A stretch of 63,998 bases of DNA, filler included, from Theionarchaea archaeon (GTDB taxonomy: Archaea > Methanobacteriota_B > Thermococci > Methanofastidiosales > SZ-28-30), in assembly GCA_018992565.1 (NCBI GenBank). It is 7 parts of 7 records of this genome, joined end to end, with 100 filler letters (N's around TTAATTAATTAA, not from the genome) between each part and the next. Parts side by side here need not be neighbours in the genome. Positions count along the whole stretch, not along the records: positions 30,022 to 39,507 come from JACVGW010000093.1; 6 more parts are not named here. One strand, given 5' to 3'. A program made the translations under genes and the position numbers. The notes beneath the pieces are model-generated. The model did not search any database, was not told the origin of the DNA, and saw only the letters and a program-made list of their open reading frames with translations. Below, piece by piece: positions 1 through 63,998 of the stretch (positions are counted from its first letter, which is position 1; the number at the start of each line of letters is the position of its first letter).

Positions 1-822
1 AGGACTGTCCAGGATACAGATACAGCTATCCTGGAGCTAGATGACGCAGTACGTGAAAGTACTGCCGCTCTGGATTGCGGAAAGGTGAGACCTTCTGCAT
101 CTGGGTTAGTTAAGAAATGCCTCTGGACTGGTAAGAGATGCATCAGGACTGGTAAGAGATGCATCTGGACTGGTAAGAGATGCTACAGGACTGGTCACAG
201 ATGATGAGACTGCTTTTATGTACCGGGGATTGACCGAGGCTGTTCAGGATCTGTCACGAGGGACTGTCCAGTTTTCATGGTATGTGAGACGAGTTGTTAC
301 CCTGGCAGAGACTGCAGATGTATCAACATTACTCCAGGATGTGACTGGACTGGAACTGTCGATAGTTGTGATCGTTCGTATTTCCGGGATATATTTCCTG
401 AGAAATGGCTGAAAGAGTACCTGGGAGAGCTTAAGGAAGTATGGAACCTGAACGTGAAATGTGATGGAGGTAGTTGTGAAATAGAGGAGGATTATACTTG
501 GTTCTTCTCGGAAAGGGTTCCATATATTTTAGAGGGAGATAACGAGGTAGATGCGGGGAAAAAGGACGAAGGTGCAGGGAACTGTGAAAGTTCCGTAAAT
601 GGTCATAATTTGGAGGAAAAGAAGGGAGAATGTGTAGTAAAAGGACAGAGACTTTTGATCGAGCATGATGAGGAGACTGTTCTACAGCAGATTCCACAGG
701 ATGATACGAGGATTGAGGATGTGTTGAAGAGGTTTAAAGACCAAAATAGGGTTGTGGACACGTTGGCAGTGTTACAGGATAGGGGGAAGATCATTGCTGG
801 CCAGGGAATATGGGGAGGTTAG
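1..822 (+). pseudogene. 5'-truncated hypothetical gene with two apparent compensating frameshifts (about 111 and about 350-380)
   Basis: Frame 1 reads ...VRPSASGLV; frame 2 continues NASGLVRDASGLVRDASGLVRDATGLV...; frame 1 resumes protein-like (YFRDIFPEKWLKEYLGELKEVW) to the stop at 822. Frame 1 has TGA TGA at 202-207. Confidence 0.45.
96..201 (+). repeat. Five-copy 21-nt tandem repeat (tgcatctggactggtaagaga), encoding DASGLVR
   Basis: Units at 96-117 (22 nt), 118-138, 139-159, 160-180 and 181-201. Differences are mostly synonymous in the DASGLVR frame. Confidence 0.9.
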
Positions 823-946
823 TGGCACCTGGAGTGGAGAGTCTTGATGGTGATGTATCGAGGTTGAGTAGGTGGATATGTACTCCTCGTCGATGATATC
901 ATTGAGTGATAGGAACCCCTTTATATTCTCACGATTAGTTCATTCC

Positions 947-1756
947 ATGATTCAAGCAAAGGATGCTCGAGAGGAAGTTGACTGGTCCAAATGGTACAAT
1001 TTCCAAGGTCGTATGGGTATTCCTCTTATCCACTTGGGCGGAACAAGAGCAACCACAGATCTCTTGGCCATCTGTAACCTTTCTGAAAAGAGTGAGGTGC
1101 TCGATGTGGGATGTGGCACAGGATACACGGCATGTGAGATTGCACAAAAGTACAGCGCTCATGTTGTCGGTATCGATGTCTCCGAAGACATGGTTGCAAA
1201 GGCACAGGAGAGAGCACGTCAAGACCACCTGAAATCAGTTGAATTTCACGTTGCTGATGTGTTGGAGCTCCCATTTCAGGATGAAATCTTTGACACGGTC
1301 ATCATGGAATCAGTCCTCATCGTCTTACCTGGTGAAAAGCGTGACGCTCTGACTGAAGTTGTGAGGGTTCTCAAACCAGGAGGGGTAGTGGGCGCAAACG
1401 AGGATTTTGCACGTAGTGAAACGCCTGATGAAGTTCTGGATTGTCTCGCTGCTGCATTACCTCACATGAGCCTTTTAACTCCTCAGGATTTGAGGAAGCT
1501 CTTTGAAGACTCAGGGTTAGAAGTCATACACTGTATGGAGAACTCATCAAGAGGTGTGATCACTCCAGGAGAAGTGGTGAACATCATCAAGACAATGGGC
1601 GTGGGTAGACTCCTGTCGTACTCTCTAAGGTCAGTAGTTGACCCAGAAATCCGAATGCTTGCTAGGCACTACCGGGAAGGTTCAAATATTATGATTAAAC
1701 GTAAGGATACCAGGGATTTCTTTGGTTATGCTTTGATTGTTGGCAGAAAAGTATGA
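947..1756 (+). CDS. Class I SAM-dependent methyltransferase
   Basis: VLDVGCGTG motif I, GIDVS, ADVLELPF, RVLKPGG. ATG 947 lies downstream of TTTATATT at about 920; the ORF is open from 872. Confidence 0.9.
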   Translation: MIQAKDAREEVDWSKWYNFQGRMGIPLIHLGGTRATTDLLAICNLSEKSEVLDVGCGTGYTACEIAQKYSAHVVGIDVSEDMVAKAQERARQDHLKSVEFHVADVLELPFQDEIFDTVIMESVLIVLPGEKRDALTEVVRVLKPGGVVGANEDFARSETPDEVLDCLAAALPHMSLLTPQDLRKLFEDSGLEVIHCMENSSRGVITPGEVVNIIKTMGVGRLLSYSLRSVVDPEIRMLARHYREGSNIMIKRKDTRDFFGYALIVGRKV

Positions 1757-2077
1757 TACTACAGGTTATTGGCTACTTTCAAGTGCTTTGAACGTTGCTA
1801 TCTGGTAGGAGTAGCAAGATATCCTATTCATAATACCTCAATAGGCAGTTATGATGAATATTACCAGAGTCCTAAATATCTGATGATCTTCCTTTTCCTT
1901 CCATTCGCTCAATGTCTTAATTTAATCATTCAGATTTTGAAATGATCTAGAAGTGATCTGTTTTGCTTTTTTGAGACTATCTATCTCCACGTCATGAGCA
2001 AAGACATTTCGAATGTTCCTAATGGGCTGGAGTCATACAACCCCAGGGATGCCATCAAAAAAGGAAGGACAGCTCCA

Positions 2078-3382
2078 TTAGTTTCCCTCAGAGAATATGT
2101 GATCTGTAATCTTCTTCTTCCGTGCGATTCGGAGCACTTCCTTGATGAAGTCACTGGCGCCACACACACAGAAATCATTGAACATGGAATAGGAAAGAGC
2201 GGCACAACGGAAGTTGCACACATCTTCAACATCGCACGTTTTACATTCGGAAAAAGAATCCTTCGTAATCTGTCTGAATGCAGTCCCACCTCTCCCATTT
2301 TCCCAGATTTCCTTAAACGATTCATCTCTCAAGTTTCCCATGCAAAATTCCTCCAGCGCTGCAGTATCAGCGCACGGGTACACATTGCCGTCAAATCTCA
2401 CCCAGACATCAGTTCTGGCACCTTCACAGGCGAGAAAAGCTCTCTGGAAAAGCTCTGGCATATCATCCACATGGAGAGGATGCGGGCCTCCATACAGGTT
2501 TCGATCCCGTGATTTCACACGACGAATCTTGAGTTCTCTCATCCTGATGAAATCGTCTGCATCTTCCTTCCTGAGCCAGAGTTGCTTTTGATGTTCAGAA
2601 GATCTTCCAAATGGAAGTACAGGACTAAGGCTCACTTTTATCCCTCTGTCCAGCCAGTGTGTCATCAGTCGTTCTGCTTCCCCTTTGTTAATCTGGCACA
2701 TGGTAACATTGATTCCAAACTTGGTTCCTTCCCTCAGGAACATTTCTACAACTTCTGCAGTCCTGGCAAATGAGCCCTTTCCCCGTATCCTGTCATGGGT
2801 CTCCTGGAACCCATCAAGACTCACACCAAACTTGATATTTCTTGGGATAAGCTGAAAGATGTCCTCTGTTATGAGAGTGGCATTGGTGATCACGTACTGC
2901 TGGAGGCCAACCTCATTTCCATAATTCAGGATTTCAACGATGTCTTCTCTCATGAAGGGCTCTCCTCCCGAGATGTTTACCTTAAAGACCTTCATGTCAG
3001 CCCATTCATCATACAGGGCTTTGATCTCCTCAGTTGTGAGCTCATCTGGATGCTTCTTCCCTGCTGCGAACAGGCAGTGTGGGCAGTTCAAGTTGCAGGC
3101 ATGAGTGACCTCAATGCAGGTTGTAATAGGTGCTGAAAGATGTGTGCATTCACCATCAAACTCAAATGCTTTGAGCTGAAATGGAGTGCAATCCATGGAT
3201 TTCTTCTCACCTGGAATCATGCCCACATTTGTGAGATACTGCATGAGGGGCTCATCTGTATCTCCCTTCTCAATACTCTGGAGAGTTTCCTCATTGATGA
3301 AGAATATTGAGGCATCTGCATTGATCATGAGTCCTCCAAAATGCTCTCTCCTACAAGCACAATACTTATTGAATTCGACCAT
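2078..3382 (-). CDS. Radical SAM/SPASM peptide maturase with N-terminal RRE-like domain (MftC/PqqE-like)
   Basis: CNLNCPHC, SGGEP, SLDG, SPASM cysteines CEGAR..YPC..CKTC..CNFRC..CVC; N-terminal RREHFGGLMIN. ATG 3382 follows AGGTG (ORF track starts at GTG 3391). Confidence 0.9.
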   Translation of the reverse strand: MVEFNKYCACRREHFGGLMINADASIFFINEETLQSIEKGDTDEPLMQYLTNVGMIPGEKKSMDCTPFQLKAFEFDGECTHLSAPITTCIEVTHACNLNCPHCLFAAGKKHPDELTTEEIKALYDEWADMKVFKVNISGGEPFMREDIVEILNYGNEVGLQQYVITNATLITEDIFQLIPRNIKFGVSLDGFQETHDRIRGKGSFARTAEVVEMFLREGTKFGINVTMCQINKGEAERLMTHWLDRGIKVSLSPVLPFGRSSEHQKQLWLRKEDADDFIRMRELKIRRVKSRDRNLYGGPHPLHVDDMPELFQRAFLACEGARTDVWVRFDGNVYPCADTAALEEFCMGNLRDESFKEIWENGRGGTAFRQITKDSFSECKTCDVEDVCNFRCAALSYSMFNDFCVCGASDFIKEVLRIARKKKITDHIFSEGN

Positions 3383-3407
3383 TATTAGCACCTGGTTTAA
3401 AAGAAAT

Positions 3408-3415
3408 AAAAAAAA
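3408..3415 (-). terminator. T8 tract between the precursor and maturase genes
   Basis: A8 on the plus strand, starting 3 nt after the precursor stop codon. Confidence 0.55.
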
Positions 3416-3418
3416 GAT

Positions 3419-3514
3419 TTAGGGGGCCCAGACTATACCGCCCTTTGGAAACACAATTGGGTTCACACTTCCGATCACAATTGTCCTCTTCATCGGCAGA
3501 ATTGTCTTCCTCAT
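3419..3514 (-). CDS. Putative RiPP precursor peptide, 31 aa, MRKTILPMKRTIVIGSVNPIVFPKGGIVWAP
   Basis: Translated by hand. GGAGGTGA RBS 6 nt before the ATG, TATA box upstream, co-oriented just 5' of the rSAM/SPASM gene. Confidence 0.85.
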   Translation of the reverse strand: MRKTILPMKRTIVIGSVNPIVFPKGGIVWAP

Positions 3515-3520
3515 CTGTTT

Positions 3521-3558
3521 TCACCTCCGATTCCAAGTGCCTCCCGTTTCTATATAAA
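3521..3558 (-). promoter_or_regulatory. TATA box (TTTATATAGA, 3549-3558) and RBS (GGAGGTGA, 3521-3528) of the precursor gene
   Basis: Direct motif match with archaeal spacing. Confidence 0.75.
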
Positions 3559-4208
3559 TCTTTCTATTAGATCAACCCTCAAAAGAAAGAGACACTATCC
3601 TGTATGGAAGATAGTGAGACTTCGAGACAGAATTACTCTTCCATCAATTTAGATATTGTAGGCTAATAGCAGTTAGTCCTTCTAAAATCATGGAGTCTTC
3701 ATTTAAGTACTCCTCTGGAGCACGTTCCTTCTTGACCTACTGCTTTCTCACTTCCCTCAATCAGAATCACTTCAGGTTCAGTATCCTTTCTGATTCTTCA
3801 TTCATTCCCAGATATCTCATTCAAAAGATGTTGATAGACTGTTTATGGGTCATACAAAAGTGTTTGGTCCTGCTTTCTGTGATGTTGTATAGGCCTGGCA
3901 GTGCGTGCTGTGAATAGTGTGGGTTGCAACTCCTGTCCTTGCGTATAATTCAGACAGTAGCCTTACCTAAAGCCGTGGATAGTCCACAAAGGTCAGTGAG
4001 AGCAGCAATCTATGGAGCTTTTGTCTGATTGCACAGTGAAAAAGCACATCCTCACGGAAACATTTAAAAGCACATGAAGTATAAAGCTTCTGTGACCTCA
4101 AAGGTCTCTCTTGTGAGCGATTTGAGCACATCATACTGCGCCATTTTTCAGGCGTCTTAGAAAGAAATCAAGATTACCAACCATAAAGAACGATATGGAG
4201 ATGTGACT

Positions 4209-4670
4209 ATGTCTGAATTCAAGGGTATCGTGCGCATACATGGCACTGATCTCAAAGGAGATAGAAATTTGGAACTGGCCCTCACAGGTATCAGAGGAAT
4301 CGGCACCATGATGGCAAGGGGAATAGCCAACACCATCCAGGTCGATCCCAGGGAGAAACTGGGAAATCTCTCAGATGAGAAGATTGAGGAGATTGAAGAA
4401 ATCCTCAGGAATCCTTCCGAAAATGGGATACCTCACTGGATGCTCAACAGACGACGTGATTACTATTCCGGGGAGGACGCTCACCTGGTGGGTGCTGACC
4501 TTATCATGGCTCTCAGGGAAGATCTCAACAGACTCAGGAAGACTCGCTCTTACCGTGGGATTCGTCATGAGTCTGGACTGCCAGTGAGGGGACAGCGAAC
4601 CAAGTCCAGCTTCCGTACAGGGAGAACAATCGGTGTAAGCCGGAAGAAGGCCAAGGAGAAGAAGAGGTGA
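4209..4670 (+). CDS. rps13: 30S ribosomal protein S13
   Basis: [38 protein letters not shown]. Confidence 0.98.
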
Positions 4671-4674
4671 TTGC

Positions 4675-5151
4675 ATGGGAGATCCCAAGAAACCCAGAAA
4701 ATCCTATGATACTCCTTCTCACCCCTGGAGAAAGGAGAGAATAGAACTTGAAAAGGAGATGGCCAGAAAATACGGGCTCAAGAACAAGAAAGACATATGG
4801 AAGGCTGAATCCAGACTGCGGAGCATCAGAAGACTGGCCAGAAACCTCCTCGGTTCACATGGGGAACAGGCAGAACAGGAAGAGGAAAAACTCATGGCCA
4901 AACTGCAGAAACTCGGATTGCTGAAAGGAGATGCTGACCTTGATTCTGTTCTGGGATTGACCATAGAAGACATTCTGGAGCGCCGTCTCCAGTCGCTGGT
5001 CCACAGGAAAGGCCTTGCTCAGAGTCCCAAGCATGCCAGGCAGCTGGTTGTACATGGTCATGTCCGGGTGGGAGGAAGACGTATTACCTCTCCAAGTTAT
5101 CTGGTTCCTGTAGAACAGGAAGAGACTATCATCAGTGAGGTGTCTTCATGA
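4675..5151 (+). CDS. rps4: 30S ribosomal protein S4 (archaeal type)
   Basis: [35 protein letters not shown]. Confidence 0.98.
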
Positions 5152-5537
5152 AGAAAGAAGGATGGGGTGTTGCCCACATTTTCGCTTCATTCAACAACAC
5201 GATAGTTCATATTACTGATTTGACAGGTGCAGAAACCATCTCCATGGTGTCTGGTGGCATGATTGTCAAGTCTGACAGGGAGGAATCTTCTCCCTATGCA
5301 GCAATGAAGGCTGCATTCCAGGCAGCAGATCAGGCGCTGGAGAAAGGTATTGTGGGTGTTCACATAAAAGTGAGAGCGCCAGGTGGAAGCAGGATGAAAA
5401 ACCCAGGACCAGGAGCTCAGGCTGCAATTCGTGCTCTATCCAGGGCCCGGCTGAAAATTGGATCCATAGAAGATGTTACTCCCATCCCCCATGATGGTAC
5501 AAAGCCCAAAGGGGGAAAACGCGGAAGAAGGGTCTGA
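5148..5537 (+). CDS. rps11: 30S ribosomal protein S11
   Basis: [36 protein letters not shown]. Confidence 0.98.
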
Positions 5538-5539
5538 TT

Positions 5540-6322
5540 ATGGAACTACGTGTATTGCACCGGGGAGACGACAACGTCCGATTTGTCATAGAAGGAGTAA
5601 GTGCTGCCTTTGTCAATGGGCTGCGCAGGACATTAGTCAGTGGAATCCCCACGTTTGCTGTGGATTACGTGATGTTTTATGCCAATACCTCCCCTCTCTA
5701 TGATGAGATCATTGCCCATCGTCTGGGAATGGTCCCCCTGACCACTGAGACCACCCGCTACATCCCCAAGGACCAGTGCTGCCAGGACGGGTGTGAGAAA
5801 TGCTCTGTCACCTTGAGCCTCTCTAAAGAGGGTCCCTGCACAGTAATGTCGGGAGATCTTATCAGTGAGGATTCAGATGTGGTTCCCGTCTTTGAGAATA
5901 TCCCACTGGTGAAACTGGGACCAGATCAGAAGCTGACTCTCAATGCTATTGCACGCATGGGGTATGCCAGAGACCATGCCAAGTGGCAGGCAGCCTTAGC
6001 CTCTTTCCAGCACGTGGCCCATATCACTGTTGACACTGATATGTGCGATGTGGGAGGAGCCTGCATCAAGGAATGTCCCCGGGGAGTCTTGGATGTCATG
6101 GGTGATGAGTTGGTTCCCAAGTACCTGTACAACTGTACTCTGTGTGGGGCGTGCACAGATGTATGCGATTTTGATGCTATAAAAGTAGAACCGGTAGAAG
6201 ATAGCTTTATCTTTACACTGGAATCATTCGGCAACATGTCCATTGATGCCTTGATAGAAGAAGTAGTCCGCATTTTCAATGGGAAGGCAGATTCATTGTT
6301 GGAAGAAGTGGAAAAGCTGTAG
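5540..6322 (+). CDS. rpoD: RNA polymerase subunit D (Rpo3) with ferredoxin-like insert
   Basis: NGLRR, YDEIIAHRLGMVPL, HAKWQ, CTLCGACTDVC; position in the operon. Confidence 0.97.
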   Translation: MELRVLHRGDDNVRFVIEGVSAAFVNGLRRTLVSGIPTFAVDYVMFYANTSPLYDEIIAHRLGMVPLTTETTRYIPKDQCCQDGCEKCSVTLSLSKEGPCTVMSGDLISEDSDVVPVFENIPLVKLGPDQKLTLNAIARMGYARDHAKWQAALASFQHVAHITVDTDMCDVGGACIKECPRGVLDVMGDELVPKYLYNCTLCGACTDVCDFDAIKVEPVEDSFIFTLESFGNMSIDALIEEVVRIFNGKADSLLEEVEKL

Positions 6323-6701
6323 GTGTTTCGAGAGTGATAAGAGCCCATCTGTACTCCCATAATTCCTGAGGATCTTTTCCCTCTCAAAAGAGTCTCTCGA
6401 ACCTTACACTTCAATGAACACCAATCCCTGAAAGGGGACCCTCAATAATTGTACTACTTCTGGTGATTTCATGGAATACGTAACCCAGACAGGAAAGAAA
6501 AAGAACCTAATCTGAGAACCCCTCAGTGTCCTCTGGAATATACCAGTTTATACTTTTCCTTCTTGAGATCTGTGTTCCTGCCCTTTTCTTCATGCCGAGT
6601 ATCCACCTCCAGACTCTCTACACCTGGAGTGTTTGAAGAGATAGTGACTGTCTGCTCATGACAAAGGAAAGACTTATATTGGTGTAATCACCCTTTTCTG
6701 C

Positions 6702-7193
6702 ATGGAGAAAGATGTGGAATACGACCTGGAAGAATTCATCAGAAAGGCTAGAGGACGTCAGACTGAGTACGAGGAGCCACCGTATGATGAGACAACATTC
6801 AGAAATTTCAGGAGATTTTCTAACCTGGAGGAGTACCACGACTATTACCAGCAGATAAAGGTGTGCAAGGCCATTCTGAATGATATCAGATCCAAGTCCC
6901 ACTTCTTGTCTAAGATGGAGAAGTATTCCCCAGGTGTTGCTGCCCTCTCCATTGAGGACATAATAAAGGTCAGGTATAGTGCAGAAGAAGAATCATACAT
7001 TATCTATACTGATGGAACGACATTTGACATTTATGAGGATGATATCAAGTATATCTACCCTTCAATTGTTGATGTTCCCGACTCTTATGAGTTTGAGGTA
7101 GTAATAGATGACTCTTCAGTGTATGTGTACAATAAATTTACTGCAGATCAGCCTTTCAGGGTCTTTGGGGCGGCAGAGGCTGCTGAAGAGTAG
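6702..7193 (+). CDS. Hypothetical acidic protein
   Basis: 163-aa ORF with protein-like composition; no recognised motif. Confidence 0.7.
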   Translation: MEKDVEYDLEEFIRKARGRQTEYEEPPYDETTFRNFRRFSNLEEYHDYYQQIKVCKAILNDIRSKSHFLSKMEKYSPGVAALSIEDIIKVRYSAEEESYIIYTDGTTFDIYEDDIKYIYPSIVDVPDSYEFEVVIDDSSVYVYNKFTADQPFRVFGAAEAAEE

Positions 7194-8271
7194 AAAAAGC
7201 AAGAGAATAGAGATCGCTTGTGAGAGTCTTGATGCCTTCCAGGATAATTTCTGCTTCATTAGCATCCGGTCCCAGCTTTCGCACCTGCAGAGCCAGGGTC
7301 TGAGCACGGTTGGGGATATCGGGAATAGCTCTAATAGACTGCTGAGACTCAAGAAAGGCGACTAACGTGAAGCAGGCCTGGAAGAAGTAGGCCAACCGTT
7401 CAGGATCATACATTTTTTCTCCAATTTTCCACTGAAAATTCTGCAGTCCAAGAGCGGCCAATCTGCCATTGGATATCCACCGTTTCACATCTTTGACCCA
7501 GGTTCGCTTTTCAGTGCCAGTGATTGGAGAACCTGTAAGTTCCAGATGATATCCTCGTGGAGGAATCCTGGAAAGTAGGGTTACAAGTTCTCGATTGGCT
7601 TCGGGGAAGTAGGGGTGTTCAAAATGAGGTCCAAACAGGTAGAGGCAACCTCTGGAGACCTTTTTTGTTACGAGGGCTTTTTTTCCCAGGAGAGCTTGTG
7701 TTGCTGCCTCTTTCTCACAGAGAAACATGGTTTTGGGAGTGAAGTTGGTGTACGAGGCCTGGGACTCAGCATCTGCAGAGAGAATTCCCGGCCCCCCATA
7801 CAAAGGTGCCTGTATTATGGCCCCATTGTAGTTCAAAGTGATAGCTTCCCTCACCGGGTGGAATACATACCCATCCCTGTATCTCACCAGGTACTTGTGG
7901 GGCATTCGAATGTTGGGAGGAGGTTCAACTGCGAAATTCGAGATCTCTCCCCTCACCAGGTTGAGCCAGGGGTAAGGGTCATCATGAAACTTGAGGGCAA
8001 AATACGTTCCTGCGCAGATCCCAATGTAGGTTCCCCCCTTCTCAACGAAGGAACGCATCCTGGAGACACCTTCTCTCCCGATATGAGAAAAGAGGGCAAA
8101 AGGATCACCTCCCGAAACCACAAGAACGTCTGCTGCTATATCCCTGACGTCAGTTATGAATTCAATGGTGATAATCCCATGGGATCTCAGCGTATCAACA
8201 AACCAGATCCATGAATGGGAAGCTCCCTTGCCAGTATAGAGTGCGATCTTCAGAGGTCGTTCAGGGGTCAT
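7156..8271 (-). CDS. BPL_N / class I glutamine amidotransferase-like domain protein
   Basis: LVVSGGD, GGTYIGICAG nucleophile elbow, GPHFE. Confidence 0.8.
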   Translation of the reverse strand: MTPERPLKIALYTGKGASHSWIWFVDTLRSHGIITIEFITDVRDIAADVLVVSGGDPFALFSHIGREGVSRMRSFVEKGGTYIGICAGTYFALKFHDDPYPWLNLVRGEISNFAVEPPPNIRMPHKYLVRYRDGYVFHPVREAITLNYNGAIIQAPLYGGPGILSADAESQASYTNFTPKTMFLCEKEAATQALLGKKALVTKKVSRGCLYLFGPHFEHPYFPEANRELVTLLSRIPPRGYHLELTGSPITGTEKRTWVKDVKRWISNGRLAALGLQNFQWKIGEKMYDPERLAYFFQACFTLVAFLESQQSIRAIPDIPNRAQTLALQVRKLGPDANEAEIILEGIKTLTSDLYSLAFSTLQQPLPPQRP

Positions 8272-9356
8272 AGACGAGATACAGCATCGTCCAGGGTCTC
8301 GGCAGAGATGTCCAATCCCGTACCTGCTGCAACGGCTCGAACAGCAGCGTCCTCATCAATGCCAAATTGATCCAGTATGGGACACACTCCGAGGGTGTAG
8401 TACCAACCTTCTTTGCCTTCCAGAGGCTGAACAGGCTGTGGCCCCAGGGTTGTCAGTGCCTTGGGATCTTTTCCGTATGCGGGATTGACGCCCAGCTGGT
8501 AGCAGGTCTGAAGAGTTTCTGCAGCCTTCTTAACGTCGAGACCGTGTGCCATCAAATCTCTCAAATGCCTCTCAAAGATGACCACACCCTCGTCTGTACC
8601 AGTCTTGACAAAATTCCTGCAGGCATACGGGCAGTTGAAACACGCGTCAGCTCTCTGAGTAATAGCATCCAGTCCTTCAACGGGGGCTCCTCTCTTCTTT
8701 ATTTTGGACTTCAGCCCGGTCAGAGCATCTTCAGCTGCAGAGATGAAGTCCTCTGGCTCTGAAATCTCCACTTCCCCCATTCCTCTCATGGCTATCCCTT
8801 TGACGTTTTTCTCTCCCAGCAGTGCTGCGAGCCCATTTCTATCATCAGTTCCCCAGTAGTTGTTCACCAGGAGGGCTGCTCCAGATTTCTTCTCTCCTCC
8901 TTCACCGATTACCAGAGTCTGAATCCGGTCTTCACCCAGTTCTTCCCTCAACCACGATGTGGTATCCCAGGTGGTCTTTCCCCATAAATCAGTGGATTCA
9001 ATATCAGCGATCTCATCATGTAACCACAGGTAAACAGGGTTCTCAGCCTTACCTTTCAGTACAACAAAGCTGAATCCCGACAATTTCAATTCCGGTCCAG
9101 AAAACCAGTTGAACGCAGAGTGACACACTGTTCCATTTTTCTTGGCTGTCATGACACCAAGAGCGGAACCAGGGAATAGTGTCCCTGTGAGAACACCTGT
9201 TCCGAGAACAACAGCATCAGGATACTGGGCCAGCAATGCAGTATTGGCACACGCTCCTCCAATATTCTTCTCAATAAACTCTTCTTCAATGTCTACTTCT
9301 TCCACTTCGCCTTCTTCCAAATCTACAACCGCAATTAGATCAGTGTACAATTCCAT
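8268..9356 (-). CDS. Shortened aldehyde:ferredoxin oxidoreductase (AOR)-like protein
   Basis: GPELKLSG, LKGKAENPVYL, LWGKTT, GEKNVKGIA, ACFNCPYAC. ATG 9356 follows GGAGGTG. Confidence 0.8.
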   Translation of the reverse strand: MELYTDLIAVVDLEEGEVEEVDIEEEFIEKNIGGACANTALLAQYPDAVVLGTGVLTGTLFPGSALGVMTAKKNGTVCHSAFNWFSGPELKLSGFSFVVLKGKAENPVYLWLHDEIADIESTDLWGKTTWDTTSWLREELGEDRIQTLVIGEGGEKKSGAALLVNNYWGTDDRNGLAALLGEKNVKGIAMRGMGEVEISEPEDFISAAEDALTGLKSKIKKRGAPVEGLDAITQRADACFNCPYACRNFVKTGTDEGVVIFERHLRDLMAHGLDVKKAAETLQTCYQLGVNPAYGKDPKALTTLGPQPVQPLEGKEGWYYTLGVCPILDQFGIDEDAAVRAVAAGTGLDISAETLDDAVSRL

Positions 9357-9358
9357 GC

Positions 9359-9694
9359 TCACACCTCCTTGAGGCAACCTGTTGGGCAGAATCGGACGCA
9401 CATGGCATTGGTGCAGTCATCACAGGGCTCTCTCAGCAGGATTGGTTTTCCTCCGCCACCAGTATCGCTTGATTCTCCCTCTTTCATTATTTCGACACCT
9501 TCGGGTCGTCCCAAGATGACTTCTCCTTCGCGTTTCAGCATGACACCGAAGTAGTTTCTTACCTCCTCTCTGTGCAGTATGATGCTGGATCGCATAGTTG
9601 TAAACACTTCTTCTTCTCTGTACAGACTGCAGGCCACTTCGCAGGCACCACATGCCGTACAGAGCTGGGGATCGATTTCTATCACTGTAATCAC
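9359..9694 (-). CDS. 4Fe-4S ferredoxin-like subunit
   Basis: CTACGACEVAC and CDDCTNAMCVRFCPTG. Confidence 0.85.
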   Translation of the reverse strand: MITVIEIDPQLCTACGACEVACSLYREEEVFTTMRSSIILHREEVRNYFGVMLKREGEVILGRPEGVEIMKEGESSDTGGGGKPILLREPCDDCTNAMCVRFCPTGCLKEV

Positions 9695-9885
9695 CTGACT
9701 TCACAGACTTATGACATAATATAAAGGTTTTCCATCTTTTTTTGGGTAGGTTGCAGGTGTAGATGTTGTCAGGAATGTACTGCTTCGTCAGCTGTTGAGG
9801 AAAATGGGCGATATCTAACGGTTGCAGTATGCGGTGCGATTGCGATTCGAAAGGTTTATATAGCCATGCCCACTCCATAAGAATA

Positions 9886-9959
9886 CCCGGCGTAGTTCAA
9901 TCTGGCAGAACGGCGGACTGTAGATCCGCATGTTGGTGGTTCAAATCCGCCCGCCGGGA
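9886..9959 (+). tRNA. tRNA-Tyr (GTA), intronless
   Basis: Acceptor CCCGGCG/CGCCGGG, anticodon arm GCGGA-CTGTAGA-TCCGC, GGTTCAAATCC, C1:G72 plus discriminator A; TTTATATA upstream. Confidence 0.96.
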
Positions 9960-10059
9960 NNNNNNNNNNNNNNNNNNNNNNNNNNNNNNNNNNNNNNNNN
10001 NNNTTAATTAATTAANNNNNNNNNNNNNNNNNNNNNNNNNNNNNNNNNNNNNNNNNNNN
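9960..10059. other. Artificial contig linker (also 19997-20096, 29922-30021, 39508-39607, 48697-48796, 57853-57952)
   Basis: 100-nt N block containing TTAATTAATTAA (stops in all six frames). Gaps 33368-33467 and 62541-62640 are plain 100-N scaffold gaps. Confidence 0.97.
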
Positions 10060-11213
10060 TTATTCATGACCCGGGCAAGGCTGAGTATTCTGTTAATGTC
10101 ACCTTCAGATACTCCTGTTCTGGCAGCAATGGACTTGAGCAGGCGATGTATCTGCAGAATACCCACTCTGCAGGGAACACAGAGTCCACAGGATTCGCGC
10201 ATAAAGAACTCCATAATACCAACCAGGACGTCCAGGATATTGGTATCGCAATCCAGAACTACCACAACGCCTGAACCGAGCTGGGCATTCACCTGGTTCA
10301 GATGTTCAAAACTCAGAGGAACACTGAGGTTCTCTTTTCCCAAGAATGTCCCTGCAGCAGCTCCTCCCACCAGGACTGCCTTCAGCGTTTTCCCTTTTTT
10401 TATTCCGCCTGCATGGGTTAGAATGAGGGTTTCCAGAGAAGTCCCCATGGGCAGTTCATAACATCCAGGTCTTCTAACTGCACCTGAAACGGGAAAGAGC
10501 TTGGTGCCAGTAGACTGCGGCGTTCCTACTGAAGAGAACCACTTGCTGCCACCTGCAATGATCGCCGGTATGGTGGCCAGTGTTTCTACATTATTGACCA
10601 CAGTGGGCTTACCGAATAATCCCCTGGACGTGGGATAGGGGGGTCTGATACGGGGATTCCCTCTTTTCCCTTCCAGAGAGGATATCAGGGCTGTTTCCTC
10701 TCCACACACATAGGAGCCAGCTCCCGCTCTCACTTTAATGTCAAAGCAGAAGTCAGAGCCAGCTATCTTGTTCCCCAGGAAGTGATGCTTCCGTGCGTCA
10801 GCACAGGCCTCGTCAAGCAGGTTCAGGCAGTGTGAATACTCTCCCCGCACGTATATGAACCCGTGAGAAGCACCCACTGCATACCCTGCAATGGCAATTC
10901 CTTCAATCAGTTTGTGAGGGTCTCCTTCCATGATGAGGCGGTCTTTGAATGCCCCCGGTTCACCCTCATCTGCATTGGCTACAACATAGGCGGTGTCCTT
11001 CCGAGAGGCTGCATATCGCCATTTTGTCCCTGTGGGAAACCCTGCTCCCCCTCTTCCGCGGAGTTTGGAATCTTCCACTTCTCTTATCACAGATTCAGGA
11101 TCTCTGGTCAGGCATTCCTTCAGAGCCTCATACCCTCCTTTCCCTGTGTATTCTCTTACAGACGCAGGGGTTTCATAACTGCCCACATTGTTGAGAACGA
11201 TCTGTTCATTCAT
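10060..11213 (-). CDS. NuoF/HydB-like NADH-binding flavoprotein (3' truncated by contig end)
   Basis: LRGRGGAGFPTG, NADEGEPGAFKDR, GAGSYVCGEETAL, ESCGLCVPCRVG. Confidence 0.93.
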
Positions 11214-11688
11214 GAGAAATCCTCTCCAGTATCTCCCTGATCTTCTCACGAGTCAGATCACCATAGACCTCACCATCAACCATCATGGCTGGTGCTCTCT
11301 CACACACTCCAAGGCAGGATGAAGGTTCCAGCGTGACAAGATTGTCGCTGGTGGTCTCACCCGGAGATATCCCAAGCAGGTCTTCCAGCATGGTTATGAT
11401 ACTGTAGTGGATACTGCAGCTGGGAGAGGTGCACACCCTGATAACATACTTTCCTCTGGGCTCGAGAGAAAACATGGAATAGAAAGAGGCAACACCATAT
11501 ACTTCCGCGCAGGATATCCTGAGGTATGCTGCAGTTTCTCTCAGAGCATCCTCAGAAATGTAATGGGCTGGAGTGCTCCCCTGAAGGCGATGCAGAATGG
11601 GGAGAAGGTTTTCCCTTCTGGGTTCATATTCCTTCAGGATGGCACTAATAGAGCCTGAGGGTTTTTGTGGAAGATGGTCACCTTTCAT
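11206..11688 (-). CDS. NuoE/HydC-like 2Fe-2S subunit
   Basis: EVYGVASFYSMF, CTSPSC, CLGVCERAP. Confidence 0.92.
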   Translation of the reverse strand: MKGDHLPQKPSGSISAILKEYEPRRENLLPILHRLQGSTPAHYISEDALRETAAYLRISCAEVYGVASFYSMFSLEPRGKYVIRVCTSPSCSIHYSIITMLEDLLGISPGETTSDNLVTLEPSSCLGVCERAPAMMVDGEVYGDLTREKIREILERISHE

Positions 11689-12640
11689 GCTTTTCCACCT
11701 GGGTCAAATGGGTTACTGCGGGCTGGTGTCTCAGTCTGAGCATTTTTCAAGCCAGGGTAGCTATCTCAGGGTAGAAAGGTTCCATATATAAACTTTTACC
11801 TATGTCAACAATTAAGAAAAAAGACAAAATTGAAATCTTCTGCCCTTTCTGTCACGTAAAGGCAGTTGCTACAGTTGAGTTTCTGCACTGTACAGGCTAC
11901 CTAGTTCTCATCCCTAAATGGTAGTTACTGGATTCTGCGGGTAGGCAACCCCCAGAACTTCGTCAAACGTGCCTGAGCTAGATATGGCTATCGAATAGCA
12001 TCATGGTGGGAATTCTGAAGACATCCTTGTATATGAGATAAATTACTTACCTGCCATCCTATCTTTCATAAAGAAGAACTGACCCTGCTTCTTCGTGAAA
12101 TCATATTGAATCTTGTAGGAAAGAAGATGGTCATGGAATACAAAATCCGTGTACGCTTTCGAAACCCCTGCGTTGACTGGAATTGTCCAATGATTCTCTT
12201 CAGCACTTGAAGGTGACTTATCAAGTATGGGGGGAGACTGGTTCCCAGACTCCAGTAATTTTCTTCTGGACAACCATAACAAGATTGAATACAGTAGCAA
12301 GACACAGTGTCGTCTTAGCCGCAGCGGCCAGACTCACGTGATGCTCCTACCCATTGTTTAGAATCTCAAGACATTCGCAAAAGTTGCTGAATTGCTGAGA
12401 GAAAAGACAATTTATTGGACAACTCCGTGTTGGTGTTGAGCATAACATTTATAAGATGAAATCCTTTGCTTTTGAACATGGATAAAGCACTTCCGATGGT
12501 GGCAGGTGAACAGTCTGGACTTTCTTGTAGTGTACTTCTTGGCATTCATCAGATCCTGTCGAAAGGAAGTGAGCGGAGGGTTTTTGTCCTCTTGAAGGAT
12601 TCATGTCATCTTTTCAATTGAAGAGGAGGTAGAGTTCACC

Positions 12641-13123
12641 ATGAAAGATACAACTGCGGTTGTAAAGTCTGTGTTGGATAGATGGAATAATGATAGCGCA
12701 TGCTTGATCTCCATTTTGCTGGATATTCAGGAAGAGCTGAATTATCTGCCCCATGAGACAATCACTGCCATTGCTGATAGTCTGGGTATTCCCCTCATCG
12801 ATGTATATTCTGCTGCAACTTTCTACACAGTTTTTAGCCTAGAACCCAGAGGCAAACACATCGTCAATGTTTGTGTTGGAACAGCATGTCACGTTCGGGG
12901 GGGAAAGCGAATCCTGGACAGAATTCAGAGAGATTTGAAGCTTAACCCCGGAGAGACAACAGAGGATGGTCTTTTCACCCTAGAAACAGTCAGGTGCCTC
13001 GGGTGCTGTGCGTTGGGCCCTGTGATGGTTGTGGACGAAACCTACTATCCACACATGACCACAAAAAAGGCAGACACGATTCTCAGCAAGTACAGAAAAG
13101 ACTCAGAAGGAGTGGTTGCATGA
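12641..13123 (+). CDS. NuoE/HydC-like 2Fe-2S subunit
   Basis: ATFYTVF, CVGTACHVRG, CLGCCALGP. Confidence 0.95.
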   Translation: MKDTTAVVKSVLDRWNNDSACLISILLDIQEELNYLPHETITAIADSLGIPLIDVYSAATFYTVFSLEPRGKHIVNVCVGTACHVRGGKRILDRIQRDLKLNPGETTEDGLFTLETVRCLGCCALGPVMVVDETYYPHMTTKKADTILSKYRKDSEGVVA

Positions 13124-16100
13124 CTAGCATAGAGGAATTTCAACTACAGTGTACTGAAATTCGGAGGAAAAGATCAGAGACTGCAGACAGCCCGACAATA
13201 GTCATATCATCTGGGACATGCGGTCGGGCTAGAGGATCTGCTGAGGTTGCCATAGCATTGGAGGAAGCCATTAGAGCCCATAACCTAGAAAACAAAGTGA
13301 GCCTGAGGATAACAGGATGCCAGGGATTTTGTCAGGTGGCACCCATCGTTGTCATTCAACCTGAAAACATTTTCTACCAGGGTGTAACTCCAGAAGACGC
13401 AGAAGAGATCGTCACGGAAACAGTCATGAACAAGAAGGTCGTAAACAGACTACTCTATCCCGACCCACAGATTGGTGAGGGAATTCTGTCCAAAGAAGAC
13501 ATTCCTTTTTTCACCAAACAAAGAAAAATCCTCCTGGAAAACAATAGCCTGGTAGATCCAACGAATATTGATGATTATATCGGAATTGGCGGCTATTCTG
13601 CACTGTGTAGAGCTTTAAGAGATACCAATCCTGAAGAAATAATAGAGACAATAAAATCATCTGGCCTCAGAGGGAGAGGTGGTGCGGGATTTCCTACTGG
13701 CCTGAAATGGCAGTTCTGCAGGAATTCAAAGGGTGATCGCAAGTATATCGTGTGCAATGCTGATGAAGGTGATCCCGGAGCCTATATGAATAGGAGCCTT
13801 TTAGAAGGGAATCCTCATTCAGTGCTTGAAGGCATGCTAATTGGCGCATATGCAATAGGAGCACAACAGGGATATATCTACATCCGACACGAATACCCTC
13901 TTGCAGTCAAGCATGTCTTGATCGCTGTTGAACAAATGAGGGAAAAGGGCCTTTTGGGCAAGGATATTTTGGGTACGGGTTTCGAATTTGACATCAAGGT
14001 GGTAAAGGGTGCTGGGGCCTTTGTTTGTGGCGAGGAGACTGCACTCATCGCATCTGTTGAAGGGAGGAAGGGTGAACCCAGACAGAGACCACCCTTTCCT
14101 GCACAGAAAGGTATATGGGGAAAACCAACAAACATAAATAACGTAGAGACCTGGGCCAATGTTCCACATATAATAAACAATGGGGCAGAATGGTACTCAC
14201 AAATCGGCACAGAAAGGAGCAAGGGCACAAAGATATTCTCTCTCGTAGGGAAGATAAACAATACAGGACTTGTTGAAGTACCAATGGGAATAACGTTGAA
14301 AGAAATGGTATATGATATCGGTGGTGGAATACCAAAGGGCAGAAAATTCAAGGCCGTACAAACAGGTGGTCCATCTGGAGGATGCATCCCAGCAGACTTG
14401 TTGGGGCTCAAGGTTGACTATGAGCAGTTGAAGGAAGTTGGCTCTATCATGGGCTCTGGCGGTATGGTCATCATGGACGAGGATACTTGTATGGTAGATA
14501 CTGCCAAGTACTTCCTGGAGTTCCTGCAAGAAGAATCCTGCGGGAAATGTACAACGTGTAGAGAAGGTATCGAGCGGCTTATTGAGATTCTCACAGACAT
14601 TACTGAAGGAAGAGGAAGCCTCGAAGACCTAGAAACCCTACGAGATTTGGGTGAACTGGTCAGAGATGCGTCCATGTGCGGACTTGGACAGACTGCTCCC
14701 AACCCCCTTCTATCCACTCTCAACTACTTCTATGACGAATATCTACAGCATATCAAGTACAAGAGGTGCCCTGCAGCTGTCTGTAAGGAAATTACCTCAG
14801 CTCCATGCCAGCATACCTGTCCCATTGGCACAGAGGCTGTGGTCTATATCTCCCTGATAGCTCAGGGCAGGTATGATGAAGCTTTTACTATCATCAGGAA
14901 AGACAATCCCCTTCCGTCTGTATGTGCCCGAGTATGCAGCCACCCCTGTGAATCCAAGTGCCAGGCAGGCAAGTTCGGAGATCCCATTGCTATCAGAGCA
15001 CTGAAACGGTTTGCCACAGACTATGCAATGAAGAACAATGTGACCTACCCCATCGAGAAGGAGAGCAAGAGAAAGGAGAAAGTGGCTATTATTGGATCTG
15101 GACCTGGAGGTCTGACTGCGGGATACTACCTGGCTGCTAAGGGATACAATGTCACTATCTTTGAGTCACTTCCCGTCCTGGGAGGAGCTCTGGCAATCTA
15201 CATCCCGGAGCATCGTCTTCCCAGAGACATACTCAACCATGATATTGAGAACATCAAAAGGGCAGGAGTTGAATTCAGGACCAATACTACAGTGGGAAAA
15301 GACATCCCTTTTAAGAAGCTCAAAGACACCTATGATGCTATTTTCATAGCGACTGGTGCCCACAAATCCATGGAACTGGGAATTCTTGGTGAAGAAGCTG
15401 AAGGGGTCATCCACGCTCTTGACTTCTTGAAGGATGTGAGCCTGGAAAAAGACGTCACACTTGGACAGAGAGTGGGGATAATTGGAGGGGGAAATGCTGC
15501 CGTGGATGCTGCTCGTGTGGCTGCGCGCCTTAAAGACTGTGACACGGTGACGATTCTCTACAGAAGAACCCAGAAGGAAATGCCTGCCTTTGAGGAAGAG
15601 ATTGTGGCTTGTCTTGAAGAACAAGTCGATATACAATTCTTGACTGCTCCCAAGAGAATCCTTACCCAAAACGGCAAGGTGACCGGGGTGGAATGTGTGA
15701 GGATGCAGCTGGGAGACGTGGATGAAAGCGGTAGACGGAGGCCCATTCCCATTGAGGGCTCAGAATTCGTGGTAGAACTCGATACCCTGGTTGTAGCTAT
15801 CAGTGAGCGTCCCGATGTCTCATTCCTGAAGGATCAGGAAGGGATGGAATTCACCACAGGGGGAGCTCTTGTGGTAGACCCTGAGACCTATGCTACTGGC
15901 GTAGACGGTGTCTTTGCTGGCGGAGACGTGGTTACTGGTCCCAATGTGGCTATTTATGCCATGGGAGCAGGAAAGGTTGTGGCCGAGATGATTCACCAGT
16001 ATCTCCAGGGAAAGACACTGCAGCCAGAATACAAGGTGACCAGACCATCAATGTACCTTGATCCAGTAGAGCTGTCCGAGGAAGAAGTGGCTGAGGCAGA

Positions 16101-16266
16101 ACGTCCTGCAATGCGGTGCATATCTACCGAAGAACGAACATGTTCCTTCAAAGAAGTGGACATCGGACTCTCTGAAGAACAGGCAGTGAAAGAAGCCCGG
16201 CGCTGCCTGCGGTGTGATCTGGAAACAAAAGAAGGAAGAAGCAAAATTGAAGAGGTGACGGCATGA
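13120..16266 (+). CDS. NuoF/HydB-like domain fused to a GltD/NfnB-like FAD-NADPH oxidoreductase domain
   Basis: GCQGFC, RGRGGAGFPTGLKW, CGEETAL, CGKCTTCREG; then PCQHTCP, CARVCSHPCE, GSGPGG, GGGNAAVD, YRR, AGGD. ATG overlaps the upstream TGA. Confidence 0.93.
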   Translation: MTSIEEFQLQCTEIRRKRSETADSPTIVISSGTCGRARGSAEVAIALEEAIRAHNLENKVSLRITGCQGFCQVAPIVVIQPENIFYQGVTPEDAEEIVTETVMNKKVVNRLLYPDPQIGEGILSKEDIPFFTKQRKILLENNSLVDPTNIDDYIGIGGYSALCRALRDTNPEEIIETIKSSGLRGRGGAGFPTGLKWQFCRNSKGDRKYIVCNADEGDPGAYMNRSLLEGNPHSVLEGMLIGAYAIGAQQGYIYIRHEYPLAVKHVLIAVEQMREKGLLGKDILGTGFEFDIKVVKGAGAFVCGEETALIASVEGRKGEPRQRPPFPAQKGIWGKPTNINNVETWANVPHIINNGAEWYSQIGTERSKGTKIFSLVGKINNTGLVEVPMGITLKEMVYDIGGGIPKGRKFKAVQTGGPSGGCIPADLLGLKVDYEQLKEVGSIMGSGGMVIMDEDTCMVDTAKYFLEFLQEESCGKCTTCREGIERLIEILTDITEGRGSLEDLETLRDLGELVRDASMCGLGQTAPNPLLSTLNYFYDEYLQHIKYKRCPAAVCKEITSAPCQHTCPIGTEAVVYISLIAQGRYDEAFTIIRKDNPLPSVCARVCSHPCESKCQAGKFGDPIAIRALKRFATDYAMKNNVTYPIEKESKRKEKVAIIGSGPGGLTAGYYLAAKGYNVTIFESLPVLGGALAIYIPEHRLPRDILNHDIENIKRAGVEFRTNTTVGKDIPFKKLKDTYDAIFIATGAHKSMELGILGEEAEGVIHALDFLKDVSLEKDVTLGQRVGIIGGGNAAVDAARVAARLKDCDTVTILYRRTQKEMPAFEEEIVACLEEQVDIQFLTAPKRILTQNGKVTGVECVRMQLGDVDESGRRRPIPIEGSEFVVELDTLVVAISERPDVSFLKDQEGMEFTTGGALVVDPETYATGVDGVFAGGDVVTGPNVAIYAMGAGKVVAEMIHQYLQGKTLQPEYKVTRPSMYLDPVELSEEEVAEAERPAMRCISTEERTCSFKEVDIGLSEEQAVKEARRCLRCDLETKEGRSKIEEVTA

Positions 16267-16973
16267 TAACAGTGAATATCAACGGCCTGGATCTGCAGGC
16301 TGAAGAAGGATGGAGTATCCTGGAAACCTGTGCATTCTATGGCATAGAAATACCCACGTTATGCTACAACGAAGGTCTCTCACCGTACGGGGCCTGCAGG
16401 CTCTGCATTGTGGAGATTGGAGAAGGGGACAGAGCAAAAGTAGTGACTTCCTGTACCTATCCTGCTGAGGAAGGGTTGAAGGTGAGAACTCATTCTGAGA
16501 AAATCCACAAGTACAGAAAACTGATCATAGAACTGCTGCTTGCAAGGTGTCCCACTTCAAAGACCATACAGGACCTAGCGTCAAAACTTGGAGTCACCAG
16601 GGTACGCTTTTCTGTCAAGAACGATGACTGCATGCTCTGTGGCTTATGTGTTCGCATGTGTGAAGAGCAGATGGATGCCAGGGCCATTGGGTTCGTGAAC
16701 AGAGGGAAGGACAGAAAGATAACCACCCCGTTTGACGTTAAGTCCGATGTATGTCGGACCTGCGGCGCCTGCATGTATATATGTCCAGCATGTCAGCTGA
16801 GATGCCATGGGCCTGAACCTCCGGGTGCTGTGTGCGGAGGCTGTCTCAACATTGAATATCCCTGCCTGGACGTGTATGAGGATGTTCACTGCTACCTGGA
16901 CCCCTGCGCTGCATGTCTCTTATCAGAAGCTGAAAAGAAGAAGGAGGAAGAAAGAAAGGAGGTTAAAGCATGA
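16263..16973 (+). CDS. NuoG/HydA N-terminal-like FeS subunit with Cys-rich tail
   Basis: IPTLC, GACRLCIVE, CMLCGLCVRMC, CRTCGACMYICP. Confidence 0.9.
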   Translation: MITVNINGLDLQAEEGWSILETCAFYGIEIPTLCYNEGLSPYGACRLCIVEIGEGDRAKVVTSCTYPAEEGLKVRTHSEKIHKYRKLIIELLLARCPTSKTIQDLASKLGVTRVRFSVKNDDCMLCGLCVRMCEEQMDARAIGFVNRGKDRKITTPFDVKSDVCRTCGACMYICPACQLRCHGPEPPGAVCGGCLNIEYPCLDVYEDVHCYLDPCAACLLSEAEKKKEEERKEVKA

Positions 16974-17013
16974 CTATCAAGATTAAGAATGAATGTGTAG
17001 AGGAGGTAAAACC

Positions 17014-18594
17014 ATGTCTCTAACTAAGGTTAATGCCACAGCAGCGACCCTGACCAAAAACAGGACAGAAGGGTCGATTAATCAGCTCAGCGGAATGTGC
17101 GTTACCTGTGTCGATGGATGCGTGGGAATGTGCGAAATCGGAAAATCAGCCTATCGTGGACACGAGATAATTTATCCACAGCCTTTCGGTATTATCACAT
17201 CCGGAGCCGAGAAGCTCTATCCAGTTGACCTGTCCCACTTCACCATCCTCGGTGGCGTGGTGGGTGCATGGGGAATCGAGACTGACAGTGACAAGGCGTT
17301 GTTCTCCAATGTGAAATTGGAAACCAAGATCGGAAAAGAGAAGGACATCAAGCTGAAAATGCCGGCCGTCATCCCCGGACTTGGCTCCACTGCTATTGCC
17401 AAGAACAACTGGGAAGGACTGGCTGTTGGTGCTGCGCTCACTGGAATCCCTCTCACTATTGGAGAAAACGTGTGTGGGATGGATTCTGGGTCAGAAATTA
17501 TTAATGGAAAGGTCAAGCACTCCCCAGATATGGAATGGAGAGTCAAATTGTACAAGAAATGGCAGCAAAAAGGGTATGGTGCCATTGTGGTACAGGCAAA
17601 TGTGGAGGACTCCAACCTGGGTGTCCATGAGTACGCTATATCAGAACTGGATGCAGACGCTGTAGAGCTCAAATGGGGCCAGGGTGCCAAGAACATTGGC
17701 GGTGAGGTCAAGCTCAAGACCCTTGAGAGAGCACAACTTCTCAAGTCCAGAGGATATGTAGTACTTCCTGATCCTGACAACCCTGCGGTGATTGAGGCTT
17801 TCAAGAGGGGAAGCTTCAAAGAGTTTGAACGGCACTCCCGAGTGGGTATGGTTTCGGAAGCCGCTTTCATGAAGAGGATAAGAGAATTGCGTGACTATGG
17901 TGCGAAGCATGTCTTCCTGAAGACTGGAGCCTATAGGCCGGTGGATCTGGCCCGTGCTTTAAAGTTTGCTTCAAAGGCAGAACTGGACCTTTTAACAGTT
18001 GATGCTGCAGGAGGAGGAACCGGCATGTCGCCCTGGAGAATGATGAACGAGTGGGGAGTTCCTGAGGTGGAACTGCACTCGCTGTTATACCAGTACGCGG
18101 ACAAGCTTGCCAAGAAAGGTGAGTACGTCCCCGACATTGCCATTGCCGGTGGGTTTGCCTTTGAGGACCAGATGTTCAAGGGTCTGGCTCTGGGTGCACC
18201 CTATTTCAAGTTGATTGGCATGGCCAGAGCACCACTCGCTGCTGCCATGGTGGGGAAGACTATTGGAAAGAAGATCAATGAAGGAATGGTTCCTGTTTAC
18301 ATTGAGCGGTTTGGAACTACCAAAGAAGAAATCTTTGTGACTGCACCTGATTTGAAGAGAAATCTGGGCAGCAACTTTGATGAGGTTCCCACAGGTGCCA
18401 TGGGGCTGTACACGTACATGGAGCGACTGCACCAGGGGTTGAGGCAGATTATGGCAGGGTCACGCAAGTTCGCATTGGAGTACATCAGCAGGGACGATAT
18501 TGCAGCCTTGACTCATGAGGCAGCTGATATCAGCGGTATTTCATATATTATGGACACAGACAAAGAAGAAGCCGAGAAGATACTTAATTCCTAA
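17014..18594 (+). CDS. FMN-binding glutamate synthase family protein (stand-alone)
   Basis: ELKWGQGAK, LTVDAAGGGTG, IAIAGG, N-terminal CVTCVDGCVGMC; GGAGGT RBS. Confidence 0.88.
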   Translation: MSLTKVNATAATLTKNRTEGSINQLSGMCVTCVDGCVGMCEIGKSAYRGHEIIYPQPFGIITSGAEKLYPVDLSHFTILGGVVGAWGIETDSDKALFSNVKLETKIGKEKDIKLKMPAVIPGLGSTAIAKNNWEGLAVGAALTGIPLTIGENVCGMDSGSEIINGKVKHSPDMEWRVKLYKKWQQKGYGAIVVQANVEDSNLGVHEYAISELDADAVELKWGQGAKNIGGEVKLKTLERAQLLKSRGYVVLPDPDNPAVIEAFKRGSFKEFERHSRVGMVSEAAFMKRIRELRDYGAKHVFLKTGAYRPVDLARALKFASKAELDLLTVDAAGGGTGMSPWRMMNEWGVPEVELHSLLYQYADKLAKKGEYVPDIAIAGGFAFEDQMFKGLALGAPYFKLIGMARAPLAAAMVGKTIGKKINEGMVPVYIERFGTTKEEIFVTAPDLKRNLGSNFDEVPTGAMGLYTYMERLHQGLRQIMAGSRKFALEYISRDDIAALTHEAADISGISYIMDTDKEEAEKILNS

Positions 18595-18600
18595 GTAACT

Positions 18601-18640
18601 TTTTACTTTCCCTCCTTTTTTTTGAGATTTTTCTCTTTTT
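18601..18640 (+). terminator. Poly-T terminator region
   Basis: Several T runs directly after the stop codon. Confidence 0.6.
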
Positions 18641-18792
18641 GCTTCCAGTCACAATTCCCGGTCTCAGTTGTACTCTCATGCAGTGTATGCAGTTCATACA
18701 TTCTTTGCATGGCAAACAAGTGCTGATTGACATCACAACCTATTTAAGACTGCAAGAAAAAGTCCATATAAAAAGAATCTGAGGTATGACAT

Positions 18793-19996
18793 ATGGAATT
18801 CTCGCTAACTCGAATGGTTCAGCAACAAGTGGATAAGGCATTTGGGTGTGCAAATATCCCCGAATATGTTCAGAAGATTCTGAAATGCCCCAAGTTGGTA
18901 CTGGAAGTGAATTTTCCGGTCAAAATGGATGATGGTAGCTACAGGTGTTTCAAAGGGTTCCGCTGCCAGTATGATAACGCACTGGGCCCCACCAAAGGAG
19001 GCGTGAGATACCATCCTGGAGTCACCAGAGAAGAAGTAGAAGCACTGGCTGCCTGGATGACGTGGAAATGTGCACTGGCTGATCTACCCTATGGGGGAGC
19101 AAAAGGAGGGGTAATCTGCGATCCATTGGAGCTGTCAGAATCTGAACTAGAGCGATTAACTAGACGATTCACCACTGAAATTATGCCCATCTTGAGCCCC
19201 CACTCTGATATTCCTGCCCCTGATGTATTCACAACCTCAAAGACCATGGCCTGGATGATGGATACTTTCAGCATGTTCAAAGGTTATACTGAGCCTGCTA
19301 TTGTCACAGGCAAGCCTGAAGTACTTGGAGGGTCCCTTGGGCGGAAAGAGGCTACTGGTCACGGGGTGGCAATTGCCACACGGGAGCTCTACAAGAAATT
19401 GGGAAAGTCATTGAAAGGTGCGACTGTATCAGTCCAGGGATTCGGCAACGTTGGGAGTTACGCTGCTCTCTTTCTGGAGGAGATGGGTGCTAGGATTGTG
19501 GCAGTGTCAGATTATTCTGCAGGTCTCATTGACAAAGATGGGCTCGACTTGAAGGAACTTCTGGATTGCAGGGAAAAGCATAAGTGCCTGGCCAAGTATG
19601 AGAAGTCAGAAATTAGCCCTCGAGATGAGGTTTTATACCAGGACGTGGATATTCTCATTCCTGCTGCTCTGGAGAATCAGATCCGGAAGGACAATGTGGA
19701 GAACGTGAAGGCGGGAGCGATATCAGAAGGTGCGAATGGACCCACAACTCCTGAGGCAGATGCAGTACTGGAGAAAAAAGGAATCCATGTCGCCCCAGAC
19801 ATTCTGGCCAATGCAGGAGGCGTCATTGTCAGCCATCTGGAGTGGGTTCAGGCACTCAGTGGACTCCAATGGGAAGAGAAAGAAATCAATGACAGATTGG
19901 AAAAACGGCTTGTAGCAATGTTTGACAAAGTGTGGATGAAAGCACAGGAGAAGAAAATATCTCTGAGGACTGCTGCTTATGTTGTTGCCATTGAAA
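18793..19996 (+). CDS. gdhA: Glutamate dehydrogenase (3' truncated)
   Basis: GPTKGGVRY, LPYGGAKGG, DIPAPD, QGFGNVG, EGANGPT, PDILANAGGV. Confidence 0.93.
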
Positions 19997-20136
19997 NNNN
20001 NNNNNNNNNNNNNNNNNNNNNNNNNNNNNNNNNNNNNNNNTTAATTAATTAANNNNNNNNNNNNNNNNNNNNNNNNNNNNNNNNNNNNNNNNNNNNGAAA
20101 CAAAGAACCTCCCACCAAAAAGTTAAAATCCACACT

Positions 20137-21327
20137 CTACAGCCGCCATAGGAAAAACAGTGTAAAACAGATATTATAGAGAATAATAATCCCAACTGAA
20201 GGCAGAAACCGCTTGTAAACTCCAAACAAGGAAGAATGGAAATACTCCTTTGTCAGAATCAGGCACAAGTGCAGAGGGCTTGCCAGATATCCGGCAAAGG
20301 CTGAAGTGTACAAGATAGTGGCAAAAACAGGTGGGGAAAAGGGAGATAACGGCTCCAGCAAGGGAAAACATACACCGATAGACAGGAGAGCAAGTCCCAT
20401 GAACAGGCTGACTACGATGGGGAGCCCAACGATCAGCAGTGCTGCAGGACTTCCTTCCAGAAGATCCATAACCTGTGTAACCACAGGAGACGTATTGACT
20501 ACCTGACGGAAAAACATAAGTCCAACCATGGATAGTGCCATAGTGACTGATATTCCCCGCACGACTGTACGGAGTGACTCCTTGACCGAGAGGTTGCCCT
20601 CATAAAGCAGCAAGATCAGCCCCAGAATCAGGCCCACCACCAGAGGGACTCCAGCAGCATTCAGTGCAATCACCAGCAGTATGGGAGACAATCCATATAA
20701 TACGCGCAGAAAACTTCCTTGACCATGCTGGCCCTCGCATTTCTTGATAGACCTCAGCCCCATCACGTATCCTGTGACAACAGCAACGACAAAGAGAGGA
20801 ATCAGCAATCCAATCATGCTAAAAACACTGATACCTGCCAGACTTGCGGGCAGTATAATAGTGGTACTGAGAGGGAAGATGATGAGCAGTGCATGCCGAA
20901 ACCACAAATTCAAGTAGGTTTTGTGCTCGGGAGACAGGTGCAGCCTATCTGCCTCAGGCTCTATCACTGGAGCTGACATGAGGGCCCCTCCGGGAATGGG
21001 CATCATGCCGAATGCAGCAGGAATGGCAGCAAGAATCGTTTTTTCGCCTGAAATTTTCCTTAATTCATCTATGGTTCTGTCAATCTGGCCTGTCTGCTTA
21101 AAACTGTATCCCATGATACCAATAAGGGTAATAACTGCAGTCAGCGTGAGGGTTTGCTCATCTCGAAGTGTTTCAACTGCACAATCTGCAAATTCCCTTA
21201 TGGAGAACCCAGAAAAGACACCAATAATAATACTCCCGACTATGATGGCCACACCGTAGCTGACCTTCTTCCGTACCAGTAGGAGAATAGTGGCAAAAGC
21301 TACGGGAATACCTAGAATGGCGATCAT
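20137..21327 (-). CDS. DUF401-like membrane protein
   Basis: Polytopic; MPIPGGALMSAP, NLWFRH, SPLHLCLILT. Confidence 0.8.
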   Translation of the reverse strand: MIAILGIPVAFATILLLVRKKVSYGVAIIVGSIIIGVFSGFSIREFADCAVETLRDEQTLTLTAVITLIGIMGYSFKQTGQIDRTIDELRKISGEKTILAAIPAAFGMMPIPGGALMSAPVIEPEADRLHLSPEHKTYLNLWFRHALLIIFPLSTTIILPASLAGISVFSMIGLLIPLFVVAVVTGYVMGLRSIKKCEGQHGQGSFLRVLYGLSPILLVIALNAAGVPLVVGLILGLILLLYEGNLSVKESLRTVVRGISVTMALSMVGLMFFRQVVNTSPVVTQVMDLLEGSPAALLIVGLPIVVSLFMGLALLSIGVCFPLLEPLSPFSPPVFATILYTSAFAGYLASPLHLCLILTKEYFHSSLFGVYKRFLPSVGIIILYNICFTLFFLWRL

Positions 21328-21394
21328 TATGCTGCCAGAAGACAGGTGTTCTTAAAGGTTTGCTCTGTTATCTCCGGCATTGAAGGGAGAATCT

Positions 21395-22315
21395 CTAATC
21401 TGATGTGGCCACAACCACTGTATAATAGAAATCAGTGAAGAAATCCAGTTCCCCCAGCCGAAACAGAAGGGAGAAAAGCTCATCCTTTTCCCTCTTGTTC
21501 AGCAGGAAGAGACGAACGAAAAAATACGAGCCGACAGAAAAGAACAGTGAGGTGGAAGGTAATTTCCCAAGAATGTCAGCCAGCTGCCTGTGATAGTCAG
21601 ATTTGAATACAAAATCAAAGATGATGTATGTATCCATTCCTCTCGGGTAGAATGCAGTCTGAATCAGGGCCACCTCCTGCAGTCTGGACATCCACTTCTG
21701 GTAGCGCTCGAAGCGAATAGTATACTCTTTGAGAACAGGCATAGCCTGCTTTCTGATGTCATTCTTGAAATAATCGAACAGGGTCCATTCTGGATATTCC
21801 CAGGAGTTCTCCTTGATTTCCTCATACAAAACAGATTTCGCTTCCGGAAGAGATAGCATGTTATATATTTTGTTCATTGATGAATCCCAGTTCAGATAAC
21901 TCACCTTGGGGAGATACGTTGCCCCTTTGACCCCTTGAAGAACTGATTTCTGGAACCCCTTCAGATGAGAGAAATCCATGATTCGTTCACAAATCAACAT
22001 GATGTTCCAGGTTCCTGCACACAGGGTTCTGTTTCTCACGTGCGGGAATCCAGCAAAATGACTGTATGCATTCATAGGGTTGCTGAATTTGAGTAAGCAT
22101 GCATACTGGTGGTAGTTCTGGGCAGGTTTCAGGAAGAGCATGGGGCCCCGGATAATGGAAAGACCATACATTTCTCTGAGATAACGGGATACCGTACTGC
22201 GGGAGATGCCAGTATTCTTGGTAATCTGATACAAAGGTGTATCTGGGGTATTGTAGATTTGCTCATAAATTTTGTAGTATTTTGGCAGTTTTTTCCCTGT
22301 GGAAATTCGACTCAT
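21395..22315 (-). CDS. Winged-helix/Lrp-like DNA-binding domain protein
   Basis: N-terminal HTH ITKNTGISRSTVSRYL; start set to MSRIST. Confidence 0.7.
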   Translation of the reverse strand: MSRISTGKKLPKYYKIYEQIYNTPDTPLYQITKNTGISRSTVSRYLREMYGLSIIRGPMLFLKPAQNYHQYACLLKFSNPMNAYSHFAGFPHVRNRTLCAGTWNIMLICERIMDFSHLKGFQKSVLQGVKGATYLPKVSYLNWDSSMNKIYNMLSLPEAKSVLYEEIKENSWEYPEWTLFDYFKNDIRKQAMPVLKEYTIRFERYQKWMSRLQEVALIQTAFYPRGMDTYIIFDFVFKSDYHRQLADILGKLPSTSLFFSVGSYFFVRLFLLNKREKDELFSLLFRLGELDFFTDFYYTVVVATSD

Positions 22316-22534
22316 TTTTCTCACCCGAAACCTTAAGGACTGTCTGTAGTGATGGTAGAAGTCTGTTCCGGACCTGGCACACTGTAAGTTCCCAGGGAAG
22401 TTGAATTTCCACGTTATCCCTATCATAGGCTTGCGGTTTATAAGGGTTTCGGAACAGATATAATGCAAGGAGATAGGTGATATAGCAGGCAAATTCCTGA
22501 GAGAACGTGCTGAAAATATGGAAATCGATAACAG

Positions 22535-23557
22535 TCATGTAAGCAGCCAGGGATTGCCTATTCCCACTCTGCTGAGATGTTTGCTCGCTGCTTCCAGGCA
22601 GCCATATGCCAGCTCCCGGGACGTGCAGGGGAGATCTGAGAATTTGAAATGAGGGTGAAACGCAAGCAGGGAATAGGGTATGTCAGGATCAAGAGCTGAA
22701 ATGAACTGAGCAATGTCAGATATCTCTTTCTCATCAATGTATCCTGGAACCAGCAAGCTGGAGGCTACCAGGATCGGGGGCTCTCTCCTGTGGAATTGCT
22801 CATGAATGTACGTGAAGTTAGAGAGTGTATTCCTGTTTGACGCGCCACACAGGGCGTAGTGGAGAGAATCTGAATAAGCTTTCAGGTCGAATTTTATTGT
22901 ACCGCCAGAAGCAAAGGCTGTTCTGCCCACTCTCCTGGCAAGGTTTCTGGAGAAGGCACCATTCGTTTCCCAACAGACACGTACATCAACTCTTTTTGCC
23001 ACATTGAGTGCATGCATAATCTGAGGAGTAGGATCTCCTCCAAAATAGCAGATACAAGCTGTTTCTTCATCCACACGAGAAACCAGCTCACCCACACTCA
23101 TGGTGCCAGATACTGTCCTGTAGTGCCAGTTCTGACAAAACAGGCAATTGTAGGTGCAGCTTTCATAAAATACAGCCAGATTCTTCCCAGTAGTGCTATG
23201 TCTCTCCCCACAGTAGTCCATGGAAACGCAGTTGGTGGGCAGAAGATCGTAGTAACATTCCACAAACGCAGTATCTTCAGATCCAGATCGGGGCATTACT
23301 GACCCATGGGTGTTCCTGCGGACTCCACAGTATCCAGAATATCCTTCTTCAATCCTGCAGTCATTGACGCAGAACCCACATAAGACACCCCGGTCCGGAG
23401 GTGTTTCTGGCATTGCATATTCTCTCTTGATTCTTCTGTGGACAGCTTCAGCCAGGGGGAGAGCCTTTTCAGGATGTGTCCTGATGCAGGAGAGACACAC
23501 AGGGAGTGCCCTGGATAGTACTGAGTCCTTTCCACAGAGGATGCAGGAGGTCATCAT
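22535..23557 (-). CDS. Radical SAM protein, PFL-activase/AmmeMemoRadiSAM-like
   Basis: CTYNCLFCQN, FGGDP, WETNG, FDLKA, LLAFHP; N-terminal Cys motifs. Confidence 0.88.
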   Translation of the reverse strand: MMTSCILCGKDSVLSRALPVCLSCIRTHPEKALPLAEAVHRRIKREYAMPETPPDRGVLCGFCVNDCRIEEGYSGYCGVRRNTHGSVMPRSGSEDTAFVECYYDLLPTNCVSMDYCGERHSTTGKNLAVFYESCTYNCLFCQNWHYRTVSGTMSVGELVSRVDEETACICYFGGDPTPQIMHALNVAKRVDVRVCWETNGAFSRNLARRVGRTAFASGGTIKFDLKAYSDSLHYALCGASNRNTLSNFTYIHEQFHRREPPILVASSLLVPGYIDEKEISDIAQFISALDPDIPYSLLAFHPHFKFSDLPCTSRELAYGCLEAASKHLSRVGIGNPWLLT

Positions 23558-24049
23558 TATAACACGTATCCACACCAGAAATAGGTTATGCTGAATTGAT
23601 CTGGTACTTCACAGGGTTAGCCCACACACGTTGCAGCCACTCAGAAAGAGAGGTTAAAAAAAGAAGAAGGGAAGATGAAAGATGAGTATGTCATACTACC
23701 TGGATTTATATATAAAGAATTTCATGCCATTATTTTATAACCTCGAAAAAAAAGGATACTTGAAGTATATTACCTCAATCAGGAACATTTTCAGGGATTA
23801 AAAGAGCCTTTGACTTTCAAAGAAGCAGATGAACTTAATTTCAATAGTGGCAATGCCCCTTGATTCTCAGGAGAAGATCAAATAAAAAAAGGGAGGAAAG
23901 ACAAGAGAACGTGTTTAGCCAGCTCATAGGAGCTGGCTTCCGGTGGAGATACACCACTCTCCTCTCCAGGCTTTTTATAGATAGTGCGAGAGCACAGGAA
24001 AAGTATTCTGCGCTCACTGCACTCTATACCGGATGAAACAAGGTTAATA

Positions 24050-24991
24050 CTAGTACCCGCATCGTTTCTTGAGGTTCTCCCATTCTCTCTCCACTTCTTC
24101 CTGGATAGAATCCAGGAAGGGCTTCCTCGCGTCGGTAAACAGGTGTCTGAATCGTCCTTGTTTTCTCATCCAGTCAATGACAGATGTTTTTTCCTTCTTG
24201 CCCTCGGCAATCTGCTTGGAGTAACCAGTGAGTCTCCACTCTCCATTCTCAACTTCATATAAAGGCCAGAAACAACAGGTTACTGCTTCTTCTGCCATGG
24301 CAATGGATTGATCCGTTTCATGCCTCCATCCTCGAGGACATGGAGAGATAATATTAAGGAAGGTTGGGCCTTCAGCACTGAGGGCCTTCTGCACCTTGCC
24401 AATGAGGTCATTGTAGAATGACGGCGAGGTCTGTCCACAGTATGGAATATTGTGAGCTGCTACAATTGCAGTCAAGTCCTTCGGGAACCTCCTCTTCCCG
24501 GGGATTACCTTCCCTGCCGGGCTCGTGGTGGTGGAAGCTCCCTTCGGTGTAGCAGATGATCTCTGGATACCTGTGTTCATGTAGGCTCCATTGTTGTAGC
24601 AGATGTACAGAATATCATGTCCGCGCTCCAGTGCTCCCGACAGTGCCTGAATTCCAATGTCATAGGTACCTCCATCTCCCCCGAAGGCCAGAAACTTGAT
24701 GTCCCTGGTAATCTCGCCCTTCCGTTTCTTCACCTGGTACATGGTCTCCACACCTGCAATGGTGGCTGCTGCATTCTCGAATGCAGAATGTATCCAGGGG
24801 ACTCTCCAGGCAGTATACGGGTAGATGGTGGTGGCCACTTCCAGGCACCCTGTAGCATTGGCAATAACCACAGGATCTTCAGCAGCAAGGAGAACCTGCC
24901 TCACAATAATCGAGGCACCGCATCCCGCGCATAACCTGTGTCCAGGTGCCAGTAGCTCTTCCTTTTCTGATAATTTCTTCAGACTAACCAT
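24050..24991 (-). CDS. porB: Pyruvate:ferredoxin oxidoreductase-type beta subunit
   Basis: GHRLCAGCG, GGDGGTYDIG, YMNTGIQRS, PCPRGW. Confidence 0.92.
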   Translation of the reverse strand: MVSLKKLSEKEELLAPGHRLCAGCGASIIVRQVLLAAEDPVVIANATGCLEVATTIYPYTAWRVPWIHSAFENAAATIAGVETMYQVKKRKGEITRDIKFLAFGGDGGTYDIGIQALSGALERGHDILYICYNNGAYMNTGIQRSSATPKGASTTTSPAGKVIPGKRRFPKDLTAIVAAHNIPYCGQTSPSFYNDLIGKVQKALSAEGPTFLNIISPCPRGWRHETDQSIAMAEEAVTCCFWPLYEVENGEWRLTGYSKQIAEGKKEKTSVIDWMRKQGRFRHLFTDARKPFLDSIQEEVEREWENLKKRCGY

Positions 24992-26158
24992 TTATCTCAC
25001 CCCGAGATAGTTGACGTACGATTTTACCTTCCCTGTCTTGGCCACAGTGCTCATGTCAGTTATGACCTGTTCAACCTGATCCTGTCTGATATCACGCCCG
25101 CCCAGTCCGTAAATGTAGTTGACTACTTCCACGTCTTCACCAAGCAGTGCACTCCGCACTTCACTGAAAACAGGGCCACCAAAAGCACCATAGCTGTCAG
25201 ATCGATCCATCACTGCCACTGCCTTCATTCCCTTGAGCATCTCTTTCAATCCATCTTTGGGGAAAGGTCTGAATACACGCAGCTTCACCAGCCCCACCTT
25301 TACACCTTTCTGGCGCATTGCTCTCACTGCAACCCGCGCAGTTCCTGATGTAGACCCAAGGGCCAGGACTGCGATCTCTGCATCATCCATCTCAAAAGGA
25401 TGCAGCATATCAAATGACCTTCCAGTCACTTTTCCATATTCCTGACCAATCCGCTTGACCACATCGTAGGCCAGCTCCATGGCTTCGACCTGCTGCCTCT
25501 TGTGCTCGAAGTAATAATCGTACAAGTCCAAGGGTCCATACGTTACAGGATTGTCAACGTCCAGAAGAGGGTATATCGCTTTGAACTTACCAATAAATTT
25601 CTGAACCTGCTGATCGTCCAGTGTTTCCAGACGCTCAGTGGCATGGGATAAGGTGAACCCGTCCATGTTGGTCATCACAGGCAGTCTGACATTTTCATGT
25701 TCTGCAATTCTGACCGCCTGAATAATGTTGTCGTATGCTTCCTGCACGTTCTCTGCATGAATCTGAATCCATGAGGAGTCTCTGGCTCCCATGGCATCTG
25801 AATGGTCACAGTGAATGTTAATGGGAGCAGAAAGTGCCCTGTTCATCACATTCATGACGATAGGACACCTGTTGGAGGCAGCCACATACAGGACTTCCCA
25901 CATCAAAGCCAATCCTGCTGATGCCGTAGAGGTCATTACCCGTCCACCTGCCAGAGAAGCTCCGATACAGCAGGACATGGCAGAGTGTTCCGAATCTGCC
26001 ATAATCAACTCTGTATCCACATCTCCATCTGCGACATAATCAGCAAATCGTTCCATAGCTACAGTCTGAGGAGTTATAGGATAGACTGCCACGACATCAG
26101 GGTTGACCTGTTTCATGGCATAGGCTACTGCTGTATTGCCGGAGAGTGCTTGAATCAT
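24992..26158 (-). CDS. porA: Pyruvate:ferredoxin oxidoreductase-type alpha subunit
   Basis: YPITPQT, SEHSAMS, NRALSAPINIHCDHSD, YGLGGRD. Confidence 0.92.
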   Translation of the reverse strand: MIQALSGNTAVAYAMKQVNPDVVAVYPITPQTVAMERFADYVADGDVDTELIMADSEHSAMSCCIGASLAGGRVMTSTASAGLALMWEVLYVAASNRCPIVMNVMNRALSAPINIHCDHSDAMGARDSSWIQIHAENVQEAYDNIIQAVRIAEHENVRLPVMTNMDGFTLSHATERLETLDDQQVQKFIGKFKAIYPLLDVDNPVTYGPLDLYDYYFEHKRQQVEAMELAYDVVKRIGQEYGKVTGRSFDMLHPFEMDDAEIAVLALGSTSGTARVAVRAMRQKGVKVGLVKLRVFRPFPKDGLKEMLKGMKAVAVMDRSDSYGAFGGPVFSEVRSALLGEDVEVVNYIYGLGGRDIRQDQVEQVITDMSTVAKTGKVKSYVNYLGVR

Positions 26159-26439
26159 TGTTCTCCCTCCTCTTTCATTTCAATAGCATCGAAGGGGCAA
26201 ACCTTACTGCAGATCCCGCACCCTTTGCAGTAGTCATAGTCAATTCCAACTACTTTTCCATCTTTCACCTTGATGGCTGCATCCGGGCACATGATCCAGC
26301 ATTGGAGACAATCAGTACACTTCTTCTCGTCTCTGATTGGTTTCTGAGATCTCCAGTCTCCTGTCTTGTACAGGACAGAGTTCCCCGCATCCACAATCAA
26401 GCCCCCCCATAAGCATTCCTTCCATCCTTTCTCTTTCAT
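26155..26439 (-). CDS. porD: 2-oxoacid:ferredoxin oxidoreductase delta subunit
   Basis: TGDWR, CTDCLQCWIMCP, YCKGCGICSKVCP. Confidence 0.92.
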   Translation of the reverse strand: MKEKGWKECLWGGLIVDAGNSVLYKTGDWRSQKPIRDEKKCTDCLQCWIMCPDAAIKVKDGKVVGIDYDYCKGCGICSKVCPFDAIEMKEEGEQ

Positions 26440-26996
26440 GATCTCACCTCATTGTATGCGCGTCGCAAAGCTTCAATATTGGCATCAGTTCCTTTCTTTC
26501 CTATCTTGGATTCCAGCATCTGGCGAATCTGGTTCTCGGCCTGCTCAAGTGCCACCAGACCGGTCACTTTGACCAGTGCACCCACACAACAGGTGTTGGC
26601 AATGGGCCTTCCAATAGTCTCCATGGCAATCCGGGTGGCATCCACTGTGTAGATCCTGCCCATGAACTTGGTGATTTTTCGAACCTCATCAGGAGTACCG
26701 GAAAAATTCGCAATTAGCTTCCCTTCATCAGAGAGACCTTCTGTAATGGCGGGATTTTCCAGTAACGATGGGTCCAAAACCACAACAACATCGGGAGTGT
26801 ACACATGGGAGTGAATTTCAATGGGGCCATCAGATATCCGGGTAAAGGCTTTGATGGGAGCTCCCATTCGTTCAGGCCCAAATTCAGGAAATGCCTGCAG
26901 GTACTTACCTTCTGCCAGAGCTGCTCCTGCCAGTAACTCTGAGGCAGTAACGACGCCCTGGCCTCCTCGTCCGTGCCATCTCACTTCTACAAACAT
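26436..26996 (-). CDS. porG: 2-oxoacid:ferredoxin oxidoreductase gamma subunit
   Basis: [24 protein letters not shown]. Confidence 0.92.
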   Translation of the reverse strand: MFVEVRWHGRGGQGVVTASELLAGAALAEGKYLQAFPEFGPERMGAPIKAFTRISDGPIEIHSHVYTPDVVVVLDPSLLENPAITEGLSDEGKLIANFSGTPDEVRKITKFMGRIYTVDATRIAMETIGRPIANTCCVGALVKVTGLVALEQAENQIRQMLESKIGKKGTDANIEALRRAYNEVRS

Positions 26997-27004
26997 TGCA
27001 TCAC

Positions 27005-27913
27005 CTAGAATAATCTACCTAATTTCTCTTTCTTGAGGAGTAGTTCCCAGGTTTCATCCACATGGTCTTGAATGTACTGGATCTGCTGGTCTGTCAGGTG
27101 TCTGAATCGTCCCTGAACTTTGAGGTATTCCGCGACAGGAATGTTCTGTTTTGGTTTCCTATTGATGGAATAGACCCCGTTCTCGATCTCATACAGCGGG
27201 AACACACGGGTCTCCACTGCAAGTCGGGGCAACTCCAGCATCAGTTCAGGTGGGCTTCTCCATCCTGTTGGACATGTAGCCAGTACGTGGAAAAACCGTG
27301 TCCCCCTAATCTCCTTCGCCTTTTTAAGCTTTCTGACAAAATCCTCTGGGTGACCCACTGTTGCACTTGCGACATAGGGGATCTTGTGTGCTGCCATGAT
27401 TTCCATCATGTTCTTCTTTGGCCTATCCTTTGGATGCTTCCTGGGAGTGGTTGTGGTCCATGCTCCCCACGGTGTGGCAGATGATCGTTGAATACCTGTA
27501 TTCATGTAGGCTTCATTATCATAGCACACGTAGATGATGTCTTCATCACGTTCTGCTGCAGCAGATAAAGCCTGTACACCGATATCAAAAGTCCCTCCAT
27601 CTCCTGCCCAAGCCAAAACAGTTGCATCCCTTTCTCTGATGTTGAGGCCTGCCTTGAGACCTGAGGCAACAGCTGCAGCTGTCTCGAACGCAGTGTGATA
27701 GATAGGCATCTTCAAAGCAGAGGTAGGGAATGGTCCTGCAATAATTGACCAGCAACACGCGGGGATGACCACCATGGTCTGAGGTCCCAGCGCTTTAAGG
27801 GCGAGTCGCATAGCATATGCAGCTCCACATCCCTGGCAGTCCACCGTGCCCGGGAACATGTATTCCTCTTCGGGGATTGTTGCCCGCATCATTTTTTTCT
27901 CACTCTTGCTCAT
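27005..27913 (-). CDS. 2-oxoacid:ferredoxin oxidoreductase beta subunit (second set, Vor-like)
   Basis: CQGCG, PACCW, AGDGGTFDIG, DNEAYMNTGIQRS, CPTGW. Confidence 0.92.
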   Translation of the reverse strand: MSKSEKKMMRATIPEEEYMFPGTVDCQGCGAAYAMRLALKALGPQTMVVIPACCWSIIAGPFPTSALKMPIYHTAFETAAAVASGLKAGLNIRERDATVLAWAGDGGTFDIGVQALSAAAERDEDIIYVCYDNEAYMNTGIQRSSATPWGAWTTTTPRKHPKDRPKKNMMEIMAAHKIPYVASATVGHPEDFVRKLKKAKEIRGTRFFHVLATCPTGWRSPPELMLELPRLAVETRVFPLYEIENGVYSINRKPKQNIPVAEYLKVQGRFRHLTDQQIQYIQDHVDETWELLLKKEKLGRLF

Positions 27914-29064
27914 AGTTTCACCCCCCACCAGAGAATTTCCTCAATATTACAGGTCTCAGCTTGTTTCACAATTCCCGTGATGTCGTCTATTTTCATGTCT
28001 CTGCCTCCCAAGCCCGCAACGAATCCGTACACGGGGGGAGTATGCTTAGTCTGGTAGAGGCTGGCTTTGATCTCGTTGAAGAAGATCCCCTGATTTCCGA
28101 AAGATATGTTCCGGTCGATCACAATCATCTTATTTACTCTGGATGCGATGTCCCGGATTTCCTTGTTAGGGAATGGTCTGAATAGCTTGATTCGAGCCAA
28201 TCCAATCTTTCTTCCTTCCTTTCGCATAATATCCACAGCATCCTTGGTTGTAGAAGCAGTAGATCCTGCAATAAGTATGACCTCTTCAGCATCGTCACAC
28301 CGGTACAGCTCCAGTGGACCATAGTGACGTCCAAAGGTTTCTCCAAACTCCTTTTCTACTTCGCGTACCTTCACCAATGCCTTCTCATGTGCTTCCTGTA
28401 TCAGGTAACGCAATTCCATGTACCATTCAGGTGTGGTCAGGGCACCAAAGGCGTGTGGATCCTTTAAATCCATCTTGTACGGTGGATCAAAAGGCGGTAG
28501 AAATTCATCAATGAGCTCCTGATCTGGCATCTCCACTGGCTCATACGTGTGAGATAGGATAAAAGCATCCAGAACCAGCATACCAGGAAGGAGAACCTGC
28601 TCGCACACCTTGAAGGCAATCATCGTGGTATCATACACTTCTTGATTGCTCTCGCAGTAGAACTGCAGCCATCCAGTATCCCTCTGAGCCAGCGAATCAT
28701 TCTGATCAGTCCAGATGCTCCAGGGAGGACCCATGGCACGGTTAACATTGGCCATCACCACAGGATGTCTTCCATTGGCCGCCCAGTGCAACATCTCGTG
28801 CATTAAGGCGAGACCGTGGGCAGACGTTGCAGTATATGCCCTGGCTCCAGCTGCTGAAGCTCCGATGCATGCCGCCATGGCAGAATGCTCTGACTCCACC
28901 TTGATGAACTTGGCCTTTAACGTGCCGTCAGCGCAGAATTCGCTGAGCAGCTCAACAATCTGAGTCTGTGGAGTTATGGGATAGGCAGCAATGACTTCTG
29001 CCCGGGAATCTCTGGCTCCAAAAGAGGCAGCGTGGTTTCCAGTTATTACCTTCACAGTACTCAT
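27910..29064 (-). CDS. 2-oxoacid:ferredoxin oxidoreductase alpha subunit (second set)
   Basis: AYPITPQT, VESEHSAM, NRAMGPPWSIWTDQND. Confidence 0.92.
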   Translation of the reverse strand: MSTVKVITGNHAASFGARDSRAEVIAAYPITPQTQIVELLSEFCADGTLKAKFIKVESEHSAMAACIGASAAGARAYTATSAHGLALMHEMLHWAANGRHPVVMANVNRAMGPPWSIWTDQNDSLAQRDTGWLQFYCESNQEVYDTTMIAFKVCEQVLLPGMLVLDAFILSHTYEPVEMPDQELIDEFLPPFDPPYKMDLKDPHAFGALTTPEWYMELRYLIQEAHEKALVKVREVEKEFGETFGRHYGPLELYRCDDAEEVILIAGSTASTTKDAVDIMRKEGRKIGLARIKLFRPFPNKEIRDIASRVNKMIVIDRNISFGNQGIFFNEIKASLYQTKHTPPVYGFVAGLGGRDMKIDDITGIVKQAETCNIEEILWWGVKL

Positions 29065-29342
29065 ATCATCACCCGTTCATCTTCCATTTCAATGGCGTCC
29101 TTGGGACATTCCTCCGCACATACGGCGCAGCCCTTGCAGTAATCCATGTCCCATTCTGGGTATTCGCCCAGCTTTATGCAGGCATTGGGACACACTTTCC
29201 AGCAAATACCGCACTGTATGCATCTCTCCTTATGAAATACAGGTTTCGCATTTCTCCAGTTTCCCGTCTTGGTCAATTCATGGGTGACAGAAATAGAACA
29301 TGGAGGCAGGTCATGTGCCCCTCTAAACTTGACTTCACTCAT
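29061..29342 (-). CDS. 2-oxoacid:ferredoxin oxidoreductase delta subunit (second set)
   Basis: [30 protein letters not shown]. Confidence 0.92.
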
Positions 29343-29917
29343 AGTACCACCATCTCGTATGCATCTTTGGCTGCCTGGGCGTTTTCTTCTTGTTTTGCAG
29401 GAACGCCCTCTCTAACAGCAGTCAACAATAAGTCCAGGTCAATCTCGCCGGTGGCCTTGGCAAATGCTCCCAGTATTGCTGTATTAACAATAGGAGCCTG
29501 TCTTGACCCTAATTTGTATTTAACAGCGATTGATGTAGCATCCACGGTAGCTATGGAAAAAGGCCCCTTCAATTCCACATCCTTGGGGTCCATGGATGTA
29601 TTGATGAGGATCATGGCTTTTCCCTCTTCCTGCTTCTTGTAGGAGGAGGACACTCCACATCCTGCAGCCACGTCCACCTGTCCTACCAGGGTGGGATCAA
29701 GGACCACCACGTAGTCAGGGTTGTAGATGAAGAATTTTATCCGTATAGGCTTACTATCAATCCGGGTGAAAGCAGTAACAGGAGCACCTCTGCGCTCCAC
29801 ACCGAACATAGGAAAGGCTTGAACGTATTTTCCATCACGAAACGCGGCATCTGCAAGAATTTCAGAAGCTATTACAGCTCCCTGGCCACCTCGACCGTGA
29901 AATCTGATTTCGATCAC
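29339..29917 (-). CDS. 2-oxoacid:ferredoxin oxidoreductase gamma subunit (second set)
   Basis: [22 protein letters not shown]. Confidence 0.92.
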
Positions 29918-30021
29918 TTTGNNNNNNNNNNNNNNNNNNNNNNNNNNNNNNNNNNNNNNNNNNNNTTAATTAATTAANNNNNNNNNNNNNNNNNNNNNNN
30001 NNNNNNNNNNNNNNNNNNNNN

Positions 30022-30609
30022 CCTGAAAACCCCGAAAACAGTGCCATATCCGCAGGTAGCCAGAGAGCCTGCATGACAGTGAGTAAGAATTTTATATATA
30101 CTTCCATCTTTTGGCTTACTATTCTTGAAGATTTTCAGTGCGTGTTCGCCAATCATCTTATTTGCCCTAATGTCTTCTTCAACTATCTTTTCAGCCTCTT
30201 CCAAAGCTATGTGTTTCAGTCTCTCGACTCCAGACCCTTTACCTTCCCGTAACGCGTCAAGTACTCTATTTACACCCCAACCCAAATTGACTGCAGTAGG
30301 TCGAATGCCAGTAATCTCCTTCACTTCACCCATTTTCTCAAAAAATTCTTCTTCAGTACCTTCACAACGCTGTGCTTCAAGAGCCAGGGCATATGCACCA
30401 GCAGCACCCAGTGCAGGAGCCCCCCTAATCCTTAACACAGAAATAGCCTCTTCTATGCATTTCCAGGTATTACATTCAATAATTTCTACTCTGTCAGGAA
30501 GGCATGTTTGATCAATCATTTTCACAACCTTCTTTTCCCGATCCCACCAAATGGTCATTGGCACTTCCCAATCAGGAAGCCTCCTGACATCCTCGCCTAT
30601 TTTAATCAT
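30022..30609 (-). CDS. mtnA: Methylthioribose-1-phosphate isomerase (3' truncated)
   Basis: IDQTCLP, IRGAPALG, RPTAVNL, LTHCHAGSLAT. Confidence 0.88.
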
Positions 30610-30762
30610 GGTTTAATCCTTATTAGGTCCATTTAAAAGTTTGGTTAATTGTACCTATCTCATTTTGTCAGTCCTTGCGCCTTGGTGTTTCTGCAGCTAG
30701 ATAGTTCAATCTCCACAAAACAAAGAAAAGAAAGATTCAAAAACAAAAGCTATTGAGGTGGA

Positions 30763-31065
30763 CTACTTCGACATGTAGATCTCAATTGACGACACGTTGG
30801 ATACTGAGCCATCTTCTCGCTTGACTTCTTCAGTGCCAGTTTTAATGTCATCAATATTGAGCTCCTGTATGAACTTGTTTCTCACGATCTCAGATACGTC
30901 AACAGCCTTGGAAATTGCTCTTCCTCTGGCCTTAAGTACCACCTTATTCGAGTTTCCTGTGTTGAACTGAGTTACGGCAGCGAGCACGTAGCTCATCACC
31001 GGTTTCCTACCGATGTACACAACGTCTTCATCTTTCACTTCTTGCTTTGATTTCTTCTCTGGCAT
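30763..31065 (-). CDS. albA: DNA/RNA-binding protein Alba
   Basis: [43 protein letters not shown] before ATG 31065. Confidence 0.97.
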
Positions 31066-31365
31066 GCAAACACCTCGAATCTCCATTTGACCTTTACATA
31101 TAAACCTTTCTATTAACATGGTAGCTTTTGATACTTCCGGAAACCAATTCCCTGCCATTAACTCCGTCGTTCTAAGCTCTCCCCAATACCTTCCAACTCA
31201 TTTTCGTGATTTTCGCAACTTTTCATCTCGAAAGCTACTATCGCAACCGAAAGTTTTATAAAGGGGAAGCTTCTATTATAATAGTAAGTTGGACATACCA
31301 GACGAGCCAACTTATCGCATGCTCCAATCCTTTCCTCCCTTTCTTCCCTTTTTTTCGAAATCTCT

Positions 31366-31707
31366 TCAACGGGTATCCGTAAGGTTCTTTGCTCTATGCT
31401 TCTTTTCATGGACAAAGGGGATGCGCATGACATTTCCACAATCCAGGCAGGTGACTACCACTTTCCCATTCCTTGTTCTCACCCTGCAGTTATCCCCATG
31501 CACCAAGAAGTGATGGCATCTCCTGCAGAACCGCCGTTTCAAATGGCGAGGTATACGAACTCTGGTGCGCATTGAAATATTCCTGACAATCTCCATGTAC
31601 CTGTGGGCTCTGTCAGGGTGAGATGAGTAGGCTTCATCAGCCAATTCAAAGAGGTTCTCTATGCTCTCTCTGGCTAGAGACTGGATTCTTCGCTTTCTCC
31701 ATCTCAT
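31366..31707 (-). CDS. rnp4: RNase P protein subunit Rpp21
   Basis: KRRFCRRC, CRVR, TCLDCG. Confidence 0.93.
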   Translation of the reverse strand: MRWRKRRIQSLARESIENLFELADEAYSSHPDRAHRYMEIVRNISMRTRVRIPRHLKRRFCRRCHHFLVHGDNCRVRTRNGKVVVTCLDCGNVMRIPFVHEKKHRAKNLTDTR

Positions 31708-32318
31708 AGAAGTTCATACCTCACTAAAATCTCATTGACCACTGTCCATGCAGGCAGGTGATATTCTGTTATCGCGACCTTTGGATGGGAGAGCTCAGTC
31801 AAAAACCCACCGTGAGGGAATCCTCCCACCACACAAACAGCATCTTTCTGGATCTTGAAGGGGCTGCCACCCCTTTCTAGGACCACTTTCTCACCGGGCA
31901 ACTCCTCCAGAATCTCTGCCAGGGACTTCTCTTCAACCTTCAAGAAATTCTGGATGGAGCCCTTCTCCAGCAATTGTTCAAATAGTCCACAAAATCGATT
32001 GTAACTCCTGGGAATTCTCGTTTCGGGATTCACCCAAATACAATAATCATTATACGTATGTATATACAGGGTCAGATCTCCTTTTCTGGCCACCACAGAC
32101 TCCAGAGCACACAACAAGATGACATGCACGATATCAGGCCGTCCTCTCCTTTCTGCATCATCCAGAGTCTTCATAGCAGCATGATGGAAATTCGAATCCA
32201 GTAACATGGCTCCGGGAGGTTTCCCTCTCTTTCTTGCTGATCTGAGTACGACAGGATGATTGGCTATGGACAAAGGAACCAATTCCAGGGCAGCTTCTCC
32301 TACAACTAAGGTCAGCAT
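31704..32318 (-). CDS. nep1: 16S rRNA pseudouridine methyltransferase Nep1
   Basis: LLDSNFHH, RGRPDIVH, RIPRSYNRFCGLFEQL, GGFPHG. Confidence 0.93.
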   Translation of the reverse strand: MLTLVVGEAALELVPLSIANHPVVLRSARKRGKPPGAMLLDSNFHHAAMKTLDDAERRGRPDIVHVILLCALESVVARKGDLTLYIHTYNDYCIWVNPETRIPRSYNRFCGLFEQLLEKGSIQNFLKVEEKSLAEILEELPGEKVVLERGGSPFKIQKDAVCVVGGFPHGGFLTELSHPKVAITEYHLPAWTVVNEILVRYELL

Positions 32319-32392
32319 GTAATGTGCTGGTTTCTGGCAAATATAAAAGTTGCCTCGTATGGTGGCTCCAATCCCTTCTTTCCTGCTGCCAC

Positions 32393-33220
32393 TCATAGCA
32401 TGGTTTCCTTTTTCAGCTCATCAATAATCTCATTCGTCGTTTCAAGAGAGAACCCATCCACCGCAAGTATATGTCTACCACTGCCACTGTCGATAGCACC
32501 AGCTCTCACAAGTCTTGATAGAATGTCATCTTCGCTTTTCAGGAGCAGTCTGTCTTCCTTGATGGAAAGATATGCCAGCAACCCGTAGACTCCCCAGTTC
32601 GAAACTGAACTCACAACCAGATGAGTAGTCTCCACCACAGAGCCAATAATATCTCCCTTGACAACTGCTTCTTTCACACTGTCATAGACGTTCCCCATGC
32701 CAATTTCGTTTCCCCCATCACCGACTCCCACACTCCAGGGAACGTCGAAAAGGACATCAATTCGTGCTGTATGTGACGATATATCCAGTGCCCTCATGTT
32801 GTAGTACCTGCCATCTCTGGCTCTTCCACACCGCTCAATAGACACCATTACAGAGGGATCTACCCTGGACAGAAGCTCTTCTCCATACTCTCGGCTCTCT
32901 TTCTCCCCAGTGACAGGAAACTCATAGACCTCAAGTGGTACTCTTGCCTTTTTCAGCACCTCATAGCAGTACCTGTCTGTCACAACCCCCACAGTACTCC
33001 CCAGGTCAGTGAGCGCTTCACCCAGCAGTACAGCCCCAGGTGGCCCATCCGTCTCACAATACCCAGAAACATAAAACCCAGTGGTTATCAAGACCGTATC
33101 CATGCGGGTTCTCAGGAAGTCTGCAGCCTCTCTGCAGAAATCCATTGGTAAGGCGTTCCTCACTTCTTTCATTCCTCTTGTATCATATTTCAGTATACAC
33201 TCCTCAATCATGGGGTTCAC
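32393..33220 (-). CDS. D-glutamate cyclase family (DUF4392) protein
   Basis: ETDGPPGA, SIERCG, GDGGNEIGMG, VSNWG. Confidence 0.85.
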   Translation of the reverse strand: MNPMIEECILKYDTRGMKEVRNALPMDFCREAADFLRTRMDTVLITTGFYVSGYCETDGPPGAVLLGEALTDLGSTVGVVTDRYCYEVLKKARVPLEVYEFPVTGEKESREYGEELLSRVDPSVMVSIERCGRARDGRYYNMRALDISSHTARIDVLFDVPWSVGVGDGGNEIGMGNVYDSVKEAVVKGDIIGSVVETTHLVVSSVSNWGVYGLLAYLSIKEDRLLLKSEDDILSRLVRAGAIDSGSGRHILAVDGFSLETTNEIIDELKKETML

Positions 33221-33290
33221 AACAATTCACTCTATATAATCTTGTTGAAAGAGAAGTCAAGATTTAAAACTTCTTCTCCCTACTGTGGCT

Positions 33291-34568
33291 ATGAACCTTG
33301 AGAGAATTTACCACTACATAGACACCCACAAGGAACAGCATTTTCAAAACCTCAAGACCCTGCTGGANNNNNNNNNNNNNNNNNNNNNNNNNNNNNNNNN
33401 NNNNNNNNNNNNNNNNNNNNNNNNNNNNNNNNNNNNNNNNNNNNNNNNNNNNNNNNNNNNNNNNNNNCCTGTGACTGCATTGTTCAACAGAGGAGCCATC
33501 AATACCAAAGGACCCACCATGACCTTCTTAAATGCCATAGAATCCATCCAGAACGTTGAAGGCGACCTTCCCTTTAACCTGTTATTGGTGGCAGAAGGAG
33601 AAGAGGAACTGGGAAGCCCCCACCTCCCTGATTTTGTCAAAGCCAGAAAAGACCAGTTAAAGGCAGATGCATGCATATTTCCCTTTTTTCTGCAGGATAC
33701 CAAGGGGAAGGTAACACTGTATCTGGGTGTGAAGGGTATTATCTACTTCGAGCTGGAGTGCTCAGGCGCATCATGGGGAAGAGGCCCCACTGAGTTTGGC
33801 ATTCATGGATCTAACAAGGCCTGGGTGGACTCTCCGGCATGGAGGTTGATAGATGCGTTATCCACTCTGACAGATAACAATGGCAATACTGTCTTGGTTG
33901 ACCACTTCTATGATGATGTGGCTCCACCCTCACCTGAGGACCAGTCACTGATCAAGAACCTTGTAAAGACCTTTGACCCTGAACCCTTCAAAGAGACAAT
34001 GAAAGTTGAGAAGTTCGTAGAAGATGAGAAAGATCCCGAAACTCTCATCAAGAAGTTGTTGTATACGTCAACGCTGAATATTGATGGAATATGGGGAGGG
34101 TACACGGGAGAAGGTTCCAAGACTCTCCTTCCTCACAAAGCAACAGCCAAGATTGATATTCGGCTGGTACCAACCCAAGAACGGGATAAAATGGTTCCTC
34201 TGGTAAGAAATCATCTGGATAAGAAGGGTTACAGCGATATACAGCTGCGCCTCCTGGACGTGGGCTACAACTGGTCGAAAGTTCCCGTCACAGAGAACGT
34301 GGTCCAGGCTATGATTACAGCATGTCGCCAGTTCGGCTATGAGCCCGAAGTGTGGCCATATCTAGCAGGAAGTGCTCCCTTCTACCTGTTCAGTGAAGTG
34401 TTACACATGCCGTACGTCATGGGTGCACTGGGACATGGAGCCAGGTCACACAGTCCCGATGAGTACATTGTTTATGAAGGAAATGACACGGTCCAAGGGT
34501 TGGATGGTGCCCAGAAATCGTTAGTAGCTTTCATGGAGGAGTGGCTAAAACAAGATGTTCCTGAATGA
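33291..34568 (+). CDS. M20/M25/M40 family metallopeptidase (spans a scaffold gap)
   Basis: RGAINTKG, EGEEELGS, LGVKG, HSPDE. Confidence 0.88.
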   Translation: MNLERIYHYIDTHKEQHFQNLKTLLXXXXXXXXXXXXXXXXXXXXXXXXXXXXXXXXXXPVTALFNRGAINTKGPTMTFLNAIESIQNVEGDLPFNLLLVAEGEEELGSPHLPDFVKARKDQLKADACIFPFFLQDTKGKVTLYLGVKGIIYFELECSGASWGRGPTEFGIHGSNKAWVDSPAWRLIDALSTLTDNNGNTVLVDHFYDDVAPPSPEDQSLIKNLVKTFDPEPFKETMKVEKFVEDEKDPETLIKKLLYTSTLNIDGIWGGYTGEGSKTLLPHKATAKIDIRLVPTQERDKMVPLVRNHLDKKGYSDIQLRLLDVGYNWSKVPVTENVVQAMITACRQFGYEPEVWPYLAGSAPFYLFSEVLHMPYVMGALGHGARSHSPDEYIVYEGNDTVQGLDGAQKSLVAFMEEWLKQDVPE

Positions 34569-34723
34569 TACATGATCTTTCCGTCCTGTGGATACAACAA
34601 CGTGGTGAGCTCCTGCAGTCCAGGAGTACCTCTCCAGCCTTATAACGAACCAACTTCTCGCAACGCGGTCACGTCTCAGGCAGTATCACTGCTGGATAGA
34701 GATTCCAAAAAGTCTGTACATCA

Positions 34724-36121
34724 CTATTTGATGTCCTGAAGAGCCCTCTTAATCTTCGAGAGAAATTCCTCATCGACAAAAGAGGCCAGCATGAGTTCAT
34801 TCTTCTCCTTCACTGCCGCATACAAAGCAATGGCCAATTCAGTTGAGTATCTGCTGATTTCACACCGTTCGTCATCCAGATCTCGCAGCCACTGCAGGGG
34901 ACACCCCCCAATGCACAGGTTCCGCGCCCAGCATGGCTCACACTCTTTTCTATTCTGGAATGATGAAAATGTCACCCAGGCCTCCACCTTTTCCGGGTCC
35001 AGCCCTCCGTGAATTGTCCCCAGTTGGAACTCTCCCAGATCTGCTGCGGGTCCGCAGGGATAGATTTCCCCCCCTGGGGATATACCGAATCGTCTCAGCC
35101 CTGCAGGGCAGAAATAGCTTTTCTTGGAGTGTTTCCACAGCTGCAGTATTTTGTTCTCAAAATTGTAGTAGGGAGGACGTATTCCCTTCATGAGCAGATC
35201 GAAACACTGAAGTGCAATATCGTGCATGTCCTCCATGTACTGGTGTTTCTGGGCTACAGATAAAGCATAGTCCTTCTTCCTGGTTTCATCCAGGTAACGC
35301 ACATAGGATAGCTTAATGTCTCGCAAAGGAAACTGGTTAAAATATGCATATACATCTTTCAATCTTCCCATGTTGGTGACAACTCCACTGACACTGATCT
35401 TGTGTTTCCCTCTGGCACTAATTAGCTTCTGCAACGCGAGAGAAACCTTTTCATGCGTCCCCCTGCCTTCAGGAGTCACCCGCATAGCATCGTGGATATC
35501 AGCAGGACCGTCAATGCTCACCATGACATCGATCTCATGTTCACAAAAAAAGTCAATCATGTCATCTGTGAGCAGGGTACCATTGGTGGTGACATGATAC
35601 GTTACCTCAGGGAACCCTCTTTCCTTTCCCACCTGGGAGGCGTACTCGATGGTGGACTTAATCACGGGGAAGTTCAACAGGGGTTCTCCTCCATAAAAGG
35701 AAATGCCAAATCCATCAATATCCTCGACCTCAGTAATGAAGTCAACTGCTTTCCTGGCTGTCTCTTCATCCATGGTGGGCTGAGAACCAGGGTTCTCTAC
35801 ATAGCAGTACTTGCAGCGTAAGTTGCACCGCTGTGTTACATTTAATGCCAGTGTGTACACTCTGGGAAGATCTTGGTAGGGAATGTATGGGCTGTCCAGC
35901 AGACCTTCTTTGTTCATATGCTCTACAGCATTCTCGATTTCCTCGTTATCGTACTCAGGATTGAGCGCAAGAATACACTCTGTCAGGGATTCTCCTCTCT
36001 GCAGGCAGTCCAGCAGCTGTGATTCCACCTTATTGACGAAGAACGCTGTGGCTCCATCAATGTCATAGACAGCTTCCCTACCAAATTCACAAAACCTGTA
36101 AAACCTGTCGCAGGATGTCAT
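34724..36121 (-). CDS. Radical SAM/SPASM peptide maturase with N-terminal PqqD-like RRE (CteB/anSME-like)
   Basis: CNLRCKYCY, FYGGEPLLN, TTNGTLL, SIDG, CPAG..YPC..CEPC..CIGGC..C; roughly 80-aa N-terminal extension. Confidence 0.92.
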   Translation of the reverse strand: MTSCDRFYRFCEFGREAVYDIDGATAFFVNKVESQLLDCLQRGESLTECILALNPEYDNEEIENAVEHMNKEGLLDSPYIPYQDLPRVYTLALNVTQRCNLRCKYCYVENPGSQPTMDEETARKAVDFITEVEDIDGFGISFYGGEPLLNFPVIKSTIEYASQVGKERGFPEVTYHVTTNGTLLTDDMIDFFCEHEIDVMVSIDGPADIHDAMRVTPEGRGTHEKVSLALQKLISARGKHKISVSGVVTNMGRLKDVYAYFNQFPLRDIKLSYVRYLDETRKKDYALSVAQKHQYMEDMHDIALQCFDLLMKGIRPPYYNFENKILQLWKHSKKSYFCPAGLRRFGISPGGEIYPCGPAADLGEFQLGTIHGGLDPEKVEAWVTFSSFQNRKECEPCWARNLCIGGCPLQWLRDLDDERCEISRYSTELAIALYAAVKEKNELMLASFVDEEFLSKIKRALQDIK

Positions 36122-36133
36122 AGTAGTTCCTGG

Positions 36134-36352
36134 TTAGTATGCAGCACAGAAAATAGGTACAATGGGCAACTTGCTCATGTTAACGTTGAGCTTCTCTCTG
36201 AATTCTGTGAACTCGTTCATATCCATGGTCTTCAGCACAGCGATTTCTTCCGCAGAAAGTCCCATTTCTCCTCCAACCCCTTCTGGGTTTGAAAAGAGCT
36301 CTTCCTGGAAAGCTGCATCCACCATGGCACGACCTAAAGCTTGCTCTATCAT
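36134..36352 (-). CDS. Putative RiPP precursor, 72 aa, NHLP-clan-like leader, C-terminus LPIVPIFCAAY
   Basis: GGAGGTGA RBS at 36357-36364 before ATG 36352; leader IEQALGRAMVDAAFQEELFSNP...GLSAEE; 12 nt upstream of the maturase. Confidence 0.88.
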   Translation of the reverse strand: MIEQALGRAMVDAAFQEELFSNPEGVGGEMGLSAEEIAVLKTMDMNEFTEFREKLNVNMSKLPIVPIFCAAY

Positions 36353-36539
36353 GGGTTCACCTCCATTTGCTTCACTCTTTCCTCCCTTAAATAGTTTTCT
36401 GCGAGGGAAGCGGAGAGATTTATGGAAGTTCACCAATGTGGAGTGGGTGCCGGTGGAGTGAGAAAGGGTTTCTCTGTCACAGAGAGAATACAACCAATCA
36501 CACGAAATATATATAAGCGGAAACAGCACAGCGGGAAAG

Positions 36540-37868
36540 ATGTCCATGGAATCTGTAACGTTGGTGAATCTGGTACCTCCCCTGAAGAGTGACAAGACAG
36601 TACCTGGAGGGCCTCTGTATATTGCTGCTGTACTGGAGGAAAGTGGGTGTCACGTGGATTTTCGCGACTATCAGATGTCAACCTATGAGAATCCATTGGA
36701 CTACCACAATATAGTGAAATTTCTTGCAGATTCAGAAGATGTAATAGCTCTTGGCTGCTTTTTTAATGTACTTCCCTTCTTACTGCCCGCTCTCCAGAAG
36801 GTAAAGGATGAGACCCCGGAGAAAACCATTATTCTGGGAGGACCAGGACCCAGTTCTGTGGCTGAAAGGTTGATGGAGGCATTTCCATGGATAGATATAG
36901 TGGTAAAGGGAGAGGGAGAGACTACTATAACTGAATTGGCTCAGGGTGCACCATACAAAGATGTCAAAGGAATTGTTGTCAGATCTGGTGAGAGTGTAGT
37001 GGCTACCCCCCCACGAGAGCGCATTCATGCCCTGGATGAAGTACCTTTCCCTGCCTATGACAAGATTGATCTCACACAATATGACCAGGCAGGGGTTATC
37101 ACTGCCAGGGGGTGTCCCTACAGGTGTACTTTCTGTGAAGTGGCATCACTGTGGGGATATCACACAGAACAGCGCAGTGTCTCCAATGTCATGGAGGAAA
37201 TAGCCCTTCTGCATGATTGCGGTGTGACTGATTTCCATATCAATGATGATACTTTTGTGTTGAATCGAAAGTGGGTTACGCAGTTCTGTCACCAGCTGCA
37301 AAATGACATAGATATCACGTGGCGGTGCCTAGGAAGAATCAACCTCATGGATGGCAATCTTCTCTCCGTTATGGCTCAATCGGGGTGCAATGGCATCCAG
37401 TACGGGATTGAATCAGGATCGGAACAGATACTACAGAGGATAGGAAAGCAGATCTCTATTCCCCAAATTAAGGAAGTTGTCTCAATATCGGTACAATACA
37501 TGGAACATGTTATTTCCACCTTTATGTGGGGATTCCCCTTTGAAACAATGGGAGATTTCTATGAGACAGTGTATATGATGGGTATCCTGAATGAACTGGG
37601 CTCTCTGGTGAAGCTACTTTTCTTGTCGCCAGCTCCCTTATCTCCTCTTTACAGAGAGTACAAGACCCAGTTACGATTTGATGAACGATTTGTTCCCAAT
37701 GTGCTGTGGGGAATTTACGAGGATAAATTCTCTCAGGAAAAGAAGAAAGAGGTATTTGATTTGATTCTCAGGTATCCCGAGGTGTTTTCTGCATTTTACT
37801 ATATTGACACACCAGAAGTGTGGAAAAAGTATGAGATACTGGGGCAAACTGGTATGCTCAGAAGGTAA
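36540..37868 (+). CDS. B12-binding (class B) radical SAM protein, probable methyltransferase
   Basis: ILGGPGP, VVKGEGE, TARGCPYRCTFC, INDDTF, GIESGS, FMWGFPFET. Confidence 0.92.
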   Translation: MSMESVTLVNLVPPLKSDKTVPGGPLYIAAVLEESGCHVDFRDYQMSTYENPLDYHNIVKFLADSEDVIALGCFFNVLPFLLPALQKVKDETPEKTIILGGPGPSSVAERLMEAFPWIDIVVKGEGETTITELAQGAPYKDVKGIVVRSGESVVATPPRERIHALDEVPFPAYDKIDLTQYDQAGVITARGCPYRCTFCEVASLWGYHTEQRSVSNVMEEIALLHDCGVTDFHINDDTFVLNRKWVTQFCHQLQNDIDITWRCLGRINLMDGNLLSVMAQSGCNGIQYGIESGSEQILQRIGKQISIPQIKEVVSISVQYMEHVISTFMWGFPFETMGDFYETVYMMGILNELGSLVKLLFLSPAPLSPLYREYKTQLRFDERFVPNVLWGIYEDKFSQEKKKEVFDLILRYPEVFSAFYYIDTPEVWKKYEILGQTGMLRR

Positions 37869-38076
37869 TGGGGGCCCCTGGAAATCTCCACTGAATATTC
37901 CCAAGTGGGAATTACCCGTATCAGAATATTCGATGCATAGTCCGGGGAGCGAAAACAAGAGGGTTGTCCATTACCAGGGTAGTAACGGGCATTTCCGTTG
38001 AATGCATTGGCCGGTCTCAGCTCCTGGGGATCACCTCGATGATATCTTTATAAAAAGCAACAAGAAACAACAGACA

Positions 38077-39507
38077 ATGAATTCCAAGCGAACCCTGGCC
38101 CTCATCCTCATTGTGACTCTGACATTTCTCCTGTGTTGTATACCTCTGAAAGCATATCATACTATGCTGTCATGGGAAGGGTTCTACCATGTCCGAATTG
38201 CGGGAAATATTGTTAACCACACGTATCTATATGACACGGGATCCTTTGGACCTGATGGCAGGGCCCAGGTGTACCCTCCGATATATCATGCGTTAGTAGC
38301 AATCTTATTGAAAGTGGTTCCTGAGTCATTGTTGACCGTATGGGCTCCCCCTTTCATATTGGTTCTTCTTCTCGCGATGTGGTACACTCTTATCTCCAGC
38401 TACTATACTCCTGCTCTTGCTTTGTTGTCTTCTCTCTTCCTTGTGGGGGTGCCTGCTTTCATTGATATTGGATTCTTGTTTTCCCCTCTGGGACTTGCTC
38501 TCATTTTGGTGGCTGCTGCTCTCTACTTCCTGAAGAAAAATTATCTCATCAGCGGGATTCTGGGTGGGCTGGTGGTCATGACTCAATTTACAGCAGCATT
38601 CTTCTTTTTTCTAGTAATTGGGGCACATATTCTCCTTGATGAAGAAAAGAGGACTTCCTTGCTGAAAATCGTGTCTCTTTCTCTGGTGGTCGCTTCTCCC
38701 TTTCTAGTCTACTTTGTCTATCATCTTCCGTCCATTAATCCAGTGCTGGGATTTCCAGAGTTGGAATACTCACTTGACAGAGTCACGATTGTTCTCCCTG
38801 CCCTGGCCATCCTCGGATTGAGAAGGGACACATTCGCTGTGTCGTTGAGTGCAGGTGGTATCCTTGCTATTGTGCAGCCCACCAATATAGTGTATGCTAC
38901 CTTTGCCCTGAGTGTGTTTGGCGCCTTTTTCATATATGATTTTCTGGTAGCCAAGAAGTGGACAGTGATAATCCTCATTTTTGTGTTCTGGTTATGTTTG
39001 ATTTCTTCCCAGGAATATGCATCGAAATTACAGCCTGCTGAATCCGAGTACCCCTCCTTTGTATGGCTGAAGGATAATTCTGCTGCAGGCACTGTGGCAT
39101 CAGGATGGTTTCAGGCGCCTGCAATAGCTGAGGTATCCGAACGTTCTCCTGTTCTGGGATTTGGATTTCCCGATGAATCCAGAATAGAAGACATGAGGTT
39201 ATTGTATCAAGGTGACAAGAGCATGCTGGACAGGTATGATGTTTCATATGTGTATTATGGGAAATTTGAAGCATACGATTATCCCGATATAGCCTTAGAT
39301 TTAGATAAGGTGTATTCAGGGAAGGGCGAATTCTACAAGAGAGAACCTCCCGTAATCTTCGTGCTCATTACCATTGATGTGGAGTGTGACGTTCCCCCTG
39401 TCCTCTCAACGTGCAAGGGAATGGAGGAGGGCCTCCCGTATATTGTTCAGGAATTGAAAAGATATGGAATTCCTGCCACTTTTTTTGTATTGGGTGAAAC
39501 AGCCCAG
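38077..39507 (+). CDS. GT-C-like polytopic membrane protein fused to a polysaccharide deacetylase domain (3' truncated)
   Basis: WEGFYHVRIA, YPPIYH, many TM segments, WLKDN; then LITIDVE...GIPATFFVLG (NodB-like start). Confidence 0.7.
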
Positions 39508-39607
39508 NNNNNNNNNNNNNNNNNNNNNNNNNNNNNNNNNNNNNNNNNNNNTTAATTAATTAANNNNNNNNNNNNNNNNNNNNNNNNNNNNNNNNNNNNN
39601 NNNNNNN

Positions 39608-41343
39608 TTTTCACAGCAGGTGAGGGCTTCTCCCACCTCACTGAGAGCAGCATGCACAGTGCCGAGCTGGACCTGTATCTTCCCCTGTTCCAGGAGGTCT
39701 GACCCTGCCAGGGAGAGTCCTTTCTCGAGGTAAGATCTGGCTTTCTGGTACTCTCTTTTCCTTTCATATACTTCTCCCAGTTTCCTGTAGAGAGAAGAAT
39801 GGCCAGGGGACGATTCACGTACGATACTGGTATAGCAGGCAATGGCTGTGTCATACTCGCCACTCAACATGTGGACCTCTCCTTCAACTTCTGTGAGCTG
39901 ATGTCTGTACTCGGGGGCTTTCAATTCTTCCAGGAGTTCCAGGAGAGATTCTGAATATCCTTCATTTATGAGCATGTCGTAGTAGTCCAGGATCACCTGG
40001 GCTGCCCTGTCATGCATGTCTCCTGCAACCAGATGGTACACAGCTTCCATGATACTGGCAGGAGTCTCTCGCTGCAAGCATACATCTGCTGCCTCGCAGT
40101 GAAGGCTTTCAGCGTCATAGAGAAGAGACTGGCAAAAAGATCGGGTGACAGCATGGTGAATGTACTTGCTGTCCACTCTTCGTATCAGGTTCTTCTTCAT
40201 TAATTGCCTGAGGACTGTTCTCACATGCGGAAAGGGACACAGTGGCTCTACCTCAGCTGCTGCTACAGGGTTCATAAAAATTGACAGAATCATCAGCATC
40301 CGTTGTTCTTCAGGGGACAGCTGGGCATAGATCTCGTCCCACAGGAACGTCTCAACATCAGATGAAGGAATCTCTTCCATCGCCAGCCTGGAGTCTTCAC
40401 CGGATGCTGCTTGACAGAGGAGTTCCACTGCAAGAGGATGACCTCCCGTCTTTTCCCATATTCTCTCTACAGACTCTGCCTGAACATGATATCCTTTCTT
40501 ATTCAACATTTCTCTGGTACTCGCTATATCCATCTCTCCCAGTCGTATCTCTGAGACATCATCGAATGCTGTCACAAACGGGGGCCTGTACCGGGAGACT
40601 ATACATATCTTTCCCCTGCATCCCTTCAATGAACCAAAAAGCTCATTCATGGGCTCAGTCATCACCAGGTGGTAATCATCAAAGAAAAAGGCCGTCCTCT
40701 CATCCCCCATTCCCTCCATGAGGAAAGCAGCGATCACCCGCATATCAGAGCCATCAGATTTCAAATAGTCTAGAAGCTCAGGATGGTTCAGAGAGGCCAT
40801 GAAGGTGGCCAGTTTTTTCACTACATAAGGTACTGAATCTAGTTCTGAAAAACTGTGCCAGAACACCTTTTTCCCGCGCTCCTTGAGCAGATGAGCATAG
40901 TATGATGCCAGGGTAGTCTTTCCTATGCCAGCAATTCCTGTGACAACGACAAATGAAAAGGTATCAAGCACTTCCAGTTGCTGGTGCCTATCAATGAAAG
41001 TGGTGGGTTCAGGGATATCAACACTAAAAATGCTCTCCAAAGAGTAGAAATTCCCTTTTTTTTCTGGATTGTACTGCACGTGTACTCCTTCTGCACGTAT
41101 CTGGATGCTGATGGCATCAACCTCCAGGAAATATACTTTAATATTCCTATCCTTGTAGATCCACTCTCCCCTGACAATCCCTACCCGTTCAAGCTGAGAG
41201 AGCTTCCTGGCTATCTCGGTTTCTCCCTTATGAAGAATTGTAGCTATTTTGCGGCAGTGGAGGGGCTGAGTCTTTAAGAGGAGGAGAATGGCCACTGTTG
41301 TCTTGTTGGCGAGAAGCTTCGTGACAGCAAGTTCCTTGCTCAT
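39608..41343 (-). CDS. wHTH-NTPase-TPR (STAND/MalT-like) regulator (3' truncated)
   Basis: N-terminal ArsR-like HTH, FIDR, GIAGIGKT, FFFDDYH, TGGHPLA, TPR-like helices. Confidence 0.85.
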
Positions 41344-41558
41344 TCTAGTACTATAGATATCCCGGTTTATAGCATTTTGCAGAGGAGGAGCCATTTTGCA
41401 GTAAATGAACGCACTCTGCCTGGATGCTCGATCTATCTCATGCCACTCCTGGACCAGAATTAGACAGTATTCATATCCCTTTGATAGCCACAGAAAGATC
41501 TGACGTCATACCTTCCGCGCAGATCCGATTCACTGGCTTTATGTAACCCTCAACTCAT

Positions 41559-42488
41559 TCAACCCAGGATTACAAGCATGACGCCTGAAAATGAAAGAAA
41601 TGTTCCTGCCAGAACCTTAGGGGTAAGTTTTTCTCTTAAGAAAATTGCCGCTACGAAAACTGAGATCACGGGATAGACTGATGTTATAGGAGCCACTGTT
41701 GCAGATCCCACCATTCTAATTGCCTCCACAAATGCGTAGTTACTCACAATCAGTACCAGCCCTCCCGCAATACCAATCCACATGAGGGAGTTTTTGTCCC
41801 AGAAAAATCCACTGCGAGAGACAATAGCTGACAGAATAACTGACGACACAATGAACCGAAATCCTGCCACAGCTTCTGAAGGAAGAACCTTGGTGAGATA
41901 GTCCAGCATCACAATACTGATTGACCAGCATATAGCTGCAGAAAGAGCGATGACTGCCCCTTTGGTGTACAGGGAAGCATCTACGGACAGTTTTTGTTTG
42001 GGTTCTGAGATAAGTTTGATGGCAACAACAATGAAAACGGTCCCGAGAACCATCAGGAGGCTGGTCTCTTTCCCGTAGAAGAGCGCAGACCACGCCACCA
42101 CAAACAAGGGGTACGTGGAACTGATGGGAATGGTGCGGGCAACCCCGATGTCTTTCAGTGATCTGAGAAGAAGACAGTCTCCCAGGACCAGTGCAGTGAA
42201 TGCAGAAAGAATGAGCCAGACTGCAATGGATGTACTGACCCGGGCCAGAGATTCTGAAAGTGTCCCCTGGGTTACCATCAGTGCCAGGAATCCAAGAGAG
42301 GCTAGGGCTAGCCGCATGAGGTTTCCTGACCAAGGATCTGTGGTGTCCAGTCCCTTTCTATAGATTGGGCCACCAGCTGCCCAGCAGAATGCTGCCAGGA
42401 CTGCCAGGAGTTCTCCCTTGAGTTCAGGGTCCAGTACAGCTGCTGTCTGCAGTGCACTCAGTACGCTGTAGAGTGAATCCGCGATCAT
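41559..42488 (-). CDS. DMT/EamA family transporter
   Basis: About 10 TM segments in two repeats (ISSTYPLF / ITSVYPVI, FLREK). Start uncertain; TATA at about 42510-42518. Confidence 0.88.
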   Translation of the reverse strand: MIADSLYSVLSALQTAAVLDPELKGELLAVLAAFCWAAGGPIYRKGLDTTDPWSGNLMRLALASLGFLALMVTQGTLSESLARVSTSIAVWLILSAFTALVLGDCLLLRSLKDIGVARTIPISSTYPLFVVAWSALFYGKETSLLMVLGTVFIVVAIKLISEPKQKLSVDASLYTKGAVIALSAAICWSISIVMLDYLTKVLPSEAVAGFRFIVSSVILSAIVSRSGFFWDKNSLMWIGIAGGLVLIVSNYAFVEAIRMVGSATVAPITSVYPVISVFVAAIFLREKLTPKVLAGTFLSFSGVMLVILG

Positions 42489-42822
42489 CAGGTAAGGGAA
42501 ATCGCAGACTATATAAAACTTGTCCTCAGGGCCATTCATCAATTAAATCAAGGTTATTTTCAGAAGAATGAATTAATTGAGCTTTAAGGAAATTTCAATG
42601 CTGAGTTGCAGGGCTGAGGAGAAGGAGAACGGGAATAAGGGAATTCTCGCCTACAACTAGGTTGTTCACTGAGAACCGAGATACTATCTGGTGATAGTGG
42701 TGCATCAGTACATGTGCTTGGATCAGTGGAATTCCTGTCTCTGTGAACCTCTAGCTGGTATCCAATAAGTGATGTCTGACACACAGGCAGGAACCTGAGT
42801 TATAACAAAGGCAGTAAACAGC

Positions 42823-43176
42823 CTACAAGGTATACAATGTCTTTCTGATGTGTTCCAGATTCTTCTTGGCCTCCGGCGCCTGGGAAAAGAATGCTGTGAG
42901 TTTCTGGCACTCATATTCGTCACAGTATGCGCAGTTGATGATCCCCTTTTTCTGTCCGCACTTCCGTATCTCACATATAGTACAATATCGAAATACCTGC
43001 CCATTCTTGGAGATACATCCATCACAATTAATATCATGTGGTTTAATATCTGAATTATAGATGGAAGACCAGGTCTCAGCTACCTTGATTCGAGCTTCAT
43101 CATCATCTCTTTGGGTTGCCAGGAATGCAGGACATTCTGTGCATTTTAATCCACAAAAGGCAATGATTCTGTCCAT
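42823..43176 (-). CDS. DUF3795-like Cys-rich protein
   Basis: AFCGLKCTECP, CDGC, CEIRKC, CAYCDEYEC. Confidence 0.85.
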   Translation of the reverse strand: MDRIIAFCGLKCTECPAFLATQRDDDEARIKVAETWSSIYNSDIKPHDINCDGCISKNGQVFRYCTICEIRKCGQKKGIINCAYCDEYECQKLTAFFSQAPEAKKNLEHIRKTLYTL

Positions 43177-43325
43177 GTATAAATCACCTGCTATGGGCCA
43201 TATGGCTCATCCCTATTTAAATACTTTGGCCTTTGTCTCCCAATGTCCAATTAGCTGTAGATAAATCAAATATGCGTAAGAGTGGACTATGCAATAGGGT
43301 TTTGGGAGGGCTGGAGATCGTCAGA

Positions 43326-43505
43326 CTATTTTTTCTTGATGGAATAGGAGACAACGAAGAATACTATACTGCCGAGTATCACTGCTACAGCAATTTCTGT
43401 TGGAGTCTCCACGCCTTCTATTCCTACAAAGATGAGTAAGGCAGCAAATACTATGGCAAAGAGTACAGTTGCCATTGCTGTGGCCTTGATCATTTGTTCT
43501 TTCAT
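43326..43505 (-). CDS. Small two-TM membrane protein, 59 aa (MKEQMIKATAMATVLFAIVFAALLIFVGIEGVETPTEIAVAVILGSIVFFVVSYSIKKK)
   Basis: Translated by hand; GAGGT RBS; two hydrophobic helices and a basic C-terminus. Confidence 0.75.
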   Translation of the reverse strand: MKEQMIKATAMATVLFAIVFAALLIFVGIEGVETPTEIAVAVILGSIVFFVVSYSIKKK

Positions 43506-43829
43506 TCTCTAACCTCGAAAGGTATTGCTGAAGGTGGCTTAAAAGTGTTTCCGTCTCTCTGCCAGAGGTTCCTCCTGCGCTCGTGTTTCTGTGACTATGT
43601 GATGGTTGGTCAATTGTCCCAGGAAGAGCAATGCTTTCACACGTACTGTGGAGACGCCCTTTGACTGAGGCATACGTTGGAGGAGCAATCCAAGAGATGG
43701 CTTCCACAACGAACACACGACAGGCACAAGAGTTCTGAGGTCTCCCCCCCTGGTTATGCTGTCCTTCCTGGCATTTTGAACCGAAAATTATATATTTGTA
43801 GACTTTCTATATGTGTTCAAGGTGATAGT

Positions 43830-43934
43830 ATGGCAAAATGTGGACTCTGTGGAGCTACTCTGGATAAAGCCCCAACAATTACAGAGAAGGGAACATGCTC
43901 TGTTTGTGGTGCAAAACTGGCAATAAAGAAATAA
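43830..43934 (+). CDS. Zinc-finger microprotein, 34 aa (MAKCGLCGATLDKAPTITEKGTCSVCGAKLAIKK)
   Basis: AGGTGA RBS, TTATATAT upstream, two CxxCG motifs, poly-T after the stop. Confidence 0.8.
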   Translation: MAKCGLCGATLDKAPTITEKGTCSVCGAKLAIKK

Positions 43935-44041
43935 ATATTTGCTTTTTTTCTTTTTTTAAAATAGAACATGTCTTCTCAGATCTTCAGACCTCATGAAGCA
44001 CGTGAAACCAATAGGTAGACGGGTTGTCAGAACCATGGAGA

Positions 44042-45343
44042 TCACGTGTTATGCCTGATCATGCTGCTCGTCATGCTTTCTTTCCTTTTTGTATCTGTCA
44101 AGAAGCTCAACACGTACACCACAATTCCCAGCCCGATCCACGCCATACCCAGAAGGAGGGACATACTTTCAAGTGTGCTGCACAATACTGTACAGAATCC
44201 AAGGGAGAATCCTGGGACAATATACCCTTTAATACTCCTCGTAGTCTGGTGATTCAGTGCTGCTGCTGAAACACACCCGATAATCCAGGAAATAGTGGTA
44301 ACGAAAACAGTCATCTCTACAATGAGCAAAAAAAGTCCTGTTACAACCAGAATAATCTGTCCACTCACCGTGATCAGTATGGCAACACCTGGAGTCCCCC
44401 AGCGGGAAGTACTCCCAAGAGCAGATGGAAGCGCATCTCTTCCCATGGATTTGAGGAGCTGTGAACCAGTGAAAATCAGCCCGTTTAAGGTACTGGTTGT
44501 GGCAAATAAGCCTGCCACCCCAATGAGAAGCCCAGCATCACCAGTGATCCTGGAGGCAGCTTCAGCCAGTGGCGCAGAAGCTTCACTGAGGATAGTATGA
44601 TTGACTAACCCAGCCTGTACAAATACAACTGCAGAAAAAAGTACAGCACAGGTCACAATAGACAAGGTCATACTCAAGGGGACATCTTTCTGAGGATTCT
44701 GAAATTCCTGAGAAGCGCTTGGTATGGTAGACCATGCCCCATATGTGAGCGATGCCATGGCTGAGGCCCTCAAGAGTCCTTTCACACCATAGGGAAGAAA
44801 TGGACTGAGATTTTCCCCATCAATTCGGGGAACTCCTCCTGCAATAAATATGAGCAGACAGGCCAGAATAGAGAAGGTAGTCACCATCTGCGTCTTCCTG
44901 CTCAGATCTGCACCCAGGCAGTTGATGATCCCCAGTATCACAATGATTAGGATAGCTAAAACAGTATCAGAAATGGGCACACTCACATCCAACCCACGCA
45001 ACAACCATGAAAAGTAAAAGGCAAAACTTAACCCCACAATAGCAGGTCCCAACCCCTGTCCCCCCCATAATGACCAGCCTGCAATAAAGGATACAATATC
45101 ACTTTTCAAAACCTTCTTGGGATACGTATAGATGCCTCCACTACTCTGAGGAAACGCCTCAACCAACCGAGAAAAACACAAAGCAACACCCAGTGTTGCC
45201 AGCCCTGCAAATAAAAAAGAAAGAAAGGAAGAGGGACCTCCAGTCCCAATGATGACGCCACTCACCACAAAGATGGCAGCCCCAATCATGGAACCTGTCC
45301 CTAGCATCCATCCATCAAACCACGAAAGACCTGTTTTAGTCAT
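44042..45343 (-). CDS. APC family amino acid permease
   Basis: GSMIGAAIF, SGGIYTY, EFQNPQKDVP; about 12 TM segments. Confidence 0.9.
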   Translation of the reverse strand: MTKTGLSWFDGWMLGTGSMIGAAIFVVSGVIIGTGGPSSFLSFLFAGLATLGVALCFSRLVEAFPQSSGGIYTYPKKVLKSDIVSFIAGWSLWGGQGLGPAIVGLSFAFYFSWLLRGLDVSVPISDTVLAILIIVILGIINCLGADLSRKTQMVTTFSILACLLIFIAGGVPRIDGENLSPFLPYGVKGLLRASAMASLTYGAWSTIPSASQEFQNPQKDVPLSMTLSIVTCAVLFSAVVFVQAGLVNHTILSEASAPLAEAASRITGDAGLLIGVAGLFATTSTLNGLIFTGSQLLKSMGRDALPSALGSTSRWGTPGVAILITVSGQIILVVTGLFLLIVEMTVFVTTISWIIGCVSAAALNHQTTRSIKGYIVPGFSLGFCTVLCSTLESMSLLLGMAWIGLGIVVYVLSFLTDTKRKESMTSSMIRHNT

Positions 45344-45345
45344 TA

Positions 45346-46689
45346 CTATCTCCAGCTTACATCTGGTCTCTTGATCCAGGAAACTGCTCTCAATACTGCC
45401 AGAACCACAATCATTCCCACGAAATATGCACCCAGGACAAACAAAGGACCCTTATTAGCCACAATGGGTGAAATAATCATGAGCATGGGGACCATGGTAG
45501 GACTGGTAAAGAACATTTTCAGTCCAAATGCTTCTGCTGCTCCTGTTTCAAGTTCAGGGTCAGCTGATCTCAACAACAACATTGCAGACGCTGTTGATCC
45601 TGTTCCCTGTCCCCATTCTGACAAAGCCTTTTCAAACCATGCACCTGGCAGAACACGAGGAGCAAGCCACGTCATCTGCCACAGATTGAACACTGTTCCC
45701 AAGACCAACATCACGAGCAGGGGCAGAGCATAGACCACAACCAAAGAGGGTTTGATGCTGATGAGTGCTGTCACAATCAAGACATCCAGTGCTACAGATG
45801 AGAGCGCACTCACTGTTCCTCTGTCAACATATGTATCCAGGTTCGTCTTCTGCAAGAAGATCTGGACAACAATTCCACCAACAAGTACAAAGGGGAACAG
45901 TGGAATGTATCGCAGCTGGGGAAAGGTAGAAACCAGGACTGTCTGAACGACTTTTCCTCCCAGAATAGCAAGGGCCATGAACCCGAAACTGAAGCCTATA
46001 CTGCTGACAGCTTCCGGGTTCGTTATCTGAGAACCTATTGACTTTCGCTCTCCTGGGGGGACAAAGGTGTTTGAAACAAGTTTCTCACCTTTTTCATGGA
46101 ATTTCTTCTGCGTTAGGTTTTTCGCCACACCGATGTTGAGTATGATGAACCCGACGAGAATAGACAAGACCAGGCCTGTAATTGCACATGTCTCACCCAC
46201 AGCAGATGCTGCTTCAGATGACCAGCCTAACCCTTCATACATGGGGGCAAAGGCTGAAGGAACTCCCACACCGCCCTGGTAGCCTAGAATTAACTGCATA
46301 CCAAAGGTTGGGTGAAGTGCCATACCTGCTGCAGCAAAGAGCACCACCACAAGCATTCCCACAACAATCTGACCGAAATTGTTGAAGACAGCATACAGCG
46401 TCTGAGCACCTGCAGTCTCTCCCAGTTTCTTGAATGATGGTATTGTCCTCCCAATGAAAACACCGGCAAACACCACGTTTATCAGGGCGGCTGCATAATC
46501 TGCGTATTCCTGCGAGGTGGGTAGCACTCCCAGCACGTTGTGGCCCAGAACAAGGCCAATTACACCGGCTATTACTGACACAGGGATCACAAATCGCTGT
46601 AAAACTCGTACTTTGGCTCTAACGATTGCTCCGACAATAAGCAGCACAGTAACTATTGATATGTCAATCATTGTAGTTGCAAAATCCAT
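45346..46689 (-). CDS. Sodium/glutamate symporter (GltS/ESS family)-like protein
   Basis: LQRFVIPVSVIAG, GYQGGVG, WGQGTG, LLLRSADP. Confidence 0.82.
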   Translation of the reverse strand: MDFATTMIDISIVTVLLIVGAIVRAKVRVLQRFVIPVSVIAGVIGLVLGHNVLGVLPTSQEYADYAAALINVVFAGVFIGRTIPSFKKLGETAGAQTLYAVFNNFGQIVVGMLVVVLFAAAGMALHPTFGMQLILGYQGGVGVPSAFAPMYEGLGWSSEAASAVGETCAITGLVLSILVGFIILNIGVAKNLTQKKFHEKGEKLVSNTFVPPGERKSIGSQITNPEAVSSIGFSFGFMALAILGGKVVQTVLVSTFPQLRYIPLFPFVLVGGIVVQIFLQKTNLDTYVDRGTVSALSSVALDVLIVTALISIKPSLVVVYALPLLVMLVLGTVFNLWQMTWLAPRVLPGAWFEKALSEWGQGTGSTASAMLLLRSADPELETGAAEAFGLKMFFTSPTMVPMLMIISPIVANKGPLFVLGAYFVGMIVVLAVLRAVSWIKRPDVSWR

Positions 46690-47916
46690 TTAAGACACCT
46701 CCTTGAAGATTTTTCCCTCTTTCATCACAAACGGCACAGTCTTCAGAATCGATATGTCAGAAAGCGGGTCACCTCTAACCGCTATAATATCAGCACGTTT
46801 TCCCTTCTCAAGTACACCCACATCATTCTGTATTCCCAAACACTCACTTGCTGTCCTTGTGGCTGCTACAATTGCCTCCATTTCTGTCATTCCTGCCTTT
46901 ACCAACATTTCCAGTTCTTCTGCGTTCTCTCCATGCCTGTTCCCTGGAGACCCCGCATCTGTCCCAGCCGCAATTCTGATCCCCTTTTTCATAGCGTACT
47001 GGACACTCTTTATTGCATACCCCTGAGCTTCTCTGGTTTTCCGTACGTAGAAATCAGGGAGTCCTTCAATCTCATCTTCGTGCAGAATGGTCGCCTTGAG
47101 AGTTGGTACAAGAAATGCTCCTTTTTTTGCCATCAAATCTATGACATCTGGCTCTTTTATGAGGTATGTTCCATGTTCAATAGTGTCCACGCCCTGTTCC
47201 ACTGAGATTCTAGCACCTTCTGCACCATGACAGTGAGCTGCTGCCTTTTTGTGGAGCCTGTGGGCTTCTTCTACCGCTGCTCGAATCTCTTCAGCACTGT
47301 GGTAGGGCATCCCTGGATCTCCACCTGCAGACATGATACCGCCTGTCACCACCAGTTTTATGAGATCTGCACCGTATTTCAGCTGGATTCGGGCAGCTTT
47401 TCGGAATTCTTCAGGGCCGTCCACGATGACGCCCCCCAACCCCTCCTTATACTGAATGTCCTGCGCCAGCCACAAATCCGCGTGGCCTCCTGTGACAGTA
47501 ATGTTCTGGCCTGAAGCAACAATGCGTGGGCCTGCCACCACACCTTCCTGTATAGCGTTCTTGAGAGCAATATCCAGGTGAGATTTCTCTCCCATGACTC
47601 TGACTGTGGTAAATCCCGCCATAAGGTCGTTCTGGACATTTCGAAGAGACGTCAGCGTACGGTAGGCTGTGGACTGCTTCAGCACAATATCGTAGTAGTT
47701 GGGTTCTCCGTTGAAGCTGGTGTGCACATGGCAGTCCATTAATCCAGGGAGTACAGTGTATTCAGAAAGGTCAATAACAGTATCTGGATTGCCATGATTT
47801 CCGCCAACAGACGTAATCGTGTCCCCCTCAACAAGAATTGTACTATCTTTCAGGGGAGCTGCGCCAGTTCCGTCTATTATTGCTCCTGCTTTGATTAAGA
47901 TCATTTCTTTTTTCAT
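46690..47916 (-). CDS. Metal-dependent amidohydrolase (Xaa-Pro dipeptidase-like)
   Basis: LPGLMDCHVH, GGHAD, IKLVVTGG, AHCHG, IEHG, AGTDAG, GKRADI. Confidence 0.9.
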   Translation of the reverse strand: MKKEMILIKAGAIIDGTGAAPLKDSTILVEGDTITSVGGNHGNPDTVIDLSEYTVLPGLMDCHVHTSFNGEPNYYDIVLKQSTAYRTLTSLRNVQNDLMAGFTTVRVMGEKSHLDIALKNAIQEGVVAGPRIVASGQNITVTGGHADLWLAQDIQYKEGLGGVIVDGPEEFRKAARIQLKYGADLIKLVVTGGIMSAGGDPGMPYHSAEEIRAAVEEAHRLHKKAAAHCHGAEGARISVEQGVDTIEHGTYLIKEPDVIDLMAKKGAFLVPTLKATILHEDEIEGLPDFYVRKTREAQGYAIKSVQYAMKKGIRIAAGTDAGSPGNRHGENAEELEMLVKAGMTEMEAIVAATRTASECLGIQNDVGVLEKGKRADIIAVRGDPLSDISILKTVPFVMKEGKIFKEVS

Positions 47917-48013
47917 TTTTATCATCCCCCAACACGGACCTTTCATCGTGGCCCAAATGCAGGCGCCAGCTATTTAAGCCTTTGTTGACGTATGTTGTAA
48001 CAAGGTGACGAAA

Positions 48014-48550
48014 ATGTCTCAGAAAAGTAACACATGTAACACAACGTTTTATCAGAACGAAGATTTTGTTAATGAGCTGGTGAAAGACCCCAGAAGACCA
48101 CTCTCAGAAATGGCAAAGAGCCTTGGTACGTACCGGCAGAAAGTGTGGCGGAAAATAAAAGAGCTGGAAGAAAAGAGAGTTGTCTGGGGATATACTGCAG
48201 TCGTTGATGAAGAGAGGATGGGATGGAAATCATTCATTATTTTGATGAAAATGGAACCCATCTCTGAAAAGCAGGCACAGTTACTCATACGGAGAGTTCT
48301 GGAACAGGAGGCTGAGAAACTGAAAGCACGGGTGGTCGACAGTTTCTACATGAATGGGGCATATGATTGGATAATAATTTTCGCAGCAGACAGCTGGGCT
48401 ACAGCCAGGAAGTACTACGATTCCATAAGAAAAGAGTATAAAGCATTCTTGACTGAGAAACCTGAACTCATCGATATCGTATTCCCCATCACCAGATATG
48501 GCAAGATAAATCCTGATATGGAAAGGATAATGGAATTTGTGCCTCCGTGA
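48014..48550 (+). CDS. Lrp/AsnC family transcriptional regulator
   Basis: DPRRPLSEMAKSLG, VWRKIKELEE, GYTAVVD, GAYD. Confidence 0.9.
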   Translation: MSQKSNTCNTTFYQNEDFVNELVKDPRRPLSEMAKSLGTYRQKVWRKIKELEEKRVVWGYTAVVDEERMGWKSFIILMKMEPISEKQAQLLIRRVLEQEAEKLKARVVDSFYMNGAYDWIIIFAADSWATARKYYDSIRKEYKAFLTEKPELIDIVFPITRYGKINPDMERIMEFVPP

Positions 48551-48796
48551 TTACCAGTCACATGGAAGTTCATGGGAAGATTTATCTATATACCCGGGGC
48601 ATATTTCTGTCTTTTTACTGGGCAGTGCATGTAAATATGCTCAGAATCTCACTGATGAAATAGGAATTCCACACTATTTCGGATAATTAGACTTATNNNN
48701 NNNNNNNNNNNNNNNNNNNNNNNNNNNNNNNNNNNNNNNNTTAATTAATTAANNNNNNNNNNNNNNNNNNNNNNNNNNNNNNNNNNNNNNNNNNNN

Positions 48797-50224
48797 CTGA
48801 TTTGAACCTCTCAAGGGTTTAATGACAGCAGCATCCCCGTGAGTGTAGTACCCAATCTTTCCATTCAGGGGTTTGATAACAGTCGAACCTCTCACCTCAT
48901 GGTCATACTGCCTGATTACCCAGTCTCGCGAACAGATGTTTGGTGATGAGAGTAATTCCAGGAGGATATCACTGTAACTCTCGGGTGGTTCAAGTTCGGG
49001 GATCACAGGGATTATTTCCCTTACTGTGTACGGTCTCCTATATCGGGGAGATTTGGTGAGAAAATCAAGTTCCATTTCCAGAATGGTCTTTCCTCCATGA
49101 GTAAGTCTCAGTACCCGCTCTGGGATAACCCGTCCAATGACAGTGCAGGGGACATCCCATCCATCAAATATGCGCTTCACGTCATCCACATTTTCCGGAG
49201 GGACAGAGAGCATCATTCGTTCCTGTGATTCAGAGACCCAGATCTCCCACGATTCCATTCCTGTCTCTTTAAGGGGGACAGTGTCCAGTGTTACCTCTGC
49301 TCCATATCCTGCTGCAAAGGCCATCTCACCCACAGCACATGACAGCCCCCCTCCTCCCAGGTCTTTCATACCCGACAGGAGCTTTTTCTCATTGGCTTCC
49401 AGACATGCATGAATCAAGGGTTCCTTCAGAATGGGATCCCCCACCTGGACTGCACTGCGCGATTCATGTTCTGAATTCTCGTGGAGCTCTGCTGACGCAA
49501 AGGTCACCCCGTGAATACCATCTCTTCCCGTACGTCCTCCTGCCAGCACAAAATAGTCCCCAGGAGAACCCACTCTACTGTGAATGATGTCTTTCTTCTT
49601 GACAATGCCGATGCATCCCACATTGACAATGCAGTTGGACAGATACCCAGGATGAAAGAATACCTGCCCCGCCACAGTGGGAATACCCACTCTATTCCCG
49701 TAGTCCCTGATGCCGGCTACGACACCAGAAACCAAGAACTTGGGATGCTTCACACCCTTAGGTAGTCTTTCAGCATAATCCAGGGGACCAAAAAATAGTG
49801 GATCAATTAAAGCCACAGGCTGGGCTCCCATGCAGACCACGTCTCTCAGGATTCCTCCAATTCCCGTGGCTGCCCCTCCATAGGGTTCAATAGCAGAGGG
49901 GTGGTTGTGACTCTCGAATGCAATGACATACGCATGATCCTCATCAAAGGTGACGACCCCTGCATCCTCTTCTACCACCACCATGTTCTGGGGTGCCTCA
50001 ATTGTCAGCAACACATCTTTCAGAATGGGCATGGAGGTCTTGTAGCTGCAGTGTTCTGACCATGCCTGGCCCAGAGCCTGCAGTTCCACATCTGTGGGAT
50101 TTCTCTTCTTTTTCTCAAAGTACTCTCTGACCTGCTGCATCTCCTGCAGTTCCAGGCCAACACCTGTTGCCTGACTGATCTCCTGGAGTTCTTCCTCAGT
50201 AGAGGTTAGTAAAGGTACATCCAT
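48797..50224 (-). CDS. purL: Phosphoribosylformylglycinamidine synthase subunit PurL (3' truncated)
   Basis: [46 protein letters not shown]. Confidence 0.97.
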
Positions 50225-50225
50225 G

Positions 50226-50447
50226 TCATCCCTTCCTGATATCGTACGTGTGGATGACAGGGTTGGTCAGTAGGCTTGTACACATCTCCTGGACATTTTC
50301 TTCCTTATCCATCTCGATAGTGTACACCTTGGCAAGTTTGACGTTCTTCACTCCTGAAAATCCCAGCAAATTGAGCGCTTTCTTTACGTTCTCTCCCTCA
50401 GGATCGAAGACGCCCTCTTTTAACTCAACTTTGACTTCTGCTTTCAT
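50226..50447 (-). CDS. purS: PurS
   Basis: [17 protein letters not shown]. Confidence 0.95.
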
Positions 50448-51330
50448 GAAGGGTCTCTCCCGTAATTTTAGTGTATAATTCCTGGTACAATTGACTTGTT
50501 TTTCCTACCATGTCTGGTGGCAGAGGCGGAATATCAGGTTCAGGAACTCCTCTCGCCCGAGCATCATACAGAGCCTTGTGATATCCTGTGCCTCTGTAGT
50601 ATTGACGCACGACTTCCTTACTCAACTCAACACACCTTCCCTCTTCGTAGGAACGACGATCCCAGAACCTGTCTTCATCTGCAGTTCCGTAGGTGTCTAC
50701 CACCATGATGTCCCTCTCACTATCGAGAGCAATCTCTTTCTTCCCATCCACATGGATCAATCCCCTTCTCACAACTTGATCATTAATATCTCTGTCAATC
50801 TTCAAAATAGTCTCCACAATCTCGTCATATTCATGGCTGGTCAACCCTGCAAGCTGCAGGGCTTCCTGTTTCTTGAGTGGTCTGTCAACCTTCTCAAGCT
50901 TCGTAGTCACTTCAATGAAAGGATCTGATAGTGGAATCCCATACTCCACCCGGGATAATCCAAGTGATGCAGGAGCAATATTACCAGCCTTAATTCTATC
51001 CAGCAGGGATCCTGCCACGTAGTAACGGACTATAAACTCTAAAGGTATCAGGTAATTCGTGTCAGACTGGGAAGGCGATTCAAGTATTCGTACTCTGGAA
51101 ACTCTCATTTTGTTGGGAGCTTCCATTTTCTTGAAATGAGTCTTTATCCCCATGGCATGTGCGCGCTGAAACCAGTATGCACTGGTGCAACACAAGGTCT
51201 CGCCTTTCCGAGGTATCAATGACGGAATAATCTTGTCAAAAACAGAGATCTTGTCGGTGAATTCAAACTCAAGCTCAGTGGGGGATACTTCGAAGACTTT
51301 CTTGACTTTCCCCACTTTCCATAGTTTCAT
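50425..51330 (-). CDS. purC: SAICAR synthase
   Basis: GKVK, TDKISVFD, IPLEFIVR, VDGKKE, GTADEDRFW. Confidence 0.95.
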   Translation of the reverse strand: MKLWKVGKVKKVFEVSPTELEFEFTDKISVFDKIIPSLIPRKGETLCCTSAYWFQRAHAMGIKTHFKKMEAPNKMRVSRVRILESPSQSDTNYLIPLEFIVRYYVAGSLLDRIKAGNIAPASLGLSRVEYGIPLSDPFIEVTTKLEKVDRPLKKQEALQLAGLTSHEYDEIVETILKIDRDINDQVVRRGLIHVDGKKEIALDSERDIMVVDTYGTADEDRFWDRRSYEEGRCVELSKEVVRQYYRGTGYHKALYDARARGVPEPDIPPLPPDMVGKTSQLYQELYTKITGETLHESRSQS

Positions 51331-51751
51331 GATTTTTCTTCGGTCACTGATTTATAAATGTTTTTGTACATTCTCATGCTTAACCGCTGTGGAATCAACA
51401 CAAATGTGTGTAAAAATCATATGAATATTTTTATGGGTTTGGTGATGTTTCATGGGTTCATGTATTTAAAGGTTTTAGAAAGGAAGCAGTATAACTAACC
51501 AATGTAGCTTACTAGAATGGTAAGCGATGTTCATAAGCACAGCTTTGCGTCTCGGCAGATTACGAGACTGGAGATGGACCTGGAATGACTGGCTACTGCC
51601 ATTATCAGCAAATTTGTACTTTTGCAGCCTTGGATACTTTAAATACCAGCGAGGAGCCTCATTTCTGTTCATTCTGACTCTTCTACATCAGAGAACGTCC
51701 TGTTATCCATTTCACGAACCATCACAAAGAGAACCTCTTCTGATATTACCT

Positions 51752-52372
51752 CTACTCATCTACGGCCTTTGAAATACTGAAAACATCAGCAGGATATCCC
51801 ATGGCTCTGCATTCAATCTCTTCTACTTTGTGTTTGTGCCCTGTTATCCATTCTAAAGAATACTCGAGCACACCCACCAAAATACCACAGACAGGAACCT
51901 GAGATGTGACTCCTTCACTCATGAAACAGGCTTCTTGAATCACCAGAAAGTAGTCATCGTTTTCCTGAACATCTACTGAGTCGTGATAGGACCGTTCATA
52001 CTCTTCTTTGTATCTATCCAGTATCAATCGCATTTTCCTTGTTTCCGGGACGAGACGCGCCGCCACCAGAAGTGCCTTCACGAGGTTCTGGTTATACTTC
52101 TCAATGTCAATCCTCACCGTCTCTCGACCCATCCGGAGCTGCAAACTGCGACTGCCTTTTTCCCCAAACAATTCCATGAGAGAGTCAAAGAACCCTCTAA
52201 AATCCTCTCTAGGGATCTGCAATTCGTAGTCAGGCGGAGGATAGTTGTCGATATACTTTTGTAGATTGCTGTGATTCAGGACAGATTTCAGTCCATTAAC
52301 GCCTAGAATGGACTCAGTTGACTCCAACCAGTTTCTCATTGCATAGTTGGAGACTTTTCTGGCTTCAGGCAT
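51752..52372 (-). CDS. V4R (4-vinyl reductase) domain protein
   Basis: ACFMSEG, PVCG, EEIECRAMG. Confidence 0.82.
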   Translation of the reverse strand: MPEARKVSNYAMRNWLESTESILGVNGLKSVLNHSNLQKYIDNYPPPDYELQIPREDFRGFFDSLMELFGEKGSRSLQLRMGRETVRIDIEKYNQNLVKALLVAARLVPETRKMRLILDRYKEEYERSYHDSVDVQENDDYFLVIQEACFMSEGVTSQVPVCGILVGVLEYSLEWITGHKHKVEEIECRAMGYPADVFSISKAVDE

Positions 52373-52382
52373 CTTCACTACC

Positions 52383-52757
52383 TCACACCAGTTCTGCTAC
52401 TTCTTCTGCTGTCCTCTTCATGTCCAAGAATACCAGTCCTAGTTTCGCGTCTTTCCGAGCGAGAGCTGTTAACACCGCATTCTCACCTGAAGCCATCAAA
52501 ACAACATATCCATTCTCTCCCTTTACGTAAACCTCAGAAAGGCCACCACGGGCTAATTCCTTTGCTGTCCTCTCACCCAGGGACAGCATGGCAGCTGACA
52601 TGGCAGCCACTCTATCTTCTTCAACATCTTTGGGTAGAGCAGATGCAATCATTAACCCATCTACTGAGACCACGGCTGATGCCTCGATATCGGGGGTTGT
52701 AGCGTCCAGATCCTTCAGGAGATCTGTCAGCTCTTCAACTCTGGATTTCTTTGCCAT
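52383..52757 (-). CDS. Roadblock/LC7 (MglB-like) protein
   Basis: SAVVSVDGLMIAS, VAAMSAAMLSLG, VKGENGYV, KLGLVF. Confidence 0.93.
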   Translation of the reverse strand: MAKKSRVEELTDLLKDLDATTPDIEASAVVSVDGLMIASALPKDVEEDRVAAMSAAMLSLGERTAKELARGGLSEVYVKGENGYVVLMASGENAVLTALARKDAKLGLVFLDMKRTAEEVAELV

Positions 52758-52946
52758 TTTCTAACCTCCCTTTCCAGAGTGCTGCCGCGGGGATATGCGA
52801 TCTCTCCAGCCCTCACGAATGCTCTTTCAAACCCTTTTTTCTGCTGCCTTGGAATATATAGGTTGTGTAAGAGAGAATTGCGCAGATTGTCAGGTAAGCC
52901 GCAAAAGGTGTGGAAAGGCTTTAATAAATGATCTTCATGTTATGAT

Positions 52947-53744
52947 ATGACATCAAGAGTTGCTGTAGTTGATAGCAAAGAAGATGTAGACAAGGCCTTT
53001 AGAAAAGCAGTAGCCCTCATTGGAGGGCTTGATGATTTGAATACAGGGGAGAACCCTGTTACTGTTAAAGTGGGCATCTTCAATCATAAGGAAGGACACC
53101 ACCATACGAACCCGGAGGTTGTGAATGCTATCGCTGGGTGGTTTAACAGAGCCCCCGTAATCTATGTTGCTGAATCAGACAATTATAAGGGAAAGGCTCT
53201 CGATAGGCTGCAGAAATTCAAAGAAGTCTTCAGTGAAAGAGTGGTGCCCTTTGACCTGTCTCGAGATCCAGAGATGAGACCAGTCACTATAGCCCATGAA
53301 TCGCTGGAATTTTCTCATGTTCTGTTCGACCCACACATTCTCGTGAGTACCCATGTCCTTCGAAAGGCCCAAGTGGGAAGTGTTTTAAAGAATCTTTTGG
53401 GATTAGTCCCTGATCGAGAAAAAGCAAGATTCCATGAAAAGCTTACTGACGCACTTCTTGATGCATATGAAGCAGTTGGGGGGATAGACCTTGCTGTTCT
53501 GGATGGGACACACATGTTTGTGGAGACGGCAGAGGGTGAAAGCAGGGAGATAGAAACCAATGTGCTGGTAGTCGGTAGAGATGCTGTGGCAGTAGAAGCT
53601 GTGGGCGCCTCACTCTGTGGACTGAACCCTCTTGAAGTGCCTGTGATACAGGAGGCTATCAGAAGAGGGCTCGGTGAAGGTGACATCCAGAAGATAGAGA
53701 TAGTGGGAGATATTGAGTGGGCAAGAGAGAGCTGCACAGTCTAA
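52947..53744 (+). CDS. DUF362 domain protein
   Basis: TNPEVV, VAESD, LKNLLG, DAVAVE. Confidence 0.8.
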   Translation: MTSRVAVVDSKEDVDKAFRKAVALIGGLDDLNTGENPVTVKVGIFNHKEGHHHTNPEVVNAIAGWFNRAPVIYVAESDNYKGKALDRLQKFKEVFSERVVPFDLSRDPEMRPVTIAHESLEFSHVLFDPHILVSTHVLRKAQVGSVLKNLLGLVPDREKARFHEKLTDALLDAYEAVGGIDLAVLDGTHMFVETAEGESREIETNVLVVGRDAVAVEAVGASLCGLNPLEVPVIQEAIRRGLGEGDIQKIEIVGDIEWARESCTV

Positions 53745-53910
53745 TTGAAATTCATACACTATTATCCCTACCCACCGGTTTTCAAAAGTCAATCCCGTGT
53801 GGCTTTCAGACTCAGCAAACTGCACGGTTCACGTCGCCTCAGGAAGATTTTTCGGACTTGTTTCAAAAACACCTTGTGACACGAATGAGAAAGAGTGGGA
53901 GCTCCACTTT

Positions 53911-54936
53911 TCATCTTACATTCATTGGTTTTGAGTAGGTGGCAAACTGTCTTGCAGTGGAGAATCCCATCTTTTCATAGAGATGCAGTGCTCCTGTTGG
54001 ATTCTCTGAGTCTGCATTCAAGGCTACTTCAGTCATTCCAGAATCCTTCAAGACCTGGAGACTCCGAGCGATTAATGCGCTGGCCAACCCTTTTCGTCTA
54101 TAGGGACGCCGTACCCCAATAGGTCCCATATGTGCGCGTTTTCGGTTATATTCTTGGTTTTCCTCTTCATCAATGGAACTCAAGACCACACCGGCCACCT
54201 GATTGCTAGCAGTATCCCGGGCTGCGACCCACAGTCCTGGATTGAAATCAGGTTTCTCCATCCATTCTTCCAGTATCTCATCAGTCAGATCAGAGCCTCC
54301 CCAGTGATCCTGAAGTGCTTCGTCAGCAGCTCTCCAGATAGTCCAGTAGTCATCAGGTTCTGCAGGGCAGATTTTGATCCCTCCAGGCAGCGGCACATCC
54401 GGAATGGGCTCCTCTAGTGAGCGAATCATGAAAGAGTAGTACCTCACAGGGTTGTACTGCTCACGTCGCAAGAGGGATATCCAGTGAAGTTCAGTGTCAT
54501 CTGCCCAGCTTTGAAAGAAACGAAGGTTACCTTCTGGGTGTTCTGCAGCTATTTCTCTTGCTCGGCCCTCATTAAACAAGAGCATACTGTGTCGAATACC
54601 TTTCCCCCGCCATTCTGGTAGTAGAATAGCGAAGTGAATGTAATTTCGCGCACCTTCTGGTTCTTCCCTCCACCACACCTGGGTGTAGCCAATGACTTCA
54701 CCACTCATTTCCACAAAGAGCATGTCCTTATATGGATCACAATTGTAGAGATGCTTGAAAGAGCGGGCAACACCCTCAACAGTGGTTGTCAGCTCGAACT
54801 GGTCTGCCTCTTTGCATCCCTCCAAGACATTGACTATAGCAGGATAATCTCCTTTGCCCTGGAACATGCGGAAGGCTAGTCCTGGAATATCAGGTGCATT
54901 GGGTACATCAATATCCTCTGAGCTATTCTGTGGCAT
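53911..54936 (-). CDS. Tandem GNAT acetyltransferase
   Basis: Two motif A copies (PEWRGKGIR, RPYRRKGLA), NPTGALHLYEKMGF. Confidence 0.9.
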   Translation of the reverse strand: MPQNSSEDIDVPNAPDIPGLAFRMFQGKGDYPAIVNVLEGCKEADQFELTTTVEGVARSFKHLYNCDPYKDMLFVEMSGEVIGYTQVWWREEPEGARNYIHFAILLPEWRGKGIRHSMLLFNEGRAREIAAEHPEGNLRFFQSWADDTELHWISLLRREQYNPVRYYSFMIRSLEEPIPDVPLPGGIKICPAEPDDYWTIWRAADEALQDHWGGSDLTDEILEEWMEKPDFNPGLWVAARDTASNQVAGVVLSSIDEEENQEYNRKRAHMGPIGVRRPYRRKGLASALIARSLQVLKDSGMTEVALNADSENPTGALHLYEKMGFSTARQFATYSKPMNVR

Positions 54937-55353
54937 GTTCACCTCGATCTATTTTCTATTTCTTGCTCCGCAATAGGGGGCTGACCCTTCAACCTCTTTC
55001 GTTGTTTCGAGTTCCCTATCTACAACCTATGCCATCAATATATAATATATTTTTCCATTTGATTTTCGTGGGATTTCAGTAAAGGTGGAATAAAAAACAG
55101 AAAAAGGATCTGAAGGTGCTGAATCACTTGTCTTACCCAAAGCATACTGAGCTCTGCTGTGCAAGCATCACGTAGCTGGATACTGTATTCTTTGGGTGAC
55201 ATACCATATGTCTTCGCTCCTGTATTCTCACCAAAATTCCTCTGTATCTTTTGCCAGAAGAGAAAAAAGGTATATCTCGTTGGCAATGGCAAAGGACCTT
55301 TGCTAGAACCTCTCTGGCAATAACCTTAATAATTCAGTGCGACCACAGAGTTC

Positions 55354-55794
55354 ATGAGTAAGGTCTTGAAGTACTTCATCATAGGAGCGATTTTCTGGCT
55401 ACTTGTTGATTGGACTACTGCCTTCCAGCCAGACCTTCAGAGATGGTTGACCTACTGGCCTGAAATCTGGATGTTCTATTTAGGGTTTCCATTCATATTT
55501 GCATTCCTCATATACAAGAGAATGTGGAATAATCGCAGGATCTTTGTAGCGACCCTCGCTGAGATTTTCATTGTTGAGATAGTCTTCACTCACAATGTAC
55601 TTCTTTATACATTCCCTATCATGATACTTGCCCTACCTGTAGGAATCATACTGTACAGTCTTCTTGTTTTCGTTCCCAAATGGATTGTTGACGGGGAATT
55701 GAAAGAGAATAAGTGGAAATTGACGCTTATGGTGCTGGTATGGATTTTTGTATCCATTGCCACATATGTTGGCAATAGTGGCATGGGTGCCTGA
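55354..55794 (+). CDS. Hypothetical membrane protein
   Basis: 146 aa with about five hydrophobic segments. Confidence 0.75.
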   Translation: MSKVLKYFIIGAIFWLLVDWTTAFQPDLQRWLTYWPEIWMFYLGFPFIFAFLIYKRMWNNRRIFVATLAEIFIVEIVFTHNVLLYTFPIMILALPVGIILYSLLVFVPKWIVDGELKENKWKLTLMVLVWIFVSIATYVGNSGMGA

Positions 55795-55878
55795 ATCCTT
55801 GAGTTACCCCTTTGGTATGTATGCAACAAGAAGTCTCTCTGCAAACCTTCATATTGCACTTATCACTCCTTCACCTGT

Positions 55879-57126
55879 ATGCTCATCAAGAACGGCTGGG
55901 TTCTCACCAACCGGGTGGAAAAGAAGGATGTTGCCATAGAGGGTAACACTATTACTGAACTAGGAAAATCCCTTTCGGGCTCCGAATATATTGATGCTTC
56001 TAACCACCTGGTGATGCCTGGTCTGGTTAATACTCACACTCACCTGGCCATGACGCTTCTCAGAGGATATGCAGATGATGTACCACTACATGAGTGGCTG
56101 ACAGAATACATCTGGCCCAGGGAGATGAAATTGACTCCTGAAGACTGCTATTACGGTAATCTGCTGGGCATTGTGGAGATGATTAGATCCGGAACGACCT
56201 GTTTTCACGATATGTATTTCCATCCAGACCAGGCTGTGAAAGCAGTCAGAGACTCTGGAATGAGAGCTGTAATCTCCTGTTCCTTGGCTGAATTCGGGAA
56301 TCGAGCCCATGCTTTGGATGTGTTGAAAACAGGACTGCAATTCATGAAAACAATACAGAATGAGCCTCGGATTGATACGTCATTTGGCCCACACTCTCCT
56401 CTAACGTGTTCTCCCGAATACCTGCTCACAGTACAGGACCATGCCCGGAAACTAAATAAGATCGTTCACATTCATCTCCATGAGGCAGCAGATTGGATTG
56501 AAAAGTTCTCCAAATCCCATGGGCAAACACCTATTGAATGTCTGGAATCTTCAGGATTCTTAGGAGAGAATGTGTGTGCAGCCCACGTGGTTCACGCAAC
56601 TGACAAGGAACTTGACATCCTGAAAACACATGGGGTAAAAGTGTTACACTGCCCTTCTTCCAATTTGAAACTGGCCAACGGGATTGCTCCTGTGGCTAAA
56701 ATGATCAAGAAAGGGGTTTGTGTTGCTCTAGGAACAGATGGAGCTGCCTCAAATAATACACTGGATTTGTTTGCTGAAATGCGGCTGATGGCCCTATTAC
56801 AGAAACTACATGACCCTTCTGCAATGACTTCTGGTACTGCAGTGAAAATTGCCACTGAAAATGGTGGCAGTGCCCTGAAATGGAACGCGGGCAGAATAGA
56901 AAAAGGATTCCTGGCAGATATCATATTAGTAGATTTGAAGAAAGCATGCATGACTCCAGGGCATGACGTTCTTTCAAATGTGGTGTATGCTGCCAATTCT
57001 TCAGCAGTGGACACAGTCATCATAGACGGGAGGATAGTCATGGAAAATGGAGTACTGAAGACCCTTCATGAAGATGAGATTATTGAAAAAGCACAAGAGC
57101 ATGCATATGATCTTGTAAATCGGTAG
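55879..57126 (+). CDS. MTA/SAH deaminase-like amidohydrolase
   Basis: PGLVNTHTH, SGTT, GPHS, HIHLHE, HCPSSNLKL, LGTDGAASNN. Confidence 0.9.
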   Translation: MLIKNGWVLTNRVEKKDVAIEGNTITELGKSLSGSEYIDASNHLVMPGLVNTHTHLAMTLLRGYADDVPLHEWLTEYIWPREMKLTPEDCYYGNLLGIVEMIRSGTTCFHDMYFHPDQAVKAVRDSGMRAVISCSLAEFGNRAHALDVLKTGLQFMKTIQNEPRIDTSFGPHSPLTCSPEYLLTVQDHARKLNKIVHIHLHEAADWIEKFSKSHGQTPIECLESSGFLGENVCAAHVVHATDKELDILKTHGVKVLHCPSSNLKLANGIAPVAKMIKKGVCVALGTDGAASNNTLDLFAEMRLMALLQKLHDPSAMTSGTAVKIATENGGSALKWNAGRIEKGFLADIILVDLKKACMTPGHDVLSNVVYAANSSAVDTVIIDGRIVMENGVLKTLHEDEIIEKAQEHAYDLVNR

Positions 57127-57294
57127 TATTCGCAAGAATGGTATTCCATTGCAGGAGGTCTCCTCTTGACTGTTCTCTCCTGCATGGGAGTCACCAGCTT
57201 TTTTTCCTCCACTTTGTACCGGTTGTGACATACCAGAAATTTATAAGCATTCTGTGATCGATTCTCTGTAAGTCATGAGTATGGAGGTAGTAGT

Positions 57295-57852
57295 ATGATG
57301 GCAATAGTGAGACCACCCCGGACAAGTAGCGGAGTTCTCCGCGAGCTTGTAAAGACTATGAGAGGGCGCCACCCTCGGGTAGCTTCGCGACACTATGCAG
57401 AGATCTTGATGACGATCGGCAGTCTGACATTCGGAGGCTCGACAACGACAGTGTCTCAGGTGACCGCAGAATTGAGATCAATGGGATTGTGTTCTGTATT
57501 GAGCGATGGCCAGATACGAAGCAGAATAAAGGACCTGGAGGCAGAATCCTATATTACAATGGAATACAGAGGCCCGAGACTCCTTTTTGTACACCAAGCC
57601 AGAGGGATAATCAGATCATGGAAGTTGCTCCTGGAAGTATTCACAGACCTGGAAAGGTGTTTGGCCAAACATCCAAAGGCCCTTAATATGGCTAGAAATG
57701 AACTGGCACAGTTAAGCGCAGCAAGAACTCACGGAGATTTCATTAGATATATTCGAGTGTATAACAGGATAGTGATGACAATTGGTTCCATGGTTGGCTG
57801 TGAGGTGTACTTCATCGAGATAAGAGGCGTGGCGAAGAGAATCGAAATGACA
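57295..57852 (+). CDS. Hypothetical protein, possible winged helix (3' truncated)
   Basis: GGAGGT RBS; QIRSRIKDLEAESYI resembles a wHTH recognition helix and wing. Confidence 0.6.
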
Positions 57853-57952
57853 NNNNNNNNNNNNNNNNNNNNNNNNNNNNNNNNNNNNNNNNNNNNTTAA
57901 TTAATTAANNNNNNNNNNNNNNNNNNNNNNNNNNNNNNNNNNNNNNNNNNNN

Positions 57953-58224
57953 ACCATATCATGAAGAGTCACATGTGCTGTTAACTCTCTTTCACTTAGA
58001 CACTTTATGGTGTATTCAAGAGCAGTGGGTGACAGATCCAGTCCATAAACATCGTATCCTCTTTCAGCAAGACAAATAACATGTCTTCCCGCTCCACATC
58101 CTAAATCCAAGATCCGGTTCACCTTCTCTTTCTTGAATAGACCAGCAATTACATCAATCTCTGGATCAGGGGTTAAGGCCAGAAAGTCACCTTTCTTGTA
58201 GATTTCTTCCCAGACATTTTCCAT
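57953..58224 (-). CDS. Class I SAM-dependent methyltransferase (3' truncated)
   Basis: ILDLGCGAGRH, GLDLS. Confidence 0.88.
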
Positions 58225-58507
58225 GAACCCTCCTTATTCGGGTGCTTATAGGAGTTTCGCTTTTGTATTTAACGGTACGGCCTGTTCTGAACTCGATGGA
58301 TAAAGAGGATAGATCAAGAAGTGGACACATTGAAAGCGGCGAAGATGCTGTGAAAGGACCTTTTGAATAACCTATGTGAGGTAGGATGACAATCCACACA
58401 GTTCTGAATTATCCACCGTAAATCGAATGTTGTAAGATCGAAATCAAGAGATCTGTTATATCACAAAATGAAAAGGACAACCCAAAAGAAAAAAGAAGGA
58501 AAAAGTG

Positions 58508-60484
58508 TTACTGCTTTCTGAAACCCCTGTATTCAGAACATATGAAGGTCACACCAGGATTGATGTATGGCATGACCAGGGTTGCGCCAGGCAGTGTCTT
58601 TCTAACTCCTTGGTTGCTGGTCATCAGATGAGCAGTGGCACCCGTCTTGGAATCAATATAGTCCTGCACCACATTCTCCAGAAGAGAGAGAGGCATACCA
58701 CCATTGCAGAGTATCACATGATGGAACTCTTTTATGTCAAATTTGTCACCCAGTTCATCCATGGCCTTCTGACGCAATTCCAGAATCTTTATCATGCCCA
58801 CCTTGTACCCCGTGGCCTGGGCAGGCAGCACCACGTATCGATCCACTTCACCAGAAGATCCATCATCTCCCATGATGTTCTTCATGTAGGTTTTGGCTTC
58901 TTCTCGTGTCCACTTCTTATAGTGAATACCTGTGTCTGTCACCAATCTTACAGCACGCAGCAATTCAAGGTGCAGGTGTCCAATATTCCCGTAGGGATTA
59001 TCTTCATACAGTCCCAGTTCATATGCCAATTGCTCTGCATATAAGGCCCATCCTTCTGCATATCCATTGTTAATTATCTCACTGCGGAAGAGTGGCACAT
59101 CCATTTCCTGAGCAATGGAAATCTGAAAATAGTGGCCTGGGATGGCCTCATGGTAGGCAATAGTAGGCATCCGGTACTTGGGAACGAGTGAATTCCCTAT
59201 GCCTGTATGAAAAGCACCGGGACGGGAGCCATCCAGAGACGCCTGAACAAAGTATCCGCCTCCTCCACCGTACCCTGTCTCTCCCACCACAATGAGCTCG
59301 GCTGTGGGGCGCACATCGAATACTTCGTCAAGTCTCTGGCTGACTTCATCCAGAATGTCCTCATAGGTTTGAACAACTTCATCTTTGCCAGATTGGTTAT
59401 ACGTATTGATGAACCCGCCTTCTGTAATGGCCCTCTCAATAAGCGAGCTTATACGTGCATCCTGCGGATATCCCAGCTGGTTGAAGACCTCACGCATTTC
59501 CTGCTGGATGCGATCCACTTCTTCCAGGCCTATCTGATGAATTTTTTCAGCAGTCAGGTCTGTAGAGGTCTCATGGCGGAGCATGTACTGGTAGTACTCA
59601 TCTCCTTCAGGAAACTTCCATACACCTGCATCACTGGTGGCTACTGTCTCCAGGTACTCAATATATGCCAGAAGATCAACATAGGCAGGGAGGACAGACT
59701 CCTCAATTGCCTTCAGCGCTTCCTCAAGCAGTGCGTCCTTCTCTCTCTGCTGAAGACCAATCTCCTCAACTTTGTCGGCCAAGTGGGTGTAGAAGAGGAT
59801 ATTTTTCCCATAAATCGTTGAAGGATCCTTGGAACTTGAGCCAAGGAATTCCACCAGCATCTGCCTGGTCATTCCGACAATAAAGGTGGGAGGTATAATT
59901 CCCAATTCCTCACGCTTTTTCATTCCCGCCAGTAATTGGTCCACCTGTGTATCCAGGCTGGAGAGACGAGCAATGTAATCCTCACAATCCCCCATATCGG
60001 CAAGGGTATGATATTCCGTGAACAGTCTGACTAATTCATCGTGATAGCTGAGGAGGAACTGATGCATGGGATAATTGTAGTATATGAACTGGTGACCACG
60101 CACAAGGTCATCCAGATACCATTCATAGGCGTCATATGAGATCTGCTGGTCTCTGGTTAGAGAAGAACGATCGTATTCCCTCAGTAACCCCAAGATAGCA
60201 CTTTCCAGTTCCTGGGTTTCCCTGATGTACTCATCCGACAGATCATTCAACATGTCATTTCGTAACCCCAATTCCTCTGAAATCCCCATTGCAGTGACCC
60301 ATTCAGGATATCTCAGCAACAGTTGCTTGAAGGATTCATCAAAAAATTCATCAACCGGCAATCCCTTCAAATCAGCTACAACATCATTTACCACAGAAGA
60401 CTGCACAGGCGACTGAGAGTTCTGCCCTATACAGCCTCCGAATGACAGCACCATCATCAAGACCGCAATTTTCTGCATTTTCAT
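58508..60484 (-). CDS. DUF885 family lipoprotein (putative metallopeptidase)
   Basis: Lipobox-like SFGGC, HEAIPGH, EGWALYAE, RAVRLVTDTGIH, PAQATGY. Confidence 0.9.
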   Translation of the reverse strand: MKMQKIAVLMMVLSFGGCIGQNSQSPVQSSVVNDVVADLKGLPVDEFFDESFKQLLLRYPEWVTAMGISEELGLRNDMLNDLSDEYIRETQELESAILGLLREYDRSSLTRDQQISYDAYEWYLDDLVRGHQFIYYNYPMHQFLLSYHDELVRLFTEYHTLADMGDCEDYIARLSSLDTQVDQLLAGMKKREELGIIPPTFIVGMTRQMLVEFLGSSSKDPSTIYGKNILFYTHLADKVEEIGLQQREKDALLEEALKAIEESVLPAYVDLLAYIEYLETVATSDAGVWKFPEGDEYYQYMLRHETSTDLTAEKIHQIGLEEVDRIQQEMREVFNQLGYPQDARISSLIERAITEGGFINTYNQSGKDEVVQTYEDILDEVSQRLDEVFDVRPTAELIVVGETGYGGGGGYFVQASLDGSRPGAFHTGIGNSLVPKYRMPTIAYHEAIPGHYFQISIAQEMDVPLFRSEIINNGYAEGWALYAEQLAYELGLYEDNPYGNIGHLHLELLRAVRLVTDTGIHYKKWTREEAKTYMKNIMGDDGSSGEVDRYVVLPAQATGYKVGMIKILELRQKAMDELGDKFDIKEFHHVILCNGGMPLSLLENVVQDYIDSKTGATAHLMTSNQGVRKTLPGATLVMPYINPGVTFICSEYRGFRKQ

Positions 60485-60654
60485 GGCAACCATCTCGCTT
60501 TTACATACATGTAATACTTCTCTTCTTACTACAGTCTATAGTAGCTATTGCTGTGATGAATGTTAAATACTTTTGGGTTTGTTATGGGCGCAGAATGAAG
60601 TCCCAGCAGGTCATGAAAGGCAAACCATAAAAGTGGTAGCTCCTCTCTGAAGCA

Positions 60655-61485
60655 ATGACGAAAATATATACTCTCGTTGAGGATTATTCGGGATATGAGA
60701 GTCCCTTTCTCGCTCAACATGGAGTGAGTTTTCTCATAGAAGGCGAAAAGACTATACTGGTAGATACAGGACAGGACGCCTTTCCCCTCCTGTACAATAT
60801 GAATAAGCTGGGACTTGATCCAGGGATGATAGACTATATTTTCCTTTCTCACTGTCATTATGATCACACGGGGGGATTGCTTGATGTTCTAAAGACTATC
60901 GACAGGAAGATACCCATCATAGCACATTCCACCATTTTTAGACCCCATTTTTCCGAGAAAGAGTCAGAGAATGTGGGAATCCCCTTCAGTCAGGAGATAG
61001 TCCAGGAGTATTGCCAGCTTGTCCTGAGAGACAGTCCCTTTGAGATCATGAGGGATGTGTACTCCACAGGGGAGATCACTCAGAGAGAAGGATTTGAGAA
61101 GGAAGCCCTGGAGAAAATGAAGGTATATACGCTGGAAAATGGAAATCCGGTGAAAGATTGGCTCATGGACGATATGAGTATTGTCATGAAAACTCCTGAA
61201 GGGCTGGTTATTGTCACTGGTTGCTCTCATGCAGGAATAGTGAGTATTGTCAATCATGCTATGTCCATGATGCATGAGAAGAGAATCAGAGCAGTAATTG
61301 GAGGATTCCACCTTATCACTGCAGGACAGGAACACATTGAAAAGACAATAGAAGCATTTAGAGCACAGAAGGTGCAGGAAGTGTATACAGGACACTGCAC
61401 AGGGTTGAAAGGAGAAGCAGGGTTCATGAAGGAATGGGGGGAACATTTCCACAAGCTCCACTCAGGGATGGTCATACTTCTGTGA
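60655..61485 (+). CDS. MBL-fold metallo-hydrolase (MJ0301-like)
   Basis: HGVS, DTG, SHCHYDHTGG, GCSHAG, GGFH, GHCTG. Confidence 0.88.
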   Translation: MTKIYTLVEDYSGYESPFLAQHGVSFLIEGEKTILVDTGQDAFPLLYNMNKLGLDPGMIDYIFLSHCHYDHTGGLLDVLKTIDRKIPIIAHSTIFRPHFSEKESENVGIPFSQEIVQEYCQLVLRDSPFEIMRDVYSTGEITQREGFEKEALEKMKVYTLENGNPVKDWLMDDMSIVMKTPEGLVIVTGCSHAGIVSIVNHAMSMMHEKRIRAVIGGFHLITAGQEHIEKTIEAFRAQKVQEVYTGHCTGLKGEAGFMKEWGEHFHKLHSGMVILL

Positions 61486-61505
61486 TTCGTCTCATGGATG
61501 TGGGA

Positions 61506-62504
61506 TCAGCTGTAGTATCGTTTGAAGATCCGACAGATGGCTAGTGAAACCCAGAGCTGCATTTCTCTGCTCCGTGGAGTGTCTTTGAACCCCTTTTTCT
61601 GGTATGATAGTCTCCATAACCCATTGTTCTCCTGGTTATCAATGAACCACTGGAGTGCTCTTCTCACATCCGGGTCCTTCTCAGGAATTCCTATGAGAGA
61701 AATGGAATCCATGGCAGATACAAGATTATTCCACCAGAAGGGAAATTCAAATCGAACCCAGTATTCTTCTGATTGATAGGAAGTGTAGGAATCCTTCTTG
61801 AAGAACCGAGATTTCAACAGGTTAGCTGCTGCCACAGCTTCTTCTGAGTGTCTGTAGCGAGGATGGGAAGCAAAAGCACGTAACACCATGCCAGTCCAGC
61901 TGTGGGAGAAAGGCTTCGATCTATCAGGTTCTACAGGTTCAGCATAGTGACTCGTTAGACGGATTTGGTCTTTCCAGGGTATGTCTCTGGTAAGGAGCGG
62001 GATAGTCCACCCCTTGTCATGCTGTCTCATGGATAGTAACCACTGAACCCCTTTTTCAATTCTGGGATCTTCTGCATACCCTGCCTTAATGAGCAGAGAC
62101 ATGATGGCACCCGTGTAGTAGGTTGCATACTGGTTCGCTATCATTCCTCTGATGTCCCCCTGTTCAGTCTGGCAGGAAAACAGGTATTCTGCAGCTTTCT
62201 CGATACAAGGGTGATCATTGGTGAACTGGTACATGTCTATGAGGAATCTGAACTGCCTCCAGGTCTCAACAAGAGAATAGTGATGGTCAGGGTATACATT
62301 CTTTTTTGTCCCAGGGTACTTCCATGATCCATCAGGCATTTGAGATTTCAGTATCTTCTGTGCTTCTGGTAATTCCCAGACAGTCTGTACAGGCGGCACC
62401 TGGCTGGACAGCAGGTCTCTTTCAGTAAAATACTTCAATGCAGGGCCAGATGACAGTAGGAGAGTAAGGGGGTCATGCTGAAGGTGAGATTTCCATGTTG
62501 ACAT
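61506..62504 (-). CDS. Hypothetical alpha/alpha-toroid protein with prenyltransferase-like repeats
   Basis: Repeated Q-x-x-x-G-x-W motifs (QMPDGSW, QENNGLW, QHDKGW). Confidence 0.7.
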   Translation of the reverse strand: MSTWKSHLQHDPLTLLLSSGPALKYFTERDLLSSQVPPVQTVWELPEAQKILKSQMPDGSWKYPGTKKNVYPDHHYSLVETWRQFRFLIDMYQFTNDHPCIEKAAEYLFSCQTEQGDIRGMIANQYATYYTGAIMSLLIKAGYAEDPRIEKGVQWLLSMRQHDKGWTIPLLTRDIPWKDQIRLTSHYAEPVEPDRSKPFSHSWTGMVLRAFASHPRYRHSEEAVAAANLLKSRFFKKDSYTSYQSEEYWVRFEFPFWWNNLVSAMDSISLIGIPEKDPDVRRALQWFIDNQENNGLWRLSYQKKGFKDTPRSREMQLWVSLAICRIFKRYYS

Positions 62505-62640
62505 GATATCAGCAATTCATATCAGGGGTCATCTTCATAANNNNNNNNNNNNNNNNNNNNNNNNNNNNNNNNNNNNNNNNNNNNNNNNNNNNNNNNNNNN
62601 NNNNNNNNNNNNNNNNNNNNNNNNNNNNNNNNNNNNNNNN

Positions 62641-63365
62641 GTCCCTGTCATATCCACAAAAGGTCCTTCTTCTCCCTGTTCTGATGTGAGTTCTCCCAGC
62701 AGGACAATTTCACTGCATGCAGGCACAGATAATCCGTTTTGCACTGTAACCATTTCAATAGGAGCATTGTAAAACCCGCCAGCGAGAGTAGTCTCATCCA
62801 TGGGTTCGGGAGTGGAAATTGCGGCAGCAAATAATAGGGCAGGATCAAGCCCCAGGCAGACTGCCACATCAATATGCCTGTCATTCCTGGTGTAACATTC
62901 CCACGTATGCCTGTGGCAGATTCTCGTTGTGCATGTGTCCTTTCCCTTGACGAGAATTCTGTGGTAGGAAAGGTTGCGCGTCTCACACTCTGTCACAAAA
63001 ACGCCAGCTGTTATATACGGTCCAGGGTCTGAATCATAGTATTTCAGCACGGGCAGCTTTCTGAGATCTGCTTCAACGTCTTCAAAAGGCCATTCATTAC
63101 TGATAACAGGGTCTATGGGGTTATCAAAAGCTTGCACAACTCTCTCCTGCAGTTCTTTCCATTCCATATCAAAGAGTGCACAGAAATTCTCCCGTGTACA
63201 GAGGTTTGAGGCAATTCTGTATCCTGTTCCTGTATTCTCGAAAAGAAAAGCTGTATCAGATTTCCTGATCATCTGGGGGATCTCCTCCAGAGAAACTGCC
63301 TCTGTAACCCGTTCAAGCCTACCTCTTGAGGCCAGGGTTTCCAGTGCCTGGTTGAACGTATACAT
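62641..63365 (-). CDS. UbiD family decarboxylase (3' part lost in a gap)
   Basis: DLRKLP, GPYITAG, RNLSYHR, EIVLLG, EGPFVD. Confidence 0.88.
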
Positions 63366-63530
63366 GTATTCACCTCTCGTATATGGAAAACGTGGAGGTT
63401 GTATTTAGCTCTACTGCTCCAGGACTTCATTTCCAGCTCAGTGGCAAAGACGAAAAGACATGGTTTCACGTAAGAGAGAGGAAGTCACTGCCACGTGAGC
63501 AGCAGATTATCAAACCTGAGACCTTTTCAC

Positions 63531-63998
63531 TCACTCTCTTCTTCTCAAAGACAGTACTGACAGTCCCAGGAAGAGGAAAGCAAACCCCAGCAAGGCCACA
63601 ACATCCACCCATATCCTTTCCAGTCCCCATCCTCTCAGCATGACATCACGACATGCATCCACTGCATACGTGGGAGGGACCATATATGATGCAGGCCGTA
63701 ACCACGAAGGGATGGCTTCTATAGGCCAGAAAATCCCCGAAAGCAGAAATGCCGGCAGCACAACAAAGGGAAAGAACTGAATGGCCTGAGCCTCCCTTTT
63801 TGCCAGACCTGATAACAAAATTCCCAGAGACTGGCTCACAACTGCCAGGAGTGCAATAACCAAGAAGGCGACAACCACGTGTCCCATAATGGTAACATCA
63901 AATACAAGAACGCCCACAGTCAGCAGGAATGCAGACTGCAGTGTGCCCAGGAGCCCAAAAGCCAGAGCATATCCTGCCACAATCTCGCTCTCCTCAAG
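63531..63998 (-). CDS. ABC-2 type transporter permease (5' truncated by window end)
   Basis: FLLSGIFWPIEAIP, PPTYAVDA. Confidence 0.88.
   Translation of the reverse strand, partial: LEESEIVAGYALAFGLLGTLQSAFLLTVGVLVFDVTIMGHVVVAFLVIALLAVVSQSLGILLSGLAKREAQAIQFFPFVVLPAFLLSGIFWPIEAIPSWLRPASYMVPPTYAVDACRDVMLRGWGLERIWVDVVALLGFAFLFLGLSVLSLRRRE

Follow-up and report, generated by a model that had tools for sequence, protein, structure and literature searches.

An uncultured Theionarchaea archaeon carries what we judge, with a probability of about 0.6, to be a self-contained two-gene RiPP cassette of some 1.75 kb, in which a radical SAM enzyme would cross-link a short precursor peptide. The small ORF and the adjoining enzyme gene are very probably a genuine precursor-maturase pair. 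To our knowledge, few radical SAM-modified peptides have been characterised from archaea. In the literature we found a single archaeal SPASM case with experimental work behind it, a 2026 paper on thioether links in a protein of Methanococcus (PMC13692751). The present cassette most likely is a RiPP family not yet described, of a kind already known (a radical SAM/SPASM maturase with its precursor). It consists of one Cys-free peptide of 31 residues and one enzyme, which is about minimal for such systems and therefore simple to test by co-expression, and a conserved motif in the peptide indicates the residues to mutate.

The window, i.e. the whole stretch of 63,998 nucleotides analysed, is made of contig pieces joined with N, of which only positions 1-9959 are one contig (G000:C56). 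In this part the original prediction had placed a TATA box, a ribosome site, a small ORF, a T8 tract and a radical SAM/SPASM gene. All of them were found, on the minus strand, at these coordinates:

3515..3819, minus strand: non-coding stretch upstream, within the block common to the window and a second genome (G001), 78-88% identical there, holding the promoter and a stem-loop
3551..3563, minus strand: putative promoter read from the sequence, a BRE-like purine-rich AGAAAG and then the TATA box
3558..3551, minus strand: TATA box TTTATATA, 44 nt upstream of the peptide ATG
3521..3528, minus strand: Shine-Dalgarno sequence GGAGGTGA, 6 nt upstream of the ATG at 3514, kept in G001
3419..3514, minus strand: precursor peptide gene, 31 codons and TAA, ATG at 3514, product MRKTILPMKRTIVIGSVNPIVFPKGGIVWAP, no Cys
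3383..3418, minus strand: spacer of 36 nt with the T8 tract, more T runs and AGGTG, from the sequence
3415..3408, minus strand: T8 tract, identical in G001
3393..3389, minus strand: AGGTG, ribosome site of the enzyme gene, from the sequence
3382..2078, minus strand: radical SAM/SPASM enzyme gene, ATG start at 3382
3128..3382, minus strand: N-terminal peptide-binding-like domain of the enzyme with the RREHFGGLMIN motif, predicted to have 3 strands and 2 helices
2666..3115, minus strand: Radical SAM core with CX3CX2C (Pfam PF04055, E 2.1e-21)
2162..2428, minus strand: SPASM domain with seven cysteines (Pfam PF13186, E 6.7e-12)
2078..2161, minus strand: C-terminal helix and stop codon of the enzyme, from the sequence, the family alignment and the AF2 model

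An ORF listing puts the enzyme start at GTG 3391 (437 aa). We set it at ATG 3382, because this GTG falls within AGGTG and the NCBI orthologue P0002 (434 aa) begins at the equivalent of ATG 3382 with MIEFNKY. The spacer is therefore 36 nt long (3418..3383), as had been noted originally. In the 2.8 Mb host genome, both strands counted, there are 154 T runs of at least 8, 219 copies of GGAGGTGA and 214 copies of TTTATATA. A start codon follows 3-9 nt downstream at 115 of the 219 GGAGGTGA sites and 61 of these 115 lead ORFs of at least 60 aa, which marks it as a working ribosome site in this genome. The combined arrangement of promoter, ribosome site, ORF and T tract exceeds chance expectation. 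By what we take to be the archaeal consensus, AGAAAG and TTTATATA would act as an archaeal promoter; a sigma-70 promoter scan has no bearing on an archaeal host. The promoter stretch is identical in G001, where two changes break a pair of the 9-pair stem-loop at 3616..3593. Among sequencing runs the stretch was found as DNA, in 20 rows from 6 studies, and no RNA run is listed with it. Four of 23 listed runs were compared: two cover the peptide and show no difference, and the sole nearby change (3407 T>G) falls in the spacer, a comparison that is silent on selection or expression.

The peptide itself provides the main argument for a precursor. We read the precursor loci of the window, of G001 and of L093, a metagenome contig labelled Methanomicrobia; these represent two independent lineages, the loci of the other family members (P0003-P0008 and P0261-P0264) being left out. 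A small precursor gene adjoins the enzyme gene in all three, and the predicted order of precursor, then maturase, is kept throughout. The orthologue locus in G001, where the enzyme is 90% identical, codes for the equally Cys-free peptide MKKVTLRMTRTIVIGSVNPIVFPKGGIVWAP. Codons 11-31, which contain the motif SVNPIVFP, are conserved at 95.2% identity with three differences, each of them synonymous and in the third position, compared with 78-88% identity in the flanking non-coding DNA. Codons 1-10 are variable and, at 66.7%, the least conserved part of the block. The duplicated basic heptad that had been pointed out in this region is present in the window, but is weak as a feature, since G001 reads MKKVTLR/MTRTIVI. 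Differing codons divide into 6 synonymous and 5 non-synonymous in the peptide frame, against 2/9 and 2/8 in the other two frames. From this pattern the peptide of the small ORF appears to be under selection.

In L093 the enzyme is 37% identical over its full length. The order matches that of the window: a TATA-like GAAAGATTTATAAAG lies 39 nt ahead of the peptide ATG, a ribosome site precedes the ORF of 25 codons, and a T-rich spacer, with T6CT6AT5 and GGTGA at the corresponding position, leads to the enzyme gene. The L093 peptide, MDETIKIKVESVDPIAWPIFGDVVC, shares SV[ND]PI[VA][FW]P with the window peptide, for which the chance is about 0.001-0.004. The two peptides reach a Smith-Waterman score of 32, as did 15 of 11,499 control small ORFs and 1 of 4,000 ORFs of 20-30 aa, so that the score would not be extreme unless the position beside the enzyme is counted; the L093 gap upstream of the enzyme holds only three same-strand ORFs. 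In a six-frame search of 172 loci the expression [ST][VIL][NDE]P[IVL][AVI][FWY]P matched the peptides of the window, G001 and L093 only. The Val and Ile residues I12, V17, I20 and V28 are invariant in all three. Homologues without an upstream peptide had been named in advance as evidence against the pairing; both readable orthologue loci have a similar peptide. The peptide has no match in Pfam or NCBIfam, in agreement with the view that it is unlike MftA, PqqA and SCIFF. None of the three exact peptides (0/3) occurs among the 15 billion predicted proteins searched, which indicates that gene callers miss such precursors.

Alternatively, the small ORF may not encode a substrate at all. It might be an upstream ORF with a regulatory function, tying its translation to termination in the T tract, or might have arisen by chance, the enzyme having another target. 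The oligo-T lies directly 3' of the ORF and ahead of the enzyme gene, as this explanation would have it. The ORF ends in Pro-stop, a poor termination context, and the RRE assignment of the enzyme is sub-threshold (see below). Still, the Pro-stop ending is not kept, whereas the peptide sequence is kept even where the enzymes are only 37% identical; the changes in codons 11-31 are silent throughout, and the closest solved relatives of the enzyme modify peptides. We regard this alternative as improbable.

In the enzyme, Pfam recognises Radical_SAM at residues 93-242 and SPASM at residues 322-387, and the AF2 model has a pLDDT of 93.2. In the 437-aa numbering, the CX3CX2C motif comprises C99, C103 and C106, invariant in nine of nine family members and 120 of 120 aligned homologues. 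The seven SPASM cysteines (C322, C340, C383, C386, C392, C396 and C410) are likewise invariant in all nine family members and, judged by sequence, should be enough for two auxiliary 4Fe-4S clusters. The N-terminal domain, modelled in the full-length protein, has three strands and two helices with a pLDDT of 86-96, and reaches 49 when folded alone. RREs have three helices rather than two. Against NCBIfam the sole match of the isolated N-terminus is MftB (TIGR03967; E 0.013, 15.8 bits against a cut-off of 33), a sub-threshold match found in two of four N-termini tested. Pfam PqqD (PF05402) matched none of the nine family members, and hhalign links up the family by a 20-column motif only (Prob 95%). 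A structure match to a PqqD-family cluster in the ESM Atlas (TM 0.66/0.56) is a lead only, and a word search for a stand-alone short homologue of the domain retrieved none.

Among solved structures the best matches are peptide maturases, namely SkfB (Z 28.6) and peptide-bound SuiB (Z 27.4). The SuiB alignment extends over 366 residues (model 4..421 against chain 1..439) and includes the N-terminal domain; in the sequence profile, too, SuiB is aligned from profile position 8. ChlB (Z 24.6, core only), TigE (Z 20.5) and EpeE (Z 20.2) follow. The RRE-like N-terminus of the original prediction therefore stands as a resemblance, borne out by the MftB match, the fold and the SuiB alignment, but not as a family assignment: the short domain is MftB/PqqD-like, below family thresholds.

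None of the NCBIfam cut-offs is reached by the enzyme, the best match being MftC (TIGR03962, 164.9 of 265 bits). Models for haem and haem d1 enzymes stay below cut-off (AhbD 126/500, NirJ2 123.9/500, NirJ1 113.9/650, AhbC 107.8/650, NirJ 103.7/515), as do those for cyclophane enzymes (WgkB NF050035 116.6/650, DynA 94.8/450) and for Cys-dependent maturases (StsB 121.8/625, PapB 86.8/340, SCIFF maturase 80.8/425). In the tree, the family and a second tier form a clade (SH-aLRT 99), with the JGI-labelled MftC, NirJ2 and AhbD rows outside. Clustering with AhbC/D or NirJ had been set down beforehand as speaking against a RiPP maturase; the enzyme does not group with the AhbD or NirJ2 rows.

These scores bear on a further possibility, that a small redox cofactor is made from the peptide and the enzyme works like a fused MftB-MftC or PqqD-PqqE. 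Among NCBIfam models the catalytic part scores best with MftC and the N-terminus matches MftB alone, with a common strand motif R-x-E-x-F-G-G. As in mycofactocin, a peptide of about 30 residues is coded just upstream of a radical SAM/SPASM enzyme, and the length of MftA is about that of the 31-residue window precursor. On the other hand, the MftB-like and MftC-like parts are fused in one protein here, both scores lie below cut-off and the family forms a clade apart from the MftC-labelled rows. MftA ends in Gly-Val-Tyr, which the window peptide lacks; its C-terminus varies between the lineages (IVWAP in the window, DVVC in L093), and the type of the aromatic residue changes, which a fixed cofactor would not permit. 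No MftD/E/F-like genes are adjacent to the cassette, its flanks vary and its occurrence is patchy (2 of 61 genomes of relatives at E<=1e-60, G000 counted). A cofactor precursor is thus very unlikely.

If the cassette makes a cross-linked peptide, as we favour, the site of the link has to be sought in the conserved segment. Of the RiPP interpretation proposed at the outset the precursor-maturase pair stands, but most of its specific chemical ideas find no support. A Lys-Trp crosslink at KGGIVW is disfavoured, as K24 and W29 are without counterparts in L093 and their spacing is i+5 as opposed to i+4 in streptide. WAP is absent from the L093 peptide, and a ring there is likewise unsupported. Only one Gly of the suggested GG cleavage site is kept in L093, and no C39-type transporter lies nearby. 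What remains of the proposed three-residue cyclophane sites is the FPK position, which reads WPI in L093 and is the aromatic-Pro position common to both lineages. A cross-link at this aromatic residue (F22 here, W in L093) is our best guess from the sequences, though a tentative one. Two residues beyond the aromatic one, the first peptide has Lys and the second Ile, and the net charge varies as well, so that no one ring partner stands out.

Known systems agree with this picture in part. SkfB makes a Cys-to-Met thioether. It is the top match both by structure (PDB 6EFN, Z 28.6) and by sequence profile (E 1.3e-27), but the two share only 19% identity, their sequences match over no more than profile positions 84-358, and the window peptide has no Cys. 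Sactipeptides and ranthipeptides differ in the same respect, since neither the window peptide nor that of G001 offers a Cys donor. Streptide loci are linked to quorum-sensing genes, and none were seen among the neighbours whose Pfam families were read. SuiB/StrB (PDB 5V1Q/5V1S/5V1T) is the best full-length structural match with an N-terminal peptide-binding domain; it shares the architecture of RRE, radical SAM barrel and SPASM, the short precursor and a chemistry centred on an aromatic residue instead of Cys. Identity, however, is 16-18%, L093 retains neither the Lys nor the Trp of KGGIVW, and the spacing differs.

The triceptide enzymes ChlB and HtkB as well as WprB are three-residue cyclophane synthases, and WprB is described as linking Trp-C5 to Arg-C-gamma at WPR (PMC11851443, PMC11499958). 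FPK and WPI recall WPR and the aromatic-X-X motif, and the enzymes have auxiliary clusters in common. The peptides have a single aromatic-Pro-X site, conserved in position, whose third residue differs, and no repeats. In PMC11851443, WprB is reported to be devoid of the cysteines for the first auxiliary cluster and to depend on a separate WprC; compared with this description the present family keeps all seven cysteines and has a fused domain. The same source refers in its Table S7 to six relatives from archaea and to precursors with a 'single WxR/K', a family that might overlap with that of the cassette.

A real pair might also alter aliphatic residues in place of an aromatic cross-link, by L-to-D epimerisation of Val/Ile (YydG/EpeE), by formation of cyclopropylglycine from Val (TvgB/TigE) or by hydroxylation. 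The conserved segment is indeed rich in Val and Ile, with I12, V17, I20 and V28 invariant, the structures of EpeE and TigE are matched, and the change from F to W would be easier to tolerate with the ring not reacting. Yet EpeE and TigE score under SkfB and SuiB (Z 27-29), and the YydG sequence match is limited to profile positions 86-167. The TVGG repeats that cyclopropyl RiPP systems carry are absent, and at the position in question both lineages keep an aromatic residue bordered by Pro. This alternative is in our view rather unlikely.

On the preferred reading of an aromatic cross-link, a single promoter would yield a strongly translated 31-residue precursor. The oligo-T after its stop codon, presumably a leaky terminator, probably ends most transcripts, and the remainder would read through into the maturase. 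The latter is a single polypeptide in which the short MftB/PqqD-like domain is joined to the radical SAM barrel and to a SPASM domain predicted to bind two further iron-sulfur clusters. The N-terminal domain may hold TIVIGSV, a stretch of alternating hydrophobic residues, by taking it up as an additional beta-strand. Upon cleavage of SAM, a hydrogen would be abstracted from an sp3 carbon in SV(N/D)PI(V/A)(F/W)P-x2-G-x-V, and this carbon would be joined to the ring of the always-aromatic residue, giving a small cyclophane with a loss of 2 Da. What the sequences establish is the anatomy of the locus, the conservation of the peptide, the cluster-binding residues of the enzyme and its separate clade, whereas binding, read-through and all of the chemistry are proposals. 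More speculatively, the topology of the link could be one not yet described, either a ring on Phe/Trp across the adjacent proline or a ring of five residues, (Asn/Asp)-x-x-x-(Phe/Trp), comparable to the Lys-x-x-x-Trp of streptide. The family might then be the first of a new RiPP class, mostly archaeal, that is made by a minimal two-gene cassette with a shortened, fused MftB-like recognition domain.

In uncultured archaea of sediments the peptide and enzyme genes are conserved together, as a unit of two genes. Positions 3819..2069 of the window correspond to L013 3575..5323 in G001 at 90.6% identity, and the flanks differ. The conserved block begins 305 nt ahead of the peptide start and ends 9 nt beyond the enzyme stop, with neighbours that vary between genomes, which suggests a mobile unit. 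Next to the cassette the window has a class I methyltransferase and ORFs read by eye as ribosomal proteins. The cassette in the window contains no protease, exporter or immunity gene; trimming and export, if any, are therefore left to genes elsewhere. In L093 a TldD/PmbA protease pair directly precedes the cassette in the same orientation, and ABC-2 transporter genes lie downstream.

The family is small. Among 1.84 billion proteins (1.84e9) there are six full-length representatives at 50% identity, and scans of genomes and metagenome contigs gave, among the matches listed, L013 and L093 as the only family loci. A search with the enzyme profile retrieved 3 of 133 genomes of the host's own phylum at E<=1e-70, and in one of the three the match is a paralogue. 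It retrieved none of 400 genomes in the Asgard phylum and none of a sample of 401 in the phylum of an Archaeoglobaceae genome, both weak tests with four candidates scored per genome. Upstream small ORFs at 14 of 160 distant loci included none like the window peptide, and the ESM Atlas gave no usable match to the peptide. A peptide-profile match in another genome, G003 (E 0.015), lies antisense to a tRNA-synthetase-like gene and was therefore rejected as a chance match, as short motif matches arise by chance.

In genome G002 a paralogue locus (L175) combines a TATA box and a ribosome site with an ORF of 24 codons, MVEESEYTEDIGFPITCACGLLVA, which contains F-P-I. With alignment scores of 14 and 20, which are not significant, it was not accepted as a family precursor and is a lead only; seven other paralogue loci have no similar small ORF. 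The host genome itself encodes 69 radical SAM/SPASM ORFs, many of them accompanied by small ORFs that have a ribosome site in front. These genes, together with dozens of such small ORFs, point to the Theionarchaea as a rich, unexplored source of peptide chemistry.

Several contig pieces, separated by N, make up the window; the cassette is on the minus strand of the first of these (1-9959, contig C56 of the host genome). The anatomy first proposed, with promoter, ribosome site, peptide ORF, T8 tract and radical SAM/SPASM gene, was confirmed on this strand:

3558..3551, minus, TATA box TTTATATA, with a purine-rich stretch directly 5'
3528..3521, minus, ribosome site GGAGGTGA, six bases before the ATG
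3514 (ATG) to 3421..3419 (stop), minus, 31-codon ORF MRKTILPMKRTIVIGSVNPIVFPKGGIVWAP
3415..3408, minus, T8 tract, followed by more T runs
3393..3389, minus, AGGTG, ribosome site of the enzyme
3382 (ATG) to 2078, minus, radical SAM gene

ORF listing offers an alternative enzyme start, GTG 3391. Since this lies inside the ribosome site and the NCBI orthologue P0002 (434 aa) starts at the equivalent ATG, we assign the start to the ATG at 3382, and the predicted 36-nt spacer between peptide stop and enzyme is therefore correct. All three signals are rare in the 2.8 Mb host genome (G+C content 46.6%), counted on both strands: 214 occurrences of TTTATATA, 219 of GGAGGTGA and 154 T runs of at least eight. 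A start codon follows 3-9 nt downstream at 115 of the 219 GGAGGTGA sites, and 61 of these 115 open ORFs of at least 60 aa; the motif behaves as a true ribosome site in this genome. Upstream of the TATA box is a 9-pair stem-loop (3616..3593). About 640 nt (3560-4200) between the cassette and an apparent ribosomal protein S13 gene hold no convincing gene, and only the first 260 nt of this gap are common to the same-genus genome G001.

Judged by its conservation, the small ORF appears to be a real gene. The enzyme was found at E<=1e-60 in two of 61 relatives' genomes, the host included; the other is G001, which carries the label Theionarchaea and whose enzyme is 90% identical and is preceded at the same position by the ORF MKKVTLRMTRTIVIGSVNPIVFPKGGIVWAP. 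The two genomes have in common a DNA block from window 3819 to 2069 (90.6% identity), with synteny lost on both sides. Upstream, G001 carries a beta-lactamase-fold gene and the window a ribosomal protein operon (read by eye); downstream, a metallo-beta-lactamase-fold gene is inserted in G001 before a shared methyltransferase. Peptide codons 11-31 are 95.2% identical, their three differences all being third-position synonymous, as against 82% for promoter region and spacer and 78-88% far upstream. Codons 1-10 (3485-3514, minus) reach 66.7%, below the surrounding non-coding DNA. A second Met at codon 8 is kept in both orthologues; it is not preceded by a ribosome site of its own, and from it 24 residues remain, near the 25 of the metagenome contig L093. 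In the peptide frame, six codon differences are synonymous and five non-synonymous, versus 2/9 and 2/8 in the other two frames; an overlapping 56-codon ORF present in both genomes is therefore excluded.

The decisive comparison is L093, which encodes an enzyme with 37% identity over residues 5-432 and where a neighbouring protein is identical to one labelled 'Methanomicrobia archaeon' at NCBI. The order is the same: a GAAAGATTTATAAAG box, GGTGAT, the 25-codon ORF MDETIKIKVESVDPIAWPIFGDVVC, a T6CT6AT5 spacer, GGTGA and the enzyme. The peptides align as IVIGSVNPIVFPKGGIV (window) and IKVESVDPIAWPIFGDV (L093) with a score of 32. Of 11,499 small control ORFs, taken from every locus retrieved, 15 score as high, as does one of 4,000 control ORFs of 20-30 aa. 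Only three same-strand ORFs exist in the L093 gap, and the probability of a chance match is therefore about 0.001-0.004. Both lineages keep an alternating hydrophobic stretch (T-I-V-I-G-S-V in the window, K-I-K-V-E-S-V in L093) and the motif (N/D)-P-I-(V/A)-(F/W)-P followed by x-x-G-x-V. Neither net charge nor the C-terminus is kept, and the same holds for Lys, the second Trp and the double Gly. A regular expression for the motif, run on six-frame translations of 172 loci, matched only at the window, G001 and L093. Conservation is seen in two independent lineages rather than in many. A peptide profile match in a third relative (G003) lay antisense to a tRNA-synthetase-like gene and was rejected. 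In genome G002, a paralogous radical SAM/SPASM gene (L175 2739-2811, minus) has a TATA box, a GGTGAGGTGAT site and the 24-codon ORF MVEESEYTEDIGFPITCACGLLVA; this ORF is built alike, with F-P-I as aromatic-Pro-Ile, and its similarity to the window peptide is not significant. The window peptide had no match in Pfam or NCBIfam, and all three peptides, missed by gene callers, are absent from a collection of 15 billion predicted proteins.

The enzyme contains Pfam Radical_SAM (93-242) and SPASM (322-387) domains, and a nine-member family alignment shows no variation in the CX3CX2C cysteines or in any of the seven SPASM cysteines. NCBIfam families matching it number 84, the best 25 of them all below cut-off: MftC leads (164.9 of 265), followed by AhbD (126/500), NirJ2 (123.9/500), StsB (121.8/625), WgkB (116.6/650) and PqqE (98.1/381). 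Searching 5.8 billion clusters gave the family P0001-P0009 at 978 to 354 bits and then a drop to 173 bits. An exhaustive search of 1.84 billion representatives gave six full-length members (P0006, P0009, P0261-P0264; 799-363 bits) and a second tier aligning only from about position 60. In a rapidly computed maximum-likelihood tree with 46 rows, family and second tier form one clade (SH-aLRT 99, branch length 0.84), separate from rows JGI-labelled MftC, NirJ2 or AhbD. The enzyme therefore does not cluster with AhbC/D or NirJ, the outcome that the original prediction had named as speaking against it. The AlphaFold2 model is of high confidence (pLDDT 93.2, pTM 0.92) and has peptide maturases as its nearest solved structures: SkfB scores Z 28.6, and SuiB in complex with SuiA scores Z 27.4 over 366 residues (model 4..421 on chain 1..439), ahead of CteB, anSME and ChlB. 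Together with the conservation of peptide and enzyme across two lineages, this supports the RiPP reading.

Residues 1-85 are predicted (pLDDT 86-96) to form strands 12-16, 19-23 and 28-32 and helices 34-42 and 47-55. Recognition elements of the PqqD type contain three helices, one more than this domain. Pfam PqqD matched none of nine family members. The sole NCBIfam match of the isolated domain was MftB (E 0.013, 15.8 bits against a cut-off of 33; residues 5-62 on profile 9-68 of 85); the P0261 N-terminus matched similarly (E 0.045), those of L093 and P0263 not at all. By hhalign, the family is linked to R-x-E-x-F-G-G homologues over 20 columns only (Prob 95%), and these in turn to homologues that carry PqqD, over 70 columns (Prob 96.8%). 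The SuiB sequence alignment begins at profile position 8, and in an ESM Atlas model residues 5-61 align to a PqqD-family cluster (TM 0.66/0.56), taken as a lead only. Given weak family-level scores beside these leads, we therefore describe the domain as MftB/PqqD-like in its fold and probably in its role, not as a demonstrated member of either family. The alternating hydrophobic stretch of the peptide would suit an added beta-strand on it.

Oligo-T tracts bring the RNA polymerase of archaea to a halt; in RiPP operons, the precursor gene is often followed by a leaky terminator. With a single promoter, a strong ribosome site for the peptide, the oligo-T tract and a weaker ribosome site for the enzyme, the cassette would thus produce abundant message for the peptide and little for the enzyme. 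The window cassette contains no protease or exporter gene. In L093, the peptide is immediately preceded, on its own strand, by a TldD/PmbA metalloprotease pair (892-3557). Downstream, the opposite strand carries an ABC ATPase gene and two ABC-2 permease genes (6101-8671); a sugar-phosphate-isomerase-fold gene is also found downstream. The TldD/PmbA and ABC-2 genes could be the missing protease and exporter; this link is only suggestive, because these neighbours are not common to the window.

The specific chemistry originally proposed mostly finds no support in the peptide comparison. The features that differ between the lineages tell against the Lys-Trp link, the WAP ring and cleavage at GG. 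The L093 peptide ends in Cys and the window peptide is Cys-free, which speaks against a conserved thioether. There remains an always-aromatic position followed by Pro. Radical SAM enzymes are known to connect an aromatic ring with an sp3 carbon in motifs of three to five residues (PMC11499958). In WPR motifs, WprB bonds Trp-C5 with Arg-C-gamma, spanning the Pro (PMC11851443). Because of this conserved position and these known links, we tentatively favour a cross-link at F22 with a 2-Da loss, at roughly one chance in three. Its partner may be residue 24, closing a three-residue ring, or N18, four residues earlier as in streptide, or V28. The main alternative is that aliphatic residues are altered instead. 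The cassette is easy to test at the bench.

Systems of this kind, a precursor with a radical SAM/SPASM enzyme bearing a fused recognition domain, are well known; neither Pfam nor NCBIfam has a name for this peptide family or this enzyme clade. Word-based literature searches, blind to sequence, on archaeal SPASM RiPPs, Theionarchaea radical SAM and three-residue cyclophanes gave no title or abstract describing the family. WprB is reported without the first auxiliary-cluster cysteines (PMC11851443), whereas the present family keeps them; overlap with WprB relatives therefore seems unlikely.

The host genome has 69 radical SAM/SPASM ORFs, and 41 GGAGGTGA-plus-start sites open ORFs of 15-59 aa (e.g. 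on C119, C47, C33, C13, C29, C128, C132 and C133). Many small ORFs are led by a ribosome site, and several of these belong to multi-copy families. One family, MEPRVEDYLDATCVASTGG..., has six copies, two of them adjoining five radical SAM genes in a row on C119. Other small ORFs encode Cys-rich MKA[IL]..NKKLW... peptides, and one peptide repeats CALEVQPTF four times. Elsewhere in the window, a 377-aa ORF (8268-9401, minus) matches the aldehyde ferredoxin oxidoreductase (AOR) N-terminal domain (E 2.1e-37) and shows no more than faint similarity to the C-terminal domains, pointing to a short or split AOR-like gene.

What the first reader, a model, noticed from the sequence alone, without database searches (positions are those of the whole stretch)
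34724..37868. Archaeal RiPP locus 2: NHLP-like precursor ending FCAAY, RRE-rSAM-SPASM and a divergent B12-rSAM
Seen: the real gene is the last 72 codons of the listed 153-aa ORF (RBS at 36357-64). The leader has the pattern RA..D..F...L..NP....GLS.EE and the tail SKLPIVPIFCAAY holds the only Cys and a terminal Tyr. The maturase starts 12 nt downstream; a class B rSAM is transcribed divergently 187 nt away. Established: NHLP-clan leaders mark RiPP precursors, CteB-like SPASM enzymes form Cys thioethers, class B rSAMs C-methylate peptides, and MftA ends in CGVY with MftC acting on the terminal Tyr. Inference: a small thioether- or Tyr-modified, C-methylated peptide or cofactor-like product. I know of no such family from archaea. 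No canonical GG cleavage site precedes the core and no transporter is adjacent.
Basis: partly seen in the sequence, partly recalled or inferred. Interest (0 to 1): 0.85.

Follow-up and report, generated by a model that had tools for sequence, protein, structure and literature searches.

The report
Archaeal radical-SAM modified peptide gene cassette
A small gene in an uncultured sediment archaeon encodes a peptide with a strictly conserved tail that two neighbouring iron-sulfur radical enzymes most likely cross-link and methylate, making it an untested new family within a known kind of natural-product pathway.

Summary
A 72-codon gene (36134-36352, minus) with its own Shine-Dalgarno site lies 12 nt upstream of a CteB-like RRE/radical-SAM/SPASM gene. 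It lies 187 nt from a divergent B12-binding radical SAM gene.

The peptide scores above NCBIfam's cut-off for the Os1348 family of NHLP-clan precursors. The three-gene cassette recurs in all 6 related loci recovered (3 further lineages). The last 12 codons change mostly synonymously, whereas the leader changes mostly non-synonymously.

A profile search found a wider family whose tails share hydrophobic-hydrophobic-Phe-Cys plus 1-6 residues. The terminal Tyr is fixed only in the close family. Cluster records tie both enzymes to non-Tyr tails too, so the mycofactocin-like Tyr idea is weakened.

The SPASM enzyme keeps CteB's seven-Cys pattern, with three Cys on auxiliary cluster 1. A controlled complex model (0.80 against 0.00) puts Phe68-Cys69 beside those ligands and docks the helical leader on C-terminal helices, not on the RRE.

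Most likely product: a Cys69 thioether plus C-methylation. An MFS exporter follows the cassette in the other two lineages whose contigs reach that far, but not here. No chemistry was tested. I found no publication on this family. It is a new variant of a known kind.

The parts
36134..36352 (-). Precursor peptide gene, 72 codons plus stop. Os1348-family NHLP-clan leader (residues 1-60) and conserved core KLPIVPIFCAAY (residues 61-72).
   Evidence: Translation. NF038399 scores 56.3 bits against a cut-off of 40. 12 homologous clusters. AF2 model: helices over residues 2-61, tail 62-72 disordered. Best fold match is the Os1348 crystal structure 6lk7.
36137..36172 (-). Core region, residues 61-72. 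Phe68 codon at 36149-36151, Cys69 at 36146-36148, Tyr72 at 36137-36139.
   Evidence: Codon changes against L002: 7 synonymous, 1 non-synonymous in the core; 12 and 21 in the leader. F68, C69 and Y72 are identical in 13 of 13 sequences. A Phe-Cys tail occurs in 16 of 70 profile hits.
36357..36364 (-). Shine-Dalgarno site GGAGGTGA of the precursor gene.
   Evidence: Sequence. GAGGTGAA is identical in all 4 lineages aligned.
36385..36399 (-). Candidate archaeal BRE/TATA element (GAAAACTATTTAAGG), 33-47 nt upstream of the precursor ATG.
   Evidence: Conserved block in the 4-lineage alignment of the intergenic region. The promoter function is inferred from recalled archaeal consensus, not tested.
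34724..36121 (-). RRE/radical-SAM/SPASM maturase, 465 aa, CteB-like. Radical-SAM cluster Cys C99/C103/C106. Auxiliary cluster 1 Cys C338/C356/C407. Auxiliary cluster 2 Cys C394/C397/C403/C420.
   Evidence: Pfam Radical_SAM. Best NCBIfam families are QhpD, rSAM_nif11 and PapB, all below cut-off. CteB 5wgg E 2.2e-46. All ten Cys are invariant in 49 family members. AF2 pLDDT 90.1 with an N-terminal three-strand, three-helix domain. Foldseek top hit is CteB, TM 0.74/0.78.
36540..37868 (+). B12-binding (class B) radical SAM enzyme, 442 aa, CxxxCxxC at C192/C196/C199.
   Evidence: Pfam B12-binding 46.7 bits and Radical_SAM 58 bits, both above cut-off. Best NCBIfam family is ApyD, 183.5 bits against 750. 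Best PDB sequence match is 9ccb. Family alignment of 43 sequences.
36505..36517 (+). Candidate TATA box (AAATATATATAAG) ending 22 nt before the B12-rSAM ATG, which suggests a leaderless mRNA.
   Evidence: Sequence. A TTATATA block is conserved in the 4-lineage alignment. The function is inferred.

Best explanation
This is a self-contained three-gene RiPP cassette of an uncultured archaeon; its relatives carry the name Theionarchaea.

The 72-aa product has a folded helical NHLP-clan leader (about residues 1-60) and a short disordered core, KLPIVPIFCAAY.

Inferred steps:
1. The CteB-like SPASM enzyme binds the leader.
2. It takes the thiolate of Cys69 onto the open iron site of auxiliary cluster 1.
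3. It makes an S-C (thioether) cross-link from Cys69 to a nearby carbon. No polar acceptor is conserved, so the acceptor is either the neighbouring Phe68 or an alpha or aliphatic carbon of the Ile/Val/Pro stretch.
4. The B12-dependent radical SAM enzyme adds one or more C-methyl groups to unactivated carbons of the same hydrophobic core. Phe68 beta-carbon or the Ile/Val/Pro residues are the likeliest sites; Tyr72 is possible in this subfamily.
5. The product is a small hydrophobic accessory metabolite. In the other two lineages whose contigs reach past the SPASM gene it is probably exported by an adjacent MFS pump. In this genome no dedicated exporter or leader protease is linked.

Shown: gene structure, family membership of the leader, domain architecture and cluster ligands of the enzymes, conservation of the cassette and core, and a controlled in-silico docking. 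Inferred: every chemical step, leader cleavage and export.
For: - Precursor family: NF038399 scores 56.3 bits against a cut-off of 40. The A1 profile finds Os1348 (6lk7) as the best PDB sequence, E 2.6e-4, and it is also the best fold match, TM 0.63, E 0.025.
- Leader and core: AF2 gives helices over 2-61 with pLDDT above 90 up to residue 50, and a tail 62-72 at pLDDT 44-57.
- Cassette: 6 of 6 related loci (L002, L004-L008) carry B12-rSAM, precursor and SPASM in the same order. Protein identities to the window are 61-72%, 70-74% and 68-69% for precursor, SPASM and B12. These loci make 3 further lineages, because L004/5/6 are at least 99.97% identical and L002/L007 are 98.7% identical.
- Selection on the core (synonymous/non-synonymous codon changes): core 7/1, 4/1 and 3/3; leader 12/21, 16/19 and 14/25.
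- Wider family: 16 of the 70 profile hits, including 12 of the best 15, end in hydrophobic-hydrophobic-Phe-Cys plus 1-6 residues.
- Link to the enzymes: the 'longest contig' values of precursor, SPASM and B12 clusters coincide at 10231, 6594 and 5908, and pairwise at 6284, 3285, 3843, 2833, 2325 and 1516.
- SPASM enzyme: the best families are thioether formers, QhpD 229, rSAM_nif11 211, PapB 210, CcpM 187 and SCIFF 184 bits. CteB is the best PDB sequence and fold match. The ten Cys invariant in 49 members map onto CteB's radical-SAM cluster, its three-Cys auxiliary cluster 1 and its four-Cys auxiliary cluster 2 (passages of PMC10177961). That paper reports substrate Se-Fe bonding at auxiliary cluster 1 in PapB and Tte1186.
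- Complex model: score 0.80, best of 3 controls 0.00. The mark was reached by 58 of 80 solved complexes and 2 of 110 mismatched pairs; these counts hold only roughly because my own alignments were used. The runs share at least 54% of contacts and the partner's pLDDT is at least 78. Confident contacts include precursor residues 68-69 with enzyme residues 338-339, 358, 407 and 409.
- B12 enzyme: both Pfam domains are above cut-off. The nearest curated family is ApyD, which makes beta-methyltyrosine near a C-terminus (passages of PMC10635010). A relative about 570 aa long and 41% identical (P0265) carries a fused PqqD/RRE domain.
- Export: an orthologous MFS pump (72% identity) follows the cassette in L004/L006 and L008.
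- Transcription, a weak hint only: RNA-library contigs at 35878-36355 and 35887-36172, with no differences from the window, bridge the precursor and the 5' end of the SPASM gene.
Against: - No chemistry was measured.
- Both enzymes score far below every curated family cut-off: 229 against 453 for QhpD, and 183.5 against 750 for ApyD. Function cannot be transferred with confidence.
- No conserved Asp, Glu, Asn or Thr acceptor of the kind used by known ranthipeptide enzymes is present in the core.
- Pfam detects neither a PqqD/RRE nor a SPASM domain in the end pieces.
- The complex model does not use the RRE. Related complexes have been solved (CteB, SuiB, ChlB), so part of the pass may be memory.
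- The link between distant precursors and the enzymes rests on coinciding contig lengths, not on DNA that I saw.
- No protease or transporter is linked in this genome. The best MFS homologue (55%) lies elsewhere, away from rSAM genes.
- Cys-less or orphan paralogues of the small gene exist without adjacent rSAM genes. One same-genus genome, 91% complete, has such a paralogue but gave no match to the cassette's SPASM protein at E <= 1e-40.
- The RNA-library contigs may come from DNA carry-over. A third one lies on the neighbouring peptidase gene.
Confidence: 0.6

Rival explanations
1. The SPASM enzyme makes a carbon-carbon cross-link from the invariant Phe68 (cyclophane or triceptide-like), or another non-thioether change. 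Cys69 would serve only as an anchor to the auxiliary cluster.
For: Phe68 is as conserved as Cys69. Cyclophane-forming SPASM families do appear among the NCBIfam hits: YhhB 106.9, GrrM/OscB 81.6, AmcB 74.9 and FxsB 73 bits.
Against: Those families score two to three times lower than the thioether formers. Several family members end in Phe-Cys-Gly, so the third residue of a Phe-x-x motif has no beta-carbon. The three-Cys auxiliary cluster 1 pattern matches the thioether enzymes.
Confidence: 0.12
2. This is a mycofactocin-like pathway. The SPASM enzyme oxidatively decarboxylates and cross-links the terminal Tyr72, giving a redox-cofactor-like product.
For: Tyr72 is the last residue and is identical in 13 of 13 close homologues and in all related loci. 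No exporter or protease is linked in this genome.
Against: 12 of the 19 Phe-Cys-tail relatives aligned lack the Tyr. Cluster records tie at least two of them (contig lengths 10231 and 6594) to relatives of both enzymes. No MftC or PqqE model is among the 25 best NCBIfam families. The cassette is patchy: the precursor family matched in 3 of 133 genomes of the phylum, and one same-genus genome gave no SPASM match. That pattern fits an accessory product, not a core cofactor. An MFS exporter is adjacent in two lineages.
Confidence: 0.06
3. The B12-binding rSAM does not methylate this peptide. It would either do other class-B chemistry (cyclisation, ring contraction, C-S bond formation) on the peptide, or act on a different substrate.
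For: It lacks an RRE and scores 183.5 bits against the ApyD cut-off of 750. BchE and HpnJ, which are not methylases, are its next-best families.
Against: It flanks the precursor in 6 of 6 related loci, and conserved promoter blocks face each other in the shared spacer. A relative with a fused RRE (P0265) shows that the clade holds peptide-modifying enzymes. By my recollection, characterised B12-rSAMs in RiPP pathways are C-methyltransferases; ApyD is documented as one.
Confidence: 0.1
4. This is not a RiPP. The small gene encodes a stable helical protein with its own function, and the rSAM genes are merely neighbours.
For: Os1348 itself crystallised as a folded dimer (abstract of PMC7726476). 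The leader here is predicted to fold with high confidence.
Against: The cassette is conserved with otherwise unrelated flanks. The disordered tail is under the strongest constraint. The complex model passed its controls and places the tail at the auxiliary cluster.
Confidence: 0.03

Closest known systems
CteB / SCIFF, PapB and QhpD thioether-forming RRE/rSAM/SPASM maturases (ranthipeptide and sactipeptide type)
   Same: Same three-domain architecture and full-length fold (Foldseek TM 0.74/0.78 to 5wgg). Same CxxxCxxC motif and seven-Cys SPASM pattern with a three-Cys auxiliary cluster 1. A single target Cys in the substrate tail.
   Different: Below every curated cut-off, and 25% identical to CteB in the Foldseek alignment. 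The substrate has one Cys, a helical NHLP-clan leader and no conserved polar acceptor. The model docks the leader on C-terminal helices 441-464 and helix 322-332, not on the RRE. The hosts are mostly archaeal.
Os1348 (Pseudomonas sp. Os17) and NCBIfam NF038399, 'Os1348 family NHLP clan protein'
   Same: The leader scores above the family cut-off. Os1348's crystal structure is the best sequence and fold match.
   Different: Os1348 is accompanied by a GNAT acetyltransferase, a HEXXH protein and a SagB-type dehydrogenase, with no rSAM enzymes (section 15 of PMC7726476). Its core is unrelated.
ApyD, the B12-rSAM that makes beta-methyltyrosine in the Burkholderia thailandensis apy pathway (a macrocyclic peptide with a C-terminal beta-amino-alpha-keto acid group)
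   Same: It is the nearest curated family. The match covers the B12-binding and rSAM core, profile positions 32-432 of 645. ApyD methylates an aromatic residue next to the C-terminus.
   Different: 183.5 bits against a cut-off of 750. The enzyme here has no RRE-bearing C-terminal part. The partner enzymes differ: P450, MNIO and a methyltransferase there, a SPASM enzyme here.
Proteusins (polytheonamide type) and bottromycin (both recalled, not from a call)
   Same: A long NHLP-type leader combined with B12-rSAM C-methylation of unactivated carbons. The bottromycin core is likewise rich in Pro, Val and Phe and ends near a Cys.
   Different: No rSAM epimerase, YcaO enzyme or other proteusin or bottromycin enzymes are present. 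A SPASM enzyme takes their place. The core is only about 12 residues long.
CrpC/CrpA of Methanococcus voltae (TIGR04463), the characterised archaeal SPASM thioether enzyme
   Same: An archaeal RRE/rSAM/SPASM enzyme that installs ranthionine links on a neighbouring gene product (abstract and section 8 of PMC13692751).
   Different: The enzyme here scores 76.3 bits against the TIGR04463 cut-off of 525. CrpA is a large Cys-rich repeat protein with C-x-x-Q/D motifs, not a one-Cys peptide. The three genes listed for the immediate Crp cluster include no B12-rSAM.

Membership tests
NF038399 Os1348 family NHLP-clan precursor | Score at or above the curated HMM cut-off | tested here: met
   56.3 bits against a cut-off of 40, residues 2-59 on profile positions 3-62 of 63. 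The own-genome scan gives 55.6 bits, over the cut-off.
NF038399 Os1348 family NHLP-clan precursor | Helical fold like the Os1348 crystal structure | tested here: met
   The AF2 model (pLDDT 83.8) has 6lk7 as its best Foldseek hit: TM 0.63, probability 1.00, but E only 0.025.
NF038399 Os1348 family NHLP-clan precursor | Same maturation enzymes as Os1348 (GNAT, HEXXH protein, SagB-type dehydrogenase) | tested here: not met
   The neighbours here are a SPASM rSAM and a B12-rSAM. The Os1348 cluster is described in section 15 of PMC7726476. This is a feature of the namesake's cluster, not of the HMM family.
Thioether-forming RRE/rSAM/SPASM maturases (CteB, PapB, QhpD) | CxxxCxxC plus a seven-Cys SPASM motif, with three Cys on auxiliary cluster 1 | tested here: met
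   C99/C103/C106, C338/C356/C407 and C394/C397/C403/C420 are invariant in 49 of 49 sequences. Nine of the ten were mapped to CteB through the pairwise alignment and the residue list in PMC10177961. C420 lies past the end of that alignment, so its equivalence to CteB C432 is inferred.
Thioether-forming RRE/rSAM/SPASM maturases (CteB, PapB, QhpD) | N-terminal RRE (winged helix: three strands, three helices) | tested here: met
   AF2 gives strands 7-12, 15-20 and 25-29 and helices 31-41, 46-53 and 59-71 at pLDDT above 90. The alignment to CteB starts at residue 7. Pfam's PqqD model does not detect it.
Thioether-forming RRE/rSAM/SPASM maturases (CteB, PapB, QhpD) | Score above a curated equivalog cut-off (QhpD, rSAM_nif11, PapB, SCIFF) | tested here: not met
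   229.3 against 453, 210.7 against 518.7, 210.5 against 340, and 183.9 against 425.
Thioether-forming RRE/rSAM/SPASM maturases (CteB, PapB, QhpD) | The product carries an S-C cross-link | not testable with these tools
   This needs mass spectrometry or NMR of the modified peptide.
Class B (cobalamin-dependent) radical SAM methyltransferases | N-terminal B12-binding domain plus an rSAM domain with CxxxCxxC | tested here: met
   PF02310 scores 46.7 bits against 32.1, and PF04055 58 bits against 29.5. C192/C196/C199 are invariant in 43 of 43 sequences.
Class B (cobalamin-dependent) radical SAM methyltransferases | Membership of a characterised methylase family (ApyD, MgmA, rSAM_ocin_1) | tested here: not met
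   183.5 against 750, 102.2 against 360, and 82.7 against 281.85. Relatives in the clade also peak at ApyD, with 168-217 bits.
Mycofactocin system (MftA/MftB/MftC) | MftC-type maturase and a conserved C-terminal Tyr as the target | tested here: not met
   No MftC model is among the 25 best of 80 NCBIfam families. Tyr is absent from 12 of 19 aligned Phe-Cys-tail relatives. No separate MftB-like gene is present.

The most novel reading that the evidence does not exclude
The invariant Phe-Cys dyad is turned by the SPASM and B12-rSAM pair into a cross-linked, methylated motif that has not been described. One example would be a very small ring between Cys69 sulfur and the neighbouring Phe68 or the residue after Cys. 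The helical leader would be read by the maturase's C-terminal helices instead of its RRE. That would make this a new RiPP class centred in uncultured sediment archaea (Theionarchaea, Methanofastidiosia, Hydrothermarchaeota), with a few bacterial members.
Probability: 0.3. Interest if true: 0.75.

Novelty: new variant of a known kind. Interest (0 to 1): 0.5.

Why it matters
Very few archaeal modified peptides have been characterised, and radical-SAM chemistry in archaea is known mostly from cofactor and MCR modification.

This cassette is compact: three genes and a 12-residue core. It is conserved across several uncultured lineages and appears in RNA libraries, so it is a practical target for heterologous expression.

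Its substrate has one Cys, an invariant neighbouring Phe and no polar acceptor. That does not fit the acceptor rules of known ranthipeptide enzymes. Solving the product would therefore either extend thioether chemistry to hydrophobic acceptors or reveal a new cross-link.

The predicted leader docking away from the RRE would also bear on how NHLP-type helical leaders are recognised.

Tried and rejected
- **L003 (Bacteroidetes MAG).** The 11-residue match to the core lies antisense inside a 390-aa ORF, with no matching small ORF. I rejected it as chance.
- **Pfam on the maturase ends.** The first 95 and last 158 residues gave no hit at E <= 10, so the RRE and SPASM assignments rest on CteB homology, Cys motifs and the model.
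- **Other conserved flanking genes.** None found. The M20 peptidase, D-glutamate-cyclase-like gene and membrane protein next to the cassette here have no counterpart in the other loci.
- **A second cassette in this genome.** None found. The next-best SPASM is 32% identical and the next-best B12-rSAM 41%.
- **MFS homologue in this genome.** It lies on C65, 55% identical, and is not near rSAM genes.
- **Rfam scan of 33468-39507** at E <= 0.1: nothing.
- **Earlier findings of this scan** by sequence and by words: nothing on this peptide.
- **ESM Atlas.** The nearest clusters are Franean1_4349-type peptides at 0.86, a lead only.
- **Literature.** Nothing on this family from searches for 'Os1348'; FCAAY, IIFCG, IIFCA and PIFCAAY, where no listed paper held FCAAY or PIFCAAY and the IIFCA/IIFCG matches I could see were text noise; Theionarchaea with radical SAM; NHLP with radical SAM and archaea; ranthipeptide with archaea; and Theionarchaea or Methanofastidiosa with RiPP or BGC.
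- **RNA-library cover.** I do not read the uncovered parts of the locus as silence.
- **Gene context of the distant Phe-Cys-tail relatives.** I could not fetch their DNA.

Full report
**What is there**

The window is not one stretch of genome. N blocks join several contigs of a metagenome-assembled genome. This genome is 2.8 Mb in 154 contigs and 88% complete. The finding lies on a 9486-nt contig, window 30022-39507.

- On the minus strand, the 153-aa ORF 36134-36595 contains a 72-codon gene starting at ATG 36352.
- GGAGGTGA lies at 36357-36364.
- Twelve nucleotides after its stop codon, a 465-aa radical SAM gene starts (34724-36121, minus).
- 187 nt upstream of the small gene and on the other strand, a 442-aa B12-binding radical SAM gene starts (36540-37868).
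- The peptide has one Cys (C69) and one Tyr (Y72, the last residue).

The one exception is a small slip in the spacing of the leader pattern: seven residues, not four, lie between NP and GLS.

**The small gene is real and belongs to a named leader family**

It scores 56.3 bits on NCBIfam NF038399, 'Os1348 family NHLP clan protein', against a cut-off of 40. Pfam's Frankia_peptide and DurB-like models are hit only below their cut-offs.

A profile of the close homologues finds the crystal structure of Os1348 (6lk7) as the best PDB sequence, E 2.6e-4, followed by nitrile hydratase alpha chains and SonA-type precursors. An AF2 model (pLDDT 83.8) has five helices over residues 2-61 and a low-confidence tail over 62-72. 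Its best fold match is again 6lk7, with TM 0.63, probability 1.00 and E 0.025.

Os1348 is an 85-aa peptide of Pseudomonas sp. Os17 linked to antibiotic activity. It is encoded beside a GNAT, a HEXXH protein and a SagB-type dehydrogenase (abstract and section 15 of PMC7726476). The leader type is therefore known, but the enzymes and the core here are different.

**Conservation of the close family**

A search of 5.8 billion proteins gave 12 clusters at 63-93% identity. One is named by NCBI as an Os1348-family protein of a Candidatus Methanofastidiosia MAG. In the 13-sequence alignment the tail reads K-L-P-I-V/I-P-I-F-C-A-A/V-Y, with one outlier ending ...GVILFCQTY. F68, C69 and Y72 are identical in 13 of 13.

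Collection scans returned L002 from the genome collection. There, 58 stretches matched the pattern and 2 were confirmed, one of which (L003) I reject as chance. They also returned L004-L008 from metagenomes, where 272 stretches matched and 5 were confirmed.

All 6 loci carry the same arrangement: B12-rSAM on one strand, then precursor and SPASM gene on the other. In L002, L005 and L007 an enzyme gene runs off the contig end. The loci collapse to three further lineages, L004/5/6, L002/L007 and L008. Nothing else in the flanks is shared with the window.

Codon by codon against the window, the last 12 codons show synonymous/non-synonymous changes of 7/1 (L002), 4/1 (L004) and 3/3 (L008). The leader shows 12/21, 16/19 and 14/25. 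The tail is thus the most constrained part of the gene.

**A wider family, and what it says about the target residues**

A profile search of 1.84 billion cluster representatives gave 70 hits at E <= 1e-3, and I read all of them.

- Sixteen of the 70, including 12 of the best 15, end in two hydrophobic residues, then Phe-Cys, then 1-6 more residues. Examples are ...IIFCG, ...IIFCA, ...IIFCAA, ...IIFCVG, ...IIFCGSA, ...IIFCAVS, ...IIFCTVAD, ...TIFCGATRRE, ...IIFCGSY, ...IIFCATY, ...IIFCAAY and ...AIFCANY.
- Three more look like decayed versions without the Cys.
- The remainder are NHLP-clan leaders with unrelated cores.

In my alignment of 19 Phe-Cys-tail sequences, the invariance of F and C is by construction, because I chose the sequences by that feature. 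What is informative is that only 7 of the 19 end in Tyr.

Searches with the two enzymes gave a distinct SPASM family. Its best 58 clusters fall from 89% identity to the mid-30s at E <= 2e-74, and below them come SCIFF-type and other maturases at about 27-38%. The B12 enzyme belongs to a large clade.

The 'longest contig' values recorded for the clusters coincide across the three independent searches:

| Contig length | Precursor cluster (tail) | SPASM cluster | B12 cluster |
|---|---|---|---|
| 10231 | P0032 (FCAVS) | P0132 | P0245 |
| 6594 (each cluster on 4 contigs) | P0023 (FCA) | P0136 | P0255 |
| 5908 | P0017 (FCAAY) | P0113 | P0252 |

Pairwise coincidences occur at 6284, 3285, 3843, 2833, 2325 and 1516.

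I did not see that DNA, so this is an inference. Triple coincidences of exact lengths are nevertheless hard to get by chance. It implies that both enzymes travel with tails that lack Tyr. The common target is therefore the hydrophobic stretch ending in Phe-Cys, and Tyr72 is a feature of one subfamily only.

Names attached to members are Theionarchaea archaeon, Candidatus Methanofastidiosia archaeon, Candidatus Pyrohabitans sp. (Hydrothermarchaeota) and one Planctomycetes bacterium.

**The SPASM enzyme**

- Pfam sees only the Radical_SAM and Fer4_12 domains. It sees neither PqqD nor SPASM in the end pieces.
- The best NCBIfam families are all thioether formers and all below cut-off: QhpD 229.3 (cut-off 453), rSAM_nif11 210.7, PapB 210.5, CcpM 187.4 and SCIFF 183.9. 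Cyclophane formers score 73-107 bits, and CrpC's family TIGR04463 scores 76.3.
- CteB (5wgg) is the best PDB sequence, E 2.2e-46, aligned from residue 7 to 410.
- An AF2 model built on 49 family members has pLDDT 90.1. It starts with three strands and three helices (residues 7-71), the RRE topology.
- Foldseek puts CteB first over 455 columns, TM 0.74/0.78. After it come anSME, ChlB, TigE, SuiB and SkfB.

Ten Cys are invariant in 49 of 49 sequences. Through the CteB alignment and the residue list in passages of PMC10177961, they map as follows:

- C99/C103/C106 to the radical SAM cluster.
- C338/C356/C407 to CteB's three-Cys auxiliary cluster 1.
- C394/C397/C403 to CteB's four-Cys auxiliary cluster 2. 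C420 fits as its fourth ligand, but it lies past the end of the pairwise alignment, so that one assignment is inferred.

The same paper reports that the substrate chalcogen binds an iron of auxiliary cluster 1 in PapB and Tte1186. The enzyme here therefore keeps the feature that the thioether enzymes use to hold their Cys.

**The complex model**

I folded the maturase (alignment of 49 rows) with the precursor (19 rows), with the precursor as the scored partner.

- The score was 0.80, and the best of 3 controls was 0.00.
- By the tool's calibration, this mark was reached by 58 of 80 solved complexes and 2 of 110 mismatched pairs. The counts hold only roughly because my own alignments were used.
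- The three runs share at least 54% of contacts, and the partner's pLDDT is at least 78.
- Confident contacts place precursor residues 2-12 and 33-62 on enzyme residues 322-332 and 441-464. They place Phe68-Cys69 against 338-339, 358, 407 and 409, next to two of the auxiliary cluster 1 ligands.
- No residue of the RRE (7-71) is among the confident contacts. The tool warns that unnamed residues are uncertain.

Peptide-bound structures of related enzymes exist, so part of the pass may be memory. The helix-on-helix docking of the leader, however, is not the strand-on-RRE mode that I recall for those structures. This is a model, not a measurement.

**The B12 enzyme**

The B12-binding and Radical_SAM Pfam domains are both above cut-off, and C192/C196/C199 are invariant in 43 of 43 sequences. 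The nearest curated family is ApyD, 183.5 bits against a cut-off of 750, covering profile positions 32-432 of 645. BchE, HpnJ, PhpK and the MCR glutamine methylase follow.

The best PDB sequence is 9ccb. That code appears in a paper on the MCR glutamine methylase MgmA; I saw only the search listing.

ApyD is an RRE-containing B12-rSAM that makes (2S,3R)-beta-methyltyrosine on the penultimate residue of its peptide (passages of PMC10635010). Six relatives in the clade also peak at ApyD, at 168-217 bits. One form, P0265 (568 aa, 41% identical), carries a PqqD/RRE domain.

C-methylation of the core is thus the likeliest role. The site is open. From recalled knowledge of bottromycin and polytheonamide enzymes, beta-carbons of Phe, Val, Ile and Pro are precedented targets.

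**Context, distribution and expression**

The other genes on the contig are an IF-2B family protein, Alba, an RNase P Rpp21 subunit, a Nep1 methyltransferase, a D-glutamate-cyclase-like protein, an M20 peptidase and a membrane protein cut by the contig end. They are housekeeping or unrelated genes and are not shared by the other loci.

In L004/L006 and L008, an MFS transporter follows the SPASM gene convergently. These are the 3 related loci that extend past the SPASM gene, and they represent 2 lineages. The two versions are 72% identical. In this genome the best homologue (55%) is on another contig, away from rSAM genes.

Among 133 species genomes of the phylum, the Phe-Cys-tail profile matches in 3, all in one genus including this genome. 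One same-genus genome, 91% complete, gave no match to the cassette's SPASM protein at E <= 1e-40. It does keep an orphan paralogue ending ...TIITFCEAY, whose counterpart in this genome has lost the Cys. The cassette is therefore accessory and patchy.

Near-identical DNA is held by 18 listed runs from 7 studies, with sediment, estuary, mangrove and soil labels. Thirteen of them may be sources of this assembly.

Two RNA-library runs from one study contain contigs at 35878-36355 (478 nt) and 35887-36172 (286 nt). Both are free of differences from the window and bridge the precursor and the start of the SPASM gene. A third contig lies on the peptidase gene. This is only a weak hint of transcription, because contigs cannot show strand or ends and DNA carry-over is possible.

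The spacer between the divergent genes keeps two conserved blocks in all four lineages. One is GAAAA-C/G-TAT-T/A-TAA-A/G-G, about 33-47 nt before the precursor ATG, followed by the Shine-Dalgarno site. The other is a TTATATA block that ends 22 nt before the B12 gene's ATG. These look like archaeal promoters, judged from recalled consensus.

**Comparison with the literature**

Archaeal rSAM RiPP clusters have been predicted in bulk (passages of PMC12144867). One archaeal SPASM enzyme, CrpC, has been shown to install ranthionine links on a Cys-rich protein (abstract and section 8 of PMC13692751). Neither concerns this family.

Searches for the leader name, the tail motifs, Theionarchaea or Methanofastidiosa with RiPP terms, and NHLP with radical SAM and archaea found nothing on this family. 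Supplements were not opened.

Earlier notes of this scan report other rSAM peptide cassettes in the same genome and call it Theionarchaea. This fits the 40 SPASM-like and 18 B12-rSAM-like places I found in it.

**Verdict**

The most likely chemistry is a Cys69 thioether made by the SPASM enzyme plus C-methylation by the B12 enzyme, but none of it has been tested. The Tyr-centred, mycofactocin-like idea is weakened.

This is a new variant of a known kind: an rSAM-tailored, NHLP-clan RiPP with an unusual one-Cys hydrophobic core, possibly an unusual mode of leader recognition, and mostly archaeal hosts.

Noticed in passing
window 9960-10059, 19997-20096, 29922-30021, 39508-39607, 48697-48796, 57853-57952: Paired 44-N blocks show that the window is a chain of separate MAG contigs. 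Neighbouring 'loci' in the window, including the STAND ATPase/TPR gene at about 39608-41394, are not physically linked to this cassette.
   Followed up: yes
whole genome G000: This 2.8-Mb genome has 40 places matching the SPASM maturase at E <= 1e-10 and 18 matching the B12-rSAM. That is a very rSAM-rich archaeon, in line with earlier notes of other peptide cassettes in it.
   Followed up: partly
G000:C73 (L019 1-8170): Another RiPP-like cluster: a 368-aa rSAM, a 91-aa PqqD-like protein, two B12-rSAMs, a membrane protein, an MFS transporter and a third B12-rSAM. The B12-rSAMs are 39-41% identical to the one studied here. Matches of like identity (38-41%) are on G032:C10.
   Followed up: no
G000:C91 (L015 1103-1297 and 1482-1736); G032:C1 (L016 9143-9998): Two Os1348-like small genes without Cys (tails ...TIITFSEVS and ...AILFRVTF) have no adjacent rSAM gene. 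In the sister genome the first still ends ...TIITFCEAY. They may be decaying paralogues or may be served in trans.
   Followed up: partly
L015 4127-5740 and 5750-7018: A 537-aa membrane protein with a C-terminal tail rich in Cys-Ala and Cys-Val (ends ...CACVSCACACACVSCACACASGGGF) lies directly upstream of a 422-aa SPASM-type rSAM gene. This could be another protein-substrate and maturase pair.
   Followed up: no
window 32393-33220 (minus): A gene for a D-glutamate cyclase-like C-terminal domain protein (PF14336, E 4.7e-70) lies among housekeeping genes on the same contig. It is not shared by the other loci.
   Followed up: no
window 38002-39507 (plus): A multi-pass membrane protein with weak PMT_2 and polysaccharide-deacetylase signals lies downstream of the B12-rSAM gene and is cut by the contig end. 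It is absent from the other loci, so it is probably unrelated.
   Followed up: partly
protein clusters from contigs of length 82551, 11502 and 8653: Some contigs seem to carry two diverged copies of the B12-rSAM or SPASM gene (for example 67% and 57% identity on one contig). This suggests tandem cassettes in some Methanofastidiosia or Theionarchaea genomes.
   Followed up: no
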